DNA from: Eledone cirrhosa
Lineage: Eukaryota
Direction: 5' to 3'
Length of the DNA: 64,000 bases
Assembly: GCA_964016885.1 (NCBI GenBank)
Contig: OZ024746.1
Location: forward strand, 34,224,001 to 34,288,000
Part shown: positions 1-64,000 of the stretch, piece after piece
How positions within the stretch are numbered: position 1 is the first letter of the stretch
Layout: every line of letters begins with the position of its first letter
Position numbers and translations under genes: made by a program
The notes under the pieces: generated by a model
Seen by the model: the letters and a program-made list of their open reading frames with translations, nothing else
Databases searched by the model: none
What the model was told of the DNA's origin: nothing

Positions 1-309
1 TTACGAGCGTTTAGTTCTGATCTCAGAACTGCAGGTACTATCCTGTAACATTCTTTCCTTATCCTCTCTTTCATACTTGCATGCTCTATGCCATAGCCTT
101 CATTAATCCCTAAGTATGTATAGGTTTTTTCCTGCTCAAGTTCCTTTATGATTGTTTCAGCATCCAAGTCAACTGAATCTGAGTTGATGTCTATATTCCC
201 AGAGCACTCTACCCCAGTGGAATGAGAGAATTGGAGATTTGTGTTCCATAATTACATATTGTGTTTCAGGAAGTTTGAGATCAGAGGTGAGAGTTTGAAA
301 GATGTCCAC

Positions 310-939
310 TTATTTCAGAATCCATGACTGTGGTACGCTGTCAAAGGCTTTTTGATAATCGATCCATGCAGAACTGAGATTTCTGTGTTTATTATGACAG
401 TTCTCAAGGATCATACGATTAATCGAAAATTGATCTTTGCAACCATATGAACCTCGACGGCACCCTTTTTGTTCAATGGGTAAAAGATTGTTCTCCTCCA
501 AAAACACGTATGCTTTTTCCATGAGAATAGAAGTTAATAGTTTATAAGTGGTGGACAAGCAGATTATGGGCCGATAGTTTTTTTTATCTTTAGTTTCGCT
601 TTTCTTTGGTAGAAGGTAGGTAATACCACTTGCTATCCAATCAGGTGTAATTTTTGGATCTTTCATAATTCCATTAAACGGCTTGACCAATATATTTTGA
701 GTGCACGGGACTGAGGAAAGCCAGAAAGATGGCACCCTGTCTCTACCAGCGGATTTCCATGTATGAGATTTATTGAGTGCTGTCCTTAAGTCCGCTATAG
801 AGATGTCTTCCCACACATCTTCTTCTAAATTTGTGTAGGATTTTTCCAGGCGACTAATCCAATCTACATTAGCATTATATATCTTGTCTTCACTCCAAAT
901 CTTACACCAGAAGTTTTCAACTTCTTCTATGGACTTCAA
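310..939 (-). pseudogene. Reverse transcriptase fragment of the R4/Dong-like LINE
   Basis: Non-LTR RT motifs YRPI and WIDY.KAFDSV in the ORF track; premature stop at 310. Confidence 0.85.
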
Positions 940-1395
940 TAATTATGTTTTCTTCCCTAATTCTCTATAAAATAATTTGGCATCGGATGAGAACAACCTA
1001 TTTTGCATGTAGAAGTTGTTTCGCTTCTCGAATCTACGAATTCGTTAGGCTTTTACCTGGACTTTTGGTTTCACAGATTCTTTTGTTGAAACTATTGCTT
1101 CACTAGAAGACAGTCCATATTTTCTCTTTAGCTTTCTTACCTTCTTGGATCTTATATCATTTCCACCGGTTAACTCATTCAATACAGATATTTCTCCTCT
1201 CATTACGTCAATCTCCTTTTTGATTCTACTCCTCCAAATTGGTTTACCTCGAAGGTTCGACATTCTTTGTACTTTTGGTGGTAAACAATTTGTTTCAATT
1301 AATCTAGCATATGCATAAATGATTCCATTTTTACTCAGTATGATCAGGTTCTAGTTTTTCTATGATTTCTTTTATCACAGACTTACCAATCATAA

Positions 1396-1585
1396 GGGCG
1401 ATGGATTGGCAGTATCGGTAGAGGGTCGGACGCCATGCTTTCCAGCATAGTTACGTCCCTTTACCATCTGAGTTCAAATCCCGCCGAGGTTGACTTTGCC
1501 TTTCATCCTTACGGGGTCGATAAAATAAAGTACCAGTAATGCACTGGTAATTGCTGGCCTTGTGCCTGAAGTAGAAACAATTATT
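1396..1585 (+). mobile_element. tRNA-derived SINE family A, full length, nested in the Dong-like LINE
   Basis: A-box-like tggcagtatcgg, B box gagttcaaatcc, core gactttgcctttcatccttacggggtcgataaaataaagtaccag, 3' end tagaaacaattatt. More than 8 copies in the window. Resembles octopus OR2/Meta-domain SINEs (from memory, not searched). Confidence 0.9.
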
Positions 1586-2169
1586 TGTTTTCTATTTTGG
1601 ATTGTATTTGGGAGTTTTTGAAGTGGTTCTCTATCATTTATACTAGAATGCCTTACTACTGCAAGCTCATTCAGTATTTTTGGCCTTAATTCCTTCATAG
1701 TCTTACCGTATTCTTCAGCAGATGTTTCGTTTTCAATTACTGTTTCTATGTCCCTCTCCAGGCTATATTCAGCGGGTTCAATATTTGTGATTTGGTCAGA
1801 TGGAGGTCTTTCAGTAAAGACTTGTGACTGGTTACTATCTCCAGGAGATTCTTCAGTTCTTTCATCATTTATATTTATGTCATTCTCCACAGCCTGCTTG
1901 ATCGCAGTTAGTTCAGTGTCTGTCAGTCTATTACTTCTGAAGATATACCTCCTTACATTTGCCGACTTATTTCCATCCATATCACGTCTGCTAGCTTGAT
2001 TCCAAATTTTCCAGATTTTGTAGGATTTTAAAGTGTGTCTGTCTTGTGATGGCTTACCTAATGCATAGTAATATGCATATATTACTTCTTTATACTCTTC
2101 TCGGGTCTATTTAATCCTTTATATATATCTAGTTTCAGATATATATAACGTTTATATAACAATAGTTTC

Positions 2170-3480
2170 AGATAAATACACATGCTACACACGACTAGAA
2201 GAATTAAAAACACACACTTATCAGCAGAAACTACCCACCATCCCTAATCACCAATGGATTCCAACGTACCCTAAAACTAGACATCCAGGAACTCAGACAC
2301 CCCAAACCCAGGAGTGAATCGCAACAAAAAACTCTACCATACATAACACCCTCAACAATGAGGCATTTGACACCATCCTCCAGAACATTCCTTTACTAAA
2401 AAGATACCCAAGAATGAACAATATCCTCCAAACACACAACATCATAAAGAGCAAAAGACAACCCAAATTCATAAAAAACATTCTCACACAAGCCAAAATC
2501 CAACAAACACTCACAATAAACCTTACAGTAACAAAATGCGGAAGGCCCAACTGTGGCATATGCATAAATCTAATAGAAGGGTCAACATTTTAAACAAGGA
2601 CAACGTTTCACAGTTAAACACAACTTTACATGTGCATCTGAAAATCTTATCTATGTTTTGATCTGCTCAGTTTGACAAGAGCACTACATAGGACAGACAA
2701 AAAACAGCCTCCGTCAAAGTATGACCGTCCATAAATCACAAATTAAAATACAGGAATACAGAAAGATTGCATTTAATGAACATATCGCCAATTGTGCTCT
2801 CAACCAACATCCAAACTTTAAAATTTTCCCCATTTACAAATTCATAGACAACGCTATATTCATCCAACGCACCAATAAGGAAACATATTTCATTAATAAA
2901 TTTCAACCACTACTCAATGCCTTAAAAATCGGACCAATCTAAAATTGCAACAAACCATCAAACATTTACAAGTGTTACCTCCCTCACACCCTACCTAATC
3001 ATTTTTCTTAAATAAATTAAATATCACCCAGCAAGAATTGCTTCCCCCTACATATTAACTCTCTAAAAAGGGAAATCATATCAAACCACAGTCGACCATT
3101 TGCCTCCTTCACGGAACCATGGTTCAACTCAGCTCTCTTGCGATATTAACACATTTTGAACTGCTTAACTTCAATGACTGTGCTTGTAAATAACATTATT
3201 TTTTCTCCCACATTGACTTTTTACGTTCCACATTATGCACATTTTTTTTCCTTTTTCTTTTTTCTTTTCACTTCTTAAACCTTGTTTGTATATAACATTA
3301 TTCTTTCTGCACCTTCTGTTCAACATGTGCGACACCACACTAATACATTTCACTATCATTTGATAATGCATATAAAGCAGAAACCGGTTATAGACAATAA
3401 TATAATATATAAATAGATAAATAAATGCCATTGTTAAATAATAAATAAATCAACTAATACCTTAACACTTCACACGAAGT
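2170..3480 (+). mobile_element. 5'-truncated Penelope-like element (Neptune-type): linker, GIY-YIG remnant, 3' UTR/pLTR
   Basis: Reads PTVTKCGRPNCGIC, NLIYVLICS..HYIGQT and HIANCALNQHPNFKIFPIYK, closely parallel to 35800-36120. Frameshifted. HHR-like motif at 3354-3395. Confidence 0.85.
3354..3395 (+). ncRNA. Minimal type I hammerhead ribozyme, U3-A8 core variant (stem I eroded)
   Basis: TTGATAA-tgc atataaa gca-GAAA-ccgg-TT, with palindromic stem III ACCGGT. Confidence 0.55.
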
Positions 3481-3513
3481 AAAACATTTCGTTTTAATCA
3501 TTTTCTAACCCAG

Positions 3514-3520
<7 letters not shown>

Positions 3521-3590
<70 letters not shown>
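3521..3590. repeat. (GA)n microsatellite
   Basis: Seen directly. Confidence 0.95.
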
Positions 3591-3592
<2 letters not shown>

Positions 3593-3647
3593 AAAAAAGG
3601 ATAAATAAATATTTTTCTTCCTCATAATCGTCTCTTCTCCCTGTTTT

Positions 3648-3682
<35 letters not shown>

Positions 3683-3831
3683 ACAATAGAAATGACTTCT
3701 ACAGAACAAGATCTGTTTCATGTGTTAGACAATCTTCCTTTAGACGACATCTCTATAATATAACAAAATAAATGTCTATTGAGTATGTTTTTTTAAAAAT
3801 ATATTCACCACAGGAGATTTAACTATATATG

Positions 3832-3962
<131 letters not shown>

Positions 3963-4037
3963 TATATATAGAGTTATAAACTAAAATACTCTTTTACAAT
4001 TAAATAGCGCAAAGAAAGGATTATTTCTGAGCCGTGT

Positions 4038-4530
4038 AATACAAATGAATATATGATAGGGATAAACACTGATACAAGTATACATGTGTTTGCATTGCAA
4101 ATGACCATGTTAGCTAGATTGCAAAATACTAATTAAAATAATACGATTTGCCTGTCTCGATTTAAAATAATAAATCAATAAAAACAAACCTATATTGGCA
4201 ATAGCCGTGATACATGGATGCATTTTAAATTTTAAATTTTAAATTTGTTTCGGAACAATGAAATGAAAGTTCCTACTCGTGTGCTCATCTGCAGGTATCC
4301 AGAAATTGGTAAGTGAAACTTACCAGTTTCACTTCAAAATACTTAAAAAGACAGAGAAATGTGTTGTTGAACGCAAATGTGTCGCTAAAAATATTGATTT
4401 ATTATTTTAAATCGAGACAGGCAAGCCGTATTATTTTAATTTGTACTTTTCAATCTAGCTAACTTGATCATTTGCAATGCGAAGACATGCATACTTGTAT
4501 CAATGTTTATACCTATCATCTATTCATTTG

Positions 4531-4533
<3 letters not shown>
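4038..4533. mobile_element. MITE-like element with ~140-bp imperfect terminal inverted repeats
   Basis: 4038-4180 is the reverse complement of 4392-4533 (e.g. tgcctgtctcgatttaaaataataaatcaata / tattgatttattattttaaatcgagacaggca). Internal hairpin gaaattggtaagt/acttaccagtttc. Abuts (TA)n. Confidence 0.75.
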
Positions 4534-4589
<56 letters not shown>

Positions 4590-4593
<4 letters not shown>

Positions 4594-4871
4594 AACAAGA
4601 AAGACGGTTTCATTTGTCCATCGATATTTATTTTGTTATACGTATTGTGTTGTATAGCAGCAGTCCAACGTGTTCTCTTCAGACAACAATTCATGCAAGA
4701 TATTAATATCCATTGATATGCTACCGATCATATGAGTTAACCCCTTCGCCGACCAGTAAGCATATTTTTGTTTATTATTATCATAAAACTCCGGATGAAC
4801 AGAAATCGTGGATTGCTTTTCATCTGTAAGAAAAAGTCGGCAGATCTTCAATCAACCAACTTTCTTCAAAG

Positions 4872-4872
<1 letters not shown>
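4590..4872 (-). mobile_element. Solo PLE pLTR-like fragment with decayed HHR, between (TA)n tracts
   Basis: Minus strand ttgt-CTGAAGA...gttg/caac...aa-tacgta-TA-acaa followed by aataaa. GAAA is lost. Confidence 0.45.
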
Positions 4873-4957
<85 letters not shown>

Positions 4958-4967
<10 letters not shown>

Positions 4968-5417
4968 AGAATCAAAGCTATGTTCAAAGCATTTATTCAC
5001 TTACAATTGTTTCATCCAAACCTAGACTTAATATCTTCAATCATTGTACACATAATTGACCTCCTTTTCAACGCAAGAAACATACAGATACATATATATA
5101 TTGATGTACAGTGGAGTGGCATATATTATACTATACTATTTTTGTACAGCAATTCATATTCAAAATCAAAATTAAAATACATTCGGCAGGTAGCACAGAT
5201 AATGCAAGAGGATAGTTTGATAGTCAGGTCTAGTAGTTAGTGTATGCGTTAGTTACACGTGGAGCAGTTAGTTACTCTTGCATTATCTGTGTTATCTGCC
5301 GAATGCATTTTAATTTTGATTTTGATTTTAATTTTGATTTTGATTTTGATTTTAATTTTGAATTTGAATTGCTGTACAAAAATAGTATATTATAATATAT
5401 GCCACTCCACTGTACAT

Positions 5418-5487
<70 letters not shown>

Positions 5488-5628
5488 CTGCATGTCTGTT
5501 GCGTTGGAAAGGAGGTCAATTATGTGTACACACATTGAGAAATGCTCCGAAGAATCCAAGCCTAGGTTTGGATGAAACAATTGTAAGTGAATAAATGCTT
5601 TGAACATAGCTTTGATTCTTGTGAATTC
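4958..5628. mobile_element. Fold-back element: inverted pLTR pair (~250-bp arms) with outward-facing HHRs
   Basis: 4958-5205 is the reverse complement of 5278-5628 (ORFs 4980+ and 5272- give near-identical peptides). HHR at 5543-5589 (+): CCGAAGA-atccaagcc/ggtttggat-GAAA-caattg-TA, then aataaa. Confidence 0.8.
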
Positions 5629-5671
5629 TATATAACTGCTCTGTAGAACAACTGATGTTATTACATTGAGC

Positions 5672-5770
5672 CGACGTTAATTTTGCCTTTCATCCTTACG
5701 GGGTCGATAAAATAAAGTACCAGTAATACACTGGGTAATTGCTGGCCTTGTGCCTAACGTAGAAACAGTT
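5672..5770 (+). mobile_element. 5'-truncated SINE family A with 15-bp target-site duplication
   Basis: SINE core present. gttattacattgagc at 5657-5671 and 5768-5782. Confidence 0.9.
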
Positions 5771-5897
5771 ATTACATTGAGCTATTTATCTTACTGGTAA
5801 TAAGGTAGTAATAAATTACTGACCTTCACTGTTTAGGGTTTAAAATATATATAACTATAAAAAGTGTTAATATATACATAACCATAAATAGTATCTC

Positions 5898-5991
<94 letters not shown>

Positions 5992-6534
5992 CACGCGCGT
6001 GTGTGTGCGTGTGTATAAAGAGACGGACTGAGAGAGAGAAAGGGGGAGTGAAATAGTTAGGAATGTATATATGTATGTTTATTACTATAAACGCTCTCAG
6101 TGATTACATTTGTAATGCACATGATTTTAGTGTTGGGATTACTTCATATTTATTCTATTTGAGTTTAGTTTTATTCATGACATCTTATCACAATTTAAAA
6201 GGTTTCTAGCACGAATATCAACGTTAAATTAGTTTTCAGGTTTACAATGTTTGTGGATTTTAGTTTTAGAATATTTGGTGGTTTTAAATTCACTGTTCAT
6301 GATTCCTACGTATCAAATACGAATATTACATTTTATATTATGTCTCTATATTCATATTATTTACAAGCATAACTATTTCTTTACATACACACACACACAC
6401 ACACATACACAAACACACAGACACACACTACCATACGCACACACACAGACACACACGCACGCACACGCACACGCACACACACACATATATATATATATGG
6501 ATATAAGTATGAATACGTACATACATGTTCCTTT

Positions 6535-6792
6535 GTCAGTGTTGAACAGAATGGCAACGATGGTTGCCGAACACTGTACGGCTAATAATTCGGGCTTCTT
6601 GTTTACAAACAAACCGAGTATTTTAATGAATGTTCGGTAAACATATACGTACATATATATATAAGTGTGTGCATGTATGTATGTATATAAATACTACTGT
6701 ACGTCTTTATACATATATGATTATACGCATACATACTTATATTTGAGTATCAGCCGTACTAAGAGTGAGAAATGAAATTTCCTTTCTTTCTG
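6535..6792 (+). repeat. Dispersed ~260-bp non-autonomous element, copy 1 (possibly HINE/DINE-1-like)
   Basis: Colinear with 15378-15640. Has a 5' stem-loop (cagtgtt..aacactg), subterminal IR gtacggc/gccgtac, internal microsatellite and 3' stem-loop. Confidence 0.6.
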
Positions 6793-6844
6793 TATATAAA
6801 TAGATAGATAGATTGATAGATAGATAGATAGATAAATATATATA

Positions 6845-7027
6845 TAACGAAGAAAGTGTGGTAATGAACTAGGTGGACCATAACGTACATAGTACTCAGG
6901 GTAGTAGAGTGGAAGACACCGACGGCAGAGCTCAAGCCGTTTCGACGGCTGTTTCTGGACAAAAATAGCCGTCCAGAAATAGCCGTCGAAAAGGCTTGAG
7001 CCCTGCCGTCGGGGTCTTGAATATTTT

Positions 7028-7030
<3 letters not shown>
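6845..7030. repeat. GC-rich hairpin element in (TA)n, copy 1
   Basis: 6913-6960 pairs with 6971-7018 (gacggcagagctcaagcc...ggcttgagccctgccgtc). Hairpin and ~65-bp flank recur inverted at 53120-53303. Confidence 0.8.
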
Positions 7031-7081
<51 letters not shown>

Positions 7082-8499
7082 TCTTTAGATAGATAGATAC
7101 ATGCGTGTGTGTGTGTCTGTGTTTGTGTGCCTGATCTTTTGTGTGCGCGTGTGTGATTATATCTCATGTTGATGTAATATCTAGAGAGACTATATTCACC
7201 TTCCTTCAAAGAAAATGGTATTGAAACTGCCAAACTATTTGCCATTATTAAGACATATTACATACAATAACATAACATACCGGATTTGAAAATGTTACCA
7301 TATTTTTGTAATGTTAGAAACTATGAAGTTTGCAATATTAGTTCCGAAAATGCATCGTTGCTAAAATAATATCGCCATGATGAATTACGTTTTACTTTTG
7401 CATAATTTTATAAAGGTAAAAGACAAGCAAATTCATTCAAAGTATCTTTAACCAATGCCCATTTTTATGCAAAGACAAAGCTAGGAAAATCAGCAGATTC
7501 AAAACTGAGTCTTACCATACTATATAGATCGTATATATAAATTTATATGAAGTGTCAGAATTCTATGTTAAAATAGTGCAATATTTCGTTGTATATTTTC
7601 TGGAAAATTAAAACACATAGTCAAAGTTTCAGGGTATAGAGTGAATTATAGATGACTCAGTGGATTCATTTTAAGAGTAAAATGACGCTACTTATAAAAC
7701 AAATGCTGGTAAGCTATTTCCAACTTCTAACTCTAAAAGAATATATAGATAGGATAACTTTAATTTATTCCGATAAAATCAGTGTACTTCGTGTGGTTCT
7801 CTCACACCTTTCAACAAACTGGTTAGGAGGCAGAGCTTCTCACTGATGTTACTCGTCATGTGGAACCTGAAAATTATAAACAGAACTTCGACAAAGAGTA
7901 AAATATTTGTCTTCAACCTTTTCAAAGATCTCCCCTACACAACCTCTTTGCCATGGGCACAAGATAGATGATAAATACTGATCCAACTTCAAGATTAACT
8001 CCGCTAATAACCGGCCCCATCTTACAGTGGCAGTAGGTTTTAGATATTATCCAACGACTCAGCAATGTTAGGACACTCGACTAGGGTGCTGCAGAATAAT
8101 TTAAAAACCTATATAACTATTTAGTAGATATACAAATATAGTTTTAGCGTGATGCTTGGATGTTCTTCATAATATATATCTCAATTAACAACCACCACGA
8201 GAGATAATTAAAGGCTAATTAGTACATGCATTTCAGAATAACACTGAACCAATATCATGTGAGTTCCCGTGCGGTTGTCTGGACGATATAAACACTGTTT
8301 GATGAAGACCCAACTAGGTCACAAAATTAATTAAATGTATTTATTATTTCTTTCGATTTAAAGAGAAATTCCAATTTCCGGCATACTAGCATAACTATAT
8401 ATGAAAATGCATATATTTATATGCGCATTGGCAGACTCTGTTACCCTCTAAAATATAAACAAACATAAGTTGTTCAACATACTGGCTGCTTTATGCACG

Positions 8500-8582
<83 letters not shown>

Positions 8583-8771
8583 AGAGAGAATGAGAGAGAG
8601 AAATAGAGTGGCAGAGAGATATTATGTTAAAAACATGAATGTGATGACTTTTTCAGTCAAAAATTCTTGGCGCCGCCGTCGGATTTTTCTATTTATTTAT
8701 ACTTACTCTGCTTCTTATCATGTATAAATTATTACTCTCACTATTAGTCACCCCTGTTGTGGCACCACAGA

Positions 8772-8828
<57 letters not shown>

Positions 8829-8856
8829 GGTGCATATATATATATATATATATTAC

Positions 8857-9450
8857 GTCAGGTCACCAGTTGATACTACTGGTAACAAGTATCCCAGTAC
8901 AATCTGTCTCATGGTTGGGTCGTTGGCGACTAAACTGTCAACCCCAGCAAGGTTTCTTGGTGAGGAGGGTGACTTTGGACATCCTGCAGGACTAAAAACA
9001 AAACCTGTCAAAGGGAAAAGGACCTCTTAAGAATCAATGGCCACCGGGAGAGATGACATCTTAGCCTTTTTCAAGGCAGTATTCTAGGAGAAGGAAAACT
9101 CTGATATAACACCTGCAACTCTGATGGTATCCAATGATGTTGACTTGTTCTTCTTTTTGGTAAATATCATCTTGGTTAAGAGAGTGGGACTGGCTTTGTG
9201 CAATGCCTTTGGTCACTATAAAAGCTTCACCGCACATGCATTGCTTTATATCTGGAGATCTCTCTGCACTTGTCGTCACATGGTACCATGGGCCCAGCAC
9301 TATGTGTCAATAAGTGGCACAAGTGTAGTGTTTGTACCAGAGTTTTCAAGTCGCTGGCTGGACTAAAAAGTCTCACTCGTTCAGCGCATTGGTAGGAGTC
9401 CTCCTACATGGATATAAAGTAGTGGCCGTACTCGAAAACGAGTTGGCAGC
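8857..9450 (+). mobile_element. Probable retroposon fragment (RTE-like 5' UTR or derived SINE)
   Basis: GC-richer block between TA tracts containing ctaggagaaggaaaactctga, a motif I recall from RTE-clade 5' regions. No ORF support. Confidence 0.3.
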
Positions 9451-9850
9451 CACCATACATATATATATATACATGCATACATATGTCTATAGATATATGC
9501 GTGTGCTTGTACGTGATATTGTAAAATGTGAACACTTGAACGATTCTTTTCTTGATAAAAATCATTAAAAATTAAAACAATGAAATGTTCAAAATATATT
9601 TTCTTTTAAAGCACACCTACATCCATATAGCCAAATACACACTGACGATTTCGAATACACACCAGGCGAAACATACATGTATTCACAGACGAACATATTT
9701 CACATAAACAAATGACAATCTGTAAACTGATATACACTACTGATGTCGTGTATATGCAATAACAGAAACATTCAAATTTATACCATATATAGAATGATTT
9801 CTACGGGAACAAATATTTTTTAACGTCTGCATCATTGACGTTGTGTGTGC

Positions 9851-9918
<68 letters not shown>

Positions 9919-10085
9919 AATTAATATATAGTAACATATATATACATACAGATGCATATCAATGCTAGCAAATATATAGGTTTTGTCTTAGTAACTTTGT
10001 GGTTCAATGCATGGGGTTGCAGAACAATATTATGAGAGACGTAAAATAAGAAAATTATAAAATTAACTTACTTACTAAAATATCA

Positions 10086-10165
10086 CTTCCAACTAAATTA
10101 GTTTCTGGAATGGAGTAAATATATTTTCCGAAGAAGACATTGAGAGACATTCCGTCGTCAGGGAA
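10086..10165 (-). ncRNA. Type I hammerhead ribozyme with extended stem II
   Basis: ttcc-CTGACGA-cggaatg...cattcca-GAAA-ctaa t ttag-TT-ggaa, with a cUUCGg hairpin inside stem II. Confidence 0.75.
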
Positions 10166-10245
10166 TTGCTATTTCCTATCCACTGAATTATTTTTTAATA
10201 AGTTTCCAGAGTCCACGCTTTGCCTGATACTTAGATGAGAATAGT

Positions 10246-10326
10246 CTTCCCTGACGACGGAATGTTTCTCTGTGTCTTCTTCGGAAAATATGTTTACTCC
10301 ATTCCAGAAAGTAATTTAGTTGGAAG
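10246..10326 (+). ncRNA. Type I hammerhead ribozyme, mirror copy (one stem III mismatch)
   Basis: cttcc-CTGACGA-cggaatg...cattcca-GAAA-gtaatttag-TT-ggaag. Confidence 0.65.
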
Positions 10327-10372
10327 TGATATTTTAGTAAGTGAGTTAATTTTATAATTTTCTTATTTTACG

Positions 10373-10555
<183 letters not shown>

Positions 10556-10823
10556 CTGCTTTGCTTGATTTTCTTAGTATACTTTGAAGTCTTTGTTTTA
10601 TGGAGAAGGAACTGATTTTCGGGAAGCACAGCTGGTGCCAGCTTATGAGGTGTTAATTTTCGGATGCAGAATACAATCATACAACGCCTATTTCTTTTGA
10701 AGTTGTGAGCTATTCTTGGACTAACATTTGTATAGTGCTTATATATGTACGTGCAAGTAATATTATTTACCGTCATTGATATTGTGTTAAAAACGTATAT
10801 ATCACTATATCAATGTTTCAGCT

Positions 10824-10872
<49 letters not shown>

Positions 10873-10873
<1 letters not shown>

Positions 10874-13742
10874 GATATTAAACAAATGGAAACTATATTT
10901 ATAAAACCATATTTATTTCATTATACATATTTCGGGGATACCATATTAAAATATGGCATGCCTTCTTCAGATAAAATACAATATATAAACAGTTTTATAA
11001 ATAATTTTGACGTACCATAAATATTGATCAACTTTTATGTAAGAAGTTGGTTTGGTAGTGAAATGTTTATAAATATTTAGTGTTAAGCACAGTTAAAAAG
11101 AAAGACGGAGAAAAAGAAGAGATGTATGTAAAGAAAAACAGAGAGAAATAGAGAGAGATAGGGGAGAGAGAAATAGTGAGGAGGTGAAAAAAGAGATGCA
11201 GCTGAGGCAACAGATGAATAATAATAATTCATCATACAAATTGAGAGATTTGGGAGGGAGGGAGTACTGTACTTATTTAGTTATAGTGTTAAGGAGACGG
11301 AGAGAAATAAAAAATGAAGAGAAAACAGAGAGAGAGATAGAGGTGGGGGAAAAAAGAGGTAGACCAAATAATAATAATTATTATTATTATATATGGGGAG
11401 GTGAGAGAAATAGGAGAGAAGTAAGAGAGAAAGCAAGAGAGAAACTGGAGAGGTATAGTTAAAATAACCGATACTTAGACTTCATCAAATATAAAATGGG
11501 AGGAGAAGAAAGAGCTATATCTAGAGAGAGGGATGATAGATTTACATCTTTACGTTATGTCCTATCATTTTGAATTATCAATTCATATGAATTGGGTATT
11601 ATAATGTAAATATCAATATTCATGAATGAGACATAGATATATAATGTGTGGAATATAATGACCATATGTTTAGTTTAAAATTCTGAGGTCGGTGTACCAA
11701 AAACTGAGATAAAACTTCAAAAAATACGGAAATAAATAAGTATATATGTACTTTCCGGAAAAGGAAAGAAAGAGAAAAAGAGAAGGTCATCTCAAGTTCT
11801 AGTTGATACTATAGACATACCCATGATCTTACGTGATCAACTCTGTAATTTCTTGTTTCACAGACAATTTTTTTTTTCCTTGTGTTATAAAAGATTTTAC
11901 TATATATATACATACAAAAATATATATTAATACTCCTGCCCTCACATACATGATTATCGTTCATGTATAGAATATTATGCATATCTGTAACATATCCAGA
12001 GCTATACCGACACATACATATATATATATATATATGTATGCACACATATATGTGTACATGAACAGATAAAGTAAGCAGATAAAATAAAATATACTCTGTA
12101 ATCGTTCCATATTCATATTAATACAGAGACAACCAGATATTAATATATCAGCACAGAGATATCAAAACGTTAAAAATATTTTCATCACTCCCTAGAGTAT
12201 CTAGGGCCGTAAAAAAGACAGTATGCACCCCATATCAACCACAGAAATCTACCCTTCCAATTTGTCTGCCAATATATTGCCAAGTTCATTAGAAGCAATC
12301 AGAATCAAAAAGCAAACAAAAAACCAAAAATTACTCAACAAAACTTATTTAGCAGAAATCATTTAAACGATTTAGGAGACCCTGTTGTTCTACAGATGCT
12401 CTTATATTTAGTATAGAAGTTTATCTAGCGTAAAATTTATTCAATAGATTGGGAGCATCTACATTTTAGGCTAGTTTAATTACATCATTAGTATATATTT
12501 ATGAAGAAGGTTTAAAAGAAAAAGTTGAAGGAATCGAAAGATTTATCGTCAGGTTTCATACATTAATTAATTATCTTAACTAATTATACTACATTTTAAA
12601 TTTATATTTATATTTAAACGTTGAGTTCAATCTATGTCCGCAGCAACTGAATAAATAACTGCTTAAATTAAGGGAATTTTTAGATTTTAATATAAAGAAT
12701 ATCTCCTCCACACAGAGGTCACATGTCTCAGATGAGGAATTAAAAGGAATCCCTCTTGAGACAATATTCCAAAACATCGAATACCCAACGTTATCATGTT
12801 TAAGTTGCCAGAGTAAGCCTGAGAGTGAAGTTGAAGATTTCTTGTTTGGATCTGTGAAAGAATTCTTATGATTATTGTAGCGAAGTTTAAATTCTGTCGA
12901 GGTGGAACCAACATAGTTAAAAGAATTTAAGTTAGTTTTAACATTACAATTGTATATTATATTTTTAACTGAGCAATTGTTATTTAACGGACATTTAGAT
13001 TTATTTCTACAGTTACAGTTGTTTAATTGAATATTGTTTTGGCTATTATCGGTATTTTGGCTAGGTTTTAGATTCCTATTATTTATTCTGTTAATATTTT
13101 GTGCTAAATTTTTGGTGGACGAGTAAGTTAATTTTATAGTGTGTCTATTAAAAATTGAGTGATATTTATGTGTTCTAGGGAAGCGTTTGTCAAGAGCATT
13201 AACAAATAGTTTAGCAATGTGGGTTTTAATATTTAGTGAGAAAGGGGGGGGGGACCATATTATATTTCTAGTTCTATTTATTTTCTGGCTTTTGGAATTG
13301 TTGTAATGTTTTCTATTATAGTTGTTAAAGTTGTTACCGTAAATAAAATTGTTATTATTTTGGTTAGTTTGCCTATTATTATCGATGTACTTAATTTCAT
13401 CACTATATCCTGCTCTAGCTTACGCTTCATTGTAATACTTCGTCGAAAATATTTTTATTAGATGAAATTCTTGAGATACGTTCTTGAACAGAGTTCACTA
13501 TAGTATTTTTAACAGATCTTTGGTGATTAGAGTTAAAATTGACATAATTCAAGTTTTCATTTATCCCCGTTTTCAAGTTTTCATTTATCCCCGAAATATG
13601 TATAATGAAATAAATATGGTTTTATAAATATAGTTTCCATTTGTTTAATATCGTATATCTACTCCAAAACTTGTTGAGTGCTTTATATCAGTTATAAAAT
13701 ATTTACTTGTTGTAACCCAACAATTTTAAATAAAACTTTTGC
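10873..13742 (-). mobile_element. Truncated PLE (Naiad-type GIY-YIG) with long 3' UTR/pLTR and a short inverted, tailed pLTR at the right end
   Basis: Minus strand 12600-13030 reads NCNCRNKSKCPLNNNC..KNIIYNC and CDLCVEE..ILK..LN...CGHR. 10873-10940 is the reverse complement of 13585-13653. Continuity of 11030-12540 with the element is not proven. Confidence 0.65.
10914..10978 (-). ncRNA. Intact type I hammerhead ribozyme
   Basis: tattttat-CTGAAGA-aggcatgccatatt/aatatggtatccc c-GAAA-tatgta-TA-atgaaata (8-bp stem I). Confidence 0.85.
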
Positions 13743-15052
13743 ATATATATATATATGTGTGTGTGTGTCTGTGTTTGAATATATTTATATGTATATCCAA
13801 GAATGACAGGATTTCGAGGTTAATTATTATAGTGGGCCTGAGGCCCAACAATTTCCTCTGCAATGTCCATTGCAGTGTTAGTCTATGTCAATTCCATCAT
13901 CTATCTGAGGTCATAGTTCCACTCATGCTAATTTATTCTTCAAGGGACAAACTGCCGACACATACCAACTCAGAAACGTCAAAAGGGATGGCCAGCCCAA
14001 ATTTTGACCCCAAATGAGTCGCCATCACAATGCAGTATCTCGCCGTTAGTAATATATTTTATTCATCCTCATTAATGTCATATACATTTAATTACTCTCC
14101 TATTATATTTCCTATATTATCTGTATATATTTGCCTCTTATTTATCACACATATTCAATTTAAGTATCACAAACCAACATCACAAAACATCATCATTATA
14201 ATAAGCAGCATGATATGGTAGGTTACATTAGCAGATAACGACTAACACATTTCATTTGATTTACTCCAACCACTACCATCATTATTATCTCTTAAACACC
14301 TGCAACTTATTTGTCAACACTCCGTTTTACTCCTGCTAACATTTCGCCTTTTGTTGTTTATTCCACAACGTTCTCTCTCCTCTCCTCTTCTCGTTCTCTC
14401 TGCTTGTTCAGTTATTCGTTTTCTTTATTTTGTTAACCTTTTCGTTTGTCTCTTCCACTTCTCGCTGTTTTCACTTTTCCCCTGTCGTCTTACCTACATT
14501 ATATCGCATCCGTTTCATGTTAACCCACGGATTTCTTCGTATCCTCTCCTAAAATGTTGTCTCTGGACAGCGATGTCATATATTTATATTTTTCTTTTTT
14601 ATCTATTCCCTTTTACATATGCCTTCTTTCTCTTGACACTCAAATCCTTGCTATTACTGTATACACTTCCTACATAGCTTTTTAAAAACACAGATATATC
14701 CCACTTATCACCACCTCGTCTTCCCGAATTCATATTGTCTCTGATATTGAAAAATCCATTCTTGTCCAATGAGCAAGTGAGGGCACAAGCAAAAGTCCAT
14801 TATAACAAGACTAACCACATAGTCATAATAAAGAATAATTAGCCTCTACTTTATTATTGAGTACACTGTGTGTTTTCCCTACAAATTAAATTTGAACGAG
14901 TCGTCACAGAACGGATCCTTACTTGAGTGAATACACTAATCTCTTAAACGTGTCGCTTACAATACTGATAACTGCGCCCTAGAATTTTATCGTGGCACTC
15001 TTACTAGGATGTTTGCACACACACACCCACACACACACACGCACCCCCCCCC

Positions 15053-15123
<71 letters not shown>

Positions 15124-15163
15124 TAAATAAAAGTCAAATGATTAAAATTTAGCTTCGTTTATT

Positions 15164-15218
15164 ACTGCTATATATATTTCAGTGACAGCCATCTTTGGCT
15201 GTGACCTCTTCAGGCAGT
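15164..15218 (-). ncRNA. Intact minimal type I hammerhead ribozyme in a solo pLTR (approx. 15120-15345)
   Basis: actgc-CTGAAGA-ggtcacagcca aaga tggctgtcact-GAAA-tatata-TA-gcagt, then aataaa. Homologue at 60003-60058. Confidence 0.9.
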
Positions 15219-15346
15219 TTGAATTAGTATGGTATAGACAAGTACATATGTTGTTTAGGTGTATGATATTGTCAATACTCTGATATGCCCAATTCCTTGC
15301 TGGGTTGTTAATTCACTGGGGAACTGGAGTCATATGATTTAAAAAA

Positions 15347-15377
<31 letters not shown>

Positions 15378-15380
<3 letters not shown>

Positions 15381-15640
15381 CAGTGTTGAACAAAAAGGTG
15401 ACGTGGTTGCCTAAACACTGTACGGCGTAATTCGAGTTGTTTGTTTGTTTACAAACAAATAAATGTTCGGTAAACCGAGACATGCATATATATATCTGTG
15501 CATGTATGTATATATATATATATATATATACATACTACTGTACGTCTGTATACATATATTTATGTACGTGTACATACATACTTACATTTAAGTAAGTGCC
15601 GTACTAAGAGTGAGAAATGAAATTTCGTTTCATTCTATTC
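15378..15640 (+). repeat. Dispersed ~260-bp element, copy 2 of 6535-6792
   Basis: Shares tgtcagtgttgaaca...aacactgtacggc...tactactgtacgtct...gccgtactaagagtgagaaatgaaatttc. Confidence 0.65.
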
Positions 15641-15641
15641 C

Positions 15642-15774
<133 letters not shown>

Positions 15775-16171
15775 ATAACTATGTAGCTTGTGCCTCTTCC
15801 TATCTACGGTTAGCTTTTCTCTTTGTTGTTTACTTGTCTCACTCGCTTTACGCGTTTTAATTGTCCTAATAACTTAATTTAGTTATTATTGCACCAACGT
15901 GAGGTATATGATTTTTAATGCAATGAAATATTTATGATCGTTGGCAAATCACTGATGAGGGACTCATTTTATAACATGTTATCCATGTGCATCCTGCAGT
16001 ATTCTTCTCCCCCATTTGTTCACCTATATATATATGCCGTTTTAGACAGCTTACCAGCCGGGATCTGACACTCTACAATCCTTATACACTACTATCTCAA
16101 TACCGTGTATTCTTCTGAATTATGGTCTGACCAATTTAATCCGGTGTATGCCTTCTCTCTCTCTTTCTCTT

Positions 16172-16226
<55 letters not shown>

Positions 16227-16589
16227 ATATATATATATACTGCATGTGTGTGTGTATGTGTGTGTGTATGTGTGTGTGTGATGTGTGAGTGTGTGTGTGT
16301 ATATATGTGAGGTCTGTGAGAGTGTGCGTGTGTTATGTAGCATGTGTAAATTAAATACATCAAATATAGACCAGTATGTAAAGCGCAAGTTATAAAAAGA
16401 AAGAAACAAGAAACATTAAAAAATTTGACCTAGTAAACTATCAGCATTTCTGGATGGCCTTTTGCAAGAGAACAAAATATCGCTGGGTGAAATAACAATT
16501 ATACAATTTCAATGCATTTCTTATATGTCAAATGTATGTATGGCAATAAGTGATTCTGACGTTCACTTAATGGAATCGAATATATATAA

Positions 16590-16990
<401 letters not shown>

Positions 16991-17065
16991 TTTATTTATA
17001 TATATATATATATATGTGCGCACGTGTGTGTGTGTGCGCGCGCGTGCATGTATCATATATATACG

Positions 17066-17148
<83 letters not shown>

Positions 17149-17339
17149 TACATAAATGCAGTTGATAATTATTTTGGTGTGGCTTTCACAGATTTCATTT
17201 ATATTCTTAATGAAAACGTGTTAGAATTATGGATGTATCATTTAAACAGTGGTTTTTATTCCAGAATACTTATGCCAGCAGAATTTTCTCGATAAATATT
17301 CAACATTTAACATTTATTAAAGCAATTACACATTGAACG

Positions 17340-17504
17340 ATATCGCGTGCATCTTGGATAACGACTGTGCTTGGTTGGTAGTAGCTGCGGATCCAACTTG
17401 ACCCACTGGAGATGGTCGGTCCTGAATGCAGACGCTGGAAGCCAGTTTTGGGGAATCTGCAGCCACGATCTTCGGATGAAGAAGAAGAAGAAGAAGAAGA
17501 AGAA
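17340..17504 (+). mobile_element. 3' end of a LINE (RTE-like) with (GAA)n tail
   Basis: GC-rich block ending gccacgatcttcggat(gaa)n. Confidence 0.55.
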
Positions 17505-19727
17505 TTCTCGAACTTGTACGTTAAATTGTTTCATACACATTAGCGTCATAAATAGTTTATCAGAAAAAGCACGTTTAGCCATAAGTTATATATGAAATAC
17601 ATTTTACTAACAACAAAATATTTTCTTTTCTCTATTGACTGTCTGAATGTATCACAAAGTTACCAGCACATTCGTTTCAAAGCGTCCTTGCATTAAATAT
17701 AGTATAGTCTATATAACGTTTTGTGTGCTGCAGATGCTGAAAAACCTAGTCGATTCTGTTCCTGTTAGTTTTGATAAACATAGTGGTTTTGCTCAATAAT
17801 CAGTTCATTACGTGTTTCGCTATGTGACAAAAAAAGATAATTTCAGCCGATAATAAAGAATATCGAATAGGACAACACATAAGCATTTGAGTTAAACGTG
17901 ATTTTAAAAAGAGAAAGTCTCCCGAGCAGAGTAAAGAACGAAAAGAGTACATGTACATGTTCCATCTACTTACGATTAAAATTCAAAATGTGCTGTTAAT
18001 GGACTATTTTAAAAAGCTGTGCTTGGCAGAAATACTGTGCCTTTGATCTATCATCCTTTTGGCACTATTGATATACGTAATAATAAGAAACAAATGATAG
18101 AGAAAACAAATTTTTTCCTGGCGATATCACTTTCATTGTTGCACTGTGTAATTTTATCATTAATCCTTTTCTATATCTTAATCCAATAGCAAGTTATTAT
18201 GGGAGTATTATTACTTTAAATGTTTTTGTTTCGTGTTTTAATAAACACATCGAAATCTAAACGTATTGGAATCATAAATATCGTTGGCAATTAAATTTGA
18301 TTGATTATATGTAATATAACTAATTACAATTTTAGCGAGAAAAGTGGGAAAGTGTCATTTAAGACGTATCAACATGGTTATTTATGAAGCAAATAAAATA
18401 AACATGTATGTTTTCCTTTAGTACAATACATGCTCAATGCCACCGAATTACTGATTCCTTTTTTCCATAATAATTAACTCGCTGAGACATATTCCAAGAT
18501 ACAGATCAGATAATCTCGGCGAACGCATTTCTGTACACAAAATCATAGTTTCTAAATAACATCACGTATCCTAATTAATATACATTAGCAGTATCCTAAT
18601 TAATATACATTTTCAGTGTTGAATTGGAAGACATAGTGAGAAACTTAATTTAGTTTAGATGTAGTAACATTCAAGATACAGATCAAAATTAAACAATATT
18701 GAAAGCATTAAATGAGAGAAATGTGGCCAAATGAGAATATATGTTTCATTTTAATTTAATAAACATAAATGTGATCCACATCTTCGAGTGCGTATCGCTG
18801 CAAAATCCCATAAATATATAAAATATTACGAATGTTATTGGAAAAGAAATTATGTTGGTGGTGATATAATCGATGTCTCGTAGTTCTTGTAAAATGGCTA
18901 AACTATTCAAATCAACTAAATGCTTCTTAGTAAATCATAAGCAGAAATGTTCTTCTCTTTCAGAATATGGCTCCCTCGTGGAAAACACTAAATTACAGAA
19001 CTGAACTTCGTCGACGAATATTTATACTAAAATTTTACGTTTTCCCTAGTTCGGGGACCGGCGTACAAGTGGCTGCTTGCCGAATGATGTAGACATTTAT
19101 TATTTATTTCATATATAATAGCATTGAGTATTAAAATTATAGATTGTACGAAAACATAAAAAACCAAAAAGATATGCTTGAATTGATTTAGAATGTAACC
19201 AGAAAGCCAAATATCACTGGCAAACTATTAAACATTATGATCGACAATTTTACAAGACATATTTCTCGTGATTTTCAGTATTTCGTATGCTTTATTTAGT
19301 AACGACATCTAAATGCAAGCAACTAATCGTTGATGGAAAAGTAAATGAAGGCGTATTTCAGGAATTATTGATTTAATGTCAGCGTATAGGTAAAAATTGC
19401 AATACCGTTTATATGCAGAACAGATTGCCTGCGGTGTATGAAAATAGGTCTAAGAATAAAATGTTATATAAATATACATTTTCATCTATAATTTCGAACA
19501 ATATAAATGGGTTTATGTATTAGTGTATCCACTGCGAGGGTGCACTCAAGCAACGGGGGAAAACAGACGTATGTATTATTTTTATATGTATATTTAGATA
19601 AAGTTTAAATATGTATATATATATATATGTATATATAAACTTTATCTAAATGTTCATACATATATATATATTTAAACTTTATCTAAGTGTACACATATAT
19701 ATGTGTGTGTGTGTGTGTATGTTTGTT

Positions 19728-19810
<83 letters not shown>

Positions 19811-21029
19811 TATCAATTTTATCAATGACAACAATGTAAGTTTATGTTCAGATCTCCCTCATGGCATGGAGTTGATATGTTCTTAGAACCAGTATTCAAT
19901 GGCCGGGTGTCACTTGCGACGCCAACCTTATTTAAGTATATTTCTGTGCTTTGAATCGCTTAGCTGCACGACATATTTCGTATGAGGGATATAAACATCA
20001 CTCTGTTCGCAGACGCACATACACAAACACACATACACAGATTAGAATACCTATGTACACACTCGCAGACATACCTGCATATACACATACAGGCCCGCAT
20101 TTATTTTATATACATTATGTCGATAATAAAAATGTCGGAGATACAACTCAATGAGTGGAAATTTCCATATTTGTCTAGACTGTTTACGTAAGTATTTAGG
20201 CTCTCTTTCTAATCATACATATATATGTATATTACTAAAACGGTTTCATTTATAATCATTCACAAGAACAGACAAACAATGACATGATGTGAATTCTAAT
20301 ATTATAAGAAGTGTTTAAAATGCATTTTAATAATGAAATATTTTGAGTAGTTAGGACATAACGGTTGAAATATGCCAAGCCAAACTCCAATATTTCCTGC
20401 TAGAGCGGATTATATGATTGGATCTGATTAGAGGTCGTGATATAATTGTTAATATGAAGGCGGTATTTATACTCAATTAATTTATTTAATGGGATTAATT
20501 TTGAGTAATTTATCTTTGGGATGTGTGTTTATTTCTAAATTAGATTTCATATAATTTTCTTGAAGGATAATTATTTGTGGTGTGAGATATTCTGTAGTAT
20601 GTTGAAATATTCAGTAGTATGTTGAGATATTAAGTAGTATGTTGTAGAGTATGAGACTCAAGCAAGCCTAAAAATAGAATTATTTTTGAAGACGATTATA
20701 TTGGTGATAATGAGTAAAGAGATTTCGTTGGAAATATTTCAAAGTAGTTAATGGAATAAAGATGAATTGTGCCTTTAAGTTAGGTCATGTGGGTTCCTTT
20801 ACGCCTTGTTGGAAACGGAATTCAAAATTCAAGAGGAATAAAAAACAATGTGAATGTGGATATGCTTTTTCTATCCATTGCCCTACATTAATACAGATGT
20901 TCAAATTAGTCACGTATCCATGTATGAGTATTTTCAGATTATATATTTTACGTTTAAGAGTTAGGTATTTCTCTGATTGTCACACAGTCTATTTGTATCC
21001 ATTGATCTATTTTTCATCAAAATGCTTAG

Positions 21030-21430
21030 TTTTCGAAACATATTTTGTAGTGAAGAATGGGCCTGAACACCTGTGAATTGATTGGAAGGTTTATGCTTGA
21101 AACTCGACTGAACATGGAGATATAACTTTGGCAAATGTATTCTGCAGTTAGTTGAGGAATGTCATTAATGGCATAGTCAGAAATGCATAGAACTGTACAG
21201 ACCCTAGCAAAGATATTCATGTCAATCTACAGCTCATGAGATTCATCGATGAACAGCACAGAAGTAAATGTGGATTTGGTGAGGTTCTATGTAATATAGA
21301 TCATTCTAAAAGGTTGGACAGGGGCTATCTTCGCCTTCATGTGGCTGTACTAAGAATACTTGCTTTATGCCCAGCTTCCAAAAGCTGAATCACTATGTTC
21401 AGCAAATATTCGTTAGTGCAACCAAAGGAG
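21030..21430 (-). mobile_element. Decayed Tc1/mariner transposase remnant, copy 1
   Basis: Minus strand reads FTSVLFIDESH (cf. Tc1 VLFSDES) and IQLLEAG. 21030-21220 recurs diverged at 22976-23165. Confidence 0.5.
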
Positions 21431-21669
21431 CAATTTTTCAGAGTCGTATCATATCGAATGAGCAAACCATCATCTATGACGCCATTGAATTCAGATCGCT
21501 GAGTTTGCAGTAGAGGATTTGCTGTGGGGTATTGAAATCATACGAAATGTCTCATCATTTTGTAATTTCCCACTGACTCTCTCTTTTGTACATGTTCCAG
21601 CTTTTTAGCAAATAAAGAAATAATAACTAATAGTATTGATATTATTTATCTCTCTCCCTCTCTCTCTAT

Positions 21670-21670
21670 T

Positions 21671-21734
<64 letters not shown>

Positions 21735-21738
21735 CAGC

Positions 21739-21803
<65 letters not shown>

Positions 21804-21807
21804 CAGC

Positions 21808-21843
<36 letters not shown>
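21670..21843. repeat. (TAG)n microsatellite with CAG interruptions
   Basis: Seen directly. Confidence 0.95.
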
Positions 21844-21953
21844 CCGTATCCCGCAGTTACCATTATTACCGGTGCCATTGCTATTTTTGTTAATGATTCT
21901 ATTGACGCTATAATGTTTCATTTTAGATAATATTACATTCCACATGATATATA

Positions 21954-22022
<69 letters not shown>

Positions 22023-22364
22023 GTGTGCATGGGTGTTATTTTATTTGGTTTCGTGTAAGCTTCGATTGAATTCCCACAACGTTATTAGAAAATAAAATAT
22101 TCATCATATTGAAACCTTAATTACAGAAGCATCACTTGAAATAAAACACATTGATCCCCTTCTGAGAAAACTTTCGCCAGATTATGCACGCTTCGGCTGT
22201 AATAGCTATAAAGACATCTTCATGTGTTATGGGAGCAATAACCAATATCATTAAGTAAGCAGTAAAACATTTCTTTTGCTTCCCATCATGCATCGCCCTG
22301 CATACGTGTCATTAAAAAATGACAGTAATTATTGCTTATTTGTTCTCATATTCAGTGTTAAATC

Positions 22365-22478
22365 AACATTATCCCGCCGTGGCTAACTTTGCCATTCATC
22401 CTTACGGGGTCGATAAAATGAAGTACCAGTAATGTACTGGTTTATTGCTGGCCCTGTGCCATAAGTAGAAACAGTTAT
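22365..22478 (+). mobile_element. SINE family A, 5'-truncated
   Basis: ttcatccttacggggtcgataaaatgaagtaccag...tagaaacag. Confidence 0.85.
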
Positions 22479-22713
22479 AACAATTAACATTACATTTCTT
22501 TTTGTGGGGGGAATAATGTTTATGGTATGGTGAGTTTATCACATCAACTATAGTACATGAATGATACTTTATTTTATCATCCCGGAATGAAGAGAAGAAA
22601 ATATGTCCTCGGATAAATTTGGAATCAGAATATAAAGGCCAGCAACGAAATGTTGCAAATCAGTTTATTCGCGTTTCTATCCCAAATCGTCGAGTGCATC
22701 ATAGTTATAACAA

Positions 22714-22900
22714 TTGTTTCTACTTTTGGCACAAGACCAGCAATTATCCCATTGCATTACTGGCACTTTATTTTATCGAGCCGTAAGGATGAAAGGTACA
22801 GATTACCTTGGCGGGATTTGAACTGAGACAGTAAATGAGTGTAACTCTATGCAGAAAAGCATGGCGTCTCGTCCGACCCTCTACTGATACTGCCAAACCA
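22714..22900 (-). mobile_element. SINE family A, near full length
   Basis: Reverse complement of 1400-1580. Confidence 0.85.
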
Positions 22901-22975
22901 CTATAATAATAACTTTAATAGAGGGGAAATTCGATTAATTCCACACCTATATTATATTTTATCGAATTAATTGAC

Positions 22976-23165
22976 TTTCGAAACATATTTTGTGGTGAAG
23001 AATGGACTTGAACATGTGTGACTTGATTGAAAAGTTTAGGCCTGTAATTCTACTGAACACAGAGATAAGGTATTGGCAAATGTACATGACAGTTCATTGG
23101 AGAATACTATTAGTGCATTAGCCAGAAATTCATAGAGCCGTGTGAACCATAACAGAGATAGACAT
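22976..23165 (-). mobile_element. Decayed Tc1-like remnant, copy 2
   Basis: Colinear with 21030-21220, starting at the same tttcgaaacatattttgt.gtgaagaatgg. Confidence 0.5.
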
Positions 23166-24225
23166 CCGCAACGTCACCATCTCCGAAAAATGCATACGTC
23201 CTCCTCGCAGAAATGATGTTTAATACTTCTTCTCTTGTATCTTATTGAGTCCCTAGTATGTTTGTTTTACGCAGAAATACATTTAGAGAAAAGCATGAAA
23301 TGTTTAGAGAAAAGCATGAAATGTTTCATACTATAAAATACGTTGTTGGTTCTGAACGTAAATATGAGGGAGAACAAAGATGGTGTCATCAATTTGTTGA
23401 CAGTTTACAATGCAATAGCAACTGGAAAACAGTTTTTAAAGACCTAAAACACACACATACACACAAACATACTCACACACACACACACGCGTGTGTGCAG
23501 ATGTGTGCATATTTATGTTAATAACTTTTTTTTTATGTATATCTGGCCCATTGAAAGCAACTCGGTGATGTTTTGGAAGTTATGTAGCATGATACAAACC
23601 AACTCTCTGTATCGTTTATGTCAATGAGAAAACTGAAAGATATTATTGGGATGTTGAAAGCATATAACCAACGAAGTTGCTGCTCTCAGAATAAGAAGTA
23701 AATAAATTAATAAAAATATGAGAGATTATTTTATATTTCATTAGGTGTATAGTAAAAGTAAATAAAAACTAACACAATTGGAATCATAATTTGATGTTGA
23801 AATGCACATTAAATTAATTGCATGCGTATGCGTATCTATGAAATCCATCAGTTTGAAATAACTGTTTTAAAATATGTTATTGGTAATCATTAAGTTGAGA
23901 AATATAAAATTGTTAATTTATTTATACAAACACAACATGCTCTCACCTCTATTTACTCAAATATTTATTTGGTTTTATACCCATTGTAATATACAAGGTT
24001 GTTTCGATATGGACACCGATGAAATCAAGTATAACGTAAACAAGACGATATTCTCGTCTGTTATACATTTCCCATTAAAAGTTAAACGTTTATTTACATT
24101 ATTAATCCATATAGTACACATGAGTATTAAATATATCACCGCGTATCTATTTGTCTTTCGCCAATACTCTCTGAACTTTTCTCTTTCTTTCTCCCTTCTT
24201 GGCCCTCTCTCGCATTCTTTCTCTC

Positions 24226-24276
<51 letters not shown>

Positions 24277-24941
24277 CTTTCTCTCAAATTTATTTTTCTG
24301 ACTCCGCTTATCTTTATATCCCCGTCAGGGGTTCGTCCTGCAAATCATCTCTAACATCGTGTCTATTAAAAAAAAAGAACGTTTTAAATGTTATCTGTTG
24401 ATCTTGAAATGTTCATTGTAGGCATTAAAGATCATTCTCCTCCCAAGGCGAAAAAAAAACCGAAAGATTGTGTTAAGGATAATATTAACTGCTGTTCATA
24501 TTGAAATTTTAGTAATATTTAGTAGCCGAAGGATTTATTAAACCTGAAGGGAACTATACAGATAACGAGTAAAATAGAAAATGAGAAAAGAAAATTTACA
24601 GTGATAAAAACTTGCTTGATATGCTTGGGCGAATGATGTGTTTGGATTTGTTTGGTTTTCTTCTAGCTATACATTTATTCTTTTTTAGTTCTTTTATATA
24701 TTTCAAATGTGTTTTTATTTCTTTATCACAAACGCCCATCAAGGAAAAACTAGAAGAATAAATCAAATGGATTATGTGCTTCAGTTAAATAAAACAATGA
24801 AATAGCTTCAAGGCTTATTTATCGGATCGAAATAGTACCTGTTTTACTCATATTTCATATTCGTGTATTATTTCGTTAAGTACGTCAATAGGCAGAGAAC
24901 TCCTATCTATTTTGATTTCGGGAACGACCAATGGGACTGAA

Positions 24942-24991
24942 TCGTCGTTGTCGTCGTTGTCGCCGTTGTCGTCGTCGTAGTAGTAGTATTC

Positions 24992-25042
<51 letters not shown>

Positions 25043-25155
25043 ATAGTAGTAGTAGCAGTAGTAGTATTAGTAGTAGTAGTAGTAGTAATAGCAGCAGCAA
25101 GGAAATACGAAACGACAGATTTAGTGAAAAAAGAAAATATAGATTGAAATCAGTT

Positions 25156-25221
<66 letters not shown>
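24942..25221. repeat. (CGT)n-(AGT)n tract followed ~60 bp later by the complementary (ACT)n tract
   Basis: Seen directly. Confidence 0.9.
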
Positions 25222-26322
25222 TTCACCACCCTGATTTCTATGTTAAGTGTAATTTGAAAAAAGTCAATCAGGGTTTCACCAAAGAGGAACGTACTTTTCT
25301 TAAAACACCTCAAATGTGTACACCACAGTATCATTTTCCCTATTGCTACCAGGCAGTTAAAAGGTCCCTGTGTTTCAGGAACTAGTGGAGAGAGGCTGCG
25401 TGATTTTCACGATGAAATCAGCTGATTGTTGAATCCGTAAGAGACGGTTTCGTCGCCCTGCCCGTATATCGGGCAAGTCCAAATGATGGGAATTCCAAGC
25501 CCCTAGAATTTATCTCTAAATGGTAATGCACCACGGTAGCACTACCCGAACCCTATACAACGTCTTCTAATATAACTAATGCAAAATTTCTCATTATGTA
25601 ACCCACATCTCGGCCTATACTTCCCTTTACATTTAAACACGAACCGTCAATATCATTCTTATCAATGCGGACGCGTGATGTTTCTCCCTAAATATTTTTG
25701 TAAATGTCCAATACAAATCCTTAGAAAATCCTAATGTATAATTTTCACTGATTTCATCATCTGAAATGCATATATTTGTGACCATTTGAAAGCGTTGGGA
25801 AAACAAGCTTCCCATATCTGGTGTTGTCTAGACGGACGGCTATATTTCCATGAAGCGATGATCTGCAAGATTATGTTATAGAATAAATGTGATTTCATTT
25901 ATGCATGTTGGGGAAATTTGGGAGCAGCAGCAGGTTTCGTATCGTGAAAGGTCACGTACATAATACTTCCTACAGACGGTTCTGCCAACACGACTGGAAC
26001 ACACCAATTCCATATGAATTAGTAGAGAGAACACACGACTATAATTAGACGACAACCAGGACAGTGAACGACTTAGTTTCTAAAGTATTACGGAGAAGAC
26101 ACTCAATTTATTACTGGGTTACGATCGCCACACTCTTTCTAGCTTTAAGTTATTTACCAATGTATCTATATATCTATGTGTACATCTATATATACGTATC
26201 TACGTGTTTGGTTAAGAGCTATAGATGAGTTAAAATTGTGTACATACGTACCGTTCATCAATCACACATACACTGTAACGCACACACATATATTCGTAAT
26301 CCCCCATATATATATATGTATG

Positions 26323-26403
<81 letters not shown>

Positions 26404-26657
26404 CTCTTACATGGAAGCGAAACTATCTCCATATAGATTTACTAACATGCGTTAGATCAATAGATATGTTTACCTAACTATGAACATATGTATAAATATA
26501 TATATAAATACCCACAAACATACACCCAAGCGAATGCACACACTTCACATAACCTCACGCACATAAATCACGACAGGGCACACACACACTCTCATAAATA
26601 TATATACTGTATATATATTGTTTATATATGTAGATATGACTGCATATGTATGTGTGT

Positions 26658-26710
<53 letters not shown>

Positions 26711-27061
26711 AACGCGCATACATATGCAGACATATCTACATATATAGACAATAGTCCTGGCATAAACGTCAATGAAAGCTTTTAACATTAACTTCCAAGA
26801 AACTTTCGCAGTACAAGAATTGAGGCCAATACGATTTTAGTTTGATTGTTATAAAGGTACCTGTCAACAGAGCAGTCTATTCCCGGCATGACCTTCGTAT
26901 ATAGACATTTCCAACATAGTAATAGAAAATGGCGGCTTTGATTTCACCGCCAATGAGTCAAAATACATTGATGAATGCTCTACAATAGAATGATGTTTAG
27001 ATAGATTCACTGTTACAAATAAGTGAATGTTGGACGCTCTGTTATCACACACACATATATA

Positions 27062-27427
27062 TATCAGCATTATCGTGTAGCACCCATCCACCATCTGAGT
27101 GAGTTTCTTGGGCAGTCTCCAATTCTCAGACCCGTACAGCAGCGCAGACTCCACTGCAGAAATGAAGACGCGGATTGTCAGGTCTTTACGAAGGTCCGAC
27201 TCCCACACCGATCTCAAGCTGTGGCACGCCGCCCAGGCTTTGATCTTCCTATCAACCACATCATCTTCCGTATTCCCAATCTTTGCTCCCAAATACAGGA
27301 CGACCTCAACCAATTTTAGCGGCTTCCCGTCTACATTAGTGATCCCCTCTGGTTTCTCAACATTCTCTACGAGATATTTTGTTTTAGTGTCTTTCATGCT
27401 CAGCCCCACACTAATCGACATAGTCAA
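27062..27427 (-). mobile_element. RTE-clade LINE fragment (RT C-terminus/thumb)
   Basis: KTKYL..., LYLGAKI, RKIKAWAA, VESALLYGSENWRL in ORF 26864-27427. Confidence 0.8.
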
Positions 27428-27509
27428 AAGCTACATATATGAGTTTGGCTACCCTTTACGGTATGTCTCAATGAAGAATTAATTAAGCAAATAATCATTA
27501 ATCAGAGAT

Positions 27510-28534
<1,025 letters not shown>

Positions 28535-28740
28535 TCAGGCGATGTGAGAAAAACCAAAGACCCTCCATCTACTCTCTGCTTTTGAAAAGCAATACGAAAC
28601 TGGTAAAGAAAAAAAGTAAATATATATATTTTGTTAAAATAAGGCTCCGGTTGCATTTTCGATTTCATCTTATTGTGTTTAACTTTCACTCGTATAGAAC
28701 AGCTCGGTTATGTTTCATTTTGTAAAAAAAACTCAGTTTC

Positions 28741-29616
<876 letters not shown>

Positions 29617-29879
29617 GTATATATATAAGTTTGATTTGAATATGTATATGCATGCCACTTTATTTGCACCCTTACGATATTATGTATATATGTTATCAAG
29701 CGAAGTATCCAGATTAAGAAGATGTTTTTAGATAATCAATCTTATTATATTTTCTTATAATAACTGTCATGCAAATGTCAAACGCATTAAAATATACTCA
29801 TTTAATAGTTATTTAAATTGCTGTTGCCACAAATGTGATGTAAATTTAAACAATGTTTCTGTCTTTGTATACTGTATAT

Positions 29880-31030
29880 GTCTGCCATTGACAGGATATC
29901 TTTCATTCGGGTTACACACCGGGAGTTCTTACAACATATGGAGAATATTAAGTCAATATAGCAGAAATTCTTTAGACGAAAAGGGGTTAGTAAACGTTAG
30001 GAGCGATATCTTCAGAAATTATAGACGCACAGTTACGAATGTAATGGCAGTCAGGTATGCAGTGGAAAATGATGTAAATATAAGACAGGAAGGAAATGAA
30101 GAACCAGATGAAGAGATAACCAGCGACGAGTCTTAATTAAAAGGTTGCATCTGCACAAACCACGCAAATAATTGAATGAATAATTATTTCTAATTAACCG
30201 GATGAAAATTGTCAGGAAAATGGGATACAAACAATATCTGAAGAAGAAACATTTACAGAAGAATACGCAGCTTATATGGTGACAATGAAGTAGCGTATAT
30301 AGTGAAAATGAATGATCTACTTTAACAAAATACAATTGTGAATGATATAGAACTATTTCAAAATCTCTCGATTATCAACAACAACAAACAAAAAGATATT
30401 GCTTACTATGCACCAAAAGAAACCTGATCTTGCAAAGGTAAATGAAATGTTTTACCTATCTGCTAGGGTAATTGAAACAAGCTGCATGCCACTGAAAAAA
30501 ACCCCAAAGAAAGTCAAGCATAAGAGGAAAGCCATAATGGAGACGTAAAACAGAAAATAAAATTGAATTTGTGGGAGGGAAAATATCAACATTAAATGAA
30601 CTAATCATTAAAGTGGTATATGAAACAGAAAACAAACAAAGTTGAATAAAAATTATGAATGTTAATCAATAGAAGAAATTATATCTACAATTGAAATACT
30701 GAAACAAAAAATATCCAAGTAAGAGCTCAAGGAAAACAAAGATTTTAGAAGAGAAACAATTATTACAAGCCAAATAAGCTATGTCCATTGAAATAATCTA
30801 TTCAAATCCTGTCACGAAAAGATAAACATTGAATATACCCTTTCACAAACAAGTTGATACATTGTGGAGAAAAATGTTGCTTTCTTTTAGTAGGCATATG
30901 GAAAATTAGATTGGATTAAACCCACAGAAGAATCTTACAAAAATAGCAATAACAAGCCTGGGAAGACATCTCAATAGTAGACATAAAGATGGTACACACA
31001 ATATTTAATATTTTGAAATCATCTGGGTGG
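29880..31030 (+). mobile_element. Highly decayed second copy of the R4/Dong-like LINE N-terminal region
   Basis: NVRSDIFRN...AVRYAVEND matches NVRRYIFRS...AIKQAVEND (ORF 1474-1980). tgggaagacatctcaata at ~30960 encodes WEDISI, as in ORF 310-939. Confidence 0.7.
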
Positions 31031-31374
31031 AAAATCTATGGTTTGATCGGGTCTCGTGCGCACACGATAGATGCGATACAATTATACACATTTGTTTGAG
31101 CCGCAAAGTAAGAATACAGTTTTGCATGCACATGGCCTGTTTTCCGGGCATAACAGACTGATGGAGTATTGTCAAACAGATGTTATGTAGAACGTATCCA
31201 GCTATTGACCAATACCGTCGTGAAAGTCTCTCCGCATCCTTCTATTGGCCGGGAGTGGCGGGTAGTTTTCTTCTGTCTAGTAGATATAGTGAAAAACGTA
31301 TTGTAGCAGATACACCTGAAGGCAGAGCGACAGATACCATGTTTTGAAACATAGAGTTATGGCCCTTTATTTTA

Positions 31375-31503
31375 TGAGTTTAAAACCCACCGAAGTTAAC
31401 TTTGCCCTTTATCCTTATGAGGTCGATAAAATAAAGCACCAGTAATGCACTGGGTTAATTGCTCGCCTTGTGCCAAAAGTAGAAACAGTATTATTATTAT
31501 TAT
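31375..31503 (+). mobile_element. SINE family A, 5'-truncated, (TAT)n tail
   Basis: Core and tagaaacagtattattattat. Confidence 0.85.
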
Positions 31504-32008
31504 AGAAATAATGATGATAATAAACATTCTTCCATAATTTCAATCCAATTAGAAGCAGATCAATAAGATAGATAGATATTTCCTCCAATAAATACAGAGT
31601 GAATACTTCTGAATACTGGAAAGCACTTTAAGTGGATATATTTATTAAATCTGATAATGGAAAATGCCAGATCTCGTCACTCCATCAACATATACACCAG
31701 CCTGCAACTAGCACCATCATTATATTCAACTTCAAAATTCGGCCTGTTAATTCATAATATCATAAAATAAATGTTTTTCTTCTTTTGGATTGTGTTCATT
31801 GTTTCTTGTTATTTATTTCCTCATTATTTCAGATTTGTATTTATTCATCTGTAACAGTGTATCTCTTAATCTTACCGTATTTCTATAGATAATGATTTTT
31901 CTTTCACTCTTTGCCGCATATATTTAGTTATGAGATTGTTGTGGTTTACTATTAGCGCGCCTGTTGCATTATATTTTAATGGAGTTTCTCTCTCACCCTC
32001 TCTTTCTT

Positions 32009-32085
<77 letters not shown>

Positions 32086-32284
32086 ATGCATGTATGTGTG
32101 GGTGCATGCGTGTGTGCGTATGTGCATGTGTGTCTATGGGTCTGTGTAATGCTATATATATATATATATATATATATATAAGCAGAAGGGATATTCAATT
32201 TATTGGTAATTCAACAAATATATCAAGGTTAAATTGAACAGTTAAGGTATATTCTCCTTGGCTATGTCAACATTTTTAAACCAA

Positions 32285-32392
32285 ACTTCGTATTTCATCT
32301 GATGATAGCGTACCAACATTTTGGTACACTTGGAATATATATAATAGAATAAGTATGGTTTTATAAATATAGTTTCCATTTATTTAATATCA
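32285..32392 (+). mobile_element. pLTR fragment with decayed HHR, same family as 10873-10980
   Basis: tatttcat-CTGATGA-gtaccaa/ttggtac-GGAA..., then tatggttttataaatatagtttccatttatttaatatc. Confidence 0.7.
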
Positions 32393-32407
32393 TTGTATAT
32401 ATATATA

Positions 32408-32593
32408 TTGTTTCTACATTTGGCACAAGGCCAGCAATTACCCAGTACATTACTGGTACTTTATTTGATCGACCCCGTAAGGATGAAAGGCAAAGTTAAC
32501 CTCGGCGGGATTTGAACTCAGACTGTAAAGGGACGTAACTATGCTAGAAAGCATGGCGTCCAACCCTCTACCGATACTACCAATTCACCGCCC
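32408..32593 (-). mobile_element. SINE family A, full length
   Basis: Reverse complement of 1396-1580. Confidence 0.92.
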
Positions 32594-32865
32594 TTATATA
32601 TATATATTGCGGGTATTTATGTTCTTGTGTGGTTTCTTTTGTGTTTTCCGTAAAATACGCATCCATTTACATGTGTGTACATATAGAATCCTACGCGCAG
32701 ACATTGTGTCCGCATTCATATTTGTTAACGATGCATAAGCTGGCTGCTCGTTTTGTTTCATTCTCACACTGTATATGGTAAGATACTTTATGATTTATCT
32801 ATCCAACTCCATTTCCTTTGCAGTTAATCAAACGCATATATTTATCCATGTATGTACACGTACCT

Positions 32866-33033
<168 letters not shown>

Positions 33034-33170
33034 AGTGTAATTTACTACACAAAACGAAGGTTATAGAGAAAATTGAGGTTGGTAATGGCACATGGAATAT
33101 ATAAGAGACAGAATACTTTTTTGTGAAAAAACATATAATTTTATAAGGTAAGGAAATAATAAAGTGTATA

Positions 33171-33220
33171 CAAAATGACCGGTTTCGATGGGTCTGCAAA
33201 AGCCATCTTTTCAAATGTTG
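33171..33220 (-). ncRNA. Hammerhead ribozyme, U3-A8 core variant (left pLTR)
   Basis: caacat-TTGAAAA-gatgg...ccatc-GAAA-ccgg-TC-attttg. Confidence 0.7.
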
Positions 33221-33578
33221 ATTAATATTAAGAAAAATTAATAATAATAAGAGTTAAAATTTGAGATTTGAAAATTCAAGTATAAAATTCATTGTGGGAT
33301 TTCATAGTAGTTTTCATCTTGTTAGCAGCTCGTTGACTGCTTCTGGTAGTGACTGAGAAGTTATTTGGGGGTGTGGGTTATTTTATAAAGGTCAAATTTA
33401 GCAATGGCCAGATAGCCAGCTGCTGGTCAGTGAGGGGGTGGAAGCAATATACATACATATATCTTCCTGTGCTCGGTAGGAGAGGGGAGATTGATAGAAA
33501 GGGATTTAGTGCACTTACACCTATATATACACACATATCTTCATCCACACATAAATACATATACATATACATATACAT

Positions 33579-33645
<67 letters not shown>

Positions 33646-33716
33646 CACACATACATACACACACACATACATATACATACATACATACACACACACATAT
33701 ATGCACATACACACAC

Positions 33717-33751
<35 letters not shown>

Positions 33752-33909
33752 TATATATACATACAACAACAGAACCCTTGCTCATCAACAACCACAACAC
33801 ATACCACCCCCACCATCACACTCATCTTCATGAAACAACAAGCTACAGACCACACACAACAGACCAACAAAATATAATCACACACAAAACTACATTCCTT
33901 TTTTAGGGA

Positions 33910-36210
33910 AAAGCCTGAAATACCAGGATACTCGATGGCCCCCACCTCAGGAGAAACCAAAAATAATCAACCTCTCAAAGACACCTCTAACCAACACACA
34001 AATCAACATTTTAAGTAAGGGCCTGAAATGTACACCTACACCACGTAAACCAAACTTCCCCGAAATGAAGGATGACATCATGGAATACTGCCGAAAGCTG
34101 CGACTAACGGAATTCTTCCACAACGACACTAACACTGAAGATGAATCACTGGTTAGAAATAAAAGCAATTTCTGCCAACAAAAGGGAAGAAATAAAGCAC
34201 TGGACACGTACTGCGAACACATCACCAACTTTCCCTATGAAAAAATTACAAATAAACACACGAAATCAAACCTATCTACACACGAATGGGAAGAATTATT
34301 CACACTTAGAAACAACCCTGAGATAACTATCAAAGAAGCCGATAAAGGCAGTACTGTTGTCATTATGAATACGGACTACTATAGGACCCTCGCACTTAAC
34401 ATTTTAGAAAACAACACATACTATGAAAAAACAGAAAACTACAAACACACCAAAACAATGGGGAACCTTTTGACCTTACTGAATAAATACCGCAACAGCT
34501 TAACCACAAAAGAGTTTAACTATATAAGCCACTTCAAATGCAATACAAGCTCTTTTTACGGCTTACCGAAACTCCACAAATGTAAACCCATAAACGATGC
34601 ATGTGACACCTCAACCAACAATTACATTGAACTAACACCACCAGAAGACCTAAAACTCAGGCCAATTATAGCAGGCCCTACATGTGAAACCCACAGACTT
34701 AGCAACTTTCTGGACATCCTACTGAAACCCTTTCTACAACATATACAGAGCTACATACGAGATGACCTTGACATGCTGAAACACCTCCCTAAAACAGTAA
34801 GTGCAAATACAATTCTTGTCTCCTTTGACGTAATAAACCTCTACACAAACATACCCCACAACTATGGAATAACAGCAGTCCAATACTGGCTTAACACAGA
34901 CCCTTCAGAAATACCGACACGCATCAACACAGATTTTATCACTGACGGACTCCGCTTTATCCTACAAAATAATTACTTCACATTCAATGGTTCAACATAC
35001 AGACAAGTATCAGGTACGGCAATGGGCACGAAAGTAGCATCCACATATGCCAACCTAGTCATGGGATTCCATGAACAACAAATATACAGTCAGTCCCTTC
35101 TCCTATTTGGAGACTCTTTCCACACACACCTCAAAGCCAATTGGAAAAATATCTAGACGACTGCTTTATCCTATGGCAAGAAGACATGAACTCACTTACT
35201 ATGTTTAAAAACATGATAAACAACATAGATAATAACATACAATTCACAATGGAATCCAATCCCAAGGAATTAGCCTTCTTGGATATTCTCATCTCTGTAA
35301 TAGACGGGAAATTAGATACAGATATATTCTATAAACCCACAGATTCCAAGCAATACCTCTTTTTCACATCAAGTCACCCAAAACATACAAAACTTAACAT
35401 TCCTTACAATTTGGCCAAACGTATATGTACCATAGTATCAGATCCACCTAAACGGGAGCAAAGACTAAAGGAACTAAAAGACACCCTTATCTTAAGAGCC
35501 TTTCCACTTGAAATAATCAACAATGGAATAGACAGGGCAAAACACCTAAATCCCCATCAACTTAACAATCCAAAACAGAAAACCACACTCAACACCCTGC
35601 CATATGTATCCACTTTCAACCCCAGAAATACCGAAATGTTTGATCACCTACACAAAAACCTCCCCATCCTACTTAAAGATGTAAAAATGAAGTCTATTCT
35701 TGAAACACACAAGATCCTTAAAAGTAAAAGACAACCCAAATCACTAAAACGCATTCTCACTGGACCAAATATACCCAAACCAATCCTCAACCCTACAGTT
35801 ACCAGATGTGGTAGAACAAACTGTGGAACGTGCCTCTACCTCACTGAAAGACAACAATTTACATTTAAAGATGGCCAAACATTTACAGTAAAAAACAATT
35901 TCACCTGCAACTCGAAGAACTTGATTTACGCAATAACTTGCGGTGGGTGCAAACACAACTACATAGGACAGACGGGCCGCTCATTACGCAAAAGAATGAC
36001 CATCCACCGCCAACAAATCCGGGACGCTAGCACAAGAAAAATCCCCTTGAGCAGCCATATTGCGAACTGCGCAGGAATGACACTACCCAACTTTAAAATC
36101 TTCCCCTTCTACAAGTGCTCAGTTTAGTTCACACAGCAACAAAGAATAAACAAAGAAAATCTATTCCTTAACAAATTTAAACCAAAACTAAACGGGTTAT
36201 CACCCCAATA
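33910..36210 (+). pseudogene. PLE polyprotein: reverse transcriptase + Cys linker + GIY-YIG endonuclease (frameshift ~35148, stop 36125)
   Basis: IINLS..LSKGL, IKEADKG, FYGLPKLHK, LRPII, SFDVINLYTNIP, QVSGTAMGT, YLDD, FLDI, YKPTD, CGRTNCGTC, NLIYAITC..C..YIGQT. Confidence 0.95.
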
Positions 36211-36650
36211 GAATTGTCATGTAGAATCAGGTTTATTAGTTGACAGACCATGCCTTTGTGTGACCAACACATCCATGTTAAACCCTGCACGTGCACACAC
36301 ATATATCTATATATATATGCGCACACAGAATTCACCACTGTCGGTTGCGGGGCCCAATCTACATGAAGAACTCAATGTGATCAGAATGACTTGTATTTTA
36401 ATTTCACTGCCCTAACTTCTTATATTATGGAAACAATATATGTGTATGTATATATATATATTTGGAGGCCATTTCTCTGTGTGTGGGTGTATGTATGTGT
36501 ATATGTGTGTGTGTGTATGTGTGTGCATGTGGATGTATGTATTGTGTGTGCATGTGTGTGTGTGTGTGTATGTATGTGTGTATCTGGATGTATGCGTATG
36601 TGTATATATATATGTGTGTGTGTGTGTATATATATATGTGTGTGTATGTG

Positions 36651-36685
<35 letters not shown>

Positions 36686-36789
36686 ATGTGTGTTTGTATG
36701 TGTGTATGCATATATATGTGTGTGTGTATGTATGTGTGGGTGTGTGTATATATGTGCATGTATATGTGTGTATATATATGTATGTACAC

Positions 36790-36831
<42 letters not shown>

Positions 36832-37353
36832 ATGTATGTGTGTATCTGGATGTATGTGTATGTATCTATATGCGTGTGTGTGTGTATATATATATATATA
36901 TATGTATGTGTATGTGCATATATGTGTGTGTGTATGTGTGTATGTATATGTATGTGTGTGTGTATGTATGTGTGTATATGTATATATATATATATATATG
37001 TATGTATATGTATATGTATGTATGTGTGGATGAAGGTGTGTGTGTATATATAGGTGTAAGTGCACTAAATCCCTTTCTATCAATCTCCCCTCTCCTACCG
37101 AGCACAGGAAGATATATGTATGTATATTGCTTCCACCCCCTCACTGACCAGCAGCTGGCCATGTGGCCATTGCTAAATTTGACCTTTATAAAATAACCCA
37201 CACCCTCAAATAACTTCTCATTCACTACCAGAAGCAGTCAACGAGCTGCTACCAAGATGAAAACTACTATGAAATCCCATAATGAATTTTATACTTGAAT
37301 TTTCAAATCTCAAATTTTAACTCTTCTTATTATTAATTTTTCTTAATATTAAT

Positions 37354-37403
37354 CAACATTTGAAAAGATGGCTTTTGCAGACCCATCGAAACCGGTCTTT
37401 TTT
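37354..37403 (+). ncRNA. Hammerhead ribozyme, U3-A8 core variant (right pLTR; stem I damaged)
   Basis: caacat-TTGAAAA-gatgg...ccatc-GAAA-ccgg-TC. Confidence 0.6.
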
Positions 37404-37748
37404 TATACCCTTTATTATTTCCTTACCTTATAAAATTATATGTTTTTTCACAAAAAAGTATTCTGTCTCTTATATATTCCATGTGCCATTACCAACCTCA
37501 ATTTTCTCTATATAAATATATATATATATATATATATAGTGTATAAAGGTCGGCGAATGGGGTGGTAACAAAAACAGTTCCCGATGCACTGGTAAAGTGT
37601 ATATAGTAAAAGAGAAAACGCAGAAGTTTCGTTTACATGTAGAAGGTTTTCAATATGTTATATATATATATATTTTATATATTGATATCTGTTATATATA
37701 TGTTATATATTGATATATGTTATATATATGTTATATATTGATATATGT

Positions 37749-37787
<39 letters not shown>

Positions 37788-37909
37788 GGAGGATGATGTG
37801 CAACAGAAATGAAACATTGATTACAGGTTAAAATATATTCTAGATAGTTGAGAAACAAAACGAGGATGTAGTTTATGGAACAACCAAATGATTTCGAAGT
37901 CGACCTTAA

Positions 37910-38218
37910 AATTTTGAAAGTAGGTTTATAAGTATGAATTTTTCAAATGATTTCTGTAGTTGTCTCTGTGGCCTAGGGGTAGGCAATAGAGACAGTGGAG
38001 ATCCTGGTCTCGGGTTCAATCCTGGTCAAGAGGTACACATAATCATCTTCAGTTTTTATTTTACATCTTATAGAAAAAAAAATGAAAAGGTTTATCTGGA
38101 GCCCTACTCCCGACCAGGATCGAACTTCATATAAGGAACTCGACGGTCTATGAATCCACCAACTAGGCCACCGAGACAACTACTAAATATTAATAAGTAT
38201 AAACCTACTTTCAAAATC
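37910..38218. mobile_element. Fold-back element whose arms contain convergent tRNA-like (Pol III A/B box) heads
   Basis: Termini attttgaaagtaggtttata / tataaacctactttcaaaat. Left arm gtctctgtggcctag...gggttcaatcctggtc; right arm (minus) gtctcggtggcctagttggt...gttcgatcctggtcgg. Confidence 0.65.
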
Positions 38219-38599
38219 AAAGTTAAAAAGTTGTGGTTTCGTTCATGGCTTTCCTAGAGCTATTACTCATATTTAGGGTCGACTTGTCAATCTTCTGGCT
38301 CACTGGTACCAAACCACGCTAATCATAAATTATACCGGAGGAAGAGGTGCCCCAAATTCGGACCTTAATCGCTAAATTCACACATCTTTTCAAAACTGCA
38401 CTACAGCGTCGTACATCTCCAATCTTGACACGAGCACGACGGCTGCGATGCCATTCCAAAGGGTTTCTTCAAGCTTCTTAACTAGTTCTCTCGCTAGTGT
38501 AGATTTTACTATCAATACTTCATCACTAAAACATATATATTCCACTCTAAATGCTCTTTTCAATGAGAAGCGTCATCTGTAAGAACAAGAATAAGTATG

Positions 38600-39362
38600 C
38601 TTTCTAATTGAGGCACATGACTAGCAATTTTGTTGAAGGGGCAATTTGAATACATCGATCCAATGCTTTACAGTGACTTTATTTTATCGACAGTGTAGTG
38701 GTGAAATGCATAGCTAATCTCGGCAAGATTTGAACTCAGAATGAAAAGGGCCGTAACAACATTTATAATCTTGATGATAATATTATTTGCAATAATAAAG
38801 TTAATAAAAAATACAGACATTAAATTCGCTGACAACACGTTCTAGAAAATTAATTAATGAATTTTAATAAAATAAGCTTTTAATGGCGGAAATGATTTGT
38901 GTTTAAAAATAAAATTTCATCACATGGCACAAGAAGATTTTATAGTTATAACAACTGCAGCATTGTCACATTACATAATTGTAGTAAAATATTTCGTGAA
39001 ACAATAATAGTAATAATGGGATTTGATTTAATCACAAGGCCAGCAATTTTTGGAGGAAGGGAAAAGTCGATTATATGAACCCCAGCGGGTGACTGGTACG
39101 TTATTTTATCAGCCCAATAAGTATGAAATTCATAGTGAGATTAGAACTCAGAACGTAAATAGTCGTAATTCTATGTCTCGAAGCAGTTTGTCTGACGCTC
39201 TACTAACCAAGACAATAATAATAATAATAATAATAATTGTTTCTACCTTTGGCACAAGTCCAGCAAATACCCAGTGCATTACTGGTACCTTGTTTTACCG
39301 ACCCCGTAAGGATGAAAGGAAAAGTTAACCTTGGCGAGATTTTACATCAGAATAGCAAGGGC
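38600..39362 (-). mobile_element. Cluster of three SINE family A/related copies (38600-38760, 39025-39210, 39237-39362)
   Basis: Each has ggcaca...agcaa, ttattttatc, and tttgaactcagaa-like B-box complements. Confidence 0.75.
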
Positions 39363-39371
39363 CATTCCACA

Positions 39372-39805
39372 ATAATAATAATTTCTTTATTGGCCACTAG
39401 ACCTTACATATAGGGGAAAATACTAAAACACGGGTAAGTGCTGGTTTACAATAAAATCGAGTACACAAATATTAACATTAACAACAAAAAAATAAATTGT
39501 TAGCAATATAAATTCCCCAATAGGGTATAACCAGTTAGGGGTGTCTCAGGAACCCAACTAATCCTGAACCACCCGCCGCATGTGGGGAGGGCACACGTAT
39601 ACGCTGTAAAGGGAAAATACTAAAACACGGGTAAGTGCTGGTTTACAATAAAATCGAGTACAGAAATATTAACATTAACAACAAAAAAATAAATTGTTAG
39701 CAATATAAATTCCCCAATAGGGTATAACCAGCCAGGGGTGTCTCAGGAACCCAACTAATCCTGAACCACCCGCCGCATGTGGGGAGGGCACACGTATACG
39801 CTTAA
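39372..39805 (-). mobile_element. LINE-like 3' end with (TTA)n tail and an internal 197-bp tandem duplication
   Basis: Minus strand ends ggccaataaagaaattattattatt. 39414-39605 is repeated at 39611-39802 almost identically. Confidence 0.65.
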
Positions 39806-39833
39806 ACAATTGAGACGCATTCTCATATATATA

Positions 39834-39874
<41 letters not shown>

Positions 39875-40226
39875 TCGACGATACGTGACTGTTGTGTCAC
39901 GTGCACTAAGAATATTTTTTTTTAAATCATGTTCACTTAAAATTAATAAAAATATACAGAGACATGTATATAATATAAAATGAAATTGAAAGTACCATAT
40001 TTATATATATATATATATATACATATATATATTAGAGCAAATATTAGAGCAAACATCACGGGTGCTCTATCTCAAAATTATTTTTGAAAAGCGTTAGAAA
40101 TGCGCAACCGGTGAAAACTTGAAACTAAAACTGAATACTAACCAATACTTATTACTAATTTTTACTTATTCCTAATTAAACTATATTTCACTGGGAACAA
40201 TTTGTCAGCATTTTCTTTTCCTTTTA

Positions 40227-40265
<39 letters not shown>

Positions 40266-40272
40266 AAATTTG

Positions 40273-40329
<57 letters not shown>

Positions 40330-40330
<1 letters not shown>

Positions 40331-40652
40331 GATATTAATAAATGGAAACTATATTTATAAAACCATATTTATTTCATTATACATATTACAGGGATAACAA
40401 ATTATATTATGGTATGCCTTCATCAGACAAAATACAATATATAACAGTTTTACAAATAAGCTTTGACGTACCCTTTTAAAATGCAACCATTATTTTTGGA
40501 AGCCATCTGGATAGTTTTATAAATATAGTTTTATTAATATAGTTTCCATTTATTAATATCGTATGTCTACTACAAATACTTGTCGAGTGCTTTATATCAG
40601 TTATAAAAATATTTACTTGTTGTATCCCAACAATTTTAAATAGAACGTTTGC
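40330..40652. mobile_element. Short fold-back pLTR element, same family as 10873-13742
   Basis: Left arm (minus) carries HHR 40370-40434 (CTGATGA...GTAA). Right arm 40515-40652 is the inverted end plus a tail matching 13620-13742. Confidence 0.8.
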
Positions 40653-40663
40653 ATATATATATA

Positions 40664-43600
40664 GTTTTGCGAGGTTTTTGATATGAAATCGTGTGTCGAA
40701 ACTAATATTGTTATACTTGCTGAGGGTCATATTTGTGTAATAATATTGCCGGAATTAATAATAGAACACACTCACTGTTTGGTTGGTTTTCGCTTCAGCG
40801 TCTTTTATATCGGTTAATTTAATTTATTCCGTCCTCAATGCTACCAACGGCCAAAAATACAGATATAATATAGACACAAACACATATATATAAATATAGT
40901 CTAACAAAGTCTTTCGTTGCACATCTTCAACATTGTCAGTGGTGCTATTATGTTTCCTCCCGTTGTATTGTATGCCTACGCCATCTTTATTTAGTTTGTT
41001 TATTTATTTATTTATTTATTTATTTTTGTCTTCTCTGCGCATGCGTTTGTGTGTGTGTATAGTTTTTGAGGCGTGTTCGTGTTTGGGTGACTGTGTATTG
41101 GTTATTGTATTCTAACTTAGTTGACTAGTGTGTGTTTATATGTGTTTGTTGTTATGGTGCTTGTGTATGTATTTATTTATTCTGTTTAGCCTTGGCCTTC
41201 TAAGTTCTATTTCGCTGGCCTCTCTGATTTGCCTAACTGCTGGGTCATTTCTATGTGTAGATATTATTCTAATTTCTATGTTGTCTATGTTACCGTCGTG
41301 TGGTTGTCTGGCATGTTCGTATAGTTCTGAACCGTTTTTTCGTCCTTTTAGTCTATCCTTTCACCTATGCTACGAGCTGTCTCGCCTATGTATGTTGTTG
41401 TCATGTTTCTGCAAGTACCCTCTGTACATCTTATGCTATAGACTACGTTTCTAGTTTTACAGTTTATGCGGGGGTTTAGTTTACATATAATACATTTCCT
41501 ATTAGTAATGTGGGTTTTCTTAAAAGGGTAGGTTTTGCTGATCAAGGATTTTATGGTGATTCCTGGCTTTTCTACCACCTTTATCTTTAAGTGGGTCTTT
41601 CTCAGGGCCTTTCTACACTGGTTAACTAATTTCTCTCAAGGGGTAGCGTCCTCAAGCATGACACTCTGGTATCTCTGGTTTTCGTAGTCCTATCTAAGCT
41701 ATTCCATGATTTGCTCCTGTACAATGGGTAAATTCCTTTCATGTCCAGTTCTATGAGGGTCTTATACTTCTCCGTGCCTCCTTCGTATACTCTGATTCTG
41801 TCTCTTTGGTTGTAGCCAGAGAACTACATGCGGTTGATGAAGTGTTGGATGTGTTTTTTACATTTCTGTTGGGTCGCACTTGCGGGACACGGTCTTCATC
41901 ACTCGTACCATGTCTGCGATCAGAATATAAACTTAGCACTACTTGACATTGCTGACTTATTGAGTATTAGGTATTTGGAGGTCATGGGTTTAGCATAGTG
42001 TGAGTGGAGAATTTGGGCTCTCTCGTCTATAGTGTTAATCCAGAGTTCTGTGTCTAATACAGGTAGTCTATTGTTAGGTTGTTTGGAAGGGTAGTCGATA
42101 GTTACAGTCATACTCTGGTGTATGGAATTAGCTATTTGCTGGATGATTTCCATTGTGCTACGTTCTAAATCAAACTTGTTAGTACTCTCTTGTGGGGATG
42201 TCCTTATTACTATATTGATGTCCTCTACGTAACGAGAGTACATGATGAGGGCTGTGGACCTCTCATCAAGGAGATCTTTGGGTCTCCTTTCCCACCATAC
42301 CATAAACAGTTTGGCAACCTCACCAGCTATGCTGACGCCAATGGCTGCTCCCTCATTTTGGGTGTAGATATTCTCGTTGAATTTGAAAATGTGGCCCTTT
42401 AGGGTAGTTTTGATACTAACCCCTATTGCATGTGCGACCATTTTTCTTACCTGATCATTGTTTTAGGGAGTCCGTATAGCTTTGGTCCACCCAATCCACC
42501 TTCCCATGGGACTCTTGTTTGCCATTGAGGTTATGGTGGGGGTTCTACCTCTTATGGGTCTACTGGGGCAGAAATGTCTAAGGTCATGGGTGTCTAGGTA
42601 GTCTGTGCCATAGGTAAGTCTAAGTAGGAGGCCCAGTTCGTCTGTGTCGACGTCGCAGAAACGCACCTCACTCCCAATAGTCCTTTCCACTAATTTTTCC
42701 ACAGCAAAATCAATGTTAATGGATGGGTATAGTGATACCACATCCATACTGCCTATTATGCAGTTGGATAGGTTTTTGTTTTTGTTGCACTCACTGATTT
42801 TGCTGTGGAGGTCCTCTGTACTGTCACATACATCTGAGGACAGCTTGATTATGGGGCGATAACCATTGAGTTCATCAACCGCATGCAGTTCTCTGGCTAC
42901 AACCAAAGAGAGAGAATCAGAGTATACGAAGGAGCCACAGGGAAGTATAAGACCCTCATAGAACTGGACATGAAGGACATTTGCCCATTGTACAGGAGAA
43001 AATCATGGAATAGCTTAGATAGGACTAGACATAAGATAGGGAAAGCCACCTAATGATATGACAACCAGAGATACCAGAGTGTCATATTTGTGGACGGTAC
43101 CCCTGTAGAGAAATTAGCTAACCAGTGTAGAAAGGCCCTGAGAAAGACCTACTTAAAGATTAAGGTGGTAGAAAAGCCAGGAACCACCATAACATCCCTG
43201 ATTAGGAAAACACCCTTTTAAGAAAACCCACTGTACTAATAGGAAATATATTATAAGGAAAGTAAACACCTAGAAAAAACTGTAAAACTAGAAACGTATT
43301 CTACAGCATAAGATGTACATAGGGTACTTGCAGAAACATGACAACAACATAAATAGCCGAAACAGCTCGTAGCATAGGTGAAAGGATAGAACAACACTGG
43401 GGGGAACTAAAGGGAGGAAAAAACGGTTCAGTACTATACGAACATGCCAGACAACAACACGACGGTAACATATACAATATAGAAATTAGAATAATATCTA
43501 CACATAGAAATGTACAAGCAGATAGGCAAATCAGAGAGGCCAGCGAAATAGAACTTAGATGGCCAAGGCTAAACAGAAAAAATGAATAGAATAACAACAA

Positions 43601-44099
43601 CACCCAAACAAACAATACTGACCTAAGAGAAGTGTAAATAAATAAATAAATACATACACAAGCACAATAACAACAAACACATATAAACACACACTAGTAA
43701 ACTAAGATAGAATACAATATCAATACACAGTCACCCAAACTCGAATACACATAAAAAAACTATACACACACGCAAACGCATGCGTAGAGAAGACACAACA
43801 AAATAAACAGACTAAATAAAGATGGCGAAGGCATACAATACAACGGGAGGAAACATAATAGCACCACTGACAATGTTGCAGATGTGCAACGAAAGAACTT
43901 TTTTAGACTATATATATGTGTTTGTCCCTATAATATATCTGTATTTTTGACCATTGGTCAGTCAATGGTAGCATTGACGACGGAATAAATTAAATTAACC
44001 GATATAAAAGATACACAAGCGAAAACCAACCAAACAGTGAGTGTGTTCTTTTATTAATTCTGGCAATATTATTACTCAAATATGAACCTCCCCAATTAT

Positions 44100-44105
<6 letters not shown>
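40664..44105 (-). mobile_element. Penelope-like element with ~1.15-kb inverted duplication of EN + 3' UTR flanking a truncated RT
   Basis: RT: YRPII, GSMDVVSLYPSI, YTQNEGAAIG, YSRYVEDI, LPVLD, HYAKP (41920-42870). EN: CIIC..NVVYSIRC...YIGETARS. 40707-41840 is the reverse complement of 42869-44105. Tail 40664-40706 is on the left only. Decayed HHRs at ~40905-40945 and 43867-43900. Confidence 0.92.
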
Positions 44106-44196
<91 letters not shown>

Positions 44197-44323
44197 TATA
44201 ATATATATATATATATATATATAATATTATATAATATATATATATTATAATATAATATTATATAATATATATATATATTATAATGAAATAGTATGATAGA
44301 ATATTAAATTCTAAGTGTTAATT

Positions 44324-44360
44324 GAACAAGTACTTTCATGCTTTCGCAATCTTCAGGTTC
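44324..44360 (-). ncRNA. Minimal type I hammerhead ribozyme
   Basis: gaac-CTGAAGA-ttgc gaaa gcat-GAAA-gtac-TT-gttc. Confidence 0.88.
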
Positions 44361-44450
44361 ATGATATGTGGTGACAGTCGAGTTTGCAATTTTCAACTTT
44401 TAAAAATTCAAAAGTTGAAAATTGCAAACTCGACTGTCACCACATATCAT

Positions 44451-44487
44451 GAACCTGAAGATTGCGAAAGCATGAAAGTACTTGTTC
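44451..44487 (+). ncRNA. Minimal type I hammerhead ribozyme
   Basis: gaac-CTGAAGA-ttgc gaaa gcat-GAAA-gtac-TT-gttc. Palindromic stem III AGTACT; GAAA tetraloop on stem II. Confidence 0.88.
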
Positions 44488-44658
44488 AATTAACACTTAG
44501 AATTTAATATTATATCATACTATTTCATTATAATACCATTATATATATTTTAAAGGATTGTAAATAAAACGAGTAAATCAGACAAAGTTGGAATTCCTCT
44601 TATTAATATAATCTTCTATACGCAATCATACACACACGTGTATATTTACCTATCTATA

Positions 44659-44724
<66 letters not shown>

Positions 44725-45059
44725 ATATATATATCATGTATATGTATATATATATATATATCAAATTACAAAATATGAGGAAATAATAGACAACAATATA
44801 CATAATTATTCTTCAAAGTCACGACTGCAGTTTCGTCGATATATGTGCACGAATGCTTCACTTTAAAAATGCATCATCGCTGTGAGGTTGATACGGCTTA
44901 TCAAGAGAACCCTCAGGAAAATGGACTGTTCCTTGACGCGTTTATAGCAAGTGAGAATGTCTTATAGACGGAGGGAGAGATTAATACGTGATACAGTGGT
45001 AAACAAAAAGATTATCAAGAGGAGGCAACGACAGCAACAGTGACATTAACAACAACACA

Positions 45060-46215
45060 TATGTGGCTCCTGCCCTGGCGAGAATCGGCTTCCACGTCAG
45101 CTCGTCCAAGTCGGAGGTGGTGAATGTTAGCCACGATGCTGAGAACTTTGCAGCCTCCGTCTCGGACCTGCGGTCCATTCTCCACCAGGTAGCGATGACT
45201 CCCAAAGAGGAAGTCCTCATGCTCAGGTCACCGATACACCCCTCTAGCCATCCGTTCCACCATCAGGTCCAGGCTGCAACAACTCCAGTGACTCACGAGC
45301 CGACTGGGCCTGATCGACTCTGTTGAGTAACTGCTTCGCCATGCCGAAGATCTGCTATACCATTCGCAGCGCTCCGTGCTACACACACGCATCTCTCCTC
45401 GCTGAACTCGATGCATGTACGAGCAGCAGCCGAGGATATATGAAACGTCACGTTTGACGACATTGGATGGCAACTGAATACATTAACTATCAGGTATGGT
45501 GGCCTTGGCCTCCGCTCCCCCATCTAACTGGCTTTGCCGGCGTTTCTTTTGTCGTTAACCTCATGACGCGTGCTTCTCAGCAGGGTTCTCCAAAACACAA
45601 TACAAGCCTCTGTGTTCAGAAAACGTGAGGCCGCCTGTGATACGTGAGACCGGCTGGGCTAGCCCATTAGATTTATCTCCTCCTTCTCCCCCTGCTGACG
45701 TCAAGACCCCTAAAGCAGTTGGCATGCCATCCAGTGCAGCCTGGCCTCGACCAGTTTCGCCTTGCCTGTTTTGGTGCGGCCTCCAAACCCCACAGCGGTA
45801 CCTGGCTCTATGCCTTGCCCTCTCGACTGGCGCGCAGCTAGTTAAAAATAGCCTGCGCATCGGCATTTCCTTGAGGCTCGGCCTCCGGATCTGCGAGCCA
45901 CACCAATATCGCTGTTGATCCACCGTGGATTCTTTCGGCCTCCAACCGCTTTCCTGTGACCATCTTCCCATTCCGCGGTTGCAAACCCCTCGTCTGGGAT
46001 ACCACTTGCACCGACACTTTCTGCAGCTGCAACCTGGTGCAGTCTGCGACTAACCCAGTTTCTGCTGCACGTCGGGCTGAGGAGGCCAAACTCTTCAAAT
46101 ACCGGTCGCTCTCCTAAAGGTTTGCGGTTGTACCCTTGGCAGTTGAGACTTCTGGTGTCTTCGGCCCTATGGCTACCTCCCTACTCACAACCATCAACTG
46201 GCGCCGAACTGGCCA
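45060..46215 (+). mobile_element. Decayed CRE-like non-LTR retrotransposon (RT C-terminus + restriction-like endonuclease), internally deleted
   Basis: GC-rich island reading IGFHVSSSKSEV, IRYGGLGLR, LRIGISLRLGL, KPLVWDTTCTDT, AARRAEEAKLFKY and PLAVETSGVFGP across frames. Confidence 0.75.
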
Positions 46216-46384
46216 GCCAGTCAGATGTTATTAAAAATGGTGAAACATGTATTAGTTTGTCAGAACATTGCATATATATATATATGACAGTCGATTGACT
46301 TTCGTCAAATCCGACCGAGGAAACAATGTTTCCATTGGTCTTTCCAATTGCTATTACTATCTATCGGTCGCAACTCCAGGTAGA

Positions 46385-46504
46385 AGTCGCAACGTGAAAT
46401 AAATTGTCTTGCTCAAGGAAATAACGCATCGCACGGTCCAGGAATCGAACTCACAACCTAACGATTGAGAATTCAATTCTCTTACCACTCAGCCACGCGC
46501 CTTC

Positions 46505-46506
<2 letters not shown>
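46385..46506 (-). mobile_element. tRNA-derived CORE-type SINE family B, 5' part
   Basis: Minus strand gtgaaggcgcgtggctgagtggtaag...gagttcgattcc...ccttgagcaagaca. Second copy at 63345-63460. Confidence 0.8.
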
Positions 46507-46558
<52 letters not shown>

Positions 46559-46583
46559 TAATAATAAATTTAAAGACTAAAAT

Positions 46584-46657
<74 letters not shown>

Positions 46658-46907
46658 GTGTGTGTATGTGTGAGGGGGTGGTGTATGTGATCTATAGTCA
46701 CTGTTCACAGACGCACAAATACCCACATATTTAGAAACCCTTCCTATTTAGCAGGAGATATTTGCTACATACATCCTGTCGTAACACTAGTTATATGATA
46801 CACATGACTTACTATTGAGACATCTTTTTAAACTCATTGTAACTGAAAGGTCCACGTTAGCTGTATCGACTTTGAAAGGCAAATATAAATATATAATATT
46901 GATATAG

Positions 46908-46954
46908 CTTCTACAGGAATAGAACAGTTTCAATTGAAGGAAATCATCAGGAAA
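46908..46954 (-). ncRNA. Decayed hammerhead ribozyme, family of 63629-63674
   Basis: tttc-CTGATGA-...-GAAAc tgttctattcct-GTA-gaag. Stems II and III are partly unpaired. Confidence 0.55.
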
Positions 46955-46956
46955 TC

Positions 46957-47046
<90 letters not shown>

Positions 47047-47051
<5 letters not shown>

Positions 47052-47942
47052 CCACGAAATACTGATTAGTTAGCACCCAAACACTAAATTGGGATAATAC
47101 TTAAGTACATCCTAATGTTTGTTGAGTGAGATGGAGTTGGTCGGAGTATCGCTTAAGGCTTTCTCTGTTTATGTATTGAATATATACTCTTGGGAGCCTG
47201 ATTTGGATTCCAGATATAAGGTATGACTCTCTTTATTATTATTATTTTTTATATGAAATACTGATTGATCTTCCTTGTATCCCATGTCTGATTTAGCCTT
47301 AGAGAATAGCTATGTGTATGGGTGATCCGTACATATATGTTTTATGTTTTAATATCTCTGTGTGTGCATTGCTTGTGTATACATGTGGTTATTCTTTTAA
47401 ATTTCCAATTGAGTTCTTATAGACATGGTTAATACCTAGCAGGTTTAATTGACTACGGTGGACATTGTTTTATTTTAAGATTATCTCCCTTTACTCCTTT
47501 TGGGGACAGCGTGTATTTTCTCTTTGGGAGAACTGCTGTATTCTAATCTACCAGTCTCTTCTTAGCGCTGAGGGAGACCAACACCATTCTGTTAATGTCG
47601 ATATAATTCTTATATCGTTATTAATTGGGCATCCACTGATGAGCTTATAAGAGCCCGCTTGTGTATAAAACTATAGATTATATAGAAGTTTCTACATAAC
47701 TTGGAAATTATTTATCCCAAATTGTAGAAATCTTATAACGAAACGGCCGTCTGGAAGAAATGAGATATTTATTTAATAATGTCTCATATAAAATAATACA
47801 ACCAATTATCCACGAATACTGATTAGTTAGCACCCCAAACACTAAATTAGGATAATACGTAAGTATATCCTAATGTTTGTTGAGTGAGATGGAGTTGGTC
47901 GGAGTATCGCTTAAGGCTTTCTCTGTTTATGTATTGAATATG
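47047..47942. mobile_element. ~900-bp non-coding element with ~135-bp terminal direct repeats, in (TA)n
   Basis: 47047-47183 is near-identical to 47806-47942. Confidence 0.75.
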
Positions 47943-47962
47943 TATATATATATATATAAATA

Positions 47963-48732
47963 TCTACCATAATGTTCAATTTGTCAAGCTATTTAAACGT
48001 ATGTTATTACTCTAAGGAGCTACCCTTAATGAGTGCTTTGCTAACTCATTCATATTGTAGGTCGACTTTGCTTGCCCACAGCCAAAGCTTCGATTTTACT
48101 AAGCTTCAACTTGTATTATTTTCTCCTAGATTTAATAATTAACTAATTAATTTAATTAGACAATTCTGTTGATTGGTGGTTAATTATTTGTGTTTGTTTA
48201 ATAACATGTGGTTGAGAGCTTTTTTCTGAATGTTAGCGGAAATTATAATATTCCGTTTGTTAACACTTTGAAACTACCCGCCAAAAACCGAGGGTTGCTC
48301 CCCTTGTTGAAAATAACACGTGACAACTAAGTATACGATGGCTGCCTTCTAGCGGCCGCATTTCGCTCGTCCACTCCGATTTATGGCAGAACGGATTCCC
48401 TGTTGATTAAATGAATCCTCTGTTCGATCATGGAATATCACGAGCGTGCCTGTAACGTAAGTTGGATAACTGATTTCGGATTCATAGAAACACTTTAAAC
48501 GTATATCGTTTGATTTGTCCAGGTGTATCTTTTTAACCTGTTAGTTTGTTCGTTACTTTGGTATTGTGTCGTTAGGTTTTGCCTACTACAATGTTTAATT
48601 TGTCAAGCTATTTAAACGTATGTTATTACTCTAAGAACCTACCCTTATTGAGTGCTTTGCTAACTCATTAATATTGGAGGTCGATTTTGCTTGCCCACAG
48701 CCAAAGCCTCGATGTTATTAAGCTTCCACTTA
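47963..48732. mobile_element. ~770-bp non-coding element with ~148-bp terminal direct repeats, in (TA)n
   Basis: 47964-48111 is similar to 48583-48732. Interior is CpG-richer. Confidence 0.75.
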
Positions 48733-48753
48733 TATATATACATATATATATAT

Positions 48754-48879
48754 TTCGTTTCTGAATTTGTTTAGCAAGATTCTTTATCTGAAATCGTGTG
48801 TTGAAACCGATATTGTTATACTTTGGGAGTATAACTGGTGCGTGTGTTTCTTATTGGCAACATGACCCTCCCAAAGTAT

Positions 48880-48885
<6 letters not shown>
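48754..48885. mobile_element. Minimal (132-bp) fold-back derivative: tail + two inverted pLTR tips only
   Basis: Left part matches 28814-28888 and right part matches 29437-29488. Inverted tips attgttatactttgggag / ctcccaaagtataacaat. Confidence 0.85.
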
Positions 48886-48938
<53 letters not shown>

Positions 48939-49038
48939 AGTGGAAGCTTAATAACATATATATATATATATATGTACATATATATACATACATATGTACA
49001 TATATATCTCCAATCAATTTCGATATAATAATATAATA

Positions 49039-49095
<57 letters not shown>

Positions 49096-49934
49096 TATAT
49101 ACATCTTTTTCTCCCTTTACCCTTCTCTCTCAGTGAGCACCCTTTCTTTCCCCTTCTCCCTCCTACTGTTACATTATTCTATCCCCGTTCTCCCTTCTAC
49201 AGGCCAGCTCTATTTATAGAGAGAGAGACGTGTGTTAGTGTATTAACTAACTTCATCGGGAGATAAGAAGATATTGATTTTGTCTGTACAATTATTAACA
49301 GCTTATTGTAGAACTGTTTCCGGATTTTCCAGTAGATATAATCTTAAAATCTGTTCACTACATCTCCCGTCCTTAAAAAACTAAATAGTTCTATAATTTG
49401 CATGGAAGAGTTATTTACCATTACCTAATCTGCGGCTTTTTATTCATCAAAACAAGGATTCCTATATAGTCCCAAGGGTACTGCAGCCTGCTAAACTCTA
49501 TATCTGTATAGGGGTTGGCGTGAACATGAACTATCCCTAAAGATGAATGTTTTCTAGGTAGGAAGGAATGCAATGAATGCTATTATATCGAAATTGATTG
49601 GGGATATGGAGAGAGCAAAGTGGGAAACAACACAGAGTGCCGGAAACAGAGAGAGAGAAAGTAGGAAAGGAAATGCACGAGAAAAAGTTATAAAAATAAA
49701 ATTAGAGTAAACTGCTCGTTATAAACCCTTGAATATATCAATTGAATGCAAAATTGACGCCGAAGGGTTATATTGTATGCACTTTAATCATTCCACTTCA
49801 TTAGTTTATAATGATTGGATTTCAACCATCCCCAAGGATCGAATGTTAAATTCCAAACATATTACATTATATGATAGGATTTGAGTTTCATTTGAATTGA
49901 TAGTATGAATCAAATCATCCTTTATAGGTATATA

Positions 49935-49987
<53 letters not shown>

Positions 49988-50220
49988 TTGTTTTTATCTC
50001 TTTGTAGTACAACCAAAAACGTTAGAACTCCATGTAGCCCTGAAGTAATAATTCCAATGAGATCAAGTGATTTCGTTTTTGTAGATTTCTTTCATATCAG
50101 ATAACGTTGTGCATTCTAAACGAGCTGCATACTCATACACACTCATACACAAATACGCACAAACGCACACACACACAAACAGACAGACATACAGACACAC
50201 ACACATATATACACACACGC

Positions 50221-50262
<42 letters not shown>

Positions 50263-50707
50263 GAGTGTGTGTGTGTTTGTGTATGTGTATGTATGTAAGT
50301 GTGTGTGTATGTGTAAGCATGTAAGCGTGTGTGTCTGTGCCTGAGTGTGTATATATATATTTATATAGCGAAAGGAATGGGGGAGTGGAAGAGAGAGACA
50401 TCATTTATCACTATAAAAATATATTTGAATAGCCAAAATGTTATGCAGTAGTTAAGCCTCGTTGCCTAGGTGGAATGCTTGTTGTCACTTTTTCGAAGAG
50501 CAAAACAGCCGAGGAAATCCATTGATCAAATATTACTGTTGTGAAATAAGTTGCTTTGTACAATTAAGTTGGTATATATATATATATATTTTTTTTTTAG
50601 TAGCGTAATATAATATTTCGGCTTTCACTAACGGCCTGTTTATGTGTGGGTCACTTTAACGGCCTGATCTCAAACTGTGGGGCTTTATGCCCTATGGAAT
50701 GGAAATA

Positions 50708-50784
50708 GCTGTCTGAAGAGCTAATTTCCATTGGAAATTCTCTAAATTTCCAATCTTTTGTGAAGCGAAACTCTCGGTAACAGC
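50708..50784 (+). ncRNA. Intact type I hammerhead ribozyme in a solo element (approx. 50590-50865) between (TA)n tracts
   Basis: gctgt-CTGAAGA-gct...agc-GAAA-c tctcg g-TA-acagc. Loop II contains the hairpin aatttcca/tggaaatt. Confidence 0.8.
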
Positions 50785-50858
50785 ATTTTGAACAGGTGAA
50801 TATTTAAATCGTTTTTAATTTATTTATAAAATTGTTTAATGCCTGCTTGTTCTGCTCA

Positions 50859-50931
<73 letters not shown>

Positions 50932-52504
50932 TAAAGGTCAATTTATTCAACCTGTGCAGAAGAAAATGAATCGGAAAACAGGGTCATGCAATAACATAAT
51001 GATTCGAAGAAGGTCAATTTGACCGGAAATATGCGAACAAACGCAATATTAGTTCAGCAGAGGCTAGAAATTAAACAATGATATACGATATAATTTTTGG
51101 GATAAGATATATAAACGTCAATATTCAATCCTAAGCATGGCAGTTCTTTGAAATGTGTTTAGAATCGTGATGACATCACAGGAAATATTATGATCGCTTG
51201 ATATGCAGCTTATTTTGTTGTTGAGATTATTCAATATCCAACATTTCTCATCATTTCATAAACTGTAGGCTTTCAGATGATTTATATATTGTCAATATAT
51301 TTATAGTATCTTCCAATTGATGAAGGAGTCAATGTAATTGTCTTTGAGTTGCCATATTTTATTTCCAAAATTTGTGGTGTTTCTTCTATTCGGTTACCTG
51401 AAAACCGTGTCATGATTGAAGAAGGCGTTTTTAAAACGTCATGTGTGTAACGTTTGGATCGAAAAGTAAGTTAAGGAAATTAATGTATAATGAGGATAAT
51501 AATCTATGCATGGGATGAAACAGGGCGGGTATAGAGGAAGGTAAACACCTGAGCGGCATGCTAATGGGTTTTGGCTTGTATTCGGTAAAACTTTCACAAG
51601 AATTTCCTGGGGTATGAACATTTTTTTCCCGAATTTATATGGGATGTGAAGAATTCGGTCTCTTGCCGGTTTAGTCAGCTACAAGTGGTAGCCTTGCAAT
51701 TGTGATGAGTTGGAAAGGGAATGTTGTACTGGGATAAAGTAGAGAATGTGGGAAGAACGTCAGCGGGAAGCTGGAGTAAAGAGTGGTAGGTGTCTATATT
51801 GACTGGAAGTTACGATAATGAGATAATGTGGGTTGGTAGGAATGGTCAAGGGATAAAAAGGGATAGGAATAGATAGATGGGAGCATAAAAACGAAAGAGG
51901 TGAAGGGAATCCATCTACACATTCGTCCTTCCTTCTCATCACACATTGCTTCCGCCAGAACAGGAATCTTGTCTGAATTTGTCTTGGAAGCTAGGTCACT
52001 TGCTCAATAAATTTATGTCCCTAAACATAGATGTGGTGCCCATCAGCGACAAAAGGGTTCGATACGGACAATATTACTTGACTCAGAATGTAATTGGATT
52101 GTGATGAATGTGGCAAGCAGAGTAACGAACAATAAAATAACATTGTATGATACTGTACTGTTAGCTGCCCTCCTGTGCCGTATTTAATGTTATCTCAACG
52201 TGATCCCCGTAACGATAATAAGGACATCATTATTACTATCATGTTGGCATTGACTATCATGCCGATAATGGTGTCGTGTTTAAAGAATAGATAACGATTC
52301 TCATTAAGAGTATGGCAACTTGCAGACAATGAAAATATCGAGTATGATGGTAATATATGATGGTAATCCTATTGTTGAATAAAAACGACGAAAAATAATA
52401 TTCTATTGATGACATCGGTAACACGAGTAATATTCTATGGAGGCAGGATTGTTGAAAAATGCCTCTATTAACTATTACATTTTTCTACAAAATATATACA
52501 AATA

Positions 52505-52612
52505 ATAGTTTCTGATTTATTCACAAAAACAGCAATTGTGTGGATTGGATTCGATCTCATCAAACTGCAGTACCTACCTGGGACTTTATTTTATCGACCA
52601 TGTAAAGATGAG
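52505..52612 (-). mobile_element. Diverged SINE family A-related copy
   Basis: actttattttatcgacc..gtaaagatga. Confidence 0.55.
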
Positions 52613-53119
52613 CGCCGTGTATCTTCGAAGCCAAATTAATTAGAACACCGCTATTACCAACTGAGATATTTTTTCGTTTCAAATAAGAGCCATTTACTCA
52701 ATTAACATTAATAAGTCAAAAGTTTAAAATGTTTTAATTGATATTAGCTACATCTTCACTCTTGAGTAGATGTAGACGGGTGTTTGCGGCTGTTTCTAAC
52801 GTCATTATAAGCCTGGCATATTGTTCTAATATATACAGAGAGATGTTCATGTAATCGTTCAATGCTGCACCAGGTTTGACAACATATGTATTTTATGTAT
52901 TTTATATTCAGTATCTCCTCTTGTTCGGAATAATTCTATGCTGACGATGGAGTAATTCTTAAAATACTAAATGCTGCATTGTTTAAAAAAAAATTAATAT
53001 CGTGACTCTGTTCTTGAAATCATAGTAGGGAGGCCATTATGTGAGTTGAGATGTCTTATTTTAGTCAATCTGACATCTATTACACCAAATTGGCAATTTG
53101 GCATATGTATGTATATATA

Positions 53120-53301
53120 GGAACAAGTATGACCCCGACGGCAGAGCTCAATCCGTATCGACAGCTATTTCAGAAATAGCCGTCGAAACTTGAGCTCTGT
53201 CGTCGGGGTCATACTTGTTCATATTACCCACACTACTACCCTAAGTATTGAGTACTTTGGTGCGGTATGGTCTATCTGGTTCCTTACCACAATTCCTTCC
53301 T

Positions 53302-53303
<2 letters not shown>
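53120..53303. repeat. GC-rich hairpin element in (TA)n, copy 2 (opposite orientation)
   Basis: gaacaagtatgaccccgacggcagagctcaa...ttgagctctgtcgtcggggtcatacttgttc. Flank matches 6848-6912. Confidence 0.8.
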
Positions 53304-53390
<87 letters not shown>

Positions 53391-53706
53391 GAATATGTAA
53401 TGTCGTAGTTGCAAAATGTAAAATACAACCGTTCTGATGTGTATGCATGCGTGCGTGTTTCATATGTGTAAGTGTATTTGTATGTTAATGTGTTTATACT
53501 AATGATATGAATGTGTGCATCCAAAAATCAATTCTCAATATTATATATAGGTACATGTAAGGAAAGTCTGAGAGAAAGAGTTCGTTCGTCTAATAAGAGG
53601 ACAGACCCAGGCTACATTCATTCTTTAGAGAAACTATTATAATTTCCTTTCGTACATAAGCACACACACACACACACACACACACATACATTTATTTATA
53701 TACATA

Positions 53707-53760
<54 letters not shown>

Positions 53761-53806
53761 TATGGATGATTGTGCGTATGTATGTTTATATGTCTACGTA
53801 TATATA

Positions 53807-53839
<33 letters not shown>

Positions 53840-53870
53840 GTAGATAGATAGATATAGATATAAATGTATG

Positions 53871-53979
<109 letters not shown>

Positions 53980-56117
53980 GTATGTATATATATATGTATT
54001 TATATATATATATTAATTCATATTCATACATATTTACATATATATGTTATGTATGTAACTGTTGTGTATGTGTCTCTGTATATGTGTGTGCATGCGTGTG
54101 TTTATGTGCAGGTACACATGCGTATATACTTGAACGTTTGTTTATCTCCGGGAGATACGTGAATTTCTATGTGATTGGAATCGTATCAGCTTAAAATGAT
54201 AGTCTTTAGACAGACGCAATTAAACAATAGCCATCGGGAATATCCGACCTAATGAGCTGAATGATTTCAAACGCTCCTTCTGCAGCATCTATTTCTATAT
54301 ACCGACGATATAACTTTGAGCATATTCTGAATTGTTGCATTCATTCAGCCAGAAGGCTTGCGCGTTGAAATGTCTGATACTATTTATGTATTTCCCACTC
54401 TCATTTGTACAATTGTACAATATAAGGGGGTCCTCGCGGAATATAAAAATAATGCCATAAAAAGAATTGTATCTTTATAAATAGATGAAAAATTATACGT
54501 ATATATAGATATAAGACGTTAAATGCAAATCACGTACATTGAATAGAACAAGCAGAAATACAGACACATAAGCCAAAAATGATTGCAACTGCAAGAATAC
54601 CAACAAAAGCAATATCATTACAAATAACCCCAACATATACAATCCCAAAGAAAGCAATACAAGTTATTTACTATTGTATTTTTGTGTGATTGTTATTGAA
54701 ATTAATATCATTTGCAATGATTATCAATGATTTTTATAACTAATAATTTTAAAATATTATCTTTATTAATGTTTCTATGGTTTCGTGCATAACCACGAGC
54801 AAATCCTTGATAATTAGAAACGAAGCATTTTCATTTTATTGAAGGTTTTACCTTACTCTACATATTTTATTAATGCTTATACACTTCTTTCCCTGAATTA
54901 TGTTACCTTTCTGGATAATGAATATGGAATGTTTTTCTGACGAGTATGTGTGATCTGTAGAGTAAATAATTTATGGAGGGCTAGAGATTTATATGTTTGG
55001 GTTTTTAGAGTTGCATTGTAGAGTATAGTTTGTATAATAATTCAGAGGCGTTACTTCCTTAAATATTATTGCTGCAGCTTATATATTGTATGGTTTGTGT
55101 TATTAATTACCATGTAGCACTTGTACTGAATGTTCAAGTGATATCTGAGGTGAGGTTGGTGTATGTGTTATCAGTTCTTCTATTGACTGTTATTGCTGGT
55201 TGCTGTAGTATATATATGCTGCAGCCATACACGCAGTCATAATTGACAATTGTTCCCGTCGGCGTGGTATGATGTGTCGGTCGTGAATGTTAGTGATATT
55301 GTCTTTCCTCAAGTATACATAATATGCAAATGTACATGCCTCTAGAATTATTCCTAAATGAATGAGCATGTGGATTTAATCAACCCTTGAACTCATTGAT
55401 TGATACGCCCCTATATATATTCTGTAAGGCGACTGCTAGTGTAAAAGTATTTCCTTATGCACAATACGCCCAGAAGACAGGTAATAGGTTTTGGGCATTA
55501 ACGGCCTTTTGTAATATCGCGCTTTTTTATCTATCATAAACTGCAATATTTTAAGCGATGCTTTCTAAACTGTTATTCAAGGTTAATGGAATGTGAGAGA
55601 GGATAGTTAGACACGATAGATACAGAATTATACGTATTTAAAGAGAGATAGTGAGGAAGCGATAGAGTTGCGGTTGTGTGTTAATGAATTTTTCGACACA
55701 CAGTAATATAAAGAAATGTGGACATAATATTAGAATTGGGCCTGATGATATATTCACAATATAGGGATATTGTTATAATGTAGGACATTTATTTAACTGT
55801 GCTAGGACAATATTGACCCCGGCTAGCCTGGTTTCTGTTTCAATTGAATCCGAATCTATATGATTCTTGATAGACAGGTGACTAAATCTATTTTGAGTAG
55901 CTTGTTGTGCTCAAAGGGCGCTGCTGGTTAAACTGATTAAGGTCTATATCTTTCAGTAGATGATGCAATATTTTGCAAGTTTATAGAGGCCACGTGAATT
56001 TTCTTATGTATTTTATTATTTAGCAAAAATAAACGATGTGATAGAAGAACACAATCTATCTCGACTATGAGATACGTACATTTATATATATGTAAATACA
56101 AACACACACACACACAT

Positions 56118-56165
<48 letters not shown>

Positions 56166-56852
56166 CGAGTTAGTGAGAAATAGTAATTATTATCGATGGA
56201 AATTTGTCCTAGACTAATTCATTATGTGTGCATTGGATACGTAGTATTATCTGGATTAACATCGCTAGCTGGTAGTTATTGAGGTAAAATACAGAGTGTT
56301 TATATTAAGAAAGACAGCAAAATTTCAGGTTGAAATAAGTAGTCATTGGCTTTTTCGTTTATAATCAGTCCCACTTGCAGATTCATTTGCTCAACAGGCA
56401 AACTTATACATCAAGATAATAAGAAAAAAAATGTTATATAGTTGCAAAGTCAAGTCGGGCAATTTGAGATAATAATTCAACATGTTGAATCTGTCCTTTT
56501 CAATGCAATTCAGTCTGTCGAAATAACTCGAATTCCCTTAAAATAACAAATATCACAAATGAAATGATAATAATCAAACAAAACATAGCACATATATATA
56601 TAACTATACATACCCATGTCAAACTTTTGTGTTATCGAAAACCAAACGTTTTATTTGTACATATGCTTTAATATACCATAACATACTGAATATGCCTACT
56701 TTATTAAGCATTGATAAACCGTATATACTTAAGAATATATCCAGGCCTATAATAAATGATTACAGTTCTCTAGTAGATTTCCTACACTCCATCCATTCAC
56801 AATCATGGTTTATTAGATATGCAGTTAAAGTAAGAATCATTCTGCTGAAATT

Positions 56853-57120
<268 letters not shown>

Positions 57121-58231
57121 TCACCCCCCTCATATATATGTATGTATATATGAAAAAGTCAGAACCCTGACGGCTGAGCTCCGTCTGTTCGACAGCTAGG
57201 TGTGTGACAGGCAGATGAGATATAGAAAATATGGAAAGAGAAAGAGACGGAGAAATGTGTTATCGCATAGGAAGGATAAGAAAATACACTTGAGATAACC
57301 ATTTTAAATGCTGGATCGTACAACAGAGAAACAAATCTTTCTGCATATAGACCTAGTTTACCCACCTCAAATTAAATCTGTTAATTGGAAAATTTTCTAC
57401 GAAGTGACATTGTTAACGTTTAATCATTACACATATATACAACAGATGAATATTTTTTACTGTATCTTGAACATTCTGAATTTTGGGTTAACTCAGTAAT
57501 GTTTTAGAGGCGGCAAAATGTGGAGTGTAAATTTCATTCGTCAATAAATTGATCTATTGTATTACCAAATCTTAAACCTCTCCATAACTTCTGAATGACT
57601 TTTTCTGTACGAAAAATGAACTGCCAATCGTCTAGAAGTGTTAAGAGAGCAGACTACATGATGTAAGGTATATTTGAAACAAACACACACACGCACACAC
57701 ACATCTTGCCACCTCATTGTCCGTATATATATATATATATATATATGAATTTTCATCAAATTGTAGAAATCTCAGAAACTGAGGTAGCTGTGAACAGCCG
57801 GTTGCTGTATGCATAGGAAAATGCCTGGTTAAAATAAAACCTCATATTATGCGGAAGAACAGAGAGAGAGTGAGAATGGAGAAATGAGAATCTAAAGCAT
57901 GAGATAAGAAATGAGAGCAGTATATATATATATATATATATATATACTGTACTCGGTTGTTCTACGTACCAGCCTGGCTAGAACATTCTTTAGAGTACTC
58001 AATAAATGTTTCCCTAGGGCCCACAAGTATTATAAAATATTCATCGGTCAGACGGTGAAACTTTCCTACTGAACCACACGCTCCGTAGCCCAGCACATAT
58101 CCGGCATAAATAGGAATAGTCTCACTGCATCTAATACCACCGTAAACCCCGGAGCCACCCAACTGAACAAGCACGCGGGACGCACCAGACCCCGGACAGC
58201 CCCAACTAGCACACCGGAACCCAACGACCCT

Positions 58232-58732
58232 ATGATGATTGCAGCGTCCTCCCAGCCAACCTCGAGTGATGTTAACCACGCGGTACATGTGCTGGAGCTT
58301 AAGAAGTCATGTAATTGCAGAGACTCATCACTATGCCCATTTAGTAATGAATGCATGACGAAAAACGTAGTCTACAGGTGCAAGGTCACAACTCCTAACT
58401 CGGAGCATCACTACATAGAATCCACAGCGACGAGCTTCAAGGATAGTTGGTATAACCATCGCCATTCCTTTAACAGAATAGAAAAAAGAAAATGTACGGC
58501 CCTTTCTGAATTGATCTGGAAGCTCAAACTTCAAAAGACCCCACACTCTCTGGTCTCGTCCGTGGTTAGAAAGGTTTCCCCAGACAGAGGCGGGTCTGGT
58601 ATTTGCCACCTCTGTCTTAGTGAGGCACTCGAGATACTTCATGGCGGAACCAAGCTATTAAACAGAAGGGCCGACTTATTCGGTGCCTGCAGACACCTAA
58701 GGACGGGAACTTTCCTCAAGCTATATGGATAA
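58232..58732 (+). pseudogene. GIY-YIG endonuclease domain of PLE (YIG mutated to YIE)
   Basis: Motifs as above; no upstream RT. Confidence 0.8.
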
Positions 58733-60002
58733 ACCCCGGTTAAGGCCTCCCACAACGCCCAAATTGTAGTTCGCCTACACCCCGTACCAATGACCATAGT
58801 TTGTGGTCCCTATGGAGGTTGGTCCACCGGATCCTCTACTGGTTAGGAGTCACCAAAACCACGTTTATTGAACCTGATGACCCCCCCCCCTCCCTGGGAG
58901 CGGTCCACACAGGAAGAACAATTATCCCAACGTACTAACCCTATACGCATAAATGAGTGCCCGCAACCGTGCATTGTGTGTGTATACTGGGACTGCGTGA
59001 ATGTACACACTCATGTGAACGCAACGAAATACCAATACCTCAGGTTGGATTTGAAAAATGTTCGAGCGTATGCTTAAGAGTATGTTTGTATATGCTCTGT
59101 TGTATGAGTGCACATGTGTATATCGACATACACGCGCATCCACATGTATAAAAGTGTGGGTGGGTATGTATGTCTGTACTAAGGGACTCGCCTAAGCTTC
59201 AAAGCTCCCAAGCTATTGCTGTGAAGATATATATCACACTCTACTTTTTCCTAGTCTAAACTCTTCCAAACACCTACTTTACTTTTCATTAAAAATACCA
59301 CCCACCTAGTTTCATGTCTGCCTTATACTTGGATATGGGGGCCTCTGTTGTATATATGTATGCACTTGAGCTTATATATATATACACACACCTATGTGGA
59401 TGTGTGTGTAGATGCGTGGGGTAGGTGTGAGTGTATGTACAATTAAACCAACATAAGTCTTTTTATTTTTAAAATGTTTAAAGTCTGTAAGTATTTGACT
59501 CCAACCATTATTTTCAGTATTGCCACCCCACATTAATTCATTAATTTGTATGTGTGGTTGTGTGTCTCTGTCGGTGGGTGGGTGTGAGTGTATGTGCAAG
59601 TCAACCTACATAAGTCTTTTTATTTGTAACTTTTCTAGTCTTCTACTCTAACCATACTTTTCACTAGTACCACTCCTTATAAATTCCTCAAATTAACAAT
59701 GACCTGTAGTATCTATTTCATACTATTAACCTCAATTGAATATATATCTGACCAGGAATGCTTTTTGTGAAAATCAGTCATATGGATCTATTTTGTCATC
59801 TTGCCTGACAGTTTGAACTTTACAAGACCACCTGCCTCTTTGAGGTCAAATACCAACCCTACTAGCATCTACAAACTGACCAATGAGAATTAAAACTATT
59901 CCTACAGACAACATTAAATTATTCCTACCAAGCTCTTATATCCCAAGGCTCTGATACCATCAACACTATAAACACAGAGCTGGAATATCTAAGAACTGAC
60001 TA

Positions 60003-60058
60003 ACTGCTTGATGAGGTCATAGCTATTCAATGGCTATCATCGAAATATATATAGCAGT
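60003..60058 (+). ncRNA. Type I hammerhead ribozyme (C3U change), homologue of 15164-15218
   Basis: actgc-TTGATGA-ggtcatagctatt c aatggctatcatc-GAAA-tatata-TA-gcagt. Confidence 0.75.
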
Positions 60059-60099
60059 AAATAAAGGATTATGAGTTCATGCAATTGACCTATGTTTCG

Positions 60100-60176
<77 letters not shown>

Positions 60177-60644
60177 TGAGAGGGAGAACTGAAGTGAAGA
60201 AAAGTGATTAGAAGAGAAGAAAGGCTGGCCTGTGAACGATGGAGAAATGATGAATAATTGCATAATAGTAGTTATATAATAAGGGAATAATGGTAAACAC
60301 AACCCAAGATGCTATAAGGAGAAAAAATAGAGAAAACATGTTTGACTGGAAAGGCGATCAAGTGCGCCAACTGTTGACAGTTTGGCTGATTGCATTTATT
60401 ATATGACTATACACCCGATGGTATCATTAGGATCCAATGCAACCTGGCCACTGAATTGTACATTGTGTTTGCATGAATCAATCTTTGAACGAATTTCACC
60501 AGAGCAGTCTCCTGTCATTTTACTCAACAATAATTAACTGTGTTCCCTCACGACCAACAAGATTTAACATCTTGATGTATGAGTTGCATAAAGTCGAGTG
60601 GTTTTCATAATAATACATAGTGGTCAACTATATGGAATGACCAG

Positions 60645-60709
<65 letters not shown>

Positions 60710-60735
60710 TATATAATGTATATGTACACATTTAT

Positions 60736-60766
<31 letters not shown>

Positions 60767-60815
60767 CGTATATTATAAAACGAAAAATCAGTAATGCATC
60801 TGAACTCAATTTATT

Positions 60816-60861
60816 GTGTGTTACAATTGTTTCGCCGGCGGACAGCTACCGTCAGACATAC
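60816..60861 (-). ncRNA. Minimal hammerhead ribozyme with one core change, in a ~100-bp solo fragment
   Basis: tgt-CTGACGG-tagctg tccgc cggc-GAAA-caattg-TA-aca, then aataaa. Confidence 0.6.
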
Positions 60862-61137
60862 ACTTATATATATATATATGTATATATATGTATAATTATA
60901 TGCAGATATAAATATAAATATATATATAATATATACAATGTATATACATATATACACTGTATATATATATATGTGTGTGTGTGTTGAGCATGTGAGTTTG
61001 CATGTGTTGTAAGTGTAAATGTGTGCTTATATATATATATATGCATAATAGACAATTTCAGTAAAAGCAATATAACACCAAAGATATAACAAAACACGCA
61101 ATTATTCAAATAAACAGAGAATTATCCGGAAATATAG

Positions 61138-61316
61138 CTGTTTCTACTTTAGGCACAAGGCCAGCAATTACCCAGTGCATTACTGGTACTTTATTTTATC
61201 GACCCCGTAAGGATGAAAAGCAAAGTCAACCTCAGCGGGATTTGAACTCAGATCGTAAAGGGACGTAACTATGCTGGAAAGTATGGCGCCCGACCCTCCA
61301 CCGACACTGCCAATCC
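61138..61316 (-). mobile_element. SINE family A, near full length
   Basis: Reverse complement of 1403-1580. Confidence 0.92.
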
Positions 61317-61575
61317 AGGAAAAATAAAAATAATGTTCTACATGACGATGAAACAGAAGAAATTGAATGGAAGTAAAATGAATGAGATTTTTAAATATTT
61401 TTTTAATATTATAAATGGTCTCATTACCTTTAGTCCGTGATAAATTATATGTGTGAACCCAGCATGTTCAAACAATCTTTTTTTACCTCTGTATTCGCGC
61501 GCAAATGAATGCGTGTTCTGAATAAATTACTTTTAACAAACAATGCATATAAAGATTTAGACATGTATTCTTGGC

Positions 61576-61730
<155 letters not shown>

Positions 61731-62668
61731 GTTTGTGTGCCTGTGTTTGCATCTGTATGTGAGTTTCTTAAATTGGTTGCTTGTTTCTTAATTTCAAGGT
61801 ACTGTTTGTGTTTACTTCATTACTCCATTATCAACTGTAGCCGTTTGTTATTCCTATAGAATAGAATTCCATTTTTATACGTGCCTAATACATGCGCATG
61901 AAAGTACGAACGTATGTGTTTATATGCGCTTGCTTTTTTATGTTGTGCTATATATTTTGTATATATTATTTGTATAGTTTTATTGATCTGTTTATTTATA
62001 AATTTCCGTTCCCTATTTAATTAATTATTATATCTCTTCAACTTTACGTGTGTTATTTCCGATAACAACGTTGTAGAATTCTAGGCATCTTACCACTTAA
62101 TAAGTACCGCAAACGTTCGATTCAAAATCACAAACCTGCAGGGAATATTAATGATGACAATATACTTCGTGTATTTAACCACTGGGTAATTTTATTTTCA
62201 TGAAATATTTTCTATTCATGACGACATACTCTCTGCTCTCTATCTATTTTTTCTATACTTAAATAAGACCGTCATTTGCTTTAAACAGCCCTCAAACACA
62301 AACAAACTAATCCATACAACTTTATTCGAGAACAATCACCAGAACTATGCTGCAAACGGAACAGTAAACGTTGCACACGTACTTCAAAACCATATACTAA
62401 TTCTCCCACCAATACAACTACCAACATCCTCTGACTACTAGTATGGGTGTTTCGTGAATAATCAGCCTGCAGCCACTGTATTACGTAAATTAAATAAAAA
62501 GTTTTGCGTCTGATAACCTATTGTATAATTTGCAATGCATCCATCAGACATTGGCCAATATAATTATTATAGATACATAGACAAAAAAGATATATAAATA
62601 GTTAGACATATAGAGGTAGGTACGTAGACAGAGAGATAGAGATATTTTGTTGAATTTAGGGTCCAAAG

Positions 62669-62712
<44 letters not shown>

Positions 62713-62714
62713 GT

Positions 62715-62751
<37 letters not shown>

Positions 62752-62754
62752 CGT

Positions 62755-62803
<49 letters not shown>

Positions 62804-63344
62804 TATGTAACTATAGATATCTGTTGTTAATCTACTGAAAATCTACGAGGTGTATATGGCTTGTGTGTAAGGAAGAGGTAATGCGGAATATATCAGATTA
62901 ATGCTTTTCAAACAAATCATTTCCTTCAAAGCTTGTATTGACTAAATGATGGAATCTAGATGATATATGGTTAGTCGGATAATATCGCTTAGCTTGGCAC
63001 TTAATTCATTCTATCGGCTATAATTAAAATACCATTTGTTTGTTTGTTTAAATCGTATCCATTATTAGTTGTCCTACTCGATAAAAAAATTGTTTTTGCA
63101 TTAGGGTCAGAATTGGTCAGCATCTATTATTAAATCTAATGATTACAATTCTTCATTTAGCTGCAGTGTTGGCAACTGGAGCCTGTGTTATGAATGGTTT
63201 CAGTCCTTTGTCGCAAATACTCATGCCATATCAACTCTTTTTCGAATGTATTTGTAGCGTAATTATATGCTTGTTCAGTCTCCAGAAAGCATGTGAGTGA
63301 TGAAAATATATTTTTGTAAATGTGTATCATTTAAGATAGAATTA

Positions 63345-63460
63345 GTGAAGGTACATGGCTCAATGATTAACGCATTGGGATTACAATCGTTTGGTTGTGT
63401 GTTCCATTCTCGAACCGGGCTGTGCATGTTATCCTTAAGCAAGGCACTTTATGTCACTTA
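63345..63460 (+). mobile_element. SINE family B, diverged copy
   Basis: gtgaaggtacatggctcaatg...ccttaagcaaggcacttt. Confidence 0.65.
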
Positions 63461-63628
63461 TTTCATCCAAAAGTCGAAACAATTATTTATACGAAATTTC
63501 TTTTTTTAAAAATTAGTTATTAAAATCGAAGGGATCAAGAAGGATGTTATCTCACTAACATGACACATGCTTATATATATATAAATATATGTATATATAT
63601 GTATATAAAAGTTTTAATATAGATGAGA

Positions 63629-63674
63629 TTCTACAGGAATAGAACTGTTTCATTCTTTAGAAATCCTCAGGAAA
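63629..63674 (-). ncRNA. Type I hammerhead ribozyme with looped stem III
   Basis: ttc-CTGAGGA-tttc taaa gaat-GAAA-cag ttctattc ctg-TA-gaa. Confidence 0.7.
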
Positions 63675-63968
63675 CTGGCTTTCCAAAAGTAAATGTTGTG
63701 GTATTTATATCTTTTCAGGTGGTAGGAGAGAGAGAGAGTGGGATGGGTGGAGGTCATTGGTTGAAAGAAAAGGGAATTCATTAAAAGCCAATTCTTTAAG
63801 GTTATAATTTATATTTAGAGTGACAAAGGCAGAAAGAATTCTATAAACCAGTTCAAAATACTGGGTGCCTATCATATCATCATTGTCATATATAAATAAC
63901 AAAATAATAAATATATAAATAAAGAAATAAAGAAATAAAGAAATCATTATTGTCATATTTCTCTTAAG

Positions 63969-64000
<32 letters not shown>

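Follow-up and report, generated by a model that had tools for sequence, protein, structure and literature searches.

A Palindrome Bearing a Hammerhead Motif on Each Strand in Eledone cirrhosa: Probable Head-to-Head Insertion of a Penelope-like pLTR

The Palindromic Locus

The window analysed is a stretch of 64,000 nt from the 3.0-Gb Eledone cirrhosa assembly GCA_964016885.1 (G000), contig OZ024746.1, positions 34,224,001–34,288,000. Within it, the segment 44279–44532 is self-complementary over 254 bp, with three mismatched pairs, two central and one at 44299/44512, and it is predicted to fold into a single hairpin (−195.8 kcal/mol) whose loop is 8 nt. The initial annotation had described a near-perfect palindrome next to (TA)n, and both points are borne out, with (TA)n lying on both sides. 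It had also read the hammerhead motif gaac-CUGAAGA-uugcgaaagcau-GAAA-guac-UU-guuc on both strands, where it is indeed present. The parts of the locus are given in Table 1. Element positions are numbered from the A of ACAGT (+1), and the predicted cut sites are placed by standard hammerhead numbering.

Table 1. Parts of the palindromic locus, in window coordinates.
Feature	Position	Strand	Remark
(TA)n target microsatellite, left flank	44104–44275		
Left arm: inverted pLTR copy, element +3 to +125	44276–44398	−	Stops early in (TA)n flank
Hammerhead motif, minus-strand copy, minimal type I	44323–44361 (core pattern 44324–44360)	−	Predicted cut 44328/44327
Junction filler, 14 nt, at apex	44399–44412		Unique in genome
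Right arm: pLTR, +3 to short end-site (site 1)	44413–44607	+	Matches 5′ pLTR of full-length copy L062
Hammerhead motif, minimal type I	44450–44488 (core pattern 44451–44487)	+	Predicted cut 44483/44484
PLE tail, ~50 nt	44608–44661	+	Right arm only; from comparison with L062
(TA)n target microsatellite, right flank	44662–44761		

The palindrome does extend over 254 bp, but this is not the size of the unit: it is limited to 254 bp because the left arm ends at +125, and the right arm continues unpaired for another ~130 bp, past the short end-site and through the tail to ~44661. Compared with the 5′ pLTR of L062, the right arm has two substitutions and a 2-nt gap over 44413–44607. When the tail is included, counting from +3, its differences from the L062 5′ end amount to four substitutions and one 2-nt gap, and the match extends into the TA repeat, to 44671. 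Judged by sequence, the 254 bp are not the element; the arms are the first 125–250 bases of an abundant Penelope-like retrotransposon. The description of the copy as young is supported by 42 near-full-length arm matches, the two arms of the studied copy included, that are 96–100% identical.

Perfect palindromes are a known class of artefact, and a fold-back in the assembly or in a read is a rival account of the locus. A case that would suit it is found elsewhere, at L016 (G000:C2:406594918-406595101), which unlike the others has identical arms and mirrored flanks and may be an assembly fold-back or a larger inverted duplication. At the studied locus, by contrast, the left and right flanks do not mirror each other, one arm is longer than the other, a single base distinguishes the paired parts, and the apex filler occurs once in the genome, even with up to one mismatch allowed. 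Moreover, an asymmetric pattern of one short and one tailed end recurs at hundreds of loci, which a mirror artefact is unable to produce. We give the artefact almost no credence.

Several other repeats in the window are of related kinds. At 10000–10400 lies an older head-to-head pair of another family, with (TA)n flanks and hammerhead-like cores at 10161 (−) and 10251 (+). Another PLE in inverted arrangement spans 33062–37512; its inverted ends are 90% identical, and its RT and GIY-YIG frames are at 33834–36124, the second frame being 41% identical to P0001 over 331 aa. Just left of the palindrome, at 40705–44107, is an old inverted pair of ~1.2 kb with 80% identity and RT-like frames at 41923–43002 (−). 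Hammerhead-like motifs of other repeat families, with a longer stem II, are found at 15213 (−), 10970 (−), and 29313 (+), and the family of the 15213 motif is also seen as an inverted pair upstream in L010.

The Parent Element and Its Copies

A search of the genome with a single arm gave 66 matches (40 scored of 203 candidates), and some arm copies run on upstream into RT and GIY-YIG sequence. Examination of 20 longer stretches led to three open frames of 775 codons, in which the match to RVT_1 (E 3e-6) is below the Pfam cut-off and that to GIY-YIG (E 1.5e-6 to 3.5e-6) is above it. The RT has the motifs DKG, GTAMG, and YLDD, and a C-x4-C-x2-C linker precedes the C-terminal GIY-YIG. Because the arm sequence also occurs upstream of a 449-aa ORF1 in full-length copies, it qualifies as pLTR; in L062, L175, and L207, pLTR sequence precedes ORF1 and also follows the RT ORF. 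The tail continues into the ORF1 leader in full-length copies, with the ORF1 ATG at +285.

The traits of EN+ Penelope-like elements are thus all seen: an RT and C-terminal GIY-YIG contiguous with the arms, a partial-tandem pLTR bearing a hammerhead, and an inverted 5′-truncated copy with a tail on one end only. The CX2-5CxxC linker and the (TA)n bias are those of the Neptune/Nematis group. The parent is a full-length RT plus GIY-YIG Penelope-like element with a Neptune/Nematis-type linker, its putative clade being suggested by motifs. The named homologues, all unclassified proteins, belong to bivalves or to assemblies of bivalve symbionts, and a metagenome scan for relatives of the parent RT found none.

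ORF1 is basic, has zero Pfam matches, and overlaps the RT ORF in the −1 frame, an arrangement that likely reflects a programmed −1 frameshift. A frameshifted ORF1 is mentioned for some PLE types in a figure legend of PMC8557442. A T-TTT-TTA heptamer lies in frame at the overlap in every copy listed (L208:4881-8464; L062, L175, L207), with no strong hairpin predicted downstream of it.

The family is large. A 25-mer from the pLTR has 7,786 matches in the genome, and head-to-head joints at one fixed point number 915 genome-wide, a few of the rows overlapping; reversed-pattern controls gave 0 in both cases, and the counts are thus well above what chance would give. An exact apex, CAAC-(A/T)-GTTG, is common to 582 loci. 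One arm is interrupted at 10 of the first 15 apex loci and at 9 of 60 loci chosen for an intact tail arm, so that many of the 915 joints are not full palindromes. Long inverted pairs also arise in this family; they include ORF fragments, and their inversion points vary.

Two loci have arrangements of their own. L208 (G000:C1:21871700-21881100) is an 8.7-kb palindrome of two full-length elements head-to-head, both ORFs open, with 4366 of 4388 aligned bases identical between the arms, the apex at the predicted hammerhead cut, and outer ends of which one is tailed and one short. L013 (G000:C2:15475409-15475669), the only one of 30 arm-search loci with a short direct repeat, has three direct repeats of +7 to +84 and hence three tandem hammerheads; of the arrangements observed, it alone would permit cleavage as a dimer.

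The Hammerhead Motif

The motif is composed of a 5-bp stem I, CUGAAGA, a U·U plus 3-bp stem II, and a palindromic AGUACU stem III. The ribozyme had been called intact, and this holds for the catalytic core, in which C3-U4-G5-A6, G8-A9, G12-A13-A14, A15.1-U16.1, and H17 are all present, along with stem I and stem III. For the remainder, the term needs qualifying. The pair flanking stem II is U·U in place of the G10.1-C11.1 that Cervera and de la Peña, in a passage of PMC4209133, give as highly conserved; stem II is short; and the predicted energy of the monomer hammerhead fold is +1.1 kcal/mol, against −4.8 for the palindromic stem III duplex. Rfam at its gathering score gave zero matches in the window, and at E ≤ 10 no hammerhead family around the locus. 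Strong Rfam matches to miRNA hairpin families at E ≤ 10, which fall below those families' own cut-offs, were rejected as an effect of the palindrome.

In the palindromes of 60 exact-apex loci, the hammerhead core has 27 substitutions in 1312 positions (2.1%) versus 155 in 12372 (1.25%) elsewhere, and the segment +40 to +78 is unchanged in 53 of 108 palindrome arms. Decay at the hammerhead positions is no slower than in the neighbouring sequence, and these positions show no purifying selection in the palindromes. Within the explanation favoured below, the hammerhead is simply the usual pLTR ribozyme of the parent, brought in once with each arm.

The 5′ Ends of the Copies

Most copies begin at one point. 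Among 99 scored consecutive C1 arms (1 of 100 was unscored), the start lies at 0 to +11 in 59 and at +12 to +145 in 19, and the other 21 read through by over 200 nt. In an overlapping sample, for which the anchor was +84, there are 37 fixed starts and 36 read-throughs; a further 6 arms start between −92 and −4, and 21 between +15 and +82. Solo copies abutting (TA)n start at the fixed point in 361 rows, as compared with 5–19 rows at five other positions. A TATA box, TATAAAAG, is found at −31, and two CCAAT-type boxes are further upstream. The fixed point, ACAGT at +1, is likely the RNA 5′ end, that is, a putative transcription start site.

Where two complete ACAGT ends are separated by a one-base spacer, the spacer is G or C in 20 of 20 cases, and the parent has T there. 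A G templated by the cap would fit all 20, but we do not take this to prove a cap: the identical base is expected from a snap-back onto +23 to +30, which takes in ACTGT at +23 to +27, and the spacers therefore indicate a cDNA end at +1, not a cap.

The putative RNA 5′ end (+1 to +27) is predicted to form an 8-bp hairpin. Where the second arm is broken, it often ends between +22 and +30 (L081–L092 and the 60-locus set), leaving short inverted stubs that resemble the 18–38 bp pLTR palindromes described in a passage of PMC3846280.

A weak excess of 5′ ends is also seen near the predicted hammerhead cut. Of the 19 internal starts, seven lie between +72 and +84 (p = 0.0014, with one start reassigned by hand from +68 to +73), and solo junctions occur at 15 loci at +74 and 13 at +84, versus 5 at +54, 3 at +64, and 5 at +106. 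There are 15 joints in which each arm is near the cut, versus 1 in the reversed control and 5 at +54; two of the 15 are blunt at exactly +74/+74, and four use the AAGTACTT palindrome. Mixed palindromes number 26 at the cut site against 13 upstream and 18 downstream, many of these joints being explicable by microhomology. The excess hints at cleavage in vivo but is suggestive only.

Formation of the Head-to-Head Joint

The arm-pair set consists of 125 distinct pairs collected by several queries and is not a random sample. Positions 127–141 were excluded from both arm-pair comparisons, and an arm discordance at +130 to +138 was dismissed as an alignment artefact of an AT run.

The two outer ends obey a strict rule. 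Short palindromes with both ends intact combine a short end with a tail in 77 of 80 cases and two short ends in 1 of 80; long pairs without an ORF end combine a short end with a tail in 20 of 21. At the 60 exact-apex loci, the second arm is complete in 51, of which 49 are short and 2 are rows of one two-tailed locus, so that 49 of 50 distinct loci are short plus tail.

We consider it probable that the studied locus is a head-to-head insertion of the 5′ pLTR into (TA)n, a likely product of twin priming that was probably inert from the moment of insertion, as follows. The transcript of the element would start at +1, 31 nt below the TATA box. The endonuclease would cut both strands of the (TA)n target, and each of the two ends would prime the RT, whose two internal start sites would lie ~200 and ~250 nt into the RNA. 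With priming within the first pLTR, both cDNAs would reach the RNA 5′ end. The ACTGT tips of the two cDNAs would anneal with a central T·T mismatch, whose repair to either base would give the common CAAC-(A/T)-GTTG apex, while other joints, including the one studied, would be patched with filler. The hammerhead at the studied locus would lack its own promoter, would be masked by the antisense arm, which is transcribed ahead of it, and would undergo neutral decay. There is precedent for the main steps: passages of PMC11167929 report for PAc (Poseidon, Anolis carolinensis) that both target strands are cut and extended and that two internal RT starts define the tail, and passages of PMC8557442 report PLEs with inverted 5′-truncated copies, a tail at one end, and a (TA)n bias.

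A rival account keeps the parent and the inert status but makes the second arm by fold-back: a single cDNA, on arriving at the RNA 5′ end, would prime itself and be copied back as far as site 1, where the endonuclease or (TA) microhomology would stop it. In a variant, it is an antisense template that primes itself, a route put forward for the Penelope elements of rotifers. Fold-back yields the identical CAAC-T-GTTG letters, site 1 is AT-rich like the target, short inverted stubs end near +24 to +29, and such junction palindromes are interpreted as self-priming in a passage of PMC3846280. The two accounts differ at the apex base. Annealing of two tips predicts a random base, whereas fold-back is possible only from the tailed cDNA and hence should place A on the tail side almost always. 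The counts are 239 A versus 218 T (52%, p = 0.35). In the subfamily of the studied copy, scored with a shorter anchor, they are 80 A versus 57 T, a mild A excess in a young subfamily that favours fold-back and may leave room for some of it. Flipping of the spacer by recombination between the arms could also hide a one-sided origin.

The arms of a locus are mostly concordant, with discordance at subfamily sites of 4.6% versus 38% between loci. This fits a single template, as fold-back would have it, and does not separate twin priming from fold-back. At L085, L184, and L263, the arms differ by multi-site subfamily haplotypes, which counts against fold-back, as do the long pairs, whose inversion points are unequal and independent. 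We do not claim two different RNA templates per event, since hypermutable sites could explain the differences on which such a claim would rest (4.6% versus 1.7% elsewhere; 4.5% versus 1.8%). On balance, we judge fold-back to be unlikely and retain twin priming as the preferred reading.

Propagating Unit or By-Product

The initial annotation had proposed either a one-off PLE double-priming product or a palindromic retrozyme. Double priming is supported, but "one-off" is not, as the joint recurs ~900 times. It had also suggested asking whether copies share the same apex and ends, the mark of a transposing unit. One exact apex is found at 582 loci, although the filler of the studied copy is unique. 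The putative fixed 5′ end of the template RNA would explain the shared apex, and the test would be misleading for that very reason.

A non-autonomous palindromic "retrozyme" or MITE-like unit, transcribed and re-inserted whole, would nevertheless account for the one apex and the stereotyped ends, and a proposal that non-LTR retrozymes are PLE derivatives is found in a passage of bioRxiv 10.64898/2026.07.22.740005. Separate tail-arm and short-arm lineages, however, are absent. Tail arms resemble one another no more closely than they resemble short arms, the counts being 39 versus 53 pairs with 503 ties in the 125-pair set and 124 versus 117 with 1,034 ties in the exact-apex set. At least five subfamily haplotypes are represented among the palindromes, the two arms matching, which is what repeated new formation would give. 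The orientation of the apex is random, the base being unlinked to the tail side, and solo copies have the same 5′ end as the palindromes. Re-priming on palindromic RNA should often give the short-plus-short form that is seen just once, and the promoter boxes lie outside the unit. Finally, non-LTR retrozymes are head-to-tail tandem units, but the arms here are head-to-head, and hammerheads so placed are unable to release a unit-length circle, unlike those of tandem retrozymes; nor was propagation of the unit itself found. The retrozyme reading is largely refuted, and we regard it as very improbable.

A conformational or editing-controlled switch, also envisaged at first, fares no better: the antisense arm would always be transcribed first, the start lies below the promoter-like boxes, and purifying selection is absent. 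The palindrome is likely an inert by-product, neither a new mobile ribozyme nor a switch.

Comparison with Known Systems

The closest likenesses, taken from parts of the cited papers, are as follows. The Neptune/Nematis EN+ PLEs of PMC8557442 share with the parent an RT with DKG and YLDD, the C-x4-C-x2-C linker, the C-terminal GIY-YIG, and a hammerhead pLTR, and share with its copies the inverted 5′-truncated form, the tail at one end, and (TA)n targets. Unlike what the passages describe for them, the commonest product here consists of two pLTRs alone, set head-to-head around an apex precise to the base and found hundreds of times, and the parent has a separate 449-aa ORF1 whose overlap with the RT ORF is in the −1 frame. 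The tail is ~50 nt here versus 30–40 nt there.

PAc resembles the present family in having two end-sites separated by the tail, AT-rich targets, and extension of both strands, with uncut RNA as the main template, according to sections of PMC11167929. The PAc starts are inside the ORF, whereas here they are upstream of the ORF1 ATG; PAc was demonstrated in vitro, whereas the present family is read from genomic copies. A head-to-head join is undescribed in the parts of that paper covered.

Opposite-strand pairs of minimal hammerheads and junction palindromes have already been described. In Schistosoma mansoni, dual min-HHRs lie ~100–700 bp apart on opposite strands and are read as truncated PLEs in a section of PMC4209133; compared with these, the hammerhead here is without the conserved G10.1-C11.1, and its stem II is short. 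In Adineta vaga, palindromes occur at head-to-head pLTR junctions (PMC3846280, in part). The passages of PMC4209133 and PMC3846280 give no apex statistics, and the latter favours antisense self-priming.

Non-LTR retrozymes, as a portion of PMC7229834 presents them, are likewise short, non-coding, low-GC repeats with a type I hammerhead in animal genomes, but they form head-to-tail tandems processed to circular RNAs. The present copies differ in being head-to-head, in having an identified autonomous parent, and in showing no sign of copying as a unit. Our literature search, which covered mainly the main text of open-access papers, found no paper on fixed-apex pLTR palindromes or PLE twin priming; figures and supplements may hold similar apex data.

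Significance

The studied locus is ordinary retrotransposon debris, and the family is a new one of a known kind. The interest is in what the family statistics say about the formation of PLE inverted repeats, not in the single locus. A passage of PMC8557442 names the formation of Penelope inverted repeats as open, and their published reading, in the part of PMC3846280 concerned, is antisense self-priming. There is also a warning in the family: a shared apex in hammerhead palindromes does not imply a new mobile unit.

More tentatively, and rather against the balance of probability, the family may be an in vivo fossil record of the Penelope reaction. Each event would involve two cDNAs, two fixed priming sites, and self-complementary tips joined at the capped RNA end, so that head-to-head repeats would need no antisense template. 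The smaller cut-site class, including the two +74/+74 joints and the 8.7-kb palindrome, would then record a U·U-variant ribozyme that cleaves in vivo and whose cut RNA is still retrotransposed. The PAc study, in the part of PMC11167929 at issue, sought hammerhead cleavage in RNA-seq and found none; if the cut-site excess of 5′ ends holds across all arms of the family, it would be in vivo evidence for cleavage by a PLE hammerhead.

Intact young ORFs are present and usable for reconstitution. Together, the hundreds of dated joints, with their base-precise apex, strict short-plus-tail ends, and ~50:50 apex base, provide a direct test of twin priming versus fold-back in the making of Penelope inverted repeats.
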